Source: Basidiobolus meristosporus CBS 931.73 (taxonomy: Eukaryota > Fungi > Basidiobolomycota). Taken from it: a stretch of 64,000 nt of DNA. The position numbers and the translations under genes were made by a program. The stretch is from NCBI GenBank assembly GCA_002104905.1, contig MCFE01000139.1, positions 62,001 to 126,000 on the forward strand, given 5' to 3'. Shown one piece after another: positions 1 through 64,000 of the stretch (its first letter is position 1; each line of letters opens with the position of its first letter). Below the pieces are notes generated by a model. It saw nothing but the letters and a program-made list of their open reading frames with translations. It ran no database searches and had not been told where the DNA came from.

Positions 1-82
1 ATAAGTGTAGTAGAGATATAGGGAAGTAGAAAATAAGGGAATGAGCACATCTGTCAGTGGGTGTCATTGTCACCCCACTACA
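1..82 (+). repeat. 3' end of solo-LTR family X (truncated by window edge)
   Basis: Matches 4031-4112 and 5981-6062; ends ...CCCCACTACA; followed by GCGG and the interior of the TIR element copy A. Confidence 0.75.
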
Positions 83-2428
83 GCGGTTTGAAATGATTTG
101 GCGCGATCTGCGTTATTTATCTGATTTTTAACACATTATGGTTAAATCTCCATCAATTGCCATATTTCCCATCATTAGGTCGCAAAAATCATCCGCAAAC
201 AATGCCTTGGTACTTTTATTGATGCTTTAATCATAGGTCTATAATCAAATAGGAAATCTGCGATTGATGTGATCTGATCCATGTCAACGCGATCCGAGAT
301 GCATCATGCATAATATATGAAAAATTCAACAATCACTTTAGTTTTCATATATATTTCATATAAGACCAGGTTGATGCCAATATACTGCTGTATAAGTATT
401 CAAATCCGTTGCTATGGTCCCCATACCAAGCCTCAACTCATCTTTAGTACAACCCAGACAAAACCCATCCCCCAGCTCACAAGCGCGGTCCGGACCGGAA
501 AAGTCGAAGTTGGATCTGTTTGAGTTCTTGCCAAATGATTTTAGTATGGCCCAAGTGTCTATGATGAGCCTTCATGCAGATATTTGGGCACTACTGATTA
601 ATCTAGCAGAACTAGATACCTCAGAGAGTCAACAAAGATGGAAGAATTTGAGTAGAAAGCTGTGGCATGAGTTCTACATCAAGATGCCAGCCAATGTATG
701 TAAAAAGATATATAACAAGACAAGTATTGAAATCAAGAATGAGCTGAGAGTGAGTGGATTTGACGAGGAAGCCGCGCGGGAACGATTTTGCGCGCAATTT
801 GCACAGTACGGGCCGGACGCGTCCGTTTGTGCCTCAACTTTGGGAACCAAAGAGATTTTGAATGAGTTTTTGCCTCAAATGACTAATGTACTACGTGATA
901 TATTAGTAGAGCTAAGTGGCTTCCGAGAACAATATACACAGGACTCATCCAGGCAACAGCTCCAAAGTATCAGACAGAGGGTAGGTGAATACCTTGAGGA
1001 ATCAGATGGTGAGCTTCAGGAGGAAGAATACAGACCGCGAGCAACATTGTCCAGATCGCGCCAGCACACCTCGCTGGATTCCCTACCATCTCTTGCAACC
1101 ACAGTGCGCCAGCGCACGTCAGTCCAGACCACGCCAACACCCTTTACCAGAACGCCCCGCGTCGAGTCAACGCGCATTGAGTCAACGCGCAATGGGTCAA
1201 CGTGCACGCTTCAGAGCAAAACTACCAGAACTTGCCAAACTGCTCATTTAGACACAAGTCCATTGGAGCAGACCAAGTTGCATCAACATGAGGCATCACA
1301 TTGAACTCAGCCAAGGGCCATCTCAACACGTCAAGGCGCGCCTGCGCGTGCCGTTTCGCCTGACCATCAGCGAGTTACTTCTGGTGAACTGACTGATGAT
1401 GACCAACATGAAGTGACTCAACCACCGGAGCCCTTGGCAAGTAAAAGAACGCGTCAGCGCGTGGCACTACAGGCCGGTTCAGTTGGTTCAGTTGGTTCAG
1501 TCGGAGCGATTCAGCACGGCCAAGCTGCAGCATCGCACTCATCAACTAGGAGGCAAAATACTGACTACGAATACACAAGTAGCCAAGATGATAGTCAGCC
1601 AGGAAGTAGTATAGGTGTGCAAAGTGAGTCACTACCAAATGCTTCAGTAGTAATCCCTGTGAGAAAAAAACCCAGGAGAAGATGATGCAATTGCTTTGAA
1701 TTGCTCACATTTGTAATGATCCCGACAACCCTTTTTTTTTGCGATCCAAATCAAGCCATCGCAAATCAGTGATCATCAAATTTTTGATATAAGTAATATC
1801 AAGGTCATCTCACATTTGAGACAGAACCCCTATAAATAAACACCCTGCATATATATACGTCATCTGTAATACCAGTGCAGCTATTGGATCTGTTTTGCAC
1901 CTACACGATTGCTTGCGTGCTAGCTATGACACCTTGCCCAATCACTAGGATCAGGGATTTACTTGCTCAATGGGCAAAATGGGATATTTGATGGCAAATC
2001 AGGTAGCTTTTTCAGTAGTCAATGAGCCAATTGGGGGCTGCCAGCTTCAGGATACTTTTGGACCAATTAGCCACTGAGATACCGTCCAATTGGAGTGAGG
2101 GTAACCAAAATGGTAAGTATCAGTGTAGTTTATAGTGTGATACACATTTATTTCCATTTACATTAAAGAAACATATCCAAATACCGGATTTTACCTGCCA
2201 TTATTGCGGTATCTGATTGCGCATGTGATGCAAGCATTACGAGTTGGCGCGATCATCCGCGCCAACCTCATCGTTTCAGATTGTGCCATAGTGTGCAAGA
2301 TTGTCCCGCATAGTGCAAAATTGTCCACAAACAATCCTGCCTTCTGGTAGCTATAATATTGCGCCTGATTGTTCTTTGCAACCGCGGATTGCGCCGCGCA
2401 CCCTGGCACGGTACAATGGAACAAGTCT
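83..2428 (+). mobile_element. Partial copy A of a PIF/Harbinger-superfamily TIR transposon (ORF1 arm plus one TIR)
   Basis: Inverted homolog of 18280-~20600; ends ...GTACAATGGAACAAGTCT followed by AAT; CpG-rich compared with copy B. Confidence 0.85.
414..1685 (+). pseudogene. Transposon ORF1: orphan ~423-aa protein (helical N-half, low-complexity C-half, basic RKKPRRR tail) with one premature TGA at 1302-1304
   Basis: ORFs 414-1304 and 1413-1685 are in the same frame and 1305-1412 has no stop; copy B has CAA at the TGA position, implying ancestral CGA. Confidence 0.75.
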
Positions 2429-2431
2429 AAT

Positions 2432-3037
2432 GTATCTACACAAGGCAAGTACCTGCGTCAGTACCCATGACACATGACCTAAGTCTGTGTTACCATCCCT
2501 ACCATTTCAATACCATATATGGTATTTTTATGTTGCACAGGTTTCAGACTACTGATTCCTGATTGGTTGAATGTGCTGTGCCTTTTAGAACCTTCCAGGA
2601 CATTCTTGGCATATTTTTAGCTCATAGTGATGTCATCCAGAATTCCACTGATACCTAGAATCTTCTAGAACCTTGTCATTAGTAATCACTTAGCAATCAG
2701 GAAAAGTATTTAAGGGAAAGCAATCCCTCATCAATAAATCATCCCTTCTATCAGTAACACTTTTCCCTTATTGATTAGCAGTTGATCACTGCACCTGCCT
2801 TCAACAGTTACACCTTAGACCTGCCATCAAGGAGCTTTTCAGGGTAGTGCACAAGACACACAGAGGTCTTTGGAGACACTTGGAGCACCTAGGAAGCTAG
2901 AGGAGCAGGAGCTTTTACCATAGTGACATATTTACAAAGACACCAGCAGTTTAGACCCAGAGGTTATTGCACCCATCAGACACCTCACACACCTTGAGTT
3001 GTGTAGCTTCTCCCAGGAGTACCTCTACACCACCACA
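2432..3037 (-). repeat. Diverged LTR related to family X, inverted, interrupted by copy A
   Basis: Reverse complement starts TGTGGTGGTG and aligns with the start and middle of 3042-4112. Confidence 0.6.
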
Positions 3038-3041
3038 ATGT

Positions 3042-4112
3042 TGTGGCGGTAAATAGGTCCAGGGGAGAGATACATCCAACACTTCTCAAGTGTTTTGGGT
3101 GTGGGGTGTTCACTGGGTGCAATAACCTCTTGCAAAAGCTTGCAAGGAATACTTGGGTTCTGTTGCTAATCTAATGTGATGGGGAATAAAGCCACATGCT
3201 TGTCAAGGGAAAACTGCTGAGCTACAATCCCCAACTTAGTTGGCATCTTAACAAAAGTATGTGCTGGGTTCAGCGTCCCTTGAGACGACAATGTACTAAA
3301 GCTTCCAAAGTCAAAACAACTGTAAACTCCACCAGCAGGGACTTGATAAGAATGCAGCTGTGGTCAATAGTTACAAAGACAAAGAAGTATCTTTGCCTGT
3401 ACAAGAATAAACTTGGGAAATAATCAAATATAATCAAAGATACCTACTGTGAGTATTCCTCACAAGTAGTGCATCCAAGGTCAGTTGACTGTCAGCATGG
3501 TTTCCTGGGAGTGTCATGTGTTCTGGGGTTGGAAGTTCAGGTGGCAGCAGGTAGCAGTGATCACACTAATCAACAAGTTAGTATATTGATAAAAGGGATT
3601 ATGATTTATTGTTGAGGGATTGCCTCCCTTATATAATTTTCTTACTAAATAAGTGATTACTGATTGTGGCATGCCAGATGGTTCCAGACATCAATAGAAA
3701 TCTTAATGACATCAGAATGACCTAAGAATGTTCTAGGTAGGTGCCAGAACATTCTAAGAGGCACAGCATATCCAACCATTCAGGAACCAGCACTCTGAAA
3801 CCTGTGTAATATATGAATACCAAATATGGTATGGAAATGGTAGGGATGGTAAAATAGGTTGATTATGTGTCACAGGTACTGGCACAGGCATTTGCCTAAT
3901 ATAGAAGCACTTACTGCTAGTAATCATACATAAAGTGGGGGATAACATATGCAATAAGGTAAGCAGGTCTGATAGTTAATTGGCTTATAGGATAGTACTG
4001 ATTGGGTAAGACAAATGGGATAAAACTAAAATAAGTGTAATAGACAAATAGGAAAGTAGAAAGTATGGGAATGAGCACATCTGTCAGTTGGTGTCACTGT
4101 GACCCCACTACA
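3042..4112 (+). repeat. Solo LTR, family X (~1.07 kb)
   Basis: TGTGGCGG...CCACTACA termini; colinear with 4256-6062 once the MITE is removed; flanks ATGT / ACAG. Confidence 0.75.
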
Positions 4113-4255
4113 ACAGGACTTGAGTGGCTTTACTACAAGTATGAAGCTGAATATGTAGATCTTTGCCGCTACAGTATCCATTTGCTATTCCATCTTACTT
4201 GGTGTGTTGAGAGTATTGGACCTTACTTCACCTTTGGGAGTTTTCAATGGAGCGG

Positions 4256-6062
4256 TGTGGTGGTGTATAAGTCCAAGGGAGAGATACCTCCAACACTTCT
4301 CAAGTGTTTTGTATGTGGGGTGCTCACCGCATGCAATAGCATCTGGTAAAAGCTGCTAGGAATACTTGGGTTCTGTCTCTAATCTAATGTGATGGGGAAT
4401 AAAGCCACATGCTTGTCAAGGGAAAACTATTGAGCTACAATCCCCAACTCAGTTGGCATCTTAACAAAAGTATGTGCTGGGTTCAGTGTCCTTTGAGATG
4501 ACAATGTGCTAAAGCTTCCAAAGTCAAAACAACTGTAAACTCCACTAGCAGGGACTTGATAAGAATGCAGCTGTGGTCAATAGTTACAAAGACAGAAAAG
4601 TATCTTTGCCTGTACAAGAACAAACTTGGGAAATAATCAAATATAACAAAAGATACTTACTCTGAGTATTCCTCACAAGTAGTGCCTCCAAGGTCAGTTG
4701 GCTGTCAGCACAGTTTCCTGGGAGTTTCCTGAGGTCTTGGGCTAGAGTTCTGGTAGCAGCAGGTAGCAGTGATCACACTAATCAACAATTTAGTAGACTT
4801 GTTCCATTGGATAGTGCCACATTGAGCCATGAGTGCCAAATGATGCCATAGTGTGCCAGAGAGGCCAAGTGAGCCTCTACCTGGCCACAGAGTGTGAAAC
4901 ATAGCTCCGCATCTTCACTCAAAGCAGCCCCTGTGTTTCACCCATTGTGTTGGAGAAAATCCATTTTTTGACCTTTTTTTTTGGATCAATTTTGTGCAGG
5001 ATGCGTTAGAGCACAAGCACATTGAAGATATGCATCTGGTACTCAATACCCATGGCACTCTGAATCTAGCTCCTGTAGCTTGTATCATGTCACAAAAATG
5101 AATGGCACTATCTTGGTCCACTGGTACAATCTGGCACTATACTTAAATATTAGCCCTAAAGTAAGATCTATACAAAGCACTTATAGTGCCAGATAGCACC
5201 AGCGGACCAAGATAGTGCCATTCATTTTTGTGACATGATACAAGCTACAGGAGCTAGATTCAGAGTGCCATGGGTATTGAGTACCAGATGCATATCTTCA
5301 GTTCTCCTGTGCTCTTACACATCCTGAGCTACATTGATCCACAAAAAAAGGTCAAAAAATGGATTTTCTCCTTTGCAATGGGTGAAACAAAGGGGCTGCT
5401 TTACATGAAGATGCAGAGCTATGTTTCACACTCTGTGGCCAAGTATAGGCTCACTTGACCTCTCTGGCACACTATGGCATCATTTGGCACTCATGGCTTG
5501 ATGTGGCACTATCCAATGGAACAAGTCTAGTATATTGATAAAAGGGATGATGATTGATTGTTGAGGGATTGCCTTCCTTATATATTTTTCTCACTGGCTA
5601 AGTGATTACTAATCATGGTGTTCTAGAAGGTTCGCAAGATCAATAAGAATCTTAATTACATCAGAATGAGCTAAGAATATTCTAAGTAGGTGCTAGAAGG
5701 TTCTGAGAGGCATGGCACATCCAACCAATCAGGAATCAGTACTCTGAAACCTGTGTAACATAGGGATATCATCTACGGTATAGAAAGTGGTAGGGATTGT
5801 AAAATGGGTTGATCATGTGTCACAGGTACTGGTGCAGGTGCTTGCTTAATATAGCAGCACTTACGGCTAGTAATCTTACATACAGTGAGGGATAACATAT
5901 GCAATAAGGTAAGCAGGTGTGATAGTCAGCCAGCATATAGGATGGTAATGATCAAGTAAGACAAATGGGATAAAACTAAAATAAGTATAATAGAGAAATA
6001 GGGAAGTAGAAAATATGCAAATGAGCACATCTGTCAGTGGGTATCACTGTGCCCCCACTACA
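4256..6062 (+). repeat. Solo LTR, family X, carrying a foldback MITE
   Basis: TGTGGTGG...CCACTACA; 4-bp TSD GCGG/GTGG; host reading frame restored on removal. Confidence 0.85.
4795..5528. mobile_element. Foldback MITE (734 bp; ~347-bp inverted arms, 40-bp spacer)
   Basis: Arms 4795-5141 and 5182-5528 are reverse complements; termini AGACTTGTTCC...GGAACAAGTCT; TSD AGT; empty site seen at ~3570-3590. Confidence 0.92.
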
Positions 6063-7114
6063 GTGGATGTGTGGGGAGATAGGAAGATAAGTCAAGTTGC
6101 AGGTACTACCATATCTCAATCTTGTTAAGAATATTTCCTTCAAGTCCGGCATGAATGTGATGAGTTGGCACATGGAGAACAGCCAGGAAGAGTTAGAGAA
6201 CACTGAGGACAGATGTGCACAGGAGACACCTATGCCTAGGGCATAAAAAAGCTGAGCAGGGTGCAACAAGCAACTTATTTCATCAGCAAAGCTCTGCCAA
6301 GGTATGCCAGATTTCTCTTGGCACACAAGCCAGTTTCTACACCCTTCAATATGGAATTTACACAAACAATAGCCAGAGCACACCTATAAGGGGTACTAGC
6401 ATCCAGCAGGGCAAAGGAATATATTGGCTAAGTACCAAAAAGTTCTTTGCAGATATTCAGAAGGCATTGATGGCAGAAGTGGTGGCAACCAAGCATATAT
6501 TTACAAGGTGTGTATGTTACCAGCAATACAAGGTATATGCAACTTTGCAAGCATTGCACTAAAAGGCCATAAAGCTGCAATGATAGAAGTATGTAAATTA
6601 CAGCAGGTGTGTCCCTTTGTAGAGGTTAGTGAGCAGGAGGCCATAGTATTTTTGATTCAAACTCTATGTGGAATACCCAAGGTAATCATGGGTAAACAAG
6701 TAAAGAGGGGCAATTCTACAGTGGAATACATGAATTGTGCAAGGGGAGGTAGAAAAAAAATACCATTTGGTAAATTGGTATGGTAGCATTATTCAGAACT
6801 AGCTGTAGTCCACCATACTGCCATGATAATGCCATCAGAGGCTTGCAAAGCAGCCATCATAATACTGTCAAGTTTCTTGCCATATAAGGCAGTTGGCTGT
6901 AATGGCCAATTAGATCCACTAAATAGCTATAAAGTGCACTATACCCTCATCAATACTATGCCACCCTTGGCAAAATACTGTACAAACACTATTATATTTT
7001 TTCAACTTCATTTGTTTGCAAAATTAGCAAATTGACACTGTGAACTCATCACAAGATCTTGTTGATGTTCATAAATTCCAAGCTGCTGGTATTATAGCAG
7101 TCTCCTGGGAGGAA

Positions 7115-8200
7115 ATATTATTGCCAAGTAAATACATAACTTCCAGTGGAAGGCTTTGCTGCAACATATACACCCTATCTTAAGTATATCTGGTTTCCAA
7201 TTAATGCCATAATCTGGCCAATGGCTAGTAGCTTGCAAATTTTGCTGCAATTGCATTTCAACTTCTGTACCTTCTCTCCGGAGAAAGATGATGTTCCTGT
7301 TGTTGGGTAATCAATGTATATGTGAGTTATGGATTAGAGTCCCTGTATTTAACACATTCAACAGCAATACCATCCATTGCACCCAGAAAACCTGGATATC
7401 TTGCTGATAGAGGGGGTATCTCCATTGCAGATTATAATATGTGCGTTGGCATGACAGCTATATACCATTATTTGGCTGGAAAACGCATAAAATTCATCCA
7501 GCAATGGATACAGGTGGCTATCCAGGTTGGATGGTGTTGTATGCCAAGATACCAATGACACTACCCTCAGATTTTGGCATAGTACTCTAAGATAGGTGGC
7601 ATATTTGGGTTGATGAGAATCAGTGAACTACACAATTTGCTGACAGAGTATTTGTTTATTGAAAATCCATCAAGCTTTAAGGCAAAGGCATGGTAATACC
7701 TGCCTTCAAAGTAGCCCTTGCTTCTTAGCTGATTGCAGTATTTGCCATCAAATATATCAAATATGTTTGCACCTGATTAATACTGAGTGCACTACTTTAT
7801 AGCTCTATAATAATTGTTGGACTGCTTGAGCTTCTTTAGAAAGGGTAATACCGGAATATATCTGAAGTGTAAACAATGTTTTCCCCCAATGGTGGTGGAT
7901 TCTGGACAGGTTGGACATCTTGTAATGGTGTCTGGGGACAGTGTGCCCACAAAAGGTAATAATGCGGACTCCTCATGCTCTCAGTGAAATAGGCAGTTAG
8001 GAATCTCTGCTGGGCACATGCTGACCATAATGCTGAGGCAGATGAGAATGTAGCAAAAGCAATACCTTCAGTTGAAGACCAGCAAGTGGCTGTTGTAATA
8101 TCACTACCACCTATATTAGCCAGTAAGTTGTCAGCTCATACCAAAGCATTAATGAGGCAATTAGGTGCAGTGGCTGATAGGATAGATGCAATGGAAAGTA
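7115..8200 (-). pseudogene. CACTA/EnSpm Transposase_21-like pseudogene fragment (inside the inversion)
   Basis: Reverse complement aligns with 55440-55830 and 42150-43000; AHIIICNGDTPSISKISRFSG motif; many stops. Confidence 0.7.
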
Positions 8201-8414
8201 TTCCATTACTGTAATATCTCAAAACCAATGGCACTCATTTCTTTATTTTGCAATTGCTACGGTAATATACCAGTGAATGACCAAGAAATTCCTACTTTGA
8301 TGAGCAATAGCTCAAGACCCTCTCAAGCAATCCACCCAAAAATAATCAGGACACTTTGTATCTAACACATGCTTCAGATTATAGCTCATCTGAAGTAGTA
8401 CTTCAGGAGTTATG

Positions 8415-8830
8415 ATCAAAAGAGTCCAATTATTATATATACTATGACATATTGATAAGATTACTATGGCTTGAAGACCCCTTTAGGGTAAAGGGAAGTT
8501 GATAATTTCCATACTAAGGGATATTTTCTCAGAAACATAAGTGACTTCCAAATAAGGAAAAGTTACTATAAAAGTAATAAGCCCGATAGTCAACAGAAGC
8601 TCAGAGCACAGCTGTACAAGTGGGAAACAGTGCCTAGTATATATTGTGAGCCTGAGATTCAGGATATTAGTGAAAGTTATATCTTCTATTAGTATATCAT
8701 ACTCCCAATAAGCTTTTTCAGTAATAACATACTGGAAGCTGTTGTATATTGTTAATTAGCCTCAATATTGTAGAGCAAACCCCAAACCAATCATAATGGA
8801 ATGCAACAGAAATCAGGAAATAGTCCAGAA
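8415..8830. repeat. Repeat family W, partial copy
   Basis: Homologous to 43540-43790 and 49760-50110; begins with GACCCCTTTAGGGGTAAAGGG. Confidence 0.55.
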
Positions 8831-10780
8831 ACAAGATGTGGATATAATACATGTAGAACAATCAGTATCTCAGGTAGAGAACCCGGTGTCTTTGCTGCAA
8901 AGAAGAAACCCATGTAGCTCAATGTCACAGTCAAGAATTGGGCCATTTCCTAGTGTAACAGCAGAGGAGCACTGTACAGTACTTGAAGAACAACAACAGT
9001 GCCCAAAGATAAAGCCTACAGAAAAACTATGACAGCATCAGACAGAGAAGCTGCAGTGTGTATACCAAATCCCAACAATCAGAAGACATTCAAGTTCCAT
9101 GAAGCCACTGAGTACAATGATGAAGAGTGGGCTAATATTCAAGATGCTGTTAGAAGTCTAGCATGCCAGCACCTTAAGGCTGGCATACCATGAGACCATC
9201 CAGAACTCAAGGCCAAAAAGAATATGCCTGACTTATTCCATGAGCATTATGATGGATCCAACAAGCAAACGGATTTTGCACCAGCATTGGTATGTTAATA
9301 AAGTATCTCAAGGATAGCAGAAACTATCAAAGGCAGAAGAACAAGAGTGCAAGTGTCAAAAACCAGTGGCTTCCTCAAGAGCCTGTTACAAGTAGGGTCA
9401 AAAGCTCCAAACAAGTGTCAAAGAGACATCAAGTAGCTGTAAGAGTGCCTGTATAGGACAAGCAGGTAGACAGATATGCACCTACGCAACGTATATCAAA
9501 AAATAATGTGGTACTACTCAAGAGGCAATCACTGAATGTGGTAGTGAAGGATCTGGCAGTGATAAAACCAGCAGCTACCTCTGGAGCCTATCACAGCATG
9601 GGCTGAGAGCTCAAAACAAGCCGGAAAAAAGCTTTAGGTTGCACCAGAGTATAAGCAAGAGACAATCACACCAAAACAGGTGCATCTGAGCAGTATTTAT
9701 TAAGGGGAAAACATAGTTCAAAACAAGAAGTACTGAGATAAAGTAGCAGTAAAAGACCTGGCAGTGCTAATGGAAATGGTAGAGGGAGAAAAGTCTACCT
9801 AAGCCAGAGATAAGGAAGCAGAGAAAAAAGCTGCAGTTCTTGCTAATCAGCACTGTAAGCCAAGAATATACTGAATCCCATTGTAGCCAAGATGAGTTAC
9901 TAGCTAGAAAACAGCTGCTTTCACAAGAGCTGGAAGTGCAGCAAGTAGGCTACACTCCGGTGAGGTAGATGAGTTTGCAGAGAAAGGTGACTTGTCTACC
10001 ACAGCCTGCATGTCCTCTATTGTTGACATGGTGGAGATCCCACTGACAGACAAAGTAACATCACTAAGAACTTAAAAGCCTATGAAAGTGCCTTCAGTGA
10101 AGTTCTGGAACATTTATAGGCTGACCAAGAGGTTGCAGCACTTCTTCAACAGGAGTGCTTGAGGAATGCACTTGGATCTTTCAAGGATATATTGCAAAGA
10201 TTGGTAGATGAGGTGTTAGACCTTGTAGTGCTGGCAAAAGACCAGAATGTATGGGAACCAGTGAGTGAACAATGGCCAAAAGCCATAGGGTTCCCACTAT
10301 AGTCATGGAAACAAAGTTTTGCAACAGATATACTTATTGAGTGCTGAATTTCAATGGAGTTACTTGTTGAGTGTGTGGTTGGGCTTGATGTTAGCTTGAG
10401 GTATAGGTACTTTTATAGACCAATACAATCAGCAATTGCAGTACAACTGAAGTTTTAACAGTAGTAAATCAATTTGTATGTACAGTAAGTAGAGAAATAG
10501 TGAAGTCAGGAAGTAATGAGTGTGAAAAACAGGCAATAGCCAGTCAATGCATACAAATGTAGGAGGTGATAGAGAGTCAGGGATCACAAAGTGAGAAAAT
10601 TGGCAGCAAACAAGTCAAAAGCCACATTTGTATTGTTGTGATGAGAAGTCTTAACTAACTTTTTTGTGAAATCTGGGGTGGATTATTTTTTGATGGTCTT
10701 TTCACAGTGTCCTGATGGGATCAATTCCTCTTACCTAGTGAAGAATAACTTGGTCTGGTGGGTGGATCCAATCTGGATCA

Positions 10781-12950
10781 TTGTGTTTTCCAGCAGAATA
10801 ACGGTATATAGCTGTCATGCCAAAGCACATATTATAATCTGCAATGGAGATACCCCCTCTATCAGCAAGATATCCAGGTTTTCTGGGTGCAAAGGATGGT
10901 ATTGCTGTTGAATGTGTTAAATACAGGGACTCTAATCCATAACTCACATATACATTGATTACCCAACAACAGGAACATCATCTTTCTCCAGAGAGAAGGT
11001 ACAGAAGTTGAAATGCAATTGCAGCAAAATTTGCAAGCTACTGCCATTGGCCAGATTATGGCATTAATTGGAAACCAGATATACTTAAGATAGGGTGTAT
11101 ATGTTGCAGCAAAGCCTTCCACTGGAAGTTATGTATTTACTTGGCAATAATATACCTATACTGATGACCAAGTTTTATGTGGGGCATTTCAGGCAAGGCA
11201 AATCCATTGAGATACCAGTAAGATTTCAAAAATTGGCTAATAAGATTTCAAAAATTGGCTATATATTACAAAGTATCTACTATCCCAGGTACTTCTCATG
11301 AGAACCATTCAACATTCCTGCACATATGCAACAGTACGTGTGCAAGGATTGGATGAGCTGGACATGAATTCTATCAGGTGGCCTTCTGAAGACATTTCTA
11401 CTAGGAGTCCATTGGAATCATTGGAAGTCATATGTGAATATTGTAGGAATTTTTATCCAGATGTGGATCACCAATGCAAACTTGATGCATCCACAGCGTT
11501 GGTGCAAGGAGTAAGTGCTGGGATATGAGAGTCTTCACTACAAAAATATAGCAGAACATATAGATCTCTGCTGCTGTATCCAGTCTCTACTCCATCTTGC
11601 TTAGTGTATTAAGAATATTAGACATTGTTTCACCTTTTGCAGGTTTCATATGGAGTAGGTATGTGGGGAGATGGGAAGACAAGTTGTTGTGCATCAACAT
11701 TTAAAACTTGGCCAATTTCACTCCGTTAGAAAATCTAGTACCCTAACTGATTTTCCCTAACCCGAACATACCTAATCCCTGATGTGGTTTATTTTATCAC
11801 TTCTCAGAATCTATTTTTAGCTGTCACACCTGATCAATTTCCAAGTGGTCATTATGTCCTCAACTGATCTGCTAAACCTTTCCAAAGGATTAGTTGACTG
11901 AGATCTATCCAACTATTTAGTAGTTGCCAAGACATCAGCTGATTAATGATGCAATTTTTCATATATCTTATGCACCTGTCAACACCCCAACAGATTTCAA
12001 TTAGTTCAGTCTCTTGGCACTTACTAGTGCAACTCAGCTAGAAAAGTATAAATAAAGCTTACTGAACCTTTTGGTTTAGTGTATATCTCAACAAAATTAA
12101 GAATTCAACATATCCATTCTATTTTCTACCTAAGCTTAGCGCATCTAGCACTCTCAAGAACACCAAGCCTAGCTTGCATAACAAACCCACTCTGTTGCCT
12201 TTATAGCCCAACTCAGCTATATATAAGACCAATTTAGAACAGAACCTCTCTGCTAATATTTCTGTCATTCTTGGCAATTCTAAGATTCTGCACTTAGTTG
12301 TCACTTAGGTTCAGTTAGTTCATTCAAGAGTTTTATTACACTTTTCTCTTGGATACAACACATGTCAAGTTGTTGGTACTATCTTGTCCCAGTCTCATCA
12401 AGAATATTACCCTCAAGTCTTTCATGAATGTGATGAGTTGGTACACAGAGGACAGCCAGGAAGAGTTTGATAATACTCAGCACAGATGTCAACATGGAGA
12501 CACCTATGCTTATGGCATTAAAAGCTAAGCAGCCCCAATGTGTGGGCAATCAGTTAGGTAATGCAAAGTTGGGTTAGGTGCAACAAGTAACTAGCTCTTT
12601 TCATCAAAACTCTACCAAGGTATTCCGGATTTCTCTTGGTCACAAGCCAATATCTACACCATTCAATACAAAGTTCACACAATCAAGAGCCAGAGCACAC
12701 CTATAAGGAGGACTAAATCCATCAGGGAGAAGGAATATATTGGCTATATGCCAAAAAGCTCTTTGGGATATTGAGAAGGTTTTCATGGCAGAAATGCCGG
12801 CAGCCAAGCATATAAATTAGCAGAGCACAAATACAATAGCTGTGTGGTGGTTCATGAGTCTGAGAGGTGCTGCCTACAACACCTGCCAACTGTCTTGTGT
12901 GAGGTGCTCACAACAACCAATAGCCACTGGCAAGAGGTTTCAGCAATATC
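10781..12950 (+). pseudogene. CACTA/EnSpm transposase relic, interrupted by solo LTR Y
   Basis: Transposase_21-like segment at 10781-11290, DUF4218-like segment at 11500-11684, continuing at 12361 in line with 6071-6450. Confidence 0.65.
11685..12360. repeat. Solo LTR, family Y (676 bp)
   Basis: TGTTGTG...GATACAACA; 5-bp TSD CAAGT/CATGT; host matches uninterrupted 6071-6150. Confidence 0.8.
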
Positions 12951-13683
12951 TGGGTTTTGTGGCAGATAGATGTCAAAGAGAATGAAGACCCAGACGTGTC
13001 AATAAATACTGTATAGCTATGAATCCCAGCTTGACTCTGTTTTAGTGAAGAAAAAGTACCCCATACCTTGCATTGATGAGCATTTGGACCTACTCAATGG
13101 AGTCACCATATTCAGCAAGATTGACCACATATCAGGACACAGCCAGATAAGGGTGAGACTAGAAGATATCCTAAGACAGGATCCAAGACCAGATATGGAC
13201 ATTACAAGTACTTAGTCATGAACTTTAGCCTCACCAATGTCCCTGGAACACTCTTGACATTGATGCAAACTGTTGTGGTGGTGTAAAAGTCCATGGGAGA
13301 GTTTCATCTAGCACTTCACAAGTGTTTTGTATGTGGGGTGAGCCCTGAGTGCAATAAACCTCTGGCAAAAGCTTGATGAGAATACCTCGGCTCTGTCTCT
13401 ACTTTAATGTGAAGTGTAGCAAAGTCACAAGCCTGTTGTCAGAGAACTACTGAGCTAAAGCCCCAACTTAGTTGGTGTCTTGACAAAAGTATGTGCTGGG
13501 CTCAGTATCCTTTGAGATGCTAATGTACTTAGGCTTATAAAGTCAAAAGAAATATACAATCCACCAGCAGGGACTCGATAACAATGCAGCTGTGGTCAAT
13601 AGTTACAAAGATAGAAGGGTATCCTTGCCTGTATAAGTACAAGCTTGGGAAAGAATCAAATATAATGAAAAATGTCTACTCTA

Positions 13684-14903
13684 TGTCACAATTGCATGAT
13701 ATCCATGACCTTTTGTGATCTAGTTAATAGACCTGTTCTGTTGGATAGTGCCATATGGAGCCAGGAGTGCCCAATGATGTCATTGTGTTCCAGAGAGACC
13801 AAGTGCACCTTCAATTGGCCACAGAGTGTGAAACATAGCTCTGCATCTTCATGCATAGCTGCCCCTGTGTTTCACCCATTGTGCTGCAGAAAACCCACTT
13901 TTTGACCTTTTTTTTAGGTCAATGTTGCGCAGGATGTGTAAGAGCACAAATGGATTGAAGACATGCATCAGGTACTCAATACCCATGGCACTCTGAATCT
14001 AGCTCCTCCTGCTTATAACATGTCAGAAAAATGCATGGCACTATCTTGGTCCACTGGTACTATCTAGCACTATAAGTGCTTTGTATAGATCTTACTTTTG
14101 GGCTAATAATTAAATGTAGTGCCAGATAGTACCAGTGGGCCAAGATAGTGCCATGCATTTTTGTTACATGTTACAAGCTACAGGAGCTTAATTCAGAGTG
14201 CCATGGGTATTGAGTACCTGAGGCATGTCTTCAATACTTTTGTGCTCTTACACATCCTGCACAACTTTGACCCAAAAAAAAGTCAAAAAATGGATTTTCT
14301 CCCACACAATGGGTGAAACACAGGGGCAGCTTTGCATGAAGATGCAGAGCTATGTTTCACACTCTGTGGCCAAGTATAGGTTCATTTGGTCTCCCAGGCA
14401 CACTGTGGCATCATTTGGCAATCATGACTCAATGTGGCACTATCCAACAGAACAAATCTAATTATGTTAGTGAAGAAATCCCAGTTCCTTAAAGAGAGTT
14501 CTATATCACTTTAGCAACTTCTTGAAAAAATTAAGTCAACATTACCCAATGGAATATACTATCAAAGCTTCCCTTTGGAGTTGATATAGCTTAATACCAT
14601 GCATGGTAATTGTTTGTCAGATGACCTAGTCACCTGAGTGGCAGGCTCTTGGCATGTCCCCATGTAATTTTTTAGTTTGTTCCTTAGTATATTTCTATCT
14701 TGGCGCACTTACTGTGCCTCACCCCAGAACCCCATATATATTAGCCAATATCTCTTGGTACTCATATTGCCAAAAAGTATATGCAGTTTATTCCCCCTTA
14801 TGTATTTCTCAGTATGATAAATACAAGACTTGAATAAACAGCCTTGCCTTGTTGATCCACATCTTAGTCCTTTCCTGGTCTTGCCTTGTGTCTATTCAAA
14901 ACA
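13684..14903 (+). repeat. Solo LTR, family Z (chromovirus LTR), carrying MITE 2
   Basis: Aligns with 48177-48705; starts TGTCACAATTGC vs TGTTGTGATCTC (both derivable from TGTCGCGATCGC); no clear TSD. Confidence 0.6.
13729..14459. mobile_element. Foldback MITE, second copy (731 bp)
   Basis: Palindromic arms; spacer inverted relative to MITE 1; TSD AAT/AAT. Confidence 0.9.
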
Positions 14904-15799
14904 GTGTTGTCAGGCTGCTCATGACTTATCTGTGGATCTCTACCTTCAACCCAAAGTACTTGAGAAGGACTTGTAGAGGAGAACCCACTTCAAGTATCAA
15001 CCTGAATATTTCCCTAGTCTTATCCTCTAAAAGTAAAGCTACCTTATGTATGTAAGATTGCTGGCCAAAGCTGCATTCACTACACCATCTTCTAGGAATA
15101 CCTAGACAGATTTGTGGTATTCTACCTAGATGGCATACTGAAATACAGCAAGAGAGAACAGGATCACTTGGTGCATATTAAAAGGTCTTGATGAGGCTAA
15201 GAGAGAACAAGCTATATGGCAGGCTAGTAAAGTGGGAGTTTGTCAAGGGACATGTTGGGTATATGGGACACATAGTAACTGGCACAGCAGTGACCTTAGC
15301 CCCCAAGAAAGTGGAAGTTATCAAAAATATGAAGCAGCACCACAGCATTGCAGAGCGCAGACCATTTGTCAGGATGGTCTTTGACTATAGAGATTTGCAA
15401 AGACCTTTGCAAGTGTTGCAGCCCCTTTGAGCAATATGATTAAGAGAGACAACACCTTCAAATGGGACAGAGCCTGTGAGACAGCATTTCATATACTTAA
15501 GAATGAACTTGCCAACCTGCCAAGTTTAAGAGCATCTGACTTCAGAAAAGAGGTTACTCTCTGCAAAGATGCTTCAGATTATGTAATTGGCAGAGTTCTG
15601 AGCCAAGAGTATGGAGGAAACATATACCCGGTTGCTTTCAAATCCAGGAAGTTGAGCTCAGCAGAACCAAACTATCCAGTGCATGAAAAGGAGATGCTTC
15701 TTATAATTAACTACTTGATATGGAGATGGTTGATTGCAGAAATCAAATTTACTGTGAAGACTGATCAAGCCTCCCTTAAGTATATATTTGCTCAAAAGG

Positions 15800-16497
15800 T
15801 GTTGTGCATCAACATTTAAAGCTTGGCCAATTTCACTCCGTTAGAAAATCTAGTACCCTAACTGATTTTCCCTAACCCAAACATACCTAATCCCTGATGT
15901 GGTTTATTTTATCACTTCTCAGAATCTATTTTTAACTGTCACACCTGATCAATTTTCAAGTGGTCATTATGTCCTCAGCTGATCAGCTAAGCCTTTCCAA
16001 AGGATTAGTCATCTGAGATCTATCCAACTATTTAGTAGTTGCCAAAACACCAGCTGATTAATAATGCAATTTTTCATATATCTTATGCACCTATCAACAC
16101 CCAGGCAGATTTCAATTATGTCCAGTCTCTTGGTGCTTACTAGTGTAACTTAATTAGAAAAGTATAAATAAAGCTTACTGAACCTTTTGTTTTAGTGTGT
16201 GTCTCAACAAAAATAAGATTGTGCCTCAGCAAAATTAAGAATTCAACAATTCTGTTCTATTTACTACCCAAGCTTAGTATATAGCATTCCCAAGAACACC
16301 AAGCCTAGCATGTATATCAAACCAGCTCTGTTGCCTATATAGCCCAACTCAACTATATACAAAACCATTATTAGACCAGAACTTCTCTGTTAATATTTCT
16401 GTCACCCTTGACAATTCTGAGATTGTGTGCTTAGTTCTCACTCAGGTTTGGTTAACTCATTCAAGAGTTTTAATACACTTTTGTCTTGGATACAACA
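15800..16497. repeat. Solo LTR, family Y, second copy
   Basis: Colinear with 11685-12360; Gypsy RNaseH continues on both sides; TSD not recognisable. Confidence 0.75.
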
Positions 16498-19020
16498 GAG
16501 TGTACAATCCAGAAGAATGACAAGCTGAGGGAATACATTCATCAATAGGTCTCAGAGATTAAATGCTGCCCTGGGAGAAGTAATATGGTTGCTGACACCT
16601 TATTATGACTAGAACCAGTTGCACAAACCAATCTGGTGCATGAATCCAACATAGTACCAGAAGAGAAATTGAGCCCAAAGGAATAGTGGAAGAAGTGGAG
16701 AAGTTTCAAGAGAAGGAGAGAAAAGCCATTGAAATCATATATGTTGATGTGCACAATTCCTTCATTGGACAAATTCATGCTTCAAATACTGCCAAAGCTG
16801 TATGGAAATCCTTAGAGATGATCTTTTGACCAAAGTCAGTATCTAGCAAGCTTTATTTAAAACAAATTTACTTCAACATGAGGAAGAAGCCAGATGATCA
16901 CATGCCGCAAATCATTACCCAAATGGAAACACTTGCAGAAGAACTTTACAGTACCAATCCTAGTTTAGATGATAAAGAAAAGGTACTCTGTCTACTTTGC
17001 AGCTTACCAGTCAAGTATGAGCTACTAATACTTTCTCTTGAAAGCAGAGAAGTTGGTTTGACTTCAGAATATGTCAAAGGAATACTTTGCCATGAAAACT
17101 CAGACCTAAAGATCAAGTGGCAAAAACTGAAAATAGTGCTTTGTTCAGCTCAGAAATGCAGACAGAAAAGAAAGGAAAGAAACAAGACTATAGGAAACAT
17201 GGTTGCTGTAACTACTGTAAGTAGCCAGGACACTGGGCAAGAGAATACAAGAAGAAACAAGCAGACAAAAACAGAAACAGAGCAGGCTAACCATATCACT
17301 AGTTATGAACAGTTATTTGTAGCTGTACAAGAGAGTGCAAGTAACCAAAGTTGTGAGTGTTATACTGACTCTGGCGCATCACAGCATATTTGTGTTATAA
17401 AGATTGGTTCACACACCAGATCTCCAGGACCTTGGGATCTTTGGTAGTGATGTCTTTTATTGCATCGCTGACTAAAAAGATAAAAGTTGGAACCAAATGG
17501 TAGAAAAGGGGTCTTCTTTGAATATTGTGAGGATACTAAAGGATATAGAGTGTATGATGGCATAATTCCAAAGTTGGTCAGGAGCAGGGACATTGTCTCA
17601 AAGGAGAATTCAGAACAGAAAGTGACAGAAATCATTGATCAGCTGCCTGATGTTGCAATCAACACTAGTGATGAAGATATGTATCTGATCCAGCCAGGCA
17701 AAAATGGTAATTTCACCAGTTCCAGATCAGAGCATATTGTCCCAGTTAAGATGTCTATCAGAAAATGAGATGCTCTTGGATCCTGGTGGCAGACATTCAA
17801 TGATCATGGAGAAGCTTATCTTGCCTTATGTGCTTAACCTCATAATATGGAACATATTTTACAAGGATAATCAAGGTTGTTATTCACTGGCTAGGAATTC
17901 TACTAATTATGCTAGAACTAAGCAGACAGATATAAGAACACCATTTTGCAAGGGTGGCTGTAGAAGATAACTTAGCAGAGCTAGTTTACTGCCCAACTGA
18001 CAAAATGGTGGCAGATAAATTGACAAAACCACTATCTAGGCTAAAATTTGGGAATATTGAAGAGGAATTAGGAATAAGAATTTATCTAGTTGAGGGGAAG
18101 TGTTGAAATAGTGAACTGTTGGTATCTTTCAGCAGCTAAACACTTATGTAACAATTCTGGACTTGTCTTGGTCAGAGTGGAACTAACCTATAGCCCTAAC
18201 CTTGCCACTTTCTTTGGATCTATTATTCTATGATTATTCCCCTGTAGTCATGATCAAATTAGCACATTTATCAGACATTAGACTTGTTCCATTGTACCAA
18301 ACCAGGGTGTGTAGTGCAATCTGCGGTCTTGAAGAACAATTGGGTGCCATATTATAGCCACCAGTAGGCAGGATTGCTCTTGGACAATTTTGCACCATGT
18401 GGGATAATCTTTCATACTATTGCACAATCTAACACAATGAGGTTGGCACAGATGATTGTGCAAATTTGTAATGTTTGCATTATGTGCTTGATTGGTTAAT
18501 GCTATAATGGTAGGTAAAATCTGGTAGTTGGAAATGTTTCTTTAATGCAAAAGGAAATAAATGCATATCACACTATAAACTACACTGATACTTACCATTT
18601 TGGTTACCTTCACTCCAATTGGATGGTATCTCAGCAGTTAACTGGTTCAAAAGTATCCTGAAGCTGTCAGCCCCTGATTGGCTCTTTGAATAATACACAA
18701 GCTACCTGATTTGCCTTCAGATGTGCCATTTTGCCCATTGGGCAAGTAAAATCCCAATCCTAGTGGTTGGACAAGGTGTCATAGCTAACATGCAACCAAT
18801 CAAATAGGTGCAAAAGAGAACCAATGGCTGCACTGGTGTAAAGATGATGTATATATGTAGGGTGTTTATTCATAGGGATTCTGTCTCAAATGTGAGTCAC
18901 CCTTGATAATGCTTAAATCAAAAATTTGATGATCACTGATTTGCAATGACTAGATATGGATTACAAAATAAATTGCATTGTTTGGATCATGACAAATAAT
19001 ATCAATTCAATACAATTGCA

Positions 19021-20266
19021 TCATCTACTCCCAGGTTTTTTTCTCACGGGGATTACTACTGAAGCATTTGGTAGTAGTTTACTTTGCAAACCTAAGCTAC
19101 TTACTTGTTGACTATCCTCTTGGCTACTTGTGTATTTGTAGTCAGTATTTTGTCTCCTAGTTGATGAGTGTGATGCTGCAGCTTGGCCATACTAAATCTC
19201 TTCAGATGATGCTATTGAACCAGCCTGCAGTGCTACATGGTGATGCGTTCTTTTACTTGGCAAAGACTCTGGTGGTGGAGGCATTTCATGTGGGTCATCA
19301 TCAGTCAGTTGACCAGGAGGAACATCTGATGGTCAGGTGTAATAGCATGCACAGGTGCAACTTAATGCGCTGGCATGATCCTTGGCTGAGTTTGATGTGA
19401 TGCTGCTTGTTGATGTACTTAGCCTACTCTAATGGACTTGTGTCTAAATGCGCAGTTTGGCAAGTTCTGGTGGTTTTGCTCAGAAGTATGCATGTTGATG
19501 CACCATAAGTTGACTTAATGCGTGGCACTCTTGTGATGGATGTTGGCATAGTTTGGATTGACATGAGCCAGTGAGCTGAAGCTGCAAGGGATGGTAAGGA
19601 ATTAAGCAAGGCATGCTGGCACAATCTAGACCCAAATGCTTGTGGTGTGTGTTCTGCCTCTTGAAGTTCACCTTGTGATTTCTCAAGGTATTTACCTACC
19701 CTCTGACTGATAATCTGGAGCTGTTGCCTGGATGAGTACTGTGTATATTGCGCTTGGAATCCACTTGGCTCTACTAATATATCATGTAATGCATTAGTCA
19801 TTTGAGGCAAACTATCAGTCAAAATCTCTTTGGTTCCCAAAGTTGAGGCACAAACAGATGTGTCCAGCCTATACTGCGCAAATTGCATGCAAAATTGTTC
19901 CTGTGTGGCTTCCTCATCCAATTCCCTCACTCTCAGCTCATTCTTGATTTCAATACTTGGCTTGTTATATATCTTCTTATATACATCTGCAGGCTTCTAA
20001 ATGTAGAACTCATGCCACAGCTTTCTACTCAGGATCTTCCATCTCTGTCAACTCTCTGAGGTATCTAGTTCTGCTAGATTGATGATTAGCGCCCAAATAT
20101 CTGTATGAAGACTCATCATAGACACTTGGGGCATACTAAAGTTATCTGGCAAGGACTCAAATGGATTCAACATTGACTTCTTGGGTCCAGACAGTGCTTG
20201 TGAGCTGGGGGTGGGGTTTTGTCTGGGTTGTATTAAAGATGAGTTGAGACTTGATATAGGGACCAT
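19021..20266 (-). pseudogene. ORF1 of copy B (frameshifted, CpG-eroded)
   Basis: ORF pieces 20048-20266 and 19424-19930 are homologous to 414-1685. Confidence 0.8.
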
Positions 20267-20642
20267 AGTGATGGACTTTGATACTTAAACTGTAGTGTAT
20301 TAGCATCAACCTGGTTTTATATGAAATACATATTAAAACTAATGTGATTGTTGAGTTTTCTATATACTATGCATGATGCATTTTCAATTGCATTGACACA
20401 GATTGGATTCCATCAATTGCAGATTTCCTGTTTCATTATAGACTTGTGAGTAAAGCAACAATAAACATATTAAGCCATTGTTTGAGGATGATTTTTGCAA
20501 CAAAATGATGGGATAAATGGCAATTGAAGGCGATTAAATCAAAATACATGGAAAATCAGATAAATAAAGAAGATTGCACTGAATCAACTCAAAACACCTC
20601 AGCCTGATCACCTACCAACTTAAATAGGACTTACTCATCTGT

Positions 20643-21507
20643 ATGGTCTTTTCTTGTCAATCCCATCACTTCCACTGGATTTCCTTTTGACACACTAGAG
20701 GAGATCTATACCATGTACTGTGGACCATCTACCCTAATCTACGCAAGGAGATCCCTTGTTAAGCTTCTCTGCTATTACAACAACTATTGCCCTACAAGGT
20801 TTCATCCCATCATCCATGGCAACAAAAGTCCTAGAGACTTTCATTCCCAGCTGACAGCAAAGGTGAACCACCTTGCAGAGGGTATGAATGACTTAGAGCA
20901 AGCTTGGAATACTAGGTGCAGAAGCTCTAATAGACTTCCATATCCCACAGTGTTCAGCAACAGGCTGAATATCAGGAGTATTTTGATACCTTCCCAATCA
21001 GGATTAACAGACCTTTTGGAGGGCAGAGGCACTTTTATTCTGGCAAATATAAGTCACACTGTGAAGTTCCAAGCATAGTTCAACTTTGATGGTAACATCA
21101 TCTGGTTTAGTGGGCCATTTGCTGGAAGTAGGCATGACAAAGCACTCAGGGTAGAGAATTATCCTGAATTCAGTAGAGGGGAGAAATGTATGGCAGACTT
21201 AGCCTCAATAGGAGAGGATGGTCAGAGATTAGGATGTATTACAGCTTATAGGAAGCCAAGGAATGGAGTGCTTTGCAGGAAGCAGAAGCTCTACAATGAG
21301 ATATTTGATCATATCAGAGTGAGGGTAGAGCATACATTTTTCTATCTGAAGACATTCAGCATACTAGCTGGCAAATACAGAGGAAAGTCATTTATAGGAG
21401 AAAACAGCAGAATAGACAAAATAGTAAAGATACCTATCAATGTACAGTATATTTATACAAAAAGACATCCACTGAGAGAAATGCGTCTGGAGCATTGTGA
21501 AGAGTAA
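20643..21507 (+). pseudogene. DDE_Tnp_4 (IS5/PIF-Harbinger-type) transposase, disrupted; start approximate
   Basis: Motifs GVFDTFPIRINRP, GQRHFYSGKYKSHTVKFQ, DGNIIWFSGPFAGSRHD, MADLA.IG, YN...IRVRVEHTF.YLKTFSIL; frameshift near 20983 and TAG near 21076. Confidence 0.8.
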
Positions 21508-21647
21508 ATAAAGCAAAGAAAGCACCATTCTGAGCAACATAACTAAAACTAGATAAAATTACCAGTAACTATATGCTATCACTGGCAGTATGGTGGAAAT
21601 TGTAATGCCAAATGGTGCTGCAGAGTGCCAGATCAATATGGTGCTAT

Positions 21648-22015
21648 TGTTACAAGTCTTGGTATAAGAGTTGTAGAGGAATAGGGAGTTTAGCTAGTAT
21701 TGTATTCACTAAAACTTGAACTGATTTTTATTGAGGTTCCAGCAGCTCCTTATATACATTTTGCCAGATCAATTGCTGACTAATTGTATTTCCTAATGTA
21801 GGTTGTGGCTGATGACTCATCTGATTGCATCATCATCACCCAATAAGATCCTACTTAATATATCTATTTCTGTCTGATAAGGATCTGCTGATTCATTTGC
21901 TGACTAATGCTACTGATTTGATAGAAAATACTGATATACTGATAACCTAAACATATACTAATTGATTTGACTAAAAACTGATCTAACTTAAACATTCAAG
22001 CGGCAGATCATAACA
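21648..22015 (-). repeat. 3' LTR of the young Gypsy
   Basis: TGTTACAAG...CATAACA; matches 26171-26538 except 4 transversions. Confidence 0.97.
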
Positions 22016-22027
22016 TTCTCCCCTACT
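22016..22027 (-). promoter_or_regulatory. Polypurine tract of the Gypsy
   Basis: Minus strand AGTAGGGGAGAA directly before the 3' LTR. Confidence 0.85.
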
Positions 22028-25000
22028 AAAGTTGAGAGGGTTCTCCTGAATCTCTTTTCTTGTGATACCAATATCTTGATGGCTCAGAATTATCAGCAAG
22101 TCTTGCAAGCTTGAGTCTGTCCCTATGCACTAAGTCTTCCCGGATATTGCCTTGTTTGTCCACCAGTTGGTAAGTTGCAAATGGACATTCTCTGATGATC
22201 TTTAATGGTCCTGTCCATTGTGGCTCAGACTTCTTCCGAGTGTTGTTTCTTAGCAATACAAAGTTCCCAACTGTCAATGCTTCTGGTGCTATGGTCTTAT
22301 CAAATCTCTGCTTCATCTTTTCTGCACTTTGAGATACTTTGGTCTGTGCCTCTTGACGTCTTTGTTCCAGTTGCTGGTGTCTACTTGGCTGACTGAGTTC
22401 ATCTTCTAAGGTGTCTGTAAGCTTTGGTTGTGTGAGATCTCCTGGAATCCTTGGTTCACATCCATACACTAAGTAAAATGGTGGTTGCTGGGTGGTGTTG
22501 TGTACTCTGACTCTGCATGCAAAGAGTGCTTGGTCTATATACTCATCCCAACTACTGACAACTCCATTTGCATACTTGGTGAGCATTTTCCCAAATAATC
22601 CATTAAACCGCTCAGTGACTCCATTAGTTATGGGGTGATATGCCAAGGTTTTCAAGTGTCTGATCTGCTGCATTTCCAGGTAAGCCTCTAATGTCTTTGC
22701 CATAAAGTTTGCTCCTCTATCAGATAAGATCTCCACAGGGCATCCAAACTTCATCAGGATCTCATGGTAAATGAAACTTGCAACTTCTTGTTCACTGGCT
22801 ATTGGTCCAGTTTTAGCAACTAGCCATTTAGTGGCATGGTCAATTGCTACTAGGATCCAATGGTTGCATTTCCTGGTAGTTGGCAGTCTTCCAATAAAGT
22901 CAATTCCCCATCTCTCAAATGGTCTTACAGGCTCCAACGGGAAGAGCTTGGCAATTCTTTGTGGCCGCCCTTTATTGATTTGGCAGTTTGGGCATGTTTT
23001 CACTAGCTTCTCAATATCTTGTTTCATCCTGGGCCACCATGCTCTGGCTTTCACAAGGCTATAGGATCCTTCAATCCCAAGATGTCCATATCCATTGTGT
23101 AGCTTATGTATTAAATCCAAGCAAGAAACATAAGGGCAATAGGCAATAGGGCTTCCATCAACAATTTGGTAGAGTGTTTCATCCTGTACTACAAATTTGC
23201 TGGCTTCATCACGGATTATCTTCTTGATATCTTCATACACCTCATTAGGAATGGCTTGGTCCTCCAAGTACTTTGGTAATAGGCTAGGCCAGTCTGACTC
23301 ATGCACCAAGTTGAGTTGTGCAACTTGATCTAATCTTGATAAGGCGTCAGCAACCGTGTTGTTTTTTCCAGGGCAGTAGACAATCTCCAGGTCAAATTGC
23401 TGAATGTATTCACTCCATCTTGTCATTCTTCTAGAGAGTTCCTTCTGAGTAAATATATACTTGAGGGAGGCATGATCAGTCTTCACAGTGCATTTGACTC
23501 CTTCAATATAGCATCTCCATGTCTTCAAATAGTGTACTATAGCAAGCATCTCCTTCTCATAGACTGGATAGTTTTGTTCTGCTGAGTTCAGTTTCTTGGA
23601 TTCAAAGGCAACAGGGTAGTCCTTTCCCTCGTGTTCTTGGCTCAGCACTCCACCAATTGCATAATCTGAAGCATATGTGCACAGAGTGAACTCTTTTCTG
23701 AAGTCTGGTATTCCTAAGCTTGGCAGCTTAGCAAGTTCATTCTTAAGCATCTGGAAGGCAATCTCACAAGCTATGTCCCACTTGTAGGTATTGTCTTTCT
23801 TGAGGATATCAGTTAAAGGGGCTGCAATACTTGCAAAAGACTTGACAAATCTCCAATAATAGGAAGCCATTCCAAGGAATGATCTGAGTTCTGATATGCC
23901 ATGGGGCTGCTTCAAATTCTTGATAACTTCAACCTTCCTAGGGTCTAAGGTCACTCCTGTGCTAGTCACTATGTGTCCCAGGTATTCAACATGTTCCTTG
24001 AAGAATTCACACTTGGCTAGCTTGCCATATAGCTTGTTCTCTCTTAGTTTCTTCAAGACCTTTTCAATGTGCACCATGTGATCCTTTTCTGTCTTGCTGT
24101 ATATCAATATGTCATCCAGGTAGATTATCACAAACTTGTCTAAGTACTCCTGAAAGACAGTCTGCATCAGCGTCATGAATGTTGCAGGAGCTTTAGTGAG
24201 GCCAAAACTCACAACCAAGTACTTGTAATGTCCATATCTGGTTGTATCCTGTCATGAGGTCAATCTTGCTGAAAATAGTGGCTCCATTAAGTTGGTCCAA
24301 AACCTCATCAATCCAAGGTATGGGGTACTTATTCTTGACAGTAACTGAGTTCAGGGCTCTGTAGTCAATGCACATCCTAAGTGTTCCATCCTTCTTTTTC
24401 ACAAAAAGCACTGATGCTCCCCAGGGTGACTTGCTGGGCCTGATGTATCCTTGCTCCAATAGCTGATCAATTTGTCTCTTCATTTCCTCCAATTCCAATG
24501 GACTCATTCTGTAAGGTGTCTTGCTCACTGGAGGGCTATCTCCTGTGTCAATGGTATGATCCACGTCTCTAACTGGTGGTAGGCTTACAAGCTCATCTGG
24601 AAACACATCTGAATATTTCTTCAAGAGAGTCTGGACCTGCTGGGGTGCTGGGGTAGAGGAATCCTCCTGTAAAACCGCCATGAGGAACATCTGAGTACCT
24701 TTTCTAAGCGCTCTACAGAACTGGGTCTTGTTAAGTTCACTTGTCTCACACATATTGGAATTGACCAAGTTAAAATCCAGCCTGGCAGGTAATAGCTCAT
24801 AGGTCTTGTTGTCTTTTTGGATCTGAGTAACATGGGTTCTCCAGTTGATTGATGGATTACAACAAAATAGCCAGGTTTTTCCAAGTACAAGGTCAAACTT
24901 GCAGTTCCCTAATATATAAGCCTGTAGGTCTTCTTCATAGTCATTGATCTTCATTCTTACTGGCTGAGTAATACGGCTGATTATGTGAGAGTTCCCATCA

Positions 25001-26010
25001 GCTGTTGAGACTGAGGTTGATTTGGTAGGTTCTGAGTTGATCCCAGCTTTCAGAGCAAATTGCTCTGACATATATTCATGCAATGCTCCTGTGTCAATCA
25101 TGATCTTGGCAGGTACTCCATTGATTACTCCATTCAAGTATAATAGCTTTCCTGAGTTTGAGGTCATCTGGGATAGGTATTCTTCTGTCATGTGGAAGGT
25201 GAGTTCTGAGTCTTCTTCAAGTTCATCCTTCATGTTACTATGCTCCATGGCCTCAATACGGTTAAAGGTTCTTGATGGCTGGTGTCCATTTCTTCTCTGA
25301 GGGCAGTACTTTGCAATATGTCCTTGCTGGTGGCAATTGAAGCAAAGTCCTTTCTTCTTACATTCTTCCAAGGCAGGATTCTTCTGCATAGCATCTATTT
25401 CCATTGGTACTGCTTCTGACTGTCTTCTCTCTTAATGATTGTAGCCTTTCTGATCAGTCACTGTAGGCTTCCCAACTCCAAACATAGCTGAGTCATAGTC
25501 AATGGCAATCTTGATGGCTTCTTCAATAGTCTGAGGTCTTTGATAATTCACTTCCTTGCGAGTTCTTTCTTTTAACCCATCAATAAAGTATTCAACTTGA
25601 TCCAGGGGGTCTATTCTTTCAATTTGTCGAAGTAGACATCTGTACTCATAGATGTATTCTTGAACCATTCCTTTCTGTCTGAGTGTCTTTAACTTCCTTC
25701 TTAGTAGTGTCTGTTGGTGTGGAGGTTCAAAAGCATCCTGAATTTCCGACACAAACTCATCCCAGGTAGAGATTGTAGAGCATCCCATGATAGTGGCTGA
25801 CCTGATCTTGTTGTGGTACCACTGTAAAGCTGCATCTGCCAGGTAAGAAGCTGCATAATGCAACTTGCTTTCTGGAGCAACTCATTTAGCTTTAAAAGCT
25901 TCTTCAATCTGAAAGAGCCAAGTCCCCAGGTTTTCATTGACTCTGCCATGGTACCAGCTGACCTTTACACTAAAGTTGCTCTTAACAGGGCATTGCTGGT
26001 TCTGAGCCAT
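22026..26010 (-). pseudogene. Gypsy gag-pol with TGA at 25882-25884, TAA at 25432-25434 and a frameshifting RT deletion at ~24240
   Basis: ATG at 26010 (MAQNQQCPVK); ORF pieces 25432-25863, 24193-25404 and 22026-24218 join into one frame once the lesions are repaired. Confidence 0.9.
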
Positions 26011-26160
26011 GGTAGTCATTCCTTGTTGCTGTTAGCTGAGGATCTGGAGTAACTGTTGCTGTTGGGCCAGGATTTGCTGCACAGCATTCTTCCATTCTTG
26101 ATTGTCCAACATCTTGAGGGTGGTTTCTTCTTTCTTCAGGAGGGAGGTTTCTGGTTATTG

Positions 26161-26169
26161 CTGCTACCA
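26161..26169 (-). promoter_or_regulatory. Primer-binding site for the tRNA-iMet 3' end
   Basis: TGGTAGCAG one base after the 5' LTR; complementary to ...CTGCTACCA; second copy at 37275-37283. Confidence 0.8.
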
Positions 26170-26170
26170 A

Positions 26171-26538
26171 TGTTACAAGTCTTGGTATAAGAGTTGTAGA
26201 GGAATAGGGAGTTTAGCTAGTATTGTATTCACTAAAACTTGAACTGATTTTTATTGAGGTTCCAGCAGCTCCTTATATACATTTTGCCAGAGCAATTGCT
26301 GACTAATTGTATTTCCTAATGTAGGTTGTGGCTGATGACTCATCTGATTGCATCATCATCACCCAATAAGATCCTACTTAATATATCTATTTCTGTCTGA
26401 TAAGGATCTGCTGATTCATTTGCTGACTAATGCTACTGATTTGATAGATAATACTGATATACTGATAACCTAAACATATACTATTTGATTTGACTAAAAA
26501 CTGATCTAACTTAAACATTCAAGCGGCAGCTCATAACA
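26171..26538 (-). repeat. 5' LTR of the young Gypsy
   Basis: 368 bp, TG..CA, followed by TSD CTAT. Confidence 0.97.
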
Positions 26539-26937
26539 CTATAAACAGGCTGGCACTAAGTGGCACAATCCAGCAGAACATGTCTAATATTTACCAATCC
26601 TGATGCTGTTACAGTATGCCCCTAAGTGTTGAGAAGCTCTCCTTACTTAATGACACAATTGTACTACTTCTACAAAGGCGTAGCTACTGAGCTTGCTTAT
26701 GAGTAAGCAGCATTTCAACTCTTATCACTATAGCTTGATAAGTTCATTTTATCCAAATCACTTCTTGAATTACAGCACTTTGGTGATTGTACTATAATTT
26801 TTTCAATGAATGTGAACCCAGTGCATCAAGCCCTGCCTGATTTTCCTGCACTGATATCCCTTGATCTACCTGATGGTTCTTTGTCACTTGTTAAGAGCTT
26901 GCAGCCTGGTATTTGACAGGCTTTTAGATAAGCCACT

Positions 26938-27440
26938 CCCTATGAAAATAACTTTGTTGTGCATGTTGTTCCTATCCAAATTGGCCATCTGTATTCTGCA
27001 ATGAGTCTATCATAATGCCAGTGGCTTGGAATCATCGACCTTCTACATGATATAATGACAGGATTATAATGAGATTTTGCTGATTTTGCTGCTAAATAAA
27101 GTAAAAAGTATGATGGTATTTAAGCACTCTTTTGACAAGAATTGCATAGCATTCAGATGTTCATGAAGCCTTCTTTGTGTATTTGGGTTGACCTAGCCTG
27201 CCAATACATCTAATTGCCATATATAGCAAGAAACTTAATGGTGCGTGTATGGCCTCATTGCAAACCTCTGCTGGCATTAGAATGACAAAACAGCTGCCTA
27301 CAGCTAGTTCTGCATAATGCTACTGTGCAAGTTTGCAAAATGGTATTTTCTTTTTCTGCTACTCCTTGTGCTATTCTTGTATTTAATTTTGGATTCTTTC
27401 GCCTTATCTACTACCCATTACTATCTTGATTATTCCACAA
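26938..27440 (-). mobile_element. CACTA-type 3' terminal fragment
   Basis: TIR CCCTATGAAAATAA at 26938; subterminal homology to 44214-44700. Confidence 0.6.
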
Positions 27441-30148
27441 ATAGCTTGAATAATACAAAACTATGACCTCCTTCAACAGTAGGAAGAAGCCAAAGGATTA
27501 CATGCTACAACTCATTACCAGAATGGAGACACTTGCTTGAGAACTTTGTTGTATTAATGCTGGAGTTGCTGAAGAAGAACAGATATTCACTCTGTTTTGA
27601 AGCTGACCAGACAAGTATGAGCCAATCATGCTCTCCTTTGGAATTAGAGAAGACTATCTAGCATTAGACTATGACAAAGGAAGACTTCTTCATGAAGAAC
27701 TCAGACATGATATCAAGTGGCAAAGTTAAAGATAATTCTTTATTCAGCACTGAAATGCATCCTGAAAAGAAAGGAAAGCAACAAAATCATTGGAAGCCTG
27801 GTTGCAGTAAATATTGTCAGATGCTAGGACACTAGGCAAGAGAATGCAAGAAGAAACCATCCCAACTCTGGAGCATCACTGCATATTTGCTGTATATAAG
27901 AATGGTTCAGCAACTCAAAGCCCAGTCCAGTAAGAAAAATTTATCTGGGACACAACTCTGCACTGATAGTTACTGCCAGTGGGTTTATACAGTAAAATAT
28001 GAGTGATATCTCAGGGGCAACAATAGCAAGACAGACTGACATATTCTTTGGGCCTGAAATTGCCAAGAACCAACTCTCAGTCAGTAGAGCAGCTACTCAG
28101 GGACTAAAATTTGCTTTAACTATGCCAAGCTGCTCAATGTTGAGTGAGAATGTACACAAATTAGCCTTTGATATCAGAGATCACAGTATATACAAGTTAC
28201 CATGCAAGATCATGTACCTGGGTATGTCAACATTGCTGACACTGATGATACCAACTGTGAAAATGAGCCAATTGGTGAAAAATCAAGTTGTATTGGACCT
28301 CAAATACTCCATTCTGAACAAATTGAATGTCTGTAAGGGTTATTCTCATGTCAAACAAGCTATGTAATGTTTTAGGAGCTCAGGTGTCATTAACACTGCC
28401 AAAACAATGCCTATTGTGCACTCAGACATTTGTGTGCTGATGAAGACATTGTACATTGGAGCCAAGAGATATTATTTGATATTTATTGATGATAAGACAA
28501 GATACACATATGTGCACTACCTCAAGACAGAGGATGTGGCTTTGGAGATGTTTAAGCACTTCAAGAACATAGCATAAACACAAACAGTGTGTATATTGAA
28601 GGTACCTCAATAGAGGGGGATGCTGTTCAAAGGAGTTTGCATGATAATGCTCATCTGCTGGCATACTTCAATAGTCCATTGTTCCATACACTTTACAGCA
28701 AAATGGAGTAACAGAGCCTGCAAACAGAACAGTAATAGAGTTGGGAAGATATATCTTAATTGATAAGTGAATGGGCCACAGGTTTTGGGCTAAATCTGTT
28801 GCTAACACATTATACATCAAGAATTGAAGCCCAACAGTAGCCCTTAGTGACTCCACATCCTTTGAAGCATATGCAGGCAAAATATCAGACCTCCAATACC
28901 TCAGAATCTTCAGCAGTGATGTTTTTTATGACATTCCTGACAACAACACTCATAGTTGGAACCAAAGATTAGAAAAGCAAACTTTCTTGGGTATTGTGAG
29001 GATACCAAAGGGTAAAGGGTGAATGATGGCAAAATTCAGAAGCTGATCAAGAGCAGGGATGTTGTATTTGAGCAGAATTCAGAGCAAAGACTACTGAAGC
29101 ATTGGCCTGCTGCCTGGTAATACAATCAACACTAATGAAGAGGATACTAACCATATTCTGCTAGCTACAGAAGATAAATCTACCAGTTCCAGATCAGAGC
29201 AGATCATTGCAGTTAGGTGATCTACCAGAATAAGGAATGCCCCAGGATCCTGTTGACAGACATGAATGATCATTAAGAAGCTTGTTTGCTTTAGGGTCAA
29301 ACCTTAGAACCAGTAACAGGAAATGCAAAGTCTAGATGCTACTATGTGGCAACAAGCCATGCAGGAGGAGTACCCATCAATGATCAGGGCAAAAACATGG
29401 GACCTAGTATATATACCATATAGGACATAGCCCATAGGATGTAGATGGGCCTACAAGATCAAGATAACCTCAAATGGTATTGTGAATAGGTACAAGGCTA
29501 GATAGGTGGCTAAATGCTATTGCTAAATTAAGAGACTGGACCTTAAGGAAATATTTGCTCTGGTTGCTAAGCATAAATCCATTAGGCCAGTTCTAGCCTT
29601 AGTAGCTGCACAACATTTAGATCTACACAAAATTGACATCAAAACAGGCTTTCTGATGGGGATCTGCAAGAAACTCTATATATGGAGTAAAAAGAGGGTC
29701 TAATCAATCCACAAAACCTTTATAAGATGTGAAGACCTGGGAAATTACTCTATGGACTTAAGCAGGCACCTAGAGCATGGTATAACTGTTGCATTTTAAG
29801 AAGTGATTTGGATATAAGGAACTTATCAAGAAATAGTGATAATAGTGGAACTGTTGTTTATTCATAAAGAAGCTCAGTATTTATACCTTTGTAGAAGTAA
29901 TACAGCTGCAACACTAAGTAGGGAGGGTTTCTCAATATTCAGGAGCATTCTGTAACAGTTTCAGGTTAGTACATAATGTTTGTTAATAGTGCTAATTTGA
30001 TCCTGACTATGAGGGAATAATCATAAGATCATATATCTATGGAAAGTGGCAAAGTTAAGGCAGTAAATGAGTCCTACAGGGACTAAGACTAGCCTAGAAT
30101 TGTTAGGTAAATTTTTAGCTGCTGAATGATACCAAATAGTCCAATATT

Positions 30149-33100
30149 TCAAAACTCCCCCTCAACTAAATAATTTCTTAATCCCAATTTCTCTCTAAGG
30201 ATTTCAAACTGTGGCCTAACTAGTGGTTTTGTCAATATGTCTGTCACCATTTTGTCAGTTGGGCAGTAAACCAGCTCCACTAAGTTATTTTCTACAGCTT
30301 CCCTCACAAAGTGATGCTGTATATCAATGTGCTTAGTTCTGGCATGATTAGTAGGATTTCTAGCTAATGAAATACAACTTTGATTATCCTTGTAAATACA
30401 TGTTGGTGCACCTGAATCAAAACCTAAGTCTTTGAATAATTTTTGTAGCCATATAGCCTCCTTTGTTGCTTGACATGCTGCCATATATTTGGCTTCAGTT
30501 GTAGATAGTGCCACAGTTGGTTGTTTCTTGCAATTCCAAGTAATAGCTGCACCAGCATAAAGAAATACATAGCCTGTGGTAGAGCGTCTGTCAATCAGAT
30601 CCCTACCCCAATCTGAATCACTATAACCATCATATTTTTGCCTATTAGCTGCTCCAGAGTATTCCAGTACCATACTTATGGTACCTTGTAGATATCTGAA
30701 AATCCGCTTAACTGCTGCAATTTGATCTGATCCATAATTCTGCATGAATTGACTGACTATTCCAACTGCTACTGCAATATCTGGACGTGTAGACACCATC
30801 AAGTACATTAGGCTACCAACCATTGATTGATAGGGAAAGCTTTGGTCCATATTTGAGCCGTTTTCATCCATAACTGGTTGAGATTTGCTTAATTTCAGGT
30901 TATTGTCCATAGGGGTTGCTGCAGGTTTGCAATTTTCCATTTTGAAGCGTCTAAGAATGTCCCTGATGTACTTAGACTGATTCAGCACAATTCTCTGCGT
31001 AGGTATGTCAAATTTGACCTCAATTCCAAGAAAATAGCTCAATTTTCCAAGATCTTTCATCTCAAACTTGCTGAAGAGATCAGAATTTGTCTGTTTAAGT
31101 GCCTCTTGATCACTTGTAGCTATAATTAGGTTGTCCACATAAAGAACTAGGATGATCACACCCTTTTTGAGCTGTTTCACATATATACTGTGATCTGCAG
31201 TGCTACGAGAGAACCCAATTTCCTCAAGATATGTGTCAATCTTGTTAAGCCATGCTCTGGGTGCCTACTTAAGCACATACAACAATTTTCTAAGTTTGCA
31301 CACCTTATGGGGGCCTTTGGATCGGTAAAACCTTCTGGTTGCTCCATATATATAGTTTCTTGCAAATCCCCATTCAGAAAGGCTGTTTTGACGTCCATTT
31401 ATTTATGCTTCTTCATGATCATTGGATGTCTGCCACCAGGATCCAGGGGCATTTCCTATTCTGGTAGTTCTCCTAACTGGGATAATCTGTTCTGATCTGG
31501 AACTGGTAGAAGTATCTTCCATCTCTGGCTGGATTTGGTATGTATCTTCTTCATTTGTGTTGATTGCATCATCAAGCAGCTGACCAATGATTTCTGTGGC
31601 TTTCTGATCTAAATTCTCCTCAAATACAACTTCCCTGCTCTTGATCAGCTTCTGAATTTAGCCATCATACACTCTATACCCTTTAGTATCTTTACAATAC
31701 CCAAGAAAGATCCTTTTTCTACTCTTTGGTTCCAACTTTGAGCGTTTTTTGTCAGGGATGTGATAAAAAATATTGCTGCCAAAGATCCCAAGGTGCTGGA
31801 GATCTGGTTTTTTGCCTGTAAATGCTTCAAAGGGTGTAGAATCACGTAGTGCTGTTGTTGGGCATCTGTTCTTGATGTATACAGCGGTAGCAACAGATTC
31901 AGCCCAAAACTTGTAGTCCATTCCCTTATCATGTAGCATAGATCTTCCCATCTCTACTATTGTTCTATTTGCACGTTCTGCTACTCCATTTTGCTGTGGA
32001 GTATGAGGAACTGTGGTCTGTTGAAGTATACCAGTAGACAAGCAGTATTTTGCAAACTCCTTTGAGCAGTATTGTCCTCCATTGTCACTTCATAGTACCT
32101 TCAATTTACACCCTGTTTGTGTTTCTGCCATGTTCTTGAAGTGCTTAAACGTCTCTAAAGCTTCATCCTTTGTTTTGAGGAAGTACACCCATGTATATCT
32201 TGTCTTGTCATCAATAAACGTCATAAAGTATCTCTTGGCTCCAAAGGACAGTGTTCTCATGGGGCAACATATGTCTGAGTGTACAATAGCCAATATTTTG
32301 GTGGTATTGATGCCTTCTGAGCTCCTGAAACGTTACCTAGCTTGTTTGCCATATGAACATCCCTTACAAACATTCAATTTGATCGGAATTGAGTATTTTA
32401 GGCCCAAAACAAGCTGATTTTTCACTAATTGGCTCATTTTCTGTTCCCCTATCTGCCCTAGCCTCCTATGCCACATCTCCCAGTTGGTTTCATCAGTTTC
32501 AGCAATGTTGACATACTTAGGTACAATGATCTTGCATTGTAACTTGTATATTGTGATCTCTGATTCCCAAAGCTAATTTTTGTCCATTTTCACTCAATAT
32601 TGAGCAGCTCAGCTTAGTAAAAGCAAATTTCAGTCCCTGAGTAGTTGCTTTACTGATTGAGAGTAGGTTCTTAGCTATTCCAGGTACATAGAGTACGACA
32701 GTCAGTTTTGCTGTTGTTGCCCCTGAGTTATCACTCATATTTAGTTGTATAGACCCACTGGCGGTAGCTTCCAATGAAGAGTTATCTCCCAGATAAACCT
32801 TTCTTACGGGAATAGTCTTTATGTTGCTGAACCAATCCTTTATACCACAAATATGCTGTGATGCTCCAGAGTCAATATACCATTCATTACTTTGGTTACT
32901 TGCACTCTCTTGTACAGTTACAAATAACTGTTCATCAATAGTTATATGGTTTGCCTGCTCTAGTTTCTGTTTTTTGTCTGCTTGTTTCTTCTTGCATTCT
33001 CTTGCCCAGTGTCCTGGCTTCTTACAGTAGATACAGCAGCCAGGTTTTCTTTGGTTTTGTTGCTTTCCCTTCTTTTCTATATGCCTTTCTGAACTGAATA

Positions 33101-33719
33101 AAGCATTATCTTCAATTTTCTCTGCTTGATCATTACGTCTGAGTTCTTCATGGAGAAGTCTTCCTTTGACATAGTCTAAAGTCAAGTTGTCTTCACTGCT
33201 TTCAAAAGAAAGTATGAGTGGCTCATACTTGTCAGGTAGGCTGCAAAGCAGACAGAGTATCTTTTCTTCATCATCTACACCAACATTAATACTGTAAACT
33301 TCTTCTGCAAGTGTCTCCATTCTGGTAATGAGTTGTAGCATGTCATCATCTGGCTTTTTTCTCATGTTGAAGAACTTTTGTTTCAAATGAAGCTTGCTTG
33401 ATACTGACTTTGCTCTAAAGATCTTCTCTAAGGATTCCCATGCTGCTTTGGCAGTATTTGAGGCATGGATTTGTCCAATGAAGGAGTCTTGCACATTGAT
33501 GCATATTGCATTGAAGGCCTTTCTCTCCTTCTCTTGAAACTTCTCCACATCTTCTGTTGTTCCTTTGGGCTCAACTTCCTTTCCTGTCACTATGTTCCCA
33601 AAGCTTTCTTTCCTCAAGGTGGATGTGCATCTTGATTCTCCAAAGTCTGTAGTTCTTCCCATCAAACCTCTCCTTTACAGGGAAGATGTTGGTATTCTTT
33701 GTTCGCTGGTAGAAGTCAT
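30149..33719 (-). pseudogene. Copia gag-PR-IN-RT-RH polyprotein; several frameshifts and a ~340-bp deletion of the RT N-terminus at ~31400
   Basis: CIYCKKPGHWAREC knuckle, DSGASQH, TPQQNGVAERANR, YVDN, ALSTTEAKY; deleted block present in the older copy at ~29280-29630. Confidence 0.9.
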
Positions 33720-33743
33720 CTTTAGAATAGATTAAGGCAATTG

Positions 33744-33755
33744 GGGCTCATAACC
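33744..33755 (-). promoter_or_regulatory. Copia PBS complementary to the tRNA-iMet anticodon arm (half-tRNA priming type)
   Basis: GGTTATGAGCCC directly after the 5' LTR; second copy at 35621-35632. Confidence 0.85.
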
Positions 33756-35289
33756 TGTTGCAATTTAAGAAGTGATTTGGATATAAGGAACTTATCAAGA
33801 AATAGTGATAATAGTGGAACTGTTGTTTATTCATAAAGAAGCTCAGTATTTATACCTTTGTAGAAGTAATACAGCTGCAACACTAAGTAGGGAGGGTTTC
33901 TCAATATTCAGGAGCATTCTGTAACAGTTTCAGGGTTAGTACATAATGTTTGGTAATAGTGCTAATTTGATCCTGACTATAAAGGAATAATCATAAGATC
34001 ATATATCTGGAGAAAGTGGCAAAGTTAAGGCAGTAAATGAGTCCTACAGTGACTAAGACTAGCCTAGAATTGTTAAGTAAATTTTTAGCTGCTGAATGAT
34101 TCCAAATAGTCCAATATTTCAATAATAACAAGATTGACATATATCTACATGAGATTGGGTTCTTTTGTAGCAGGGCATATCATGGTATATATGTGAAACA
34201 GCTTAAAAAGGGTGTGATCATCCTACTTCTCTATGTGAGCAACCTAATAATAGCTACAAGTGACCAGGAGGCACTTAAACTGATAAAATCAGATATATGC
34301 AGCATGTCTAGTATGGAAGATCTTAGAAAATTGGGCTAGTTTCCTGGAATTGAAGTCAAATTTGGCAAACCTATGCAGACAAATATGTTGAATCAGTCTA
34401 AGAACATTGGGGGCATTCTTAGTGGCTGTAAATTGAGAATTTTCAAGCCAGCAGGTATCCCCATGGACAATAACCTGAAACTTAGCAAATATTGGCCAGT
34501 TTTAGATGGCAAAGGCTCAAATATGGACTAAAACTATTCTATCGATCAGTGGCTGTTAGCTTGATATATTTGATGATGTCTACATGTTGAGATATTGCAG
34601 TGGTGGTTAGTACAGTCAGTCAATTCATGCATATTATGGATCAGATCTAATTACAGCAGTTAAACAGATTTGAGGTATCCACAAGCTGCCATAAATATTG
34701 TATAGGAATACTCTGGAGCAGCTAATAAGCAAAACTTTGATGGTTACAGTGATTCAGATTGGCTTAGGGATATGATTGACAGATGCTCTACCACTAAGTA
34801 TGTATTTCTTTATGCCAGTGCATCTATTACCTGAAGTTGTAAGAAACAATCAACTGTAGCCCCATCTACAACTGAAGCTGAGTTATGGCTGCTTGTCAAG
34901 CAACTTAGGAGGCTGTATGGCTGCAAGAGCTACTCAAAGACTTATGTTTTAATTTGGATGAGTCAATATGTATTTACAAGGATAATTAAAGTTGTATATC
35001 ACTAGCTGGAAATTTTACTGATCATGTCAGAGCTAAGCATATAGATATGAAACAACACTTGCCAAAAGAAGCTGTAGAGAATACCTTTTATAGATAGTTT
35101 GCTGCCCAACCAACAAAATGGTGGCAGCTATATTGATAAACCTCTGGCTAGGCCACAATTTGAGAGTATCAGAAAAGAATCAGGTTTAAGAAATTATTTA
35201 GTTGAGGGGGAGTGTTGAAATATTGAACTATTTCATAGCATTCAACAGCTAATGCCTTACTTAGCAATTCTGGACAAGTCTTGCCTGTA

Positions 35290-35960
35290 ACTGACTTTGC
35301 TCTAAGGATCTTTCCCAAGGATTCCCATGCTGCCTTGGCAGTATTTGAAGCATGATTCTACCCAATGAAGGAATCTTGCATCTGGAATTAAAGGCCTTTC
35401 TCTCATTTGCTTTAAACATCTCCACTTCTTCTGCAAATCCTTTGGGCTCAACTTCTTTTCCAGCCACTGCATTCCAAAGCTTTCCTTTGTCAAGGTGTAT
35501 CTTTATCTTGATTCTCCAAACTCTGTAGTTCTTCTAGTCAAACCTCTCCTCAACAGGGAAGATATTTATATTGTTCTGTTTGCAGGTAGATGTCATCTTT
35601 AGTATTGATTAAGACAATTGGGGCTCATAACCTTTGCAATTTAAGAAATGATTTGTATATAAGGAACCATCAAGAAATAGTGATAATAGTTGAACTTTTG
35701 TTTACTCATAAAAAAGCTGAGTATCTGTACCTTTGTAGAAGTAATACAACTGCAACACCAAGCAGGGAGGGCTTCTCAACACCCAGGAGCATTCTATAAT
35801 AGTTTCAAGGTTAGTAAGGAATGACTGGTAAAAGTGCAAATTTGATCTTGACTATAGAGAAATAATAATAGAGTCATAGATCTGCAGAAAGTTGCGAGTT
35901 TGGGCTGTAGGTTAGACCTACAGAGACCAAGACTAGTCCAGAATTGTTAAGTCAATTTTT
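35290..35960 (-). mobile_element. Copia 5' fragment (LTR, PBS, gag start)
   Basis: Aligns with 33410-34090; a further partial LTR at ~35970-36150. Confidence 0.75.
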
Positions 35961-36149
35961 ACTTTTGCTTCTCAACACTCGGGGGCATTCTGTAACAGTT
36001 TCAGGGCTAGTCATAATAGTGGGTAAAAGTGCTAATTGGATCTTGACTATAGGGAAAATAGCCTAGGATCATCAATCTGAAGAAAGTGGCAAGGTTAGGG
36101 CTGTAAATAAGTCCTACAGTGACCAAGAGTAGTCCAGAATTGTAAGCTT

Positions 36150-37510
36150 TGGCTGTGTAAGATCTCCTGGAATCCTTAGTTCACATCAATACACTCAGTA
36201 AAATGGCTGCAATGGGTGGTGTTATGTACTTTAACTCTGCATGCAAAAAGTGTCTAGTCATTATAATCATCCCATCTACTGACAGCTCCATCAGCATACA
36301 TGGTCAGCATTTTTCCAAAACATCCATTAAACTGCTCAGTGACTTCATGAGCACTATGACAATATGCCAATATTTTCAAGTGTTTGCTCTGCTGCATTTC
36401 CAGGTAAGCTTCCAATTTCTTTACCATAGATTTTGCTCCTTGATTAGATAAAATCTGTACAGGGCATTCAAACTTCATAAGGTTATCTTGTTAGATGATA
36501 CTTGCAACTTCTTGTTTACTGGCCACAGGTGCAGCTTTAGCCACTGGCCATTTTGTGGCATGGTAAATTGCTACTAAATTCTGATGGTTAGATTTCATGA
36601 AGGTTGGCAGTCTTCCCATAGAGGAAATTCCCCATCTCTCAAATGGTCTAACAGGCTCCAATGGAAAGAGGTCTGCAATTCACTGTGGTTATTTGGGCAT
36701 ATATTCACTAGCTTCTCAATATTGTATTTCATTTTGGGCCAAGATATTGTAGCTTTTATGTTATATGTTCCTTTAATTGCAGGATATCCGGATCCATATT
36801 TTCATTGGCATTGCTTCTGATTGACCTCTTTTATAGTGATTACAACCTCTCTGATTAGTCTTTGTGGGCTTCCTAACTCAAGTATAGCTGAGTAATAGCC
36901 AATGGTGGGACTGACCTGATCTTGTTGTGGTACCAATGTAAATCTGTACCTGCCATGTACAAAGCTGCATAATGTAACTTACATTCTAGGGCAATTTCTT
37001 TAGACTTAAAAGCTTCTTCAATCTTCCAGAGTCAAGTTCCCATGTTCTGATTGACTCTATCATGTTATGGGTCAATCGTCACACTCAAGTTGTTCTTGAC
37101 AGGGCTTTGCAGGTTCTGCACCATGGTAGTCATTCTTTGTTGCTGCTGGCTGAGAATCTGGTGGAACTGTTAGTGTTGGACCAGGATTTACTACATAGCA
37201 TTCTTGCTTTCTTGATTTTCAGACATGTTGAAGGAGGCTTCTACTTTCTTCAGATAGGAGGTTTCTAGTTATTGCTGCTACCAATGTTTTAAGTAGTGAT
37301 AAAGGAATTGTAAAGGACTAGGGAATTTAACTAATGTAGTGTTCACCAAAACTTGAGCTGATTTTTATTTCAGTTCCAGTAGATTCTTATATATATCTTA
37401 CCAGATTGATTGTTGACTAATTGTATTTCCTAGTGCAGGTTGTAGTTGATGATTCATTTGATTGCATCATCATAGCCCAATTAGAGCCTTCTTAATATAT
37501 ATCCTATTTG
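36150..37510 (-). mobile_element. Deleted Gypsy relic (integrase, gag start, PBS, partial 5' LTR)
   Basis: Aligns with 22430-23050, 25780-26170 and the LTR from 37285. Confidence 0.7.
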
Positions 37511-38879
37511 TATCTTGAAGAGTCCCTAATCTAGCTGTTATGGTCCCACTTTGTAAATGTCTAAGAAAAAAAGCTTATTATTACTACCATGATTCACTTG
37601 GATAATCCCTCTCCAACTGCATTATGTGTGTTGTAGTTTTTCATGAAAACCTTATTGATTGGAATCTTACCTCTCATGCATGGGGGTGATATTTCTCATT
37701 TTCTTATACAGTAGCATTATGAGTTGTAGTTAATACTTTCAAAGGCTCTTGCATTTCTCTTTTGGTGGTCATCATTGCCATCAGGGTATTTTCATATTCC
37801 TCCTTGTTAGAGCTTAATCTCTAACTTTCTGCCCATGAGCCTTCCACACATGTAGTTTTAGGCCAAATTCTCAGTGGTAGATAAAAGACACAATACAGGA
37901 CCCTGATGCTCCTCTGTCAGGTTATTCAGGAAGGTACCCATTACATCCTCATTAGTGATCTCTGTGCCAGCCTATATCATCTCATTAGCAAAGGTAGTTC
38001 AACTAGTTAAATTTCTTATTTCTCCTCCTGGTAGCATCTTTTTTGCACATAATATTTGCTTTGAATATATCTATTTGCAGCTAAGTGTGACCAGCAGGTC
38101 TCTTCTCATGCCATTCCGGCCAATTGAGGAGGCTCCTGAACCAAGAATTTACATAGTAATGTGCCTTTAACATTAGAGCAAATTTAGTTAAAGCACCTTG
38201 GCTCTTTTTGCTGGTACCCCAGGGCTCCTGCTTCTTAGTCCTTAGGATGGCCTTCCCCTGCCATAGTAAAGCTCTAAAAGCCTCTGTGCTATAGCATATT
38301 AGTTGTTAGCACCTTCTAAGCTCTGAAGTAAGATTTAATGAGCTTCTTGGTAGAAGGAAAGAGTTTAGTAATTGCAATAGTGGACATCCCTAAGAATGGC
38401 AACTTGAGACGTTTGTCATGTTGGAAGAGCATTCAAGATGTTGGAAGTGATTGGGAGTTTTGTAAAATTTCTGGTAGCTCATGAGCACTTGCCTAACTAG
38501 GTCACTAGATCTCTACTTGCAAAGATTTGAGACTCCTGATCAAACTCCTTGCTAAGATTTACTTGGGGCATTATTACCAAGTGATATGGTATCAAGAATG
38601 TGATTTTGCTACTTCTGCATCCATCAAATGATTGAGCAAAAGCTATAAAATCTGCTTGTTCTCTGTTTTGCTACCAATATCTCTAAAACTGCTACAATAA
38701 GCTGTAAGCCCCATGCTGACACTCTTCAGAAAGCGTACTGGTCTACTACTAGAATTTTGACTCAGCTGAAGTGTTATATGGATCTAGCTATCCACTTTAG
38801 TAGGTAAAGACCTCTCTCTAGCATTACTGGGTTGTGATGGTGTTTTGCAGATCATAGTGAAAAACAAAGCTAAAAACTT

Positions 38880-39888
38880 GACAGTATTTTTGCGGTCTTT
38901 TGATAGGAATTGCACAGCATTATCTCCGTTGCAATGTGCTCTGCATTTAATTGAGCAGACCTAACCAGCCAATAAATCCAAATAGCCTTTTATGTCAAGG
39001 AGCTTGATGATGTTCCAACAGCCTCATTGCAAACCTTTATGGCAATTTCTTAGCAATACAGCAGCTTACAGGCAGCTCTGTATAATGCTACAGTACCAAT
39101 TTACCAAATAGTATTTCCTTTTTCTGTTTCCCCTCACACCACTCATATTACCACCGTAAATTAACACTTTTTACTTGCCTACCCACCACTACTTTGAGTA
39201 TTCCAACTATAGTTCAAACCAAAAAAATTTGGCCTCCTACTTACTAACCTCCACATACCCACCCACCTGCAGCAATGGACACCCTTCTATTATGTCAGCT
39301 ATATGGCTTTGGAGTATGATACTTGCAAAGTTGCCATGTATACTTTATCACCAGTAACATATAGATCTAGCAAACTTATGCTTGTTGCCACCACTGTAGC
39401 CACAAATACCTCCTGAATGTGTGCAAACAACTTACTGGTATTTAGCCAATATATTACATCTCCCTACTGGATTCTAGTCCCCCTTGTAAGTGTGCTCTGG
39501 CTCTTGTTTATATGAGTTCCATATTGGATGGTGTAGAAACTGGCTTGTAACCACGTTTCTTAATCCCAAAAGCATAGGTGTCTCCATGTGCACAATTGCC
39601 CTCAATATTTTTCCATTCTTGGTGTTCATCCTCCATGTGCCAACCCATTACATCCATGACAGACTTGAAGGTAATATTGTTAATGAGATTGGGATATGGT
39701 AGTACCTGCAACTTGACTTGTCTTCCTATCTCCTTACATATCCACTCCATAGAAAACACCAAAATGGTGAAGCAAGGCCCAATGTTCTCCACACTCCCAG
39801 CAAGATGGAGTAGGGAATGAATACAGTGGCAGCAGAGATCTAGGCATTCAGCTGTATGCTGGTAGTATAGCCACTCAAATTCTGTCAT
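38880..39888 (-). mobile_element. CACTA-type relic (DUF4218-like segment and 3' region)
   Basis: ORF 39508-39888 LCCHCIHSLLHLAGSVENIGP..FSMEW; homologous to 4113-4255 and 6063-6900. Confidence 0.7.
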
Positions 39889-39889
39889 A

Positions 39890-41596
39890 CTTGTCTAAAC
39901 GCTGCAGATGGGTCATGTGGCAACAAGCCATGCAGGAGGAGTACCAATCACTGATCAAGGCAAACATGTGGGAACTGGTATATTTACCATATGGGAGAAA
40001 GCCAATAGGATGTAGATGGGTCTACAAGATCAAGATAACTTCAAATTGTGCTGTTGATAAGTACAAGGCTAGATTGGTGGCCAAAGGCTATTCTCAAATC
40101 TGGGGACTAGATTTTAGGGAAACATTTGCTCTGGTTGCCAGGTTTAACTCCATTAGGACAGTTTTAGCCCTGGCAGCTGTACACAGTCTACATCTACACC
40201 AAATGGACGTTAAAACAGCCTTTCTAGATGGGGATTAGCAAGAAACTATATATATGGAGCAGCCAGAAGATTCTACCAATCCAAAAGGCCCCCATAAGGT
40301 GTGTAAACTTAGAGAATCATTGTATGGGCTTAAGCAGGCACCTAGAGCATGGTATAACAAGATTAACACATATCAAGAGGAAATTGGGTTCTCTTGTAGC
40401 ACTGAAGATCACAGTACATATGTGAAGCAGCTCAAAAAGGGTGTGATCATCCTAGTTCTTTATGTGGGCAACCTATTTATAGCTACAAGTGATCAAGAGG
40501 CACTTAAACAGACAAAATCTGATCTCTTCAGTAAGTTTGAGATGAAAGAACTTGGAAAATTGGGCTGTTTTCTTGGAATTGAAGCCAAATTTGACATACC
40601 TATGCAGAAAATTGTGCTGAATCAGTATAAGTACATCAGGGACACTCTTAGATGCTTCAAAATGAAAGATTGAAAATCTACAGCTACCCCTATGGACAAT
40701 AACCTGAAATTAAGCAAATTTCAGCCAGTTATAGTTGAAAACACCTCAGATATGGACCAAAACTTTCCCTATCAATCATTGGTTGGTAGCCTAGTGTACT
40801 TGATGGTGTCTACACGTCCAGATATTGCAGTGGCAGCTGGAATAGTCAGCTAATTCATACAGAATTATGGATCAGATCAAATTGCAGCAGTTAAGCAGAT
40901 TTTCAGATATCTACATGGTACCATAAATATGGTACTGGAATACTCTGGAGCAGCTAATAGACAAAATTTGATGGCTATAATGATTCAAGCTGGGGTAGGG
41001 ATCTGATTGACCAATGCTCTACCACAAGCTATGTATTTCTTTATTCTGGTGCAGCTATTACTAGGAATTGCAAGAAACAACCAACTGTGGCCCTATCTAC
41101 AACTGTAGCAGAGTATATGGCTGCATGTCAAGGAACTAAGGAGGCTATATGGCTACAAGAACTATTCAAAGACATGGGCTTTAATTTAGATGAACCAACA
41201 TGTAGTTACAAGCATAATAAAAGTTGTATTTCAAAAGCTAGAAATCCTATTGATCATGACAGAACTAAGCACATTGATATACAGCATCACTTTGTGAGGG
41301 AAGCTGTAGAAAATAACTTAGTAGAGCTAGTGTACTCCCCAACTAACAAAATGGTGACAGATATATTGACAAAACCACTAGCTAGGCCACAGTTTGAGAA
41401 TCTCAGGGAGAAATTAGGATCAAGAAAATGCTTAGTTGAGGGGGAGTGTTGAAATATTGGACTATTTGGTACCATTCTGCAGCTAAAAATTACTTAACAG
41501 TTCTGGACTAGTCTTGGTCACTGTGGGAATAATTTACAGCTCTAACTTTACCACTTTCTTCAGATCTATGATCTTATGATTGTTCCCTTGTAGTCA
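39890..41596 (+). mobile_element. Copia RT-RNaseH relic plus partial 3' LTR
   Basis: KYKARLVAKGYSQ, HQMDVKTAFL, LYGLKQAPRAW, KHIDIQHHFVRE; PPT then TGTTG at ~41457. Confidence 0.85.
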
Positions 41597-41599
41597 GCC

Positions 41600-43250
41600 A
41601 TTCACCAGTTGCTGCTTTACCAATAATATCTTGCTAGCTGCTTGATACTTCCATAACAGCACCTAGTCATACTTGTTACCCAGCATAAACTGAGTCAGGT
41701 GAGTTTGTGACACCTTAAGGCCCACCTTATCCTTCTGAATACAGCATGCATTGTGATAGCTCTGCAGAAGCAGGCTCACTGATTGATTGTGAGCCTATCT
41801 CCTCTAACAAAAGTACTCTGCATTAGCCTGCCAAAATCCCAGTATACAAGGGACAACACTTGTGGAAAAAAATGCAAAGAATACTTTATGGAGTCAAGTG
41901 AGCTCAGTAATCCATCTGCTGGTGAATTAAGTGATGTTGTGGTCAGAGGAGTGGTGCATTTCCATCAATATCAGTAATAGGGGCTTTGAGGATTTACTGC
42001 TACTTCTTGCCAAAATCATCCTGAAGTGCAACTTACCATGTAAACAGTATAAATGGACAACCATCATGTGGCTGGCAATTTATGACCTAGAGACTATCCT
42101 GATACCAGCATGTACTAACAGTTGCATAGCATTAACATCAGAAATGCCACCATTGCATGGTGTCCAACCTGTCAGGAATCCACCATCATTGGGGGAAAAT
42201 ATTGCTCTTATTCCAAATATAGTTCCAGTAATACCTAGTCTAAAGAAGCTCATGGAGTCCAACAAATTTGGTGAAGCTTCAAGGTACTCCATTCAGTATC
42301 AATTAAGCGCAAACTAATCCAATATTTTTGATGGCAAACAGTGCAAACAGCTAAGAAGAAAGGGTTACTATAAAGGTATGTATGACCATGCCTTTGCCTT
42401 AGGCACCTGATGATTCTCATTGAACAAGTACTCTGCCAGCAAATCCTGCAGGCCCCTGGCTCTAATCTACCTGAGTCTACCACCTATCTAACAGTATCAG
42501 GGCAGAAATCTGATGGTAGTCTCACTGGTATCTGGGCCTCAATTGCCAACCAAACTGGATAGCTATCTGCTTATATTGCTGGAGGAATATTGTATGCTTT
42601 CTAGCAGTATAACACTAAATGGTTGTTATGTTAAAGCGCATATTACTATCTGCATTGGAGATGCCCCAGCCATCAGCAAGATAGCTGGGTTTTTAGGGCG
42701 CAATTGACAGTATTGCTGTCAAGTGGTTGAGATCCAGGGGACTTACTCTATCACTCACACATATTATTATTACCTAAGCACCAACACCAAGAACATCATT
42801 TTTCTGCATAGAAAATATACAGGAGTCAGCATGCAATTACAGCAGAGCTGGCAAGCTATAAGCCATTGGCCAGAAATCAAAATCAATTGGAGACCAGAAA
42901 TACTTAAGCTAGATGGAATTTGTTGGAGCAAAAGCTTTTGGCCGGTAGCAAGGCATTTGATTTTCAACAATATCTCTATACTGATGTCCCAGTTGTACAT
43001 TGGGCATTTAAAGCTAAATGAGCCCTTAGAGATACTGGAGAAATTTGAACAAATTGGTAAGATATTACAGGGTAATCTGGTGATAGAGAGTATTCCATAA
43101 CTACACTATTTCAAAATTAATATTGCAATCACTTCTTTACTTTGCTTTTGCTATTGTAATACACAAGATATCAAGAAATCCCAACTTTGAGGGATAAAAG
43201 CTCCAGGCCTTGCCAAGCAATTCACCTAGGAAAATTATTTCATGCAGAAC
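41600..43250 (+). pseudogene. CACTA/EnSpm Transposase_21-like relic
   Basis: NIFDGKQ..QLR.KGYY..YDHAF, SLVSGPQLPTKLDSYL, AHITICIGDAPAISKIAGF; colinear with 54950-55830. Confidence 0.7.
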
Positions 43251-43339
43251 ACTCTGCAGCCAATGCATGTTGCAAGTTAAAGCTCATTTGAAGCAACACT
43301 TAATGAGCTATAATCAAAAGACTCCAATTACCATAAATA

Positions 43340-43790
43340 CTAGGCCTCTTTCCTGTTGGAAAAGTCCCCACTAATAAACCCCTGTAATCTAAAGCCCCCT
43401 GTAGAGACATCTTTGAGAAGCTCCTTCAGGCACCTCTTTAATGTACAGTCCACTCTAGAGACCACTATCAGAAGCCCCTTTACCCTAAAGGCACCCCTTT
43501 AGACATTTCTTTAGGTCCAGAGACCCTTTTAGAGACATGTACTCCACACCCCTTTAGGTTCAATGGGAATTCAGAATTACTATATCAGGATATAATTTTC
43601 AGAAATCAAATTGTCTTCCAAATAAGTAAACACTGCTCTGAAAGTAAATGAGCCCAATAGTCAACAGAAGGTCAGAACACTGCTGTGGATGTGAGAAACA
43701 CTGCCTACAGTATATTTCATGCCTAAGATTGAGGATTTTAGTGAAAGATATATCTTCTATTGTTATATCAAACTCCCAATAAACCATTTC
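43340..43790. repeat. Repeat family W with an array of degenerate CCCCTTTAG units
   Basis: About 8 units at 43380-43560; rest aligns with 49760-50030. Confidence 0.6.
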
Positions 43791-44213
43791 AGTATTATCA
43801 TACTGAATATAAGATTATGCAATTTGGCCTCACCAATGCCCTAGTTGTCTTTCAACACCTAATGAATGATGTAATCCAGGAGTACCTTGACCAATTTGTG
43901 GCTATCTACCTTAATGATATCCTAATCTACTCAAAGACTCAAGGAGAACGCAATTCACATGTGAAGAAAGTCTTTACTAAGCTTGATGCCGCTAGTCTTT
44001 ATGCCAAACTGAAAAAATGTGGACTTGACCAGAAGAAGTTGAGTTCCTAGATGATCTTATAAGCTCAAATCAAACAAGGATGGACGCCAAGAAAATAGAT
44101 GCCATCTAATCTTGGAAAACTCCTTGTTTGTAAGAGAAGTGCAATCCTTCCTTGGATTTGCCAACTTCTACCATAGGTTCATTGCCAACTACTCCAAGGT
44201 AATCACTCCCTTG

Positions 44214-46080
44214 CCCTATGAAAATAATTTGGCCCTACAGATGGATCCAATCCAGATCAGCCATAAGTATCCCATTTGGAGACTATATTAATACCAGCAG
44301 CTGGAATTAGTGACCCTCTTGACAATCTTATGATAGGATCACAACAGCATTTTGCTAATTTTACTGCCAAATAAAGTTATAAAACTTGACAGGGTTTGAA
44401 TGGTGCTGTGACAATAATGGCATGGCATTGTTGCGGTCTTGATGCACTCTACAGCTATTTAATTGTATTTAACAGGCCATGACATTTGACTGCCTTATAT
44501 GGCAAATAAATTAACATTGTTTCAACAGCATCACTGCAAGACTTTGATGGTAATATTATGGTAGTATGGCAGCCTATAGCTAGTTTTATATATTGCTACC
44601 TCATCAATTTACCAAATGGTATTTACTTTTTCTACCTCCCATTGTGCAATCCATATATTCCGCTGTAGAATCACCCCTCTCTACTTGCTTACCCACTACC
44701 ACCTTGGGTATTCCACATATAGTACAAGTCAAAAAAAATATGGCCTCCTGTTTACAAACCTCTACAAAGGCACACACCTGCTGCAATTGACATACTTCTA
44801 TCACCTCAACTTTACGGCTTTTTGATGTGATACTTGCAAAGTTGCCATATACCTTGCACTGCTGGTAACATATACATCTTGCAAACATATGCTTGGTTGT
44901 TGCAACTTTTGCCAAGAATACCTCCTGAATATCTGCAAAGAACTTCTTGGTACTTAGCTAGTATATTCCTTCTCTCTGCTGGACTCTAGTCCCCCTTATA
45001 GGTGTGCTCTGGCTCTACTTTATGTGAATTTTGTAATGAATGGTGTAGAAGTTGGCTTGTTACCATGAAAAATGCAGCATACCATGGTAGATTTTTCCTT
45101 ATATAAACTAGTTTCTTGTTACACCTAATCCAACTTTGCATTACTTAAATTATTACCTGCACATTGGGGCTGCTTAGCTTCTTAAGTCCATAGGCATAGG
45201 GGTCTCCATGTGCACATCTATCCTCTGTATTTTCCAACTCTTCCTGACTGTCTTCATGTGCCAAGTCATCACATCCATGACAGATTTGAAGGTAATTTTC
45301 TTGATGAGAGTGGGGTATTGTAGTACCTGCAACCTGACTTGTCTTCCTATCTCCCTACATATCTGCTCCATAGGAAACTCCCAAAGGTGAAGCAAGGCCA
45401 AATATTCTCCACACACCAATCAAGATGGAGTAGAGAAAGGATACAGTAGCCTCAGAGATTTACAGGTTCAGCTTTATGTTTGTAGTATAGCTGCTCAAAC
45501 CTGCTACAAACTCCTTGTACAACAGCTGTAAATGCAGCAAGTTGGCATTGATGATTGCTTGATTGATTCTGAGTGAGGTACTGCATAGCTTTGCAATATA
45601 TATCAGACTGTATTAGCTTCTTTAGCTGGGGTATTACTGCAGTATATCTGGAAACCAGTGACTTTCTCACAAGCCTGTTGTAAGGTACCGGGACTTGTAT
45701 AGGTCAATACAATTGGCTTTTAAGATATAACTGAAGTTTCAATGGAAATAAACCAATTTGTAAGCATGAAAAGTAAGAGAAACCGTCAAGTCAGGAAGTA
45801 AGAAGTGTAAAAAAGAGGTAATATCCAATCAATGCACACAAATGTAGGAGGTGATAGAGTGTCCAAAATCAGAAAGTGAGCACACTGGCAGACAGCCAAT
45901 TTAAAGCCACTTGTATAGTATTGTGATGTGAAATTTTGGCTAAGTTTTTTGCAATATCTGGGGTGTAATTGTTTTGCAACACTCTGGACGGTGTCCTGAC
46001 AGGATCAGTACCTCTTTGTCACAGGACTTTGAGTTTGTGATGGCCTTTTGACAGGATCATTTCAATAATTTATCATGGGG
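44214..46080 (-). mobile_element. Complete non-autonomous CACTA-type deletion derivative (1867 bp)
   Basis: TIRs CCCTATGAAAATAATT / reverse complement CCCCATGATAAATTATT; 3-bp TSD TTG/CTG restoring host RT ...ITP L TELT; contains a DUF4218-like piece. Confidence 0.85.
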
Positions 46081-48176
46081 CTGACAGAGCTCACCCAGAA
46101 AAATCTGCCCTTTGCCTGGAATAAGGAACAGTCTGAGTCCATTGATTCTATCAAGAAATTTTTCTTGTGTGCCCCACTGCTTTCCCATCCTGACCTCAAG
46201 AGACCTTTCATCATAGAAACCAATACCTCTGACATTGCCCTTGGTGCCATCCTTTCTCAGTACAATGATAAGAATGTGCTACACCCTATTGCATTCTACT
46301 CTCAAAAATTTACTCCTGCTGAAGTCAACTATGATATATATGATAAGGAATTACTTGCAATCTTTATTTTATCTGAACAATGGAAACACTACCTTGATGG
46401 TGCAGCCCAAAAGATAAAGATCTTCTGCAATTGCAAGAACCTCAAGTACTTTACCACCTCAAAAGTACTGAACCAGAGACAGGCCAGATGGTCCCTCTTT
46501 CTGTTTAGCTGTGACGTTGTCATCACTTATAGACCAGGTGTGAAACAAGGAAAACTTGATGCCCTGTTAAGAAAGATGAGGTATTCCCTTGAAAAAGGGG
46601 ATGATGCTTATTGGCAAATGAGAAACCATGTACTCAACAAAAGATATTTTGAACTCCTTGCAGCCTAGTCCTCCAGTATTATAGCACCTTTACTCCTTGA
46701 GAATGTCATGACCAGCCAAGCCACCAACTCCGCAGCAGCAACAATCAAGAAATACCTCAAGTCTCCCACCAACCTACCACCCAAGTTCCCAAATCTCCAG
46801 CACCTACATCTAGTCAATGACATCATATATCACCAGCACCAGCTGTTTATCCCAGAACCTGATACCCAGTTGGATATCATCCATTCTTGCCATGATTCAA
46901 TAACTGCAGGACATTTTTGTACTGCCAAAACCATGAGTGCAATCAAGAGAGACCTCTGGTGACAAAGATGATATCCCTTGTCATGGAGTACCTCCAATCC
47001 TATGATACATGTAATTGTGGATAATCTGCCATACACCAGCCATATGGGCTTTTTCAACCTTTACTAGTTCCTGACCTGCAATGGAAGTTAATTTCAACAA
47101 ACTTCATAACCAACCCCCCAAATCCAACCAATTCAATTCAGTTCTAGTAGTGGCATATAGACTGACATAGATGGCTCACTTCATTCCCTGCTCCAAGAAT
47201 ATAGACACCAAGGCAACTGCCCACCTAGTAATCAAGAGCATTTTCTGGCTCTAAGGTATCCCAAGCAACATTGTATCTGACAGAGGACCCCAGTTCATAT
47301 CAAAATTCTGGAAACACTTCATGCAACATCTTGGTGTGCAAGTCAAGCTCTCAACTGCTTTTCATCTTCAGTTAAGTGGTCAGACAGAGAGAATTAACCA
47401 GATCCTTGAACAATACCTCTGGTACTATATGAGCTATCAGCAAGACAACTGTACTCAGCTGATACCACTTGTAGAATTTGCCTACAACAACTCATGTCTT
47501 AGTGCAGCTGGTCTCACACCATTCTATGCAAATGATGGTTTTCATCCACAATTTGATATTCAGATACTAAAAAACTCTATGAGCCCCCCAGCAGCTGAAC
47601 CTGCGTCAACAATTTGAGAAATCAAAGAAACACTCATGAAAGAACAATCCCTAGCCCATGAGGGCTGCAAGAAATTTGCAGACAACAAATGGCAGCCTAG
47701 CCCCAAGCTTAATGAAGGAGATTTGGTATTGCTCTTGAGTAGAAACATTGTTACCAGCCACCCTTGTGATAAATTAGACTACAAGAAACTGGGACCATTC
47801 AAGATCAAGAAGAGGCTTAGTCCAATGGTATACCAACCACAGTTACTGCCAAGTATGAAATCCATGACACACTCCATGTATCCCTCATAGAACCATTCCA
47901 TGAAAGTAATCTACCCAGCCAGCACCCAGCAAATCCCCCAGCCACCCAAGTAGACAAACCCCAAGAGTTTTAAGTTCAGCAAGTATTGGATTTAAAGTAC
48001 ATTAAATCCAAACTTCACTATCTGATCATCTGGGTTGGTTACAGACCAAATGATCAAACTTAGGAACCAGCAGCAAACCTCACAAACTACTAAGATCTAG
48101 TTGCACTATTTAACCAGACATACACTAACAAGCCAATGCAAAAGCTTGAGCAGAGCCCCTCAAAAGAGGAGAATAG

Positions 48177-48705
48177 TGTTGTGATCTCATGACATCCCTG
48201 GTCTCCAATGCGTAAGCTAAATTACATTGGTAAAGAAATCCCAGTTCCTTCTTCAAAGACCTGCTGCACTCTAGCAACTTCTGAAAACCTCCAAGTCAAC
48301 ATTATGCAATGGAACATTCTATGGAGGCTCCTGTTTGGAATTTATATAGCTCAAAACCATATATGGTAATTGCATGTCACATGGCCTAGTCTCATGACCA
48401 GCTGACCCCTGACATATCTCCATGTGATATTCTAATCTGTACTTTAGTATATTTCTATCTTGGCACACTAACTGTGCCTCACCCCATAACCCCATCAGGA
48501 TTAGCCAATATCTCTTGGCATCCATATTGCCAAAAAGGATATATAGTCCTATCCCCCCTTATGTATTCCTCAGTCTTATAAACACATGTCTTGAATAGAC
48601 AGCCTTGCCTTGGAAATCAGCCTTGCCTTATTGATCCACACCTAAGTTCTTTCCTGGTCCTGCCTTGCCTAGCTCTACCCTTCTGCATTGTGTCTATTCA
48701 CAACA
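48177..48705 (+). repeat. 3' LTR (family Z) of the chromovirus
   Basis: TGTTG...CACAACA after PPT AAAGAGGAGAATAG. Confidence 0.8.
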
Positions 48706-49040
48706 GTATCAAGTGGCTGGGAAAATATTGTTGGTGAATTAGTAACTGATGAATGATCATATATGACTTGTGTGGCAAAACACTGGTCATGATCCTTGTA
48801 ATACTTCCTATGCTGTCTGAAAGCTTTATGGCTGAGAGGCTTGCTACAATAGCCACATGGTCTTTTTTCTCTTCTCCTACAGCATTGAATCAAAGTAGTC
48901 TTGTCCGTGGGGCAAACCATTTGGCAATCATCAATCTAATGCTATTATATCATACTTTTGTCAATGCAAATGTGCATCAACAACAGTCTTGTATTTGAGG
49001 CATTGCACCTATATGAATGTGAGATTCAATGATGACCTGT
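48706..49040 (-). mobile_element. CACTA-type fragment (region upstream of the transposase core)
   Basis: Reverse complement of ~54660-54950; CGYCSKPLSHKAFRQH segment. Confidence 0.6.
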
Positions 49041-49519
49041 CATAGTGAGCATTATGAATAAAGCTGTGGAACCACATATTTATGTATACAAACACAGGTA
49101 TTCAAACACAAATAAACAAAATAAATAATCTTATCTCAGGCATGAATATAACTAAATTAACTGTTAAAAATATTAGCATCGTTCTCAACCTTAAACTCTC
49201 TGTACCCTGGGACAAAAATATATTTATGGATATTATTTTAACCAACCCAAAACTAAGATATCATATTGCAATTCCAGAAACAAACAGCACCATACAATAC
49301 GTTTGCTATTTCCCCTTTGGTTTGACTCACTTCAATATATATGCAGCCAAAAAATAAAGCAAAGCTGTCAGGTTCCCAACCAAACCCCACCACAATTACA
49401 AGTTTAAAGGTTATGAGACTTCCCCTGCATCACTTGCACTGTTGAGTATTCTGACTATGATTTGTACTACATCAGTAAAGAGACTGCAAAGCTCACAAGA
49501 ACCCAATCTAAGTTCTACA

Positions 49520-50110
49520 AGAAACTACCACTTTTCTTTTGGAAAAGTTTCCTCTAAGAAACCCCTTTACTCCAAAGACACCCCTTTAGTCTAAAGACCC
49601 ATTTAGAGATCCCTTTAAGAAACCCCTTTACTCTAAAGAAGCCCCTTTAGGCACCCCTTTAGTGTAGATTCCACTTTAGAGACCACTACAAGAAGCCACT
49701 TTACTCTAAAGACACCCCTTTAGACACCCCTTTAGGTCTAAAGACCCCTTTAGAGACTTCTACAACAAACCCCCTTAGATTAAAGGGGAGTTTAGAATTT
49801 CCATGTTTGGAAATATTTTCATAGAAAGGAAAGCAACTTCCAAATAAGGAGAAGTTACTATAAGAGTAAATAAGCCCATTAGCTGACAGAAGGTCAGAAC
49901 ACTGCTGTAGAAGTGATAAACACTGCCTATAGTGTATTTTGAGCCTAAGATTGAGGAAATTAGTGAAAGTTATATCTTTTATTGGTTTATCAAACTCCCA
50001 ATAAACTATTCCACTATTAGCATACTGGAAGTTGTTGTACATTGTTGATTAGCCTCTACATTGTAGAACAAGCCCCAAACTAATCATAATACAACACAAC
50101 AGATGTACTG
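49520..50110. repeat. Repeat family W with the longest CCCCTTTAG array
   Basis: About 13 direct units at 49550-49780, one inverted TAAAGGGG at ~49781, and CACTACAAGAA at ~49685. Confidence 0.65.
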
Positions 50111-50459
50111 GATTTGGATTGGAGAATTAGAAGATATATACAATACTCACTAGTTACTTTGTTGAGTTGCACAACACATCATTTGTGCTTATTGCATAAC
50201 TACATCAATGTAACTACTTGGTCATAATTACAGGATTTTCAGATGTAAATGTGCCAAGCTACAGCTCATTAAGACAACTTTCAAATTTTTCTAAAATTCT
50301 GTACTTCACTAATTCATAATAAACAGCTATTCTCCTACAAAATTACTTATAAGATAATAACCTGAGATAACTCAGTATCTGAAAGAGCTTGATTTTCTTG
50401 AAATGCACTATCTCAACTTGGTGATTAGTGCATTTATATTGTCACAGAGCAGGCATGAT

Positions 50460-51990
50460 ACAAGTGTTCATATAACTATAGTTGAGGGACACTAAGTTTA
50501 GCTATTTTTCTATTCAATTGACATTGAACTGACTTTCATTGATTCTCCAGCAGCTCCTTGCACACATCTTGCTAGATGAATTGCTGACTGGTTGTAGCTT
50601 CCTATGTAGGTTGTGGCTGATGGTTCAATCAAGTTCATCATCATTGCTCAGATAGTCCTTATTCATCATATCAATCTCTATCTGGTAAGGATCTGACAAT
50701 TCAGCTGATGACTAGTAGTACTGACTTGATAGATGATACTAACATGCCAATAGGCTAAACATGGAGCTGATGTATTAGATCAAAAACTAATCTTACTTAA
50801 ATATCCAAGTAGCAGATTGTAAATTCTACCCTTCTAGAGTTGAGAGGGCTCTATTGAGTCTCTTTTCTTGTAATACTAATATCTTGATGGTTTGGTATTG
50901 TAAGTAGGAGTTGCAAGCTTGAGTCTGTCTAGTTGAACTACTTATTTGTGGATATTTTCTTGTTTATTCACTTGCTGTTAGGTTGCAAATGCGCGTTCGG
51001 TGATGATCTTAAATGCTTAGTATATTGTGGCCCAAACTTCTTCCAGTATTACTTCTCATCAATGCAAAGCTCCAAACTGTTGATGCTTCTGTTGGTATAA
51101 TCTTATCTAATCTCTGTTCCATCAATTCTGCACCTGTGAGCACTTTAGCTTGTGCCTTCTGATGTCTTTGTAGCAGAGCTTAGCCACTGGGCTCTAAGTT
51201 CAATAGTTGATTGCTACTAGGATCTACTAGCTGCATTTACTAGTGGTTCAGTCTTGCAATGAAGTCAACAACTGCATTGTTATTCCCAGGTCAGTAGACA
51301 ATCCTGCTTACTGTATACAAATATATCATCTTGGGAGATTACCACAAGCTTCAAAGTGCTCACCAAAGATGGCTTGTATTCAATTCCTGAATGCTGCAGG
51401 GGCATTAGGGAGGCTAAACTCATGACTAGGCACTTCCAGTGTCCATATCTAGTTTTGAATACTGTCTTGGGGGTATCTTCTGGTTTTGCCTCAAGTTGAT
51501 CATATCTTGAAATAAGTTCAATCTTGCTGAATAGGGAGGCTACATTAGTTTGGTAAGAAAAACACATCAGTCTAAGATATTGGGTACTTTTTCTTCAAGG
51601 AAACTGAATTCAGAGCTTGGCAGTCAATGCACATCCTAAGTGATCCATCCTTCTTCTTCACAAAAAGCACTGGTGCACCCTAATGTGACTTTGTGGGCCT
51701 GATGTTACCTTGCTTCAGTAGCTGGTCAATGCAACTCTTCATTGCATCCAATTCTATGGATACAATTGGTATGGTGTTTAGCTTGCAGGGGGGCTATCCC
51801 CTGGGTTATTGGCATGATGCAAGTTACAGATTCTGTTTACTCAGCCATGGTACTGGTTGATCTCCACACCAAAGTTGCTGTTGACAGCACTGTGGGGATT
51901 ATGGGCCATGGTAGTCATCTTGTGTTGCTGCAGGCCAAGGATCCGGATAAAGATGCAACACTTAGGGTCACTCACCTGGAGATTCCAAGA
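50460..51990 (-). mobile_element. Heavily deleted Gypsy relic of the 21648-26538 family (3' LTR, IN tail, RT start, gag start)
   Basis: LTR similarity at 50460-50820; KPEDTPKTVFKTRYGHW at ~51450-51500. Confidence 0.7.
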
Positions 51991-52149
51991 CACAAAATAT
52001 ATGCAACTGGCCTACTCCCACTAACTTAACCCAAGCTTGTGGCTTTGTGGCAGCTTGTGGGTTCTTCAGGATCTGGATACCATGGATTTCTTAAGTTGCA
52101 GAACCAATTCACTACCAACAAAGAATGACCGCCCCATCTAAATTGGAAG

Positions 52150-53330
52150 AAGATCAAGAAGTGCAATGCAACCACTAAAGGAGGCCCTAGTATATCCACC
52201 AAATCTAAGACTGGAGCACTACTGGGCTAAGATGGCATAGATGGCAACCACTATGCCAGCTGGTATGAGAGCTGCCTTTTCTCTCCTAGAGAACAAAGGT
52301 ACTGTCAGATTAAGAGAGAACTGCTAGGAGTTGTGAAGTCACTAAGGAAATTGAAGTTACAGCTCTACATGACACATTTTATCCTGGAGACAGATGCCAA
52401 GCAATTTATAGGAATGATCAATAAGCCTGACTTACCTGACAATGCCAGTAACCAATAGATGGCATAGTTGAAGATATTTGACTTTGAGGCTGGACATATC
52501 CCTGGCAAGACAAATGTTGTAGCTGATGAACTATCCAGAAAGGGATTACAACTCTCTGAGGACTTGGAACTCTACTTTGACAATATGCTTGATGCCAAGA
52601 TATGGCAGATTGCCATCAAAGACCAAGATAGAACTCCCTGGAGCCTGATCATTCAGTATCTAAGGACAATAAAGAAGCCTAGCTGGATGAAACCTTGCAA
52701 GTTCAGCATCTTACTGATACAATCTGTCTATGGCCAAAGGTTGGTATTGATCTTGTGCACATGCCAACAGCAGGATCCAAGAAGTAACCAATTGTTGCTA
52801 GAGATGACCTTAGTGGATGGGAAGAAGCTCAAGCCTAGCCCAACAACAAGAGCCATACCATATGGAGATTTATATTTCAAGACATTATCTGCAGATTTGG
52901 CTACATCCAACAGTATGTTGCTGACAGAGGAGAGATTACATCCCAAATGATTGAGGTATTGTGCTCAAAGTACAAGATACACATTGCTTTTACTACAGCT
53001 TATAATCCTCAAGCTTATGGGATGGTAGAGAGGGCATGGACCACCGGTGAACTATTTAGTCTGGACCTGTGAGCATAATACAACACTGTGGCTACAACAG
53101 TTGCATCTTGCACTCTGGGCAGATAGGATTACTACTAAGAGAACAACTAGATTATTGACATTTAAGCTATAGTATGAATATGACTGCATACTACCAGTTG
53201 AGTTAGGCACAGCCACTTGGAACACATTGGATTGGAAATCTAATATGTAGACTGAAGACCTCTTAGCCACTTGTACACAGCAACTTGATCACCATGACTT
53301 AAATATCAACAATTTAATCCCATTGGACTT
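52150..53330 (+). mobile_element. Relic of a different Gypsy family (RNaseH-integrase)
   Basis: RELLGVVK, FDFEAGHIPGKTNVVADELSR, TTAYNPQAYGMVER. Confidence 0.65.
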
Positions 53331-53339
53331 AGTTGATCA

Positions 53340-53830
53340 GTACTATCTCATTAGTTGGCTAATTATCACACCTGCTTATCTTATTGAAACAAGTTATCTG
53401 TCATTCAATGTGAGATCACCTCATTTAAGTGCCTCTATATTAGGCAGGTAGCTACACCTGTACCCCTGACACATGACCAAACCATGTCACCATCCCTACC
53501 ACTTTCATACCAGATATGGTATTCCTATGTAACACAGGTCTCAGAATACTGATTTCTGCTTGATTGGGTGTGCTGTGTTTCTTAAAACCTTTGGGCACCC
53601 ACTTAGAGCATTCTTAGCTCATTCTGATGTCATTAAGATTTCTATTTGACCACCAGAACCTTCTGTAATATTATGATTAGTATTCACTTTGCCAGCAAGA
53701 AAATTATATGGGACAGGCAATCACTCAGCAATAAATCATCATCCCTTTTTATCAATATACTAACTTGGTGATTAATGTGATCACTGCTACCTGCTGCTAC
53801 CTGAACTTCCAATCACAGACCACAGGACAC
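53340..53830 (-). repeat. Partial family-X LTR
   Basis: Reverse complement aligns with ~3520-4000. Confidence 0.65.
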
Positions 53831-53899
53831 AAATCTTCACTGTCTTTTGGTTTTTGGGCTTTGGTATAAACACTTCAGCTTCTCCCTCCCATGCTGTGA

Positions 53900-56193
53900 T
53901 AGGTTTCTCTATAGGCTTTATCTTTGCACATTGCTGTTGTACTTCAAAGACTGGACAGTGCACCGATGCTCTTACACTAAGAGATGGCTCAATTCTTGTC
54001 TGTCACATTGAGCTACTTGAGTTCCTTGCTTGCAGCAACAATACTGCTTTCTTCACCTGGGATATTAATTGGTGTACATGCATTATCCACTCATCTGATT
54101 TCTGGACTATTTCCTGATCTCTTTGGCCTAATGCATCTATCCCATCAGCCACTGCACCTAAGTCTGCATTATTGATTTAGTATGAGCTGACAGCATACTT
54201 GCTAATACAGGTAGTGGGGATGTTGTGATGGCCACTTGCTTGTCTTCAACTGAAGGAACTGCTTTTGCAACATTCTCATCTGCTTCAGCAACATGGTCAG
54301 CTTGCAGCTCCGCAGAGATTCCCAATTGCCTACTTGACTGAGAGCCTGAGGAGTCCACATTGTGACCTTTGGTGGGCACACTCTCCGCAGGTCCTTTTTT
54401 GGCTGTAGCCCTGCTTGTTGCACCAAATGTCAAAGCAAGCAGCTGTCCAACTGCTCTACTGCTGCTGTCAGTGGTGGTATTTGGTTGGGAACCAGGCAAC
54501 TTTGCTTTATTTTTTTGTGGTATATATATGGCAGTGAGTCAAACCAAAGTGGAAATGGTGTTACATATATGTATGTATGTGGTGCCACAACTTTATTAAT
54601 AATGCTTACTATGATGGTTTATCATTGTATCTTACATTCATGTATGTGCAATATCTCAAATACAAGACTGTCTTAAATTCACATGAGTATTGACAAGAAA
54701 ATGTAATAATATGTTATGTTGTTGAGTATCAAACTGCATGCTCCATAGAAAAGGCTACTTTGATTCAACACTGTAAGAGAAGAGAAAAAAGACCACGTGG
54801 CATTTGCATCAAGCCTCATAGCCATGAAGCATGCATACAGCATAGCAAGTATTACAAGGATCACAGACAGTGTTTTGCCACACAAGTCATATATGACCAT
54901 TCATTAGTCACTACCCTACCAACAATATCTTGCTGGTAAGTTGATACTTCTACAACAATACCTGGCTATACTTGTTGCCTTGCACAAACTGAGTCAGGTG
55001 AGCATGTGATGTCTCAGGCTCACCTCAAACTTCTGAATATGGCATGTAGAGTGATAGCTCTGTAGAAGCAGGCTCACCAATGGGCTGTGAGCCTATCTTC
55101 TCTAATAAAAGTACCCTGCTTGAGCCTGCCAAAATCCCATTATGCAATGAGACAACACCTATGGAAAAAAATGTCAAGGATACTTTATGGAGTCAAGTGA
55201 GCCCAGTAATCCATCTGCTGGTGAATGATGTGATGTTGTGGCTAGAGAAGTAGTGCGGTTCCACTAATATTGGTAATGAGAGCCTTGAGGATTTACTACT
55301 ACTTCTTGCCAAAACCATCCCAGGATGCCACTTACCATGAACATTGTATAAGTAAACAACTATCATATGGCTAGCAACATATGACCCAGAAACTGTCCTG
55401 ATACCTGCATGCATTAACAGCTGCATGGCATTCACATCAGAAAATGCCACCATTGAAAGGTGTCCAACTTGTCAGGAGTCCACCACCATTGGGGGAAAAT
55501 GTAGTTTGCTCTCTGGATATACTCTGGTAATACTCTGTCTAAAGAAGCTTATGCAGTCCAACAAATATTTCAAATCTATAAAGTACTGCACTCATTATCA
55601 ATCAAGCGCAAGCATATCCAATATATTTGATGGCAAACAGTACAAACAGCTAAGAAGCAAGGGTTACTTTGCAGGTATGTATGACCATGCCTTTGCTAGG
55701 GCACTTGATGGATTCTCATTAAACAAGTACTCTACCAGCAAATTCTGCTGGCCACTGATTCTCATCAACCCAAATCTGCCACCTATCTTACAGTATCAGA
55801 GCCAAAATCAGATAATGTGTCACTGGTATCTGGCCTAAATCACCATCCTACCTGATACCAGCATATGCCAACAGTTGCATGGCATTCCCATCATGTTTCT
55901 TGCCATATAAGGCAATAGGATGCACTGGCCAGTTAGATCCACTTAAATAGCTGTAGAGCACACTAAGGCTGCAACAATGCTATGCCACCCTTGGCAAAAC
56001 ACTGCCCAAACACTGTAATGTTTTTTAACTTTTTTTTGCAATAAGATTAGCCAAATGCTGTTGTAATCCCATCATAAGATTGTGTAGAGGGTCATTAATT
56101 CCAAGCTGCTGGTATTATAATGGTCTCCTGACAGGATCTTGACCGCTGATCTAGATTGGATCTACCTGCAGGACCAAATTGTTGCTTGCAGGG
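53900..56193 (+). mobile_element. CACTA-type relic with Transposase_21-like pseudogene and 3' TIR
   Basis: ORF 55425-55838 ISNIFDGKQYKQL..KGYF...DHAFARALDGFSL.K......CWPLILIN.NLPP; terminus ...CCAAATTGTTGCTTGCAGGG at 56193. Confidence 0.75.
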
Positions 56194-56439
56194 ATTTATC
56201 TACCACAGCCTCCACATCTTCCCTTGTTGACAGAATGGAGTTCCCACTGACAGACAAAGTTACAATGTTAAGAACTCAAAAGACTATCACAATGCCTTCT
56301 GTGGAATTTTGGAACATTAATAAGCATACCAAGAGGTTGCAGCACTTCTTCAAGAGCAATGCTCAAGAAAATGCACTTGAACATTGCAAGGATTTATTGC
56401 AAAGACTGGCAGTTGAGATAAGATGTAAATGTTACCAGC

Positions 56440-57519
56440 AATGCAAGACATAAGGAAACTTGGTAACTATTGCACTCATTAGCTGTAAAGTTAAGGTGAT
56501 AGATATATGCCAATTGCAACAGGTGTATGTGACTGTAGAGGTTAGCAAGCAGAAGGCCTTGGTATTTTTTGATTCAAATTATATGTGGAGTATTTGTGGC
56601 TAGGTGGGTAAGTTAATAAGTGACTCTACAGTGGAGTGTATGAATGGTACAAGTGGAGGTAAAAGAATGAAATGCCATTTGGTAAAGTGGTATAGGAGCA
56701 TTACATAAGACCAGCAGTAGGCCATCACACAGCTGTGATAAAGCCTATGGAGGTCTGCATAATAGTGACTTAAGCATTGTCAAGTAGTTCTCCATATAAG
56801 GCAAATAGACATATTGGCCAGTTAAGCCCTCTGATATAATATTGGGCTGCAACAGAATCACTATAAGGCCATCAGAATCCTGCAATGATGCTGTCTAGGC
56901 ATTTTCAAGTTTATCACTATATTTGGCATTTTAGACAGCACAGCAATGTACCAACCCTGCCATAACATTATTTTGAGGGTGAGGAATTCAAAGCTAATGG
57001 CATTGTTATGGCCTCATTGCAGGATCATGATATTTGACCCATATTGAATCTAAGCCTGGGACCAAATTATTTTTCACAGGGACATTATGAAAATTACAAA
57101 TACCACTTTACATTCTATTCATCATCAGGTTAAAACCACATAATCTACTTCCACTCCCAGTTGCTACCAACATCTCCAAAACTCTTGCAACAACCCAGAA
57201 GAGGTAGAAGGTCCAATTTGATCTGGTAAACTAGTAGAATGGCAGATAGAGTAAAAGTAGTTGACCACCATAAGGTCATCAAAAAGCCATCAGAAGCCAA
57301 TCGGAAGGCCATCAAAGCACCACCAAGTTTTCCACCATAACAGGCTATTGGGATGTACTGACCAGTTGGTTATCATAAAAGCACCATGAAGATCATATCA
57401 TAAACATGCCAAAAATGGTGGGAATTCCAATATGCGGTTGTTGTAGTAGTGCCTTGACAGAATCATGATGGCTAATCCAGATTGGATCCACCCACAAAAG
57501 CGTTTTATTTTCCATGGAG
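56440..57519 (+). mobile_element. Two further CACTA-type 3' ends (TIRs ending at 57081 and ~57519)
   Basis: ...CCAAATTATTTTTCACAGGG and ...GATTGGATCCACC...TTATTTTCCATGGAG; homology to 6520-6800. Confidence 0.6.
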
Positions 57520-58054
57520 TATATCATGTTCGCCCACTCCAAGGCCTTCCTGTTTAAGAATCACTTCTGCCAAACCTGGTACTACACCATTATGCAAGTC
57601 CTGGATAAATGGCTACGCAGGGGCTATCATGACATCAACATTAGCAACTATATTTTGGGGCCACCAGTGATACTTTGGAGAACTTGCAGGTTTACAAGAT
57701 ACCCACTGATTGGTATACCGCTGATGTATTTACAATAGCAGGAGACCTAGAGTTGCAACATGCTGATACGAGCCTAGATGCAGCAAGTGAATCACACCTT
57801 GGAAACTTTGCGCATTCTACTTCAAGTGTACAGGCATGCTGATTCCACGGTATCTTCATGGGCAGCAGATTCCAATAGATTGATTTGGTTACGCTCCAAT
57901 ATCAAGCCATTCACGCACAGGAAGTGCCTGGGCAAGATTTGCCCAATACTCCAAAGAGCTTTGCAGCAAGAAGCGCTTTAGGTGGGGTGGATCTACTCCT
58001 CACAATATGACCACTCGACCGCCAGATGTTGCACACCGATAAATTAGTCAAGTA

Positions 58055-58060
58055 TTTATT
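58055..58060 (-). terminator. Putative polyadenylation signal of the phosphorylase gene
   Basis: AATAAA on the minus strand ~115 nt after the stop codon. Confidence 0.4.
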
Positions 58061-58176
58061 TATATAGAAACATCAAAAAAATACAGGAATGCGTGGGGAG
58101 CATAGCGGCACCCACACACGATAGTTAAATACCAACTTCACTTCAGTGTAGACTTCCCTTCGGCCTTGGGATGGGA

Positions 58177-60765
58177 TTAGGGTAGACGGCAGGGCTTGAT
58201 GTTCCAGATGGAGTCGGCATATTCCTTGATGGCACGGTCCGAGGAGAACTTCGCCATTCCTGCTGTGCACATAATTGACATCTTGGCCCAGCTCTCCTTG
58301 TTCTTGTAGGCGACATCAACCCTGGCCTGAGCTTCCAAGTACGTGCGGAAGTCCACCGAGACGAGGTAGACATCTCCGCCGTTCTGAAGAGTGTACAGCA
58401 GGGGGGCGAAGATGTTGGGGTCCCCGAAGACGCCGGAATAGATGATGTCCAGGACATTCTGGAGTTTAGGATCCATGGGCAGCTTGCGATATCTGATGGC
58501 GTGTCGGAGGTCATCCACCTCGTGAGCAAGAACCCCAAAAGTGAAGATGTTCTCGTCGCCGATCTCCTCATTGATCTCGATGTTGGCGCCATCGACGGTG
58601 CCGAGGATGATACCTCCGTTCAACACGAATTTCATGTTGGAGGTACCGGAAGCTTCAGTACCTGCAGTGGAGATATGCTGGGAGATGTCACTGGCAGGGA
58701 TGATGACTTCAGCAATGGAGACGTTGTAATCAGGAATAAAGACCACCTTCAACAAGTCGCCGATCTCCTTGTCGGCATTGACCACATCCGCAACACTATT
58801 GATGAGCTTGATGACCAGCTTGGCCACATAGTATCCAGGGGCAGCCTTTCCGCCAAAGATGACCACTCGGGAGACTTGCTTCTCTCTCTCGGCCTTGCTC
58901 ATGGCTTTAAGAGAGGAGTAGCGGTAGATCACACTGAGGATGTTCATGTACTGACGTTTGTACTCGTGGATACGCTTAACCTGGACATCGAACATCGCCT
59001 CCGGGTTCACCTTCACACCACAGCGCTCCTCAATATGTTTGGCCAATCTCTCCTTGTTCTTCTTCTTGACATCCATCCATTCCTTCTGGAACGCTTTGTC
59101 GCTGGCGAACTTCTTCAGCTTGGCAAGTTCGGTGAGTTTAGTGGTCCATTGATCACTGCCAAGCTTTTTGGTGATGAGGTCGCTGAGAAGGGGGTTACAT
59201 TGATGCAACCATCTTCTCGGGGTGACCCCGTTGGTCTTGTTCTCGAAACGCTTGGGCCCGTAGAAGTCGACAAAGTCCTTGAAGATGGTCTTTTGAATCA
59301 AGTCCGAGTGGAGCGCCGCCACTCCGTTTACCCGGTGGGAACCGACGATGGCGAGATGGGCCATGCGGACGTTCTGCGGCTGGGATTCCTCAATGATGGA
59401 GATGCGGTTTAGGAGGTCTCGGTCGCCTGGCTTTGTTTTCTCAACCTTCTGCAGGAAGAACAAATTAAGGTCGTAGATGATCATCATGTGTCTGGGTAGC
59501 ACGTGCTCCAACATGGGTACCGACCATTTCTCCATGGCTTCAGGAAGAATGGTATGGTTGGTGAAGGCGAAGGTACGGGTTACGATGTCCCAGGCCTCAT
59601 CCCACTCCAGACCTTCCTCATCGATGAGGACACGTTGCAACTCCGGAATCCCGAGCGTTGGGTGAGTGTCGTTAAGCTGGATGGCCACCTGCTCAGGGAA
59701 TTCCTTCCAGGGGCGCTTGGTCTTCTTGAAACGACGGATGATGTCGTAGAGAGTGGCACACACGAAGAAGTACTCCTGCTTGAGACGCAGCTCCTTTCCA
59801 ACCATGTGGTTATCGTTGGGATACAACACCGAGGTGATATTCTCGGCGGATTTCTGCTCACCAACGGATTTATCGTAGTTGCCCTCATTGAAACTCTCGA
59901 GATCGAAGCTCTTCTTGGGCTTGCTGCTCCACAGACGGATGTTGATGCAATTCTTGGTATCGTATCCGGGGATAGGGATGTCGTAGGCGACAGCCTGAAC
60001 GATTTGTCCACCCTCCCAGGTGTACTTCGTGTTCCCTTTGCTGTCGTAGTTCTTATCAACATACCCGTAGAACCGGACCTCCACCGAAATGTCTAGGCGA
60101 GGAAGCTCCCAGGGGTTTCCATAGTTGAGCCAGTAATCTGGAACCTCGGTTTGGAATCCGTCGACGATCTTCTGTTGGAACATGCCGTAGTTATACCGGA
60201 TTCCGTATCCCCAGGCTGGGTAATCCAGAGTAGCTAAGGAGTCCATGTAGCAGGCGGCTAGACGCCCGAGACCACCGTTTCCGAGGGCCGCGTCTTTCTC
60301 CTCCTCGATGAGATCTTCCATGGTGAAGCCGAGCTGCTTAACACCTTTATTGTAGTTTTCCTTCAAGCCAAGTGCCAACAGGGCGTTGTCCAGGGAACGA
60401 CCGATCAGGAATTCCATAGAGAGGTAGTACACCCGCTTGGGATCGTTGGCAGTATGGTATTCTTGAGTCTCGTTCCAACGTTTGATTAATCGATCGCGGA
60501 CCGAGTGCGCAGTGGCAAGATACCCGGCAAAATCGTCCACATTGAATGGGGTTCTGGCCAAGGTGGTGGCCATATGACGAGCGATGGAGGTTTGGATGGA
60601 GGTGACATCTGGCTCATCAAGCTCGATCAGTTTCTGCCATAGCTTGGTCTCCTCTTCAGTGAACTTCTTTCTGGTATCTTGGTCCTTCGATTGGATCGTA
60701 GGAAGAGGAAGAACTGTCGAGCTTCTTCTTCTGGGTCTGGGTCTTTCGGGAGCACTGGTGTTCAT
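58177..60765 (-). CDS. GPH1: Glycogen phosphorylase (GT35), fungal type, 862 aa, intronless
   Basis: [53 protein letters not shown]-lysine motif [10 protein letters not shown]. Confidence 0.98.
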
Positions 60766-60840
60766 GTTGAACGAGGCGGTGGTTGGGTAGGGGAGGGAGA
60801 TGGAAAAGATCTGAGCTCTAACTGGAGGGGAGCGGCCAGC

Positions 60841-60847
60841 TTTTATA
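60841..60847 (-). promoter_or_regulatory. Putative TATA box of GPH1
   Basis: TATAAAA on the minus strand ~80 nt upstream of the ATG, ahead of a pyrimidine-rich leader. Confidence 0.45.
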
Positions 60848-62937
60848 AAGCAAGTACATACGTCAACATCAAGCTAGCTGAACCATCTGGGATGCGTAAC
60901 CCTGTGCTAATCAAGTAATGGATCCTGTAAAATATTCACGTTCTACTGCGAAATTTACCATGATGTCCAAAAGAATGCTACCGTCGATAGAATCCAGTAT
61001 ATTTATCGATACCGGATGTACCCACTCATCAACAATACCCAGATTTCAGTATTGCCTCCCTTCATAGACCAGGATTCCAGAGCCCCGACAACCTCTGACC
61101 GAATTAAATGATGGAGAAATACTGTTACGTAACCACCTTTGACTGAGATGCGTCCGTCCATACTTCCTGGAGGTTGGCCGTGGAGGTTCCTTTTAAAGGA
61201 CCAATTAGGTCGGAGATGGGTTGTGAGGCAGCAGTGCACAATCCGCGGCCATTTCTCGTCTGGCTTCGCATGTGAGGTTAGGACCGAGGGTATCCTGGGG
61301 TGGGGCTTTGATCGTTGCTGGCAGCGCTTGATATGCTGTGAGACCACATCTCGCCACGGGACAAGTGCGCAAGGGCGAGTTGGGGCTATCGATGGTAGAC
61401 ACACACTGGTTGGTAGGATCGGAGTCATCGATGATCAGATATTGAACTTACCAGTCCAGTCATACAGAGGATGAAGAATAAGTAAGACACCTTCATCCAG
61501 TGGGTAGATGCCGCACCTAGCCGATGAAAGTGCGTACAAATTGAAAATCCCAGAACCCATCAGGCTTCGAGTGGCTGAAATGAGTGATCGGATGACAAGC
61601 CCCAGTACCTACTACAAGGCTGCCTGGTGGGCACACCGCTCTTGACTTTCCTTCGACGATTGCTTTGCGAGTTTCGACACGACAAGTCAAGGGAGAGTGT
61701 TACTTGAGGTTAGATGATGGAGGATAGGATACAGAACCGCCGTTGATCTGAATCTCGATTCCGCCAATCACTGATCAAGCCTGGCCATACTGGAATCACT
61801 ACGCTATTTGGCTCCATACCAACTTGATCTCGGATTTGACGCATTGCAGATGATTACACACACCGTCCAAATCCTCTTCCATAAATATGGCATTGATGGG
61901 AGCTACATCCCCACAGGGTCAGACTGATTCACTTGGATTTGATAAGAGGTTGGTACACGGCATTCTGTGGACGAGTAGATCTGGGGCTATGCCAGATGCT
62001 ACTCTCTAAGCCACGACTCTGAGTGTTCCCTTCCAACGCAGTGAAACCATAATAGGGACTTCGTTACTGTTGATTCCTCGCGCTTCGTGCCACCACTAAT
62101 AGGCAAATTGACTCTTATCTGATAAGGGCATTGTTGAGGGGAGGTATGTTGTGAGTGTCAGTGGGAATGGGAATGTGAATGTGAATGTGGACAAACCTTG
62201 ACTGTTACCCAAATCAGTGTCCAGTGTATTGCTCTGATTTATTCGGCATGTTCAATCAAACTGTTGACCAAACTCGACGCTGGATTTGGCAACGTTGACG
62301 TCACTTTCGAGACATTAGATTAACTCCATGGTGACTCCAACATACCACCTGTCTGCTGTGAGCAACAGAGGACTCTTCATATAAGGTTCCAGAGCCGAAG
62401 CCTTCGTGTGTGTGCATTACCCCGTGAGTATTGAGTTGTTAAGCGAGGGAGAGATCTACAAGCCATGCGCCAAAGACCGACGGGGCCTTCCGCATGCTGC
62501 GAACCATGCTGGAGATATCCCTGCTATGTGTGAATGGAAGGGCCGATGAAGATAATGATGATCTTTAGCTATTGGCACGCAAGATCAGTTGCGATATAAC
62601 CCCGATCAAGCCATAGCATGCCTCTTCGGGGAGAGTTGGCTTAAATGCCGACGATTCTACTCGAATGGCATGGGTCAGAGCTTCGAAGAAAACATGGAGA
62701 CAGCAGCGTATTATTTGTTGGTACTTTAGCCACCCTGATACAAGCGACACTTGGATTCATCACCCTTAGGTGACATGATATTACTGTTCATATCACCGGG
62801 TTTCAACTGATCACTACATAGGCAAACTCCCTCCCCAGCATTACGACTAATACAATGGGTTTATTCGGGTGTGAATCATTTGCTAGACTGCCATTACAAA
62901 AGCAAATCGCTGGAAGCCGAAAAGAACTGGTGGTTCT

Positions 62938-64000
62938 TCACGACGTGTGGGTATTTGTACACTGGAACACAAGACATCTGTTGATATCGTGATGATCCTT
63001 ATGGAACTTGATAAAGTCCCAATCATTAAACACATCCTTTACTTGGTCAGCTGTGCCGCTCCCGGCTTCCAAGACGAGGTAGCCATTTGCCGAAATGATC
63101 TTTTCTCTGACTGAGGCATGTAACATTTGATACGACGTTAAGCTGGTCTCACCACAAAACAGTGCCTCATGGGGCTCGAACTCCGAAACCCCAAAATCCA
63201 GCTTTCTGGCTTTGTCCTCCGGTATGTACGGGGGATTGCATAGTACAATATCGAAGCTCTGCTTCAGCTCTTCGATCTCGTCCAACTTCGAGAAGTCTCC
63301 GGTCACAAAGTTCACTCGGTCGACCATATCAAGCGATTCGGCATTTTTCTTGGCAACCTCGAGCGCCTCTGGGCTGATGTCAACTCCGCACCCGGTGGAA
63401 TCAGCAATCTTCTTCATGCACGACAGCAGAATGCATCCTGAGCCAGTCCCAAGATCAAGAATCTTGATTGGAGTCTCTCTATCCTTCATTGACTCGGCTA
63501 TCTCCACTGCCGCAGCCACCAAGGCCTCGGTGCTTTGACGAGGAATTAGCGTTGCGGGTGTAACATGGAATCGTAGGCCACAGAATTCCTATTTGAGGCG
63601 CTTGCAAGTTAGCAAGGACCGGTGTAGGAGGAGAGGAGGAAGATGTTACCTTGTAGCCAAGCAGATAGGCCACTGGCATCTCCGTTCCAGGATCATACTC
63701 TACTACATCAACATTGTTTTTCTGCAGCTCCTCTATATACTGAAGCTTTCGCTTTTCGAAGAAGCGAACCTCTCGTTGACGCAAAGCCTAGATATCAGGG
63801 ATTAGCAAGGTCGGTCGTTTCCTCCACCGCGAATACACGGGCTCTCCCACTTTACCTCGAATTTGTTGGGCTCTTCTCTGAAAAACCGCATCGGCTCCCC
63901 GGATACTGGGTGCGGGAACTCCAGCGCAAGTAGGGATAGAAACATCCCCTTATCTCTAGAGGTTTTTAGCTGCTTCGTGTATGAATTATTGCCAACCACA
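62938..64000 (-). CDS. 3' part of a spliced gene: RluA-family pseudouridine-synthase C-terminus fused to a HemK/PrmC N5-glutamine methyltransferase (exons >64000-63856, 63787-63650, 63588-62938)
   Basis: Phase-0 introns 63855-63788 (GTAAAG..GCTAAT..TAG) and 63649-63589 (GTAACA..GCTAAC..TAG); spliced product ...VGNNSY..MFLSLLALEFPHPVSGEPMRF..PNKFE|ALRQ...PVAYLLGYK|EFCGLRFHVTPATLIPRQSTE..DLGTGSGC..NPPY..EP..AL. Confidence 0.85.

What the first reader, a model, noticed from the sequence alone, without database searches (positions are those of the whole stretch)
62938..64000. Pseudouridine-synthase-like domain spliced in frame to a PrmC/HemK glutamine methyltransferase
Seen: two canonical phase-0 introns with CTAAY branch sites join three exons into one stop-free frame. 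The last exon is a PrmC catalytic domain (LIPRxxTE, DLGTGSG, NPPY). The upstream exon (VVGNNSY...GMFLSLLALEFPHPVSGEPMRF..EP.KF) matches the C-terminal VGDxxY...LHAxxLxFxHPxTGExxxFxxxxP motifs of RluA/RluC/RluD enzymes. Only the PVAYLLG tail of the usual PrmC N-domain remains, after a ~35-aa charged helical linker. Established: RluD-type enzymes modify LSU rRNA helix 69, PrmC methylates the GGQ motif of release factors, and both affect translation termination. Inference: one protein may couple rRNA modification to release-factor methylation, perhaps in mitochondria. I do not know whether this architecture has been described. The catalytic HRLD motif lies outside the window, and motif III has N where D is usual.
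Basis: partly seen in the sequence, partly recalled or inferred. Interest (0 to 1): 0.8.

Follow-up and report, generated by a model that had tools for sequence, protein, structure and literature searches.

The report
RluD-like domain fused to release-factor methyltransferase
A real and widely conserved single gene in this Basidiobolus fungus joins an RNA-binding, pseudouridine-synthase-like module that lacks the usual catalytic aspartate to a fully intact release-factor glutamine methyltransferase; the combination sits unnoticed in databases and has not been described.

Summary
On the minus strand, two phase-0 GT..AG introns (63855-63788 and 63649-63589) join three exons into one frame. This is exactly the 546-aa gene model annotated for this contig (P0001, 100% identity).

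Three results show the fusion is real:
- The Coemansia orthologue is one uninterrupted 597-codon ORF.
- In Basidiobolus ranarum the linker exon differs mainly at third codon positions, while both introns diverge in sequence and length.
- About 30 representative clusters share the architecture: chytrids, Zoopagomycota, Mucoromycota, an amoebozoan and a marine protist.

The domains are S4 plus an RluD-type fold (profile against E. coli RluD, E 3e-22; structure Z about 21), a 27-residue helix, and a PrmC catalytic domain (Z 28.6 to E. coli PrmC). All PrmC motifs are invariant, but the PrmC N-domain is missing.

HRLD reads YELE here. The catalytic Asp position is Glu in 12 of 17 orthologues, and no member keeps both the Arg and the Asp of HRLD. 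Coupled pseudouridylation is therefore doubtful. I think the module more likely binds RNA or docks on the ribosome. Fungal members show no N-terminal mitochondrial presequence. No RNA run was listed and I found no paper on this architecture. I rate it a new variant of known kinds, of moderate interest.

The parts
63856..63999 (-). In-window 3' part of exon 2 (the exon runs on to window-equivalent 64281). It encodes the last 48 residues of the RluD-like domain, P0001 residues 237-284, ending EPNKFE.
   Evidence: It matches the C-terminal end of the RluC/RluA profiles. It is part of the profile match to RluD and of the structural match covering model residues 82-298.
63788..63855 (-). Intron, 68 nt, phase 0, GTAAAG...CTAAT...TAG. 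This is the junction that creates the fusion.
   Evidence: Against B. ranarum it is 47% identical with a 6-nt length difference, while the flanking exons are 74-82% identical.
63650..63787 (-). Exon 3, 46 codons. It encodes the charged linker helix and the start of the PrmC hairpin (PVAYLLGYK).
   Evidence: AF2 predicts a helix at residues 281-307. Against B. ranarum, codon positions 1/2/3 are identical at 42/45/26 of 46, which marks it as coding.
63589..63649 (-). Intron, 61 nt, phase 0, GTAACA...CTAAC...ATAG, inside the conserved PrmC hairpin motif.
   Evidence: Splicing restores PVAYLLGYK|EFCGLRFHV. Against B. ranarum it is 30% identical, and the B. ranarum intron is 12 nt longer.
62938..63588 (-). 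Last exon, 216 codons plus TGA: the PrmC/HemK catalytic domain (LIPRQSTE, LDLGTGSG, NPPY, EP).
   Evidence: TIGR03534 188.3 bits and TIGR00536 146.9 bits. Pfam MTS and Methyltransf_31. Structural match to E. coli PrmC 2b3t_A: Z 28.6, rmsd 3.1, 242 residues aligned.

Best explanation
The window holds the 3' 57% of a four-exon gene. Its start lies at window-equivalent 64778, outside the window.

Shown: the gene encodes one 546-aa protein with this layout:
- an S4 RNA-binding domain (about residues 6-75);
- an RluD-type pseudouridine-synthase fold (about 76-284);
- a single long helix (281-307);
- a PrmC-type glutamine-N5 methyltransferase catalytic domain (322-546).
The S4/RluD-like module takes the place of the five-helix N-domain that bacterial PrmC uses to hold its release-factor substrate.

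Inferred:
- The methyltransferase half is active and still methylates the GGQ glutamine of class-I release-factor-type proteins of bacterial descent, that is, the mitochondrial ones. All its catalytic and SAM-binding motifs are invariant across the family, and it is 40-48% identical to ordinary PrmCs.
- The RluD-like half is kept as a folded RNA-binding module, under the same constraint as the methyltransferase.
- This half probably no longer makes pseudouridine, because HRLD reads YELE.
- It most likely docks the enzyme on large-subunit rRNA, in an RluD-like way on helix 69 or on an assembly intermediate, or it serves as a new substrate-recruiting domain.
- Chytrids and an amoebozoan keep Asp, so the ancestral fusion may have been truly bifunctional.
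For: That it is one gene:
- The Coemansia orthologue P0046 is a single 597-codon ORF that translates directly from the DNA.
- B. ranarum has an 83% identical 547-aa orthologue with the same start and junctions.
- The exon/intron divergence pattern against B. ranarum fits two real introns.

Domains:
- The N-terminal profile hits RluD at 3e-22 across S4 plus catalytic domain.
- The AF2 model has pLDDT 88.5 and pTM 0.75.
- Foldseek and VIA place PrmC and RluD/RluC/RluA at the top.

Methyltransferase intact: N448 P449 P450 Y451, D375 G377 T378 G379, P346 R347 and E468 P469 are invariant in 17 orthologues.

PrmC N-domain lost: fusion members carry no PF17827, whereas nearly all ordinary PrmC hits do.

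PUS active site altered: (Glu 12, Asp 3, Gly 1, Gln 1; Arg of HRLD in 3 of 17).

Module still constrained: identity between the two Basidiobolus species is 87% for S4, 80% for the PUS-like part, 92% for the linker and 82% for the methyltransferase.

Precedents for non-catalytic RluA-family proteins on mitoribosomes:
- RPUSD3 is regarded as a pseudoenzyme (PMC12710931).
- mt-LAF3 acts as a scaffold (bioRxiv 10.1101/2023.02.23.529727). It also appears among the structural matches.

Functional link between the two parent enzymes: loss of rluD or of prmC in E. coli K-12 gives severe defects, and both are relieved by the RF2-B variant (PMC5373646).
Against: - No RNA evidence exists for this genome (none listed).
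- No biochemical data exist for any member.
- The acidic residue at the catalytic position is retained (Glu or Asp in 15 of 17), and its partner Arg (R227, the HQIR Arg) is invariant. The pocket is therefore under selection, and catalysis with Glu is not excluded.
- Fungal members have no room for a cleavable mitochondrial presequence, so the compartment, and with it the substrate, is uncertain.
- I could not test whether these genomes also have a stand-alone Mtq1.
Confidence: 0.6

Rival explanations
1. The protein is a truly bifunctional enzyme. The RluD-like half makes pseudouridine in large-subunit rRNA, with Glu serving as the catalytic acid, and the PrmC half methylates release factors.
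For: An acidic residue is kept at the catalytic position in 15 of 17 members, and the partner Arg is invariant. The module is as constrained as the methyltransferase. Chytrids and Planoprotostelium keep Asp. rluD and prmC are functionally linked in E. coli.
Against: HRLD reads YELE here. No member has both the Arg and the Asp. One member has Gly and one Gln at the catalytic position. The KxY Tyr and the GD Asp are not conserved. The Pfam PF00849 score is below its threshold (21-22 vs 26.8 bits). From memory, not checked here: Asp-to-Glu mutants of TruA were reported inactive.
Confidence: 0.2
2. The methyltransferase has changed substrate. Carried to the ribosome by the S4/RluD-like module, it methylates a ribosomal protein glutamine (as the PrmC paralogue PrmB does on uL3), a ribosome-resident GGQ protein, or an rRNA base, rather than free release factors.
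For: The release-factor-binding N-domain of PrmC is gone. NPPY methyltransferases of the same fold act on rRNA, for example RsmC and RlmG, which appear in the structural list. The PrmB profile also matches (TIGR03533, 111.7 bits). There is no presequence in the fungal members.
Against: The PrmC profile scores far higher than PrmB (188.3 vs 111.7 bits). The closest structures are PrmC/HemK at Z 27-29, against 19 or less for rRNA methyltransferases. The PrmC-specific hairpin and the LIPR..TE and EP motifs are invariant.
Confidence: 0.15
3. The fusion is an artefact. Two neighbouring genes, a pseudouridine-synthase gene ending just inside the first intron and a short methyltransferase gene starting at the Met of MPVAYLLG, were wrongly joined.
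For: Read through the first intron, the upstream frame ends at a TAA 17 codons after the exon. Exon 3 contains an ATG 10 codons before its end. No RNA run was available.
Against: The Coemansia orthologue is a single intron-less ORF. The same architecture is seen in about 30 representative clusters from independent annotations. The 36 codons of exon 3 upstream of that ATG are conserved, with a third-position substitution pattern, while the intron is not. The linker motif EPxKF...RxRE is conserved across phyla.
Confidence: 0.03

Closest known systems
PrmC/HemK (E. coli), Mtq1 (yeast mitochondria), HEMK1 (human mitochondria): release-factor GGQ glutamine-N5 methyltransferases
   Same: The catalytic domain, the hairpin motif (PxAYxxGxxxFxxxxFxV), LIPRxxTE, the DxGTGSG SAM site, NPPY and EP. 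It is 28-32% identical to the solved PrmC/HemK structures, with Z 27-29, and 40-48% identical to metagenomic and alphaproteobacterial PrmCs.
   Different: The five-helix N-domain (PF17827) is absent. It is replaced by about 280 residues of S4 plus RluD-like fold and one long helix. The TIGR03534 score on the last exon alone is just under its equivalog cutoff (188.3 vs 199.1 bits).
RluD (E. coli 23S rRNA helix 69 pseudouridine synthase; S4 plus RluA-family catalytic domain)
   Same: The same two-domain layout and fold. The profile match is 3e-22 over RluD residues 4-251, and structural Z is about 21. The KPxG motif and the motif-III Arg are conserved.
   Different: HRLD is YELE. The catalytic Asp is Glu, the flipping Arg is lost and the GD Asp is lost. 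Pfam PF00849 scores below threshold. The protein is fused C-terminally to a methyltransferase.
Non-catalytic RluA-family proteins of mitochondria: human RPUSD3 and Trypanosoma mt-LAF3
   Same: RluA-family folds with an impaired HRLD motif that act on, or bind, mitochondrial large-subunit rRNA without needing catalysis. mt-LAF3 chains are among the sequence and structure matches.
   Different: Those are stand-alone proteins, and mt-LAF3 keeps the Asp (HNLD). This family carries Glu and is covalently joined to an active-looking enzyme.
Bifunctional PrmC/TrmB (NCBIfam NF002421) and yeast Rib2/Pus8 (RluA-family synthase fused to a deaminase; from memory)
   Same: They are precedents for PrmC fused to an RNA-modification enzyme and for an RluA-family domain fused to an unrelated enzyme. 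The name 'Bifunctional methyltransferase' given to the Smittium and Zancudomyces members probably comes from the former.
   Different: The partner domains and the domain order differ. NF002421 matches only the PrmC part here (101 bits vs a cutoff of 567).

Membership tests
PrmC/HemK release-factor glutamine methyltransferase | NPPY substrate-amide binding motif | tested here: met
   NPPY is at P0001 residues 448-451 and is invariant in 17 orthologues.
PrmC/HemK release-factor glutamine methyltransferase | SAM-binding motif I and the PrmC hairpin with LIPRxxTE | tested here: met
   LDLGTGSG, PVAYLLGYKEFCGLRFHV and LIPRQSTE are present. D375, G377, T378, G379, P346 and R347 are invariant.
PrmC/HemK release-factor glutamine methyltransferase | Score above curated family thresholds | tested here: inconclusive
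   On the last exon alone, TIGR00536 (HemK family) scores 146.9 bits against a cutoff of 115.5, which is met. TIGR03534 (PrmC equivalog) scores 188.3 bits against 199.1, which is just missed, because profile positions 1-53 (the N-domain) have no counterpart.
PrmC/HemK release-factor glutamine methyltransferase | N-terminal five-helix domain (PF17827, PrmC_N) that contacts the release factor | tested here: not met
   P0001 and the other fusion members have no PF17827 hit, whereas nearly all ordinary PrmC hits do. The structural alignment to PrmC starts only at model residue 288.
PrmC/HemK release-factor glutamine methyltransferase | Fold of the catalytic domain closest to solved PrmC/HemK | tested here: met
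   2b3t_A: Z 28.6, rmsd 3.1, 242 residues aligned. T. maritima HemK: Z 27-28. The next family scores Z 21.8 or less.
PrmC/HemK release-factor glutamine methyltransferase | Methylates the Gln of GGQ in class-I release factors | not testable with these tools
   This needs an enzyme assay or mass spectrometry.
RluA-family pseudouridine synthase, RluD type | S4 domain followed by the RluA-family catalytic fold | tested here: met
   The family profile aligns to RluD residues 4-251 at E 3e-22, and ribosomal protein S4 is hit at 5e-3. Pfam S4 is found in 3 of 17 members. Structural Z is 20.7-20.9.
RluA-family pseudouridine synthase, RluD type | Catalytic Asp in the HRLD motif | tested here: not met
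   P0001 residues 133-136 read YELE, so the position holds Glu. Across 17 orthologues it is Glu in 12, Asp in 3, Gly in 1 and Gln in 1.
RluA-family pseudouridine synthase, RluD type | Uridine-flipping Arg of HRLD | tested here: not met
   It is Glu in P0001. Arg is kept in 3 of 17 members, never together with Asp.
RluA-family pseudouridine synthase, RluD type | Conserved basic residue of motif III (the HQIR Arg) | tested here: met
   R227 is invariant in 17 of 17.
RluA-family pseudouridine synthase, RluD type | Pfam PF00849 gathering score | tested here: not met
   P0001 scores 21.2-22.1 bits against 26.8. Ten of 17 members match at E of 0.01 or better.
Mitochondrial Mtq1/HEMK1 orthologue | N-terminal mitochondrial targeting presequence | tested here: inconclusive
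   No predictor was available. P0001 starts MDEQ and the S4 strand starts at residue 6. Fungal members have 1-57 residues before S4, most with acidic residues. Only Planoprotostelium has a long extension of about 100 residues with a presequence-like start.

The most novel reading that the evidence does not exclude
An ancient eukaryotic enzyme family, found in early-diverging fungi, an amoebozoan and a marine protist and apparently not in Dikarya or animals. In it the substrate-holding domain of the release-factor methyltransferase was replaced by a helix-69-type rRNA-recognition module derived from RluD. GGQ methylation would then be carried out on, or licensed by, the mitochondrial large ribosomal subunit. 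This would be a physical 'Rosetta-stone' link between two modifications known only genetically to converge on termination. The module's conserved Glu-Arg pocket would act as a reader of a flipped-out uridine, or as an unprecedented Glu-dependent synthase.
Probability: 0.3. Interest if true: 0.75.

Novelty: new variant of a known kind. Interest (0 to 1): 0.55.

Why it matters
RluD (helix 69 pseudouridines) and PrmC (GGQ methylation) are known from E. coli K-12 genetics to converge on release-factor function. A natural, conserved fusion of the two folds is independent evidence that they act on the same step. It also offers a tractable protein for asking where and when organellar release factors are methylated.

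The family shows an enzyme half drifting towards a binding module: Asp in chytrids, Glu in the zygomycete lineages. It also shows how PrmC can trade its substrate-binding domain for another.

There is a practical annotation point. The pseudouridine-synthase-like half scores below Pfam's threshold in most members, so databases list these proteins as plain methyltransferases, and several genomes carry split or over-merged models.

Tried and rejected
- RNA evidence: the look-up of sequencing runs listed no RNA run for this stretch. Comparative DNA evidence was used in its place.
- Upstream exon alone: the 48-aa piece gave no Pfam hit. It gave only weak NCBIfam and PDB matches, so it could not settle the question.
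- ESM Atlas: a feature search with the last exon returned only ordinary bacterial PrmC clusters, which says nothing about the fusion.
- Literature: five searches found no description of the architecture (HemK plus pseudouridine synthase plus fusion; Mtq1 plus Pus5; Mtq1 plus pseudouridine synthase; the assembly accession; RluD plus RF2 plus PrmC).
- Asp-to-Glu mutant: the TruB paper I consulted for such a mutant does not contain one. My statement that Asp-to-Glu inactivates TruA is from memory.
- Earlier scan notes: nothing on PrmC, HemK or pseudouridine in this genome.
- Spliced protein: I did not submit the spliced protein as typed letters. The identical stored model P0001 was used instead.
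- Stand-alone Mtq1: whether these fungi also have one could not be decided.
- Two-gene reading: rejected on the Coemansia single ORF and the codon-position pattern.

Full report
**What is in the window.** The feature is on the minus strand. Reading 64000 to 62700 in reverse complement and translating the pieces gives the following.
- An exon part 63999-63856 of 48 codons, starting VVGNNSY and ending EPNKFE.
- A 68-nt intron 63855-63788: GTAAAG, CTAAT 17 nt before the TAG acceptor.
- An exon 63787-63650 of 46 codons: a charged stretch, then PVAYLLGYK.
- A 61-nt intron 63649-63589: GTAACA, CTAAC, ATAG.
- A last exon 63588-62938 of 216 codons plus TGA.

Both introns are phase 0 and the joined frame has no stop. 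The second intron is beyond doubt, because splicing restores the PrmC hairpin motif. The first intron is the one that creates the fusion. Read through it, the upstream frame would stop after 17 more codons. The frame of the middle exon opens exactly at the acceptor TAG.

**What the pieces are.** The last exon scores 188.3 bits on the PrmC equivalog TIGR03534 (profile positions 54-252 of 253). It scores 146.9 bits on the HemK family model, above its cutoff, with the usual methyltransferase Pfam hits. The 48-aa upstream piece is too short to score on its own. It has no Pfam hit and E 0.0043 and 0.066 on the RluC and RluA-subfamily models, although placed at their C-terminal ends. Against RluC in the PDB it reaches only E 0.6.

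**Extending beyond the window.** No RNA run was listed. An exhaustive HMMER search with the last exon returned a 546-aa protein, P0001, that is 100% identical over residues 331-546.

P0001 is the annotated model on contig MCFE01000139.1 of assembly GCA_002104905.1 (locus L001). The window's reverse complement is identical to L001 6779-7841. The model has four exons (L001 6001-6426, 6498-6923, 6992-7129, 7191-7841), all junctions in phase 0.

An 83% identical 547-aa orthologue comes from Basidiobolus ranarum, so the window is from a Basidiobolus. From memory, this assembly is B. meristosporus CBS 931.73; I could not verify that.

**Is the fusion real?** Three independent lines say yes.
1. The Coemansia orthologue P0046 (597 aa) is encoded by one uninterrupted ORF. 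Locus L002 3001-4794 is 598 codons and translates directly to the protein.
2. The DNA alignment with B. ranarum shows 82% identity in the linker exon, with codon positions 1/2/3 identical at 42/45/26 of 46. The two introns drop to 47% and 30% identity and differ in length. This is the signature of coding exons separated by true introns at these exact boundaries.
3. The N-terminal region of P0001 is shared by about 30 of the 150 best representative clusters, and by 70 of 298 fetched proteins when a family profile is used. The taxa include:
   - chytrids: Quaeritorhiza, Borealophlyctis, Nowakowskiella, Polychytrium, Dinochytrium;
   - Zoopagomycota: Coemansia, Smittium, Zancudomyces, Dimargaris, Dispira, Tieghemiomyces, Massospora, Basidiobolus;
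   - Mucoromycota: Phycomyces, Calcarisporiella, Dissophora, Actinomortierella, Lunasporangiospora, Benniella;
   - the amoebozoan Planoprotostelium;
   - a marine protist transcriptome.

**The N-terminal module.** A profile of the first 234-382 residues of 17 orthologues (A2) hits E. coli RluD at 3e-22, over RluD residues 4-251. That span covers the S4 domain and most of the catalytic domain. Further hits are another RluD, RluA, RluC, RPUSD4, RPUSD1 and the trypanosomatid mitoribosome assembly factors of the mt-LAF3 type.

An AlphaFold2 model of P0001 built on the 17-sequence alignment is confident (pLDDT 88.5, pTM 0.75). Foldseek puts E. coli PrmC in complex with RF1 (2b3t_A, 3e-20) and E. 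coli RluD (2ist, 1e-19) on top.

VIA-align gives the following:
- PrmC: Z 28.6, model 288-541 on chain 8-276.
- RluD catalytic domain: Z 20.9, model 82-298.
- Full-length RluD: Z 20.7, model 4-303.

Between the two domains lies a single helix at residues 281-307. No fusion member has the PrmC N-domain PF17827, whereas nearly all ordinary PrmC hits have it.

In the profile alignment the RluD catalytic motif HRLD lines up with YELE in P0001, residues 133-136. This lies outside the window, at window-equivalent 64382-64371.

| Active-site position | State in 17 orthologues |
|---|---|
| Catalytic Asp of HRLD | Glu 12, Asp 3 (two chytrids and Planoprotostelium), Gly 1, Gln 1 |
| Uridine-flipping Arg of HRLD | kept in 3 of 17, never together with Asp |
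| Tyr of the KxY motif | kept in 9 of 17 |
| Asp of the GD motif | kept in 1 of 17 |

Further members repeat the pattern: Glu in Mortierellomycotina and in the marine protist (YRLE), Asp in a third chytrid, Gly in one more. Pfam PF00849 stays below its gathering score for P0001 (21-22 vs 26.8 bits). This is why most of these proteins appear in databases as plain methyltransferases; only a few carry a precomputed PF00849.

The module is not decaying, however. An acidic residue is kept in 15 of 17, and its usual partner, the motif-III Arg (R227), is invariant. Between the two Basidiobolus species, identity is 87% for S4, 80% for the PUS-like part, 92% for the linker and 82% for the methyltransferase.

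Non-catalytic RluA-family proteins that work on mitochondrial large-subunit rRNA are known. RPUSD3 lacks the Asp and is regarded as a pseudoenzyme (PMC12710931). T. brucei mt-LAF3 has HNLD, and its Asp is dispensable, so it is read as a scaffold (bioRxiv 10.1101/2023.02.23.529727). I therefore take the module as an RNA-binding or ribosome-docking domain (about 60%). I leave about 20% for real catalysis with Glu.

**The methyltransferase half.** All PrmC hallmarks are invariant in the family: P346 R347 of LIPR, D375 G377 T378 G379, N448 P449 P450 Y451, and E468 P469. The nearest ordinary-length relatives are 40-48% identical PrmCs, and those that carry a name are mainly alphaproteobacterial. 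This fits descent from the mitochondrial endosymbiont, that is, the Mtq1/HEMK1 lineage.

PrmB (uL3 glutamine methyltransferase) scores much lower, at 111.7 bits. rRNA methyltransferases of the same fold lie at Z 19 or less. I infer that the half still methylates the GGQ glutamine. A switch to a ribosome-resident substrate is a minor rival.

**Location.** Homology points to mitochondria, but P0001 starts MDEQ and the S4 strand begins at residue 6. B. ranarum has the same start. Fungal members have 1-57 residues before S4, most of them with acidic residues. Only Planoprotostelium carries an extension of about 100 residues with a presequence-like beginning. No predictor was available, so this point stays open.

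**Comparison with what is known.** The two parent families are well studied. In E. coli K-12, loss of rluD or of prmC gives severe defects that are both relieved by the RF2-B variant (PMC5373646). The fusion is therefore a plausible 'Rosetta stone'. Precedents exist for PrmC fused to TrmB (NF002421) and, from memory, for an RluA-family domain fused to a deaminase (yeast Rib2/Pus8). I found no paper on an RluD-like/PrmC fusion.

**Verdict.** This is a new variant of known kinds, already present but unrecognised in public annotation. Interest is moderate, at 0.55.

Noticed in passing
window 58177-60765 (-): An intron-less 862-aa ORF for glycogen phosphorylase (PF00343 in the annotated locus). 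It is the next gene downstream, separated from the methyltransferase stop by about 2.2 kb that holds no long ORF.
   Followed up: partly
L001 1-5050 (window-equivalent beyond 64000); L007 1-308: The divergent upstream neighbour is a class-V-type myosin (Myosin_head, DIL). The same neighbour is kept in B. ranarum, so local synteny is conserved. About 950 bp of shared 5' intergenic DNA lies between the two start codons.
   Followed up: no
window 62150-62195 (+): A short imperfect hexamer microsatellite (GGGAATG/TGAATG units) lies in the intergenic region downstream of the gene.
   Followed up: no
L002 2296-4794; proteins P0156, P0157, P0161: In several Coemansia assemblies the upstream 200-aa BCAS2 gene is merged with the fusion gene into 779-aa models. 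This is an annotation artefact, and it explains why BCAS2-sized proteins sit in the same 90% cluster.
   Followed up: partly
Phycomyces proteins P0175, P0176, P0178: One Phycomyces annotation has a single 638-aa model. A newer one splits it into a 138-aa 'RNA-binding S4 domain-containing protein' and a 392-aa methyltransferase. This family is often mis-modelled.
   Followed up: no
L004, L005, L006; proteins P0104, P0170, P0201, P0217: Intron-less fusion genes from unidentified eukaryotes turn up in an ENA metagenome or Logan assembly and in a marine protist transcriptome. They carry long low-complexity inserts in the linker. Their taxa were not identified.
   Followed up: partly
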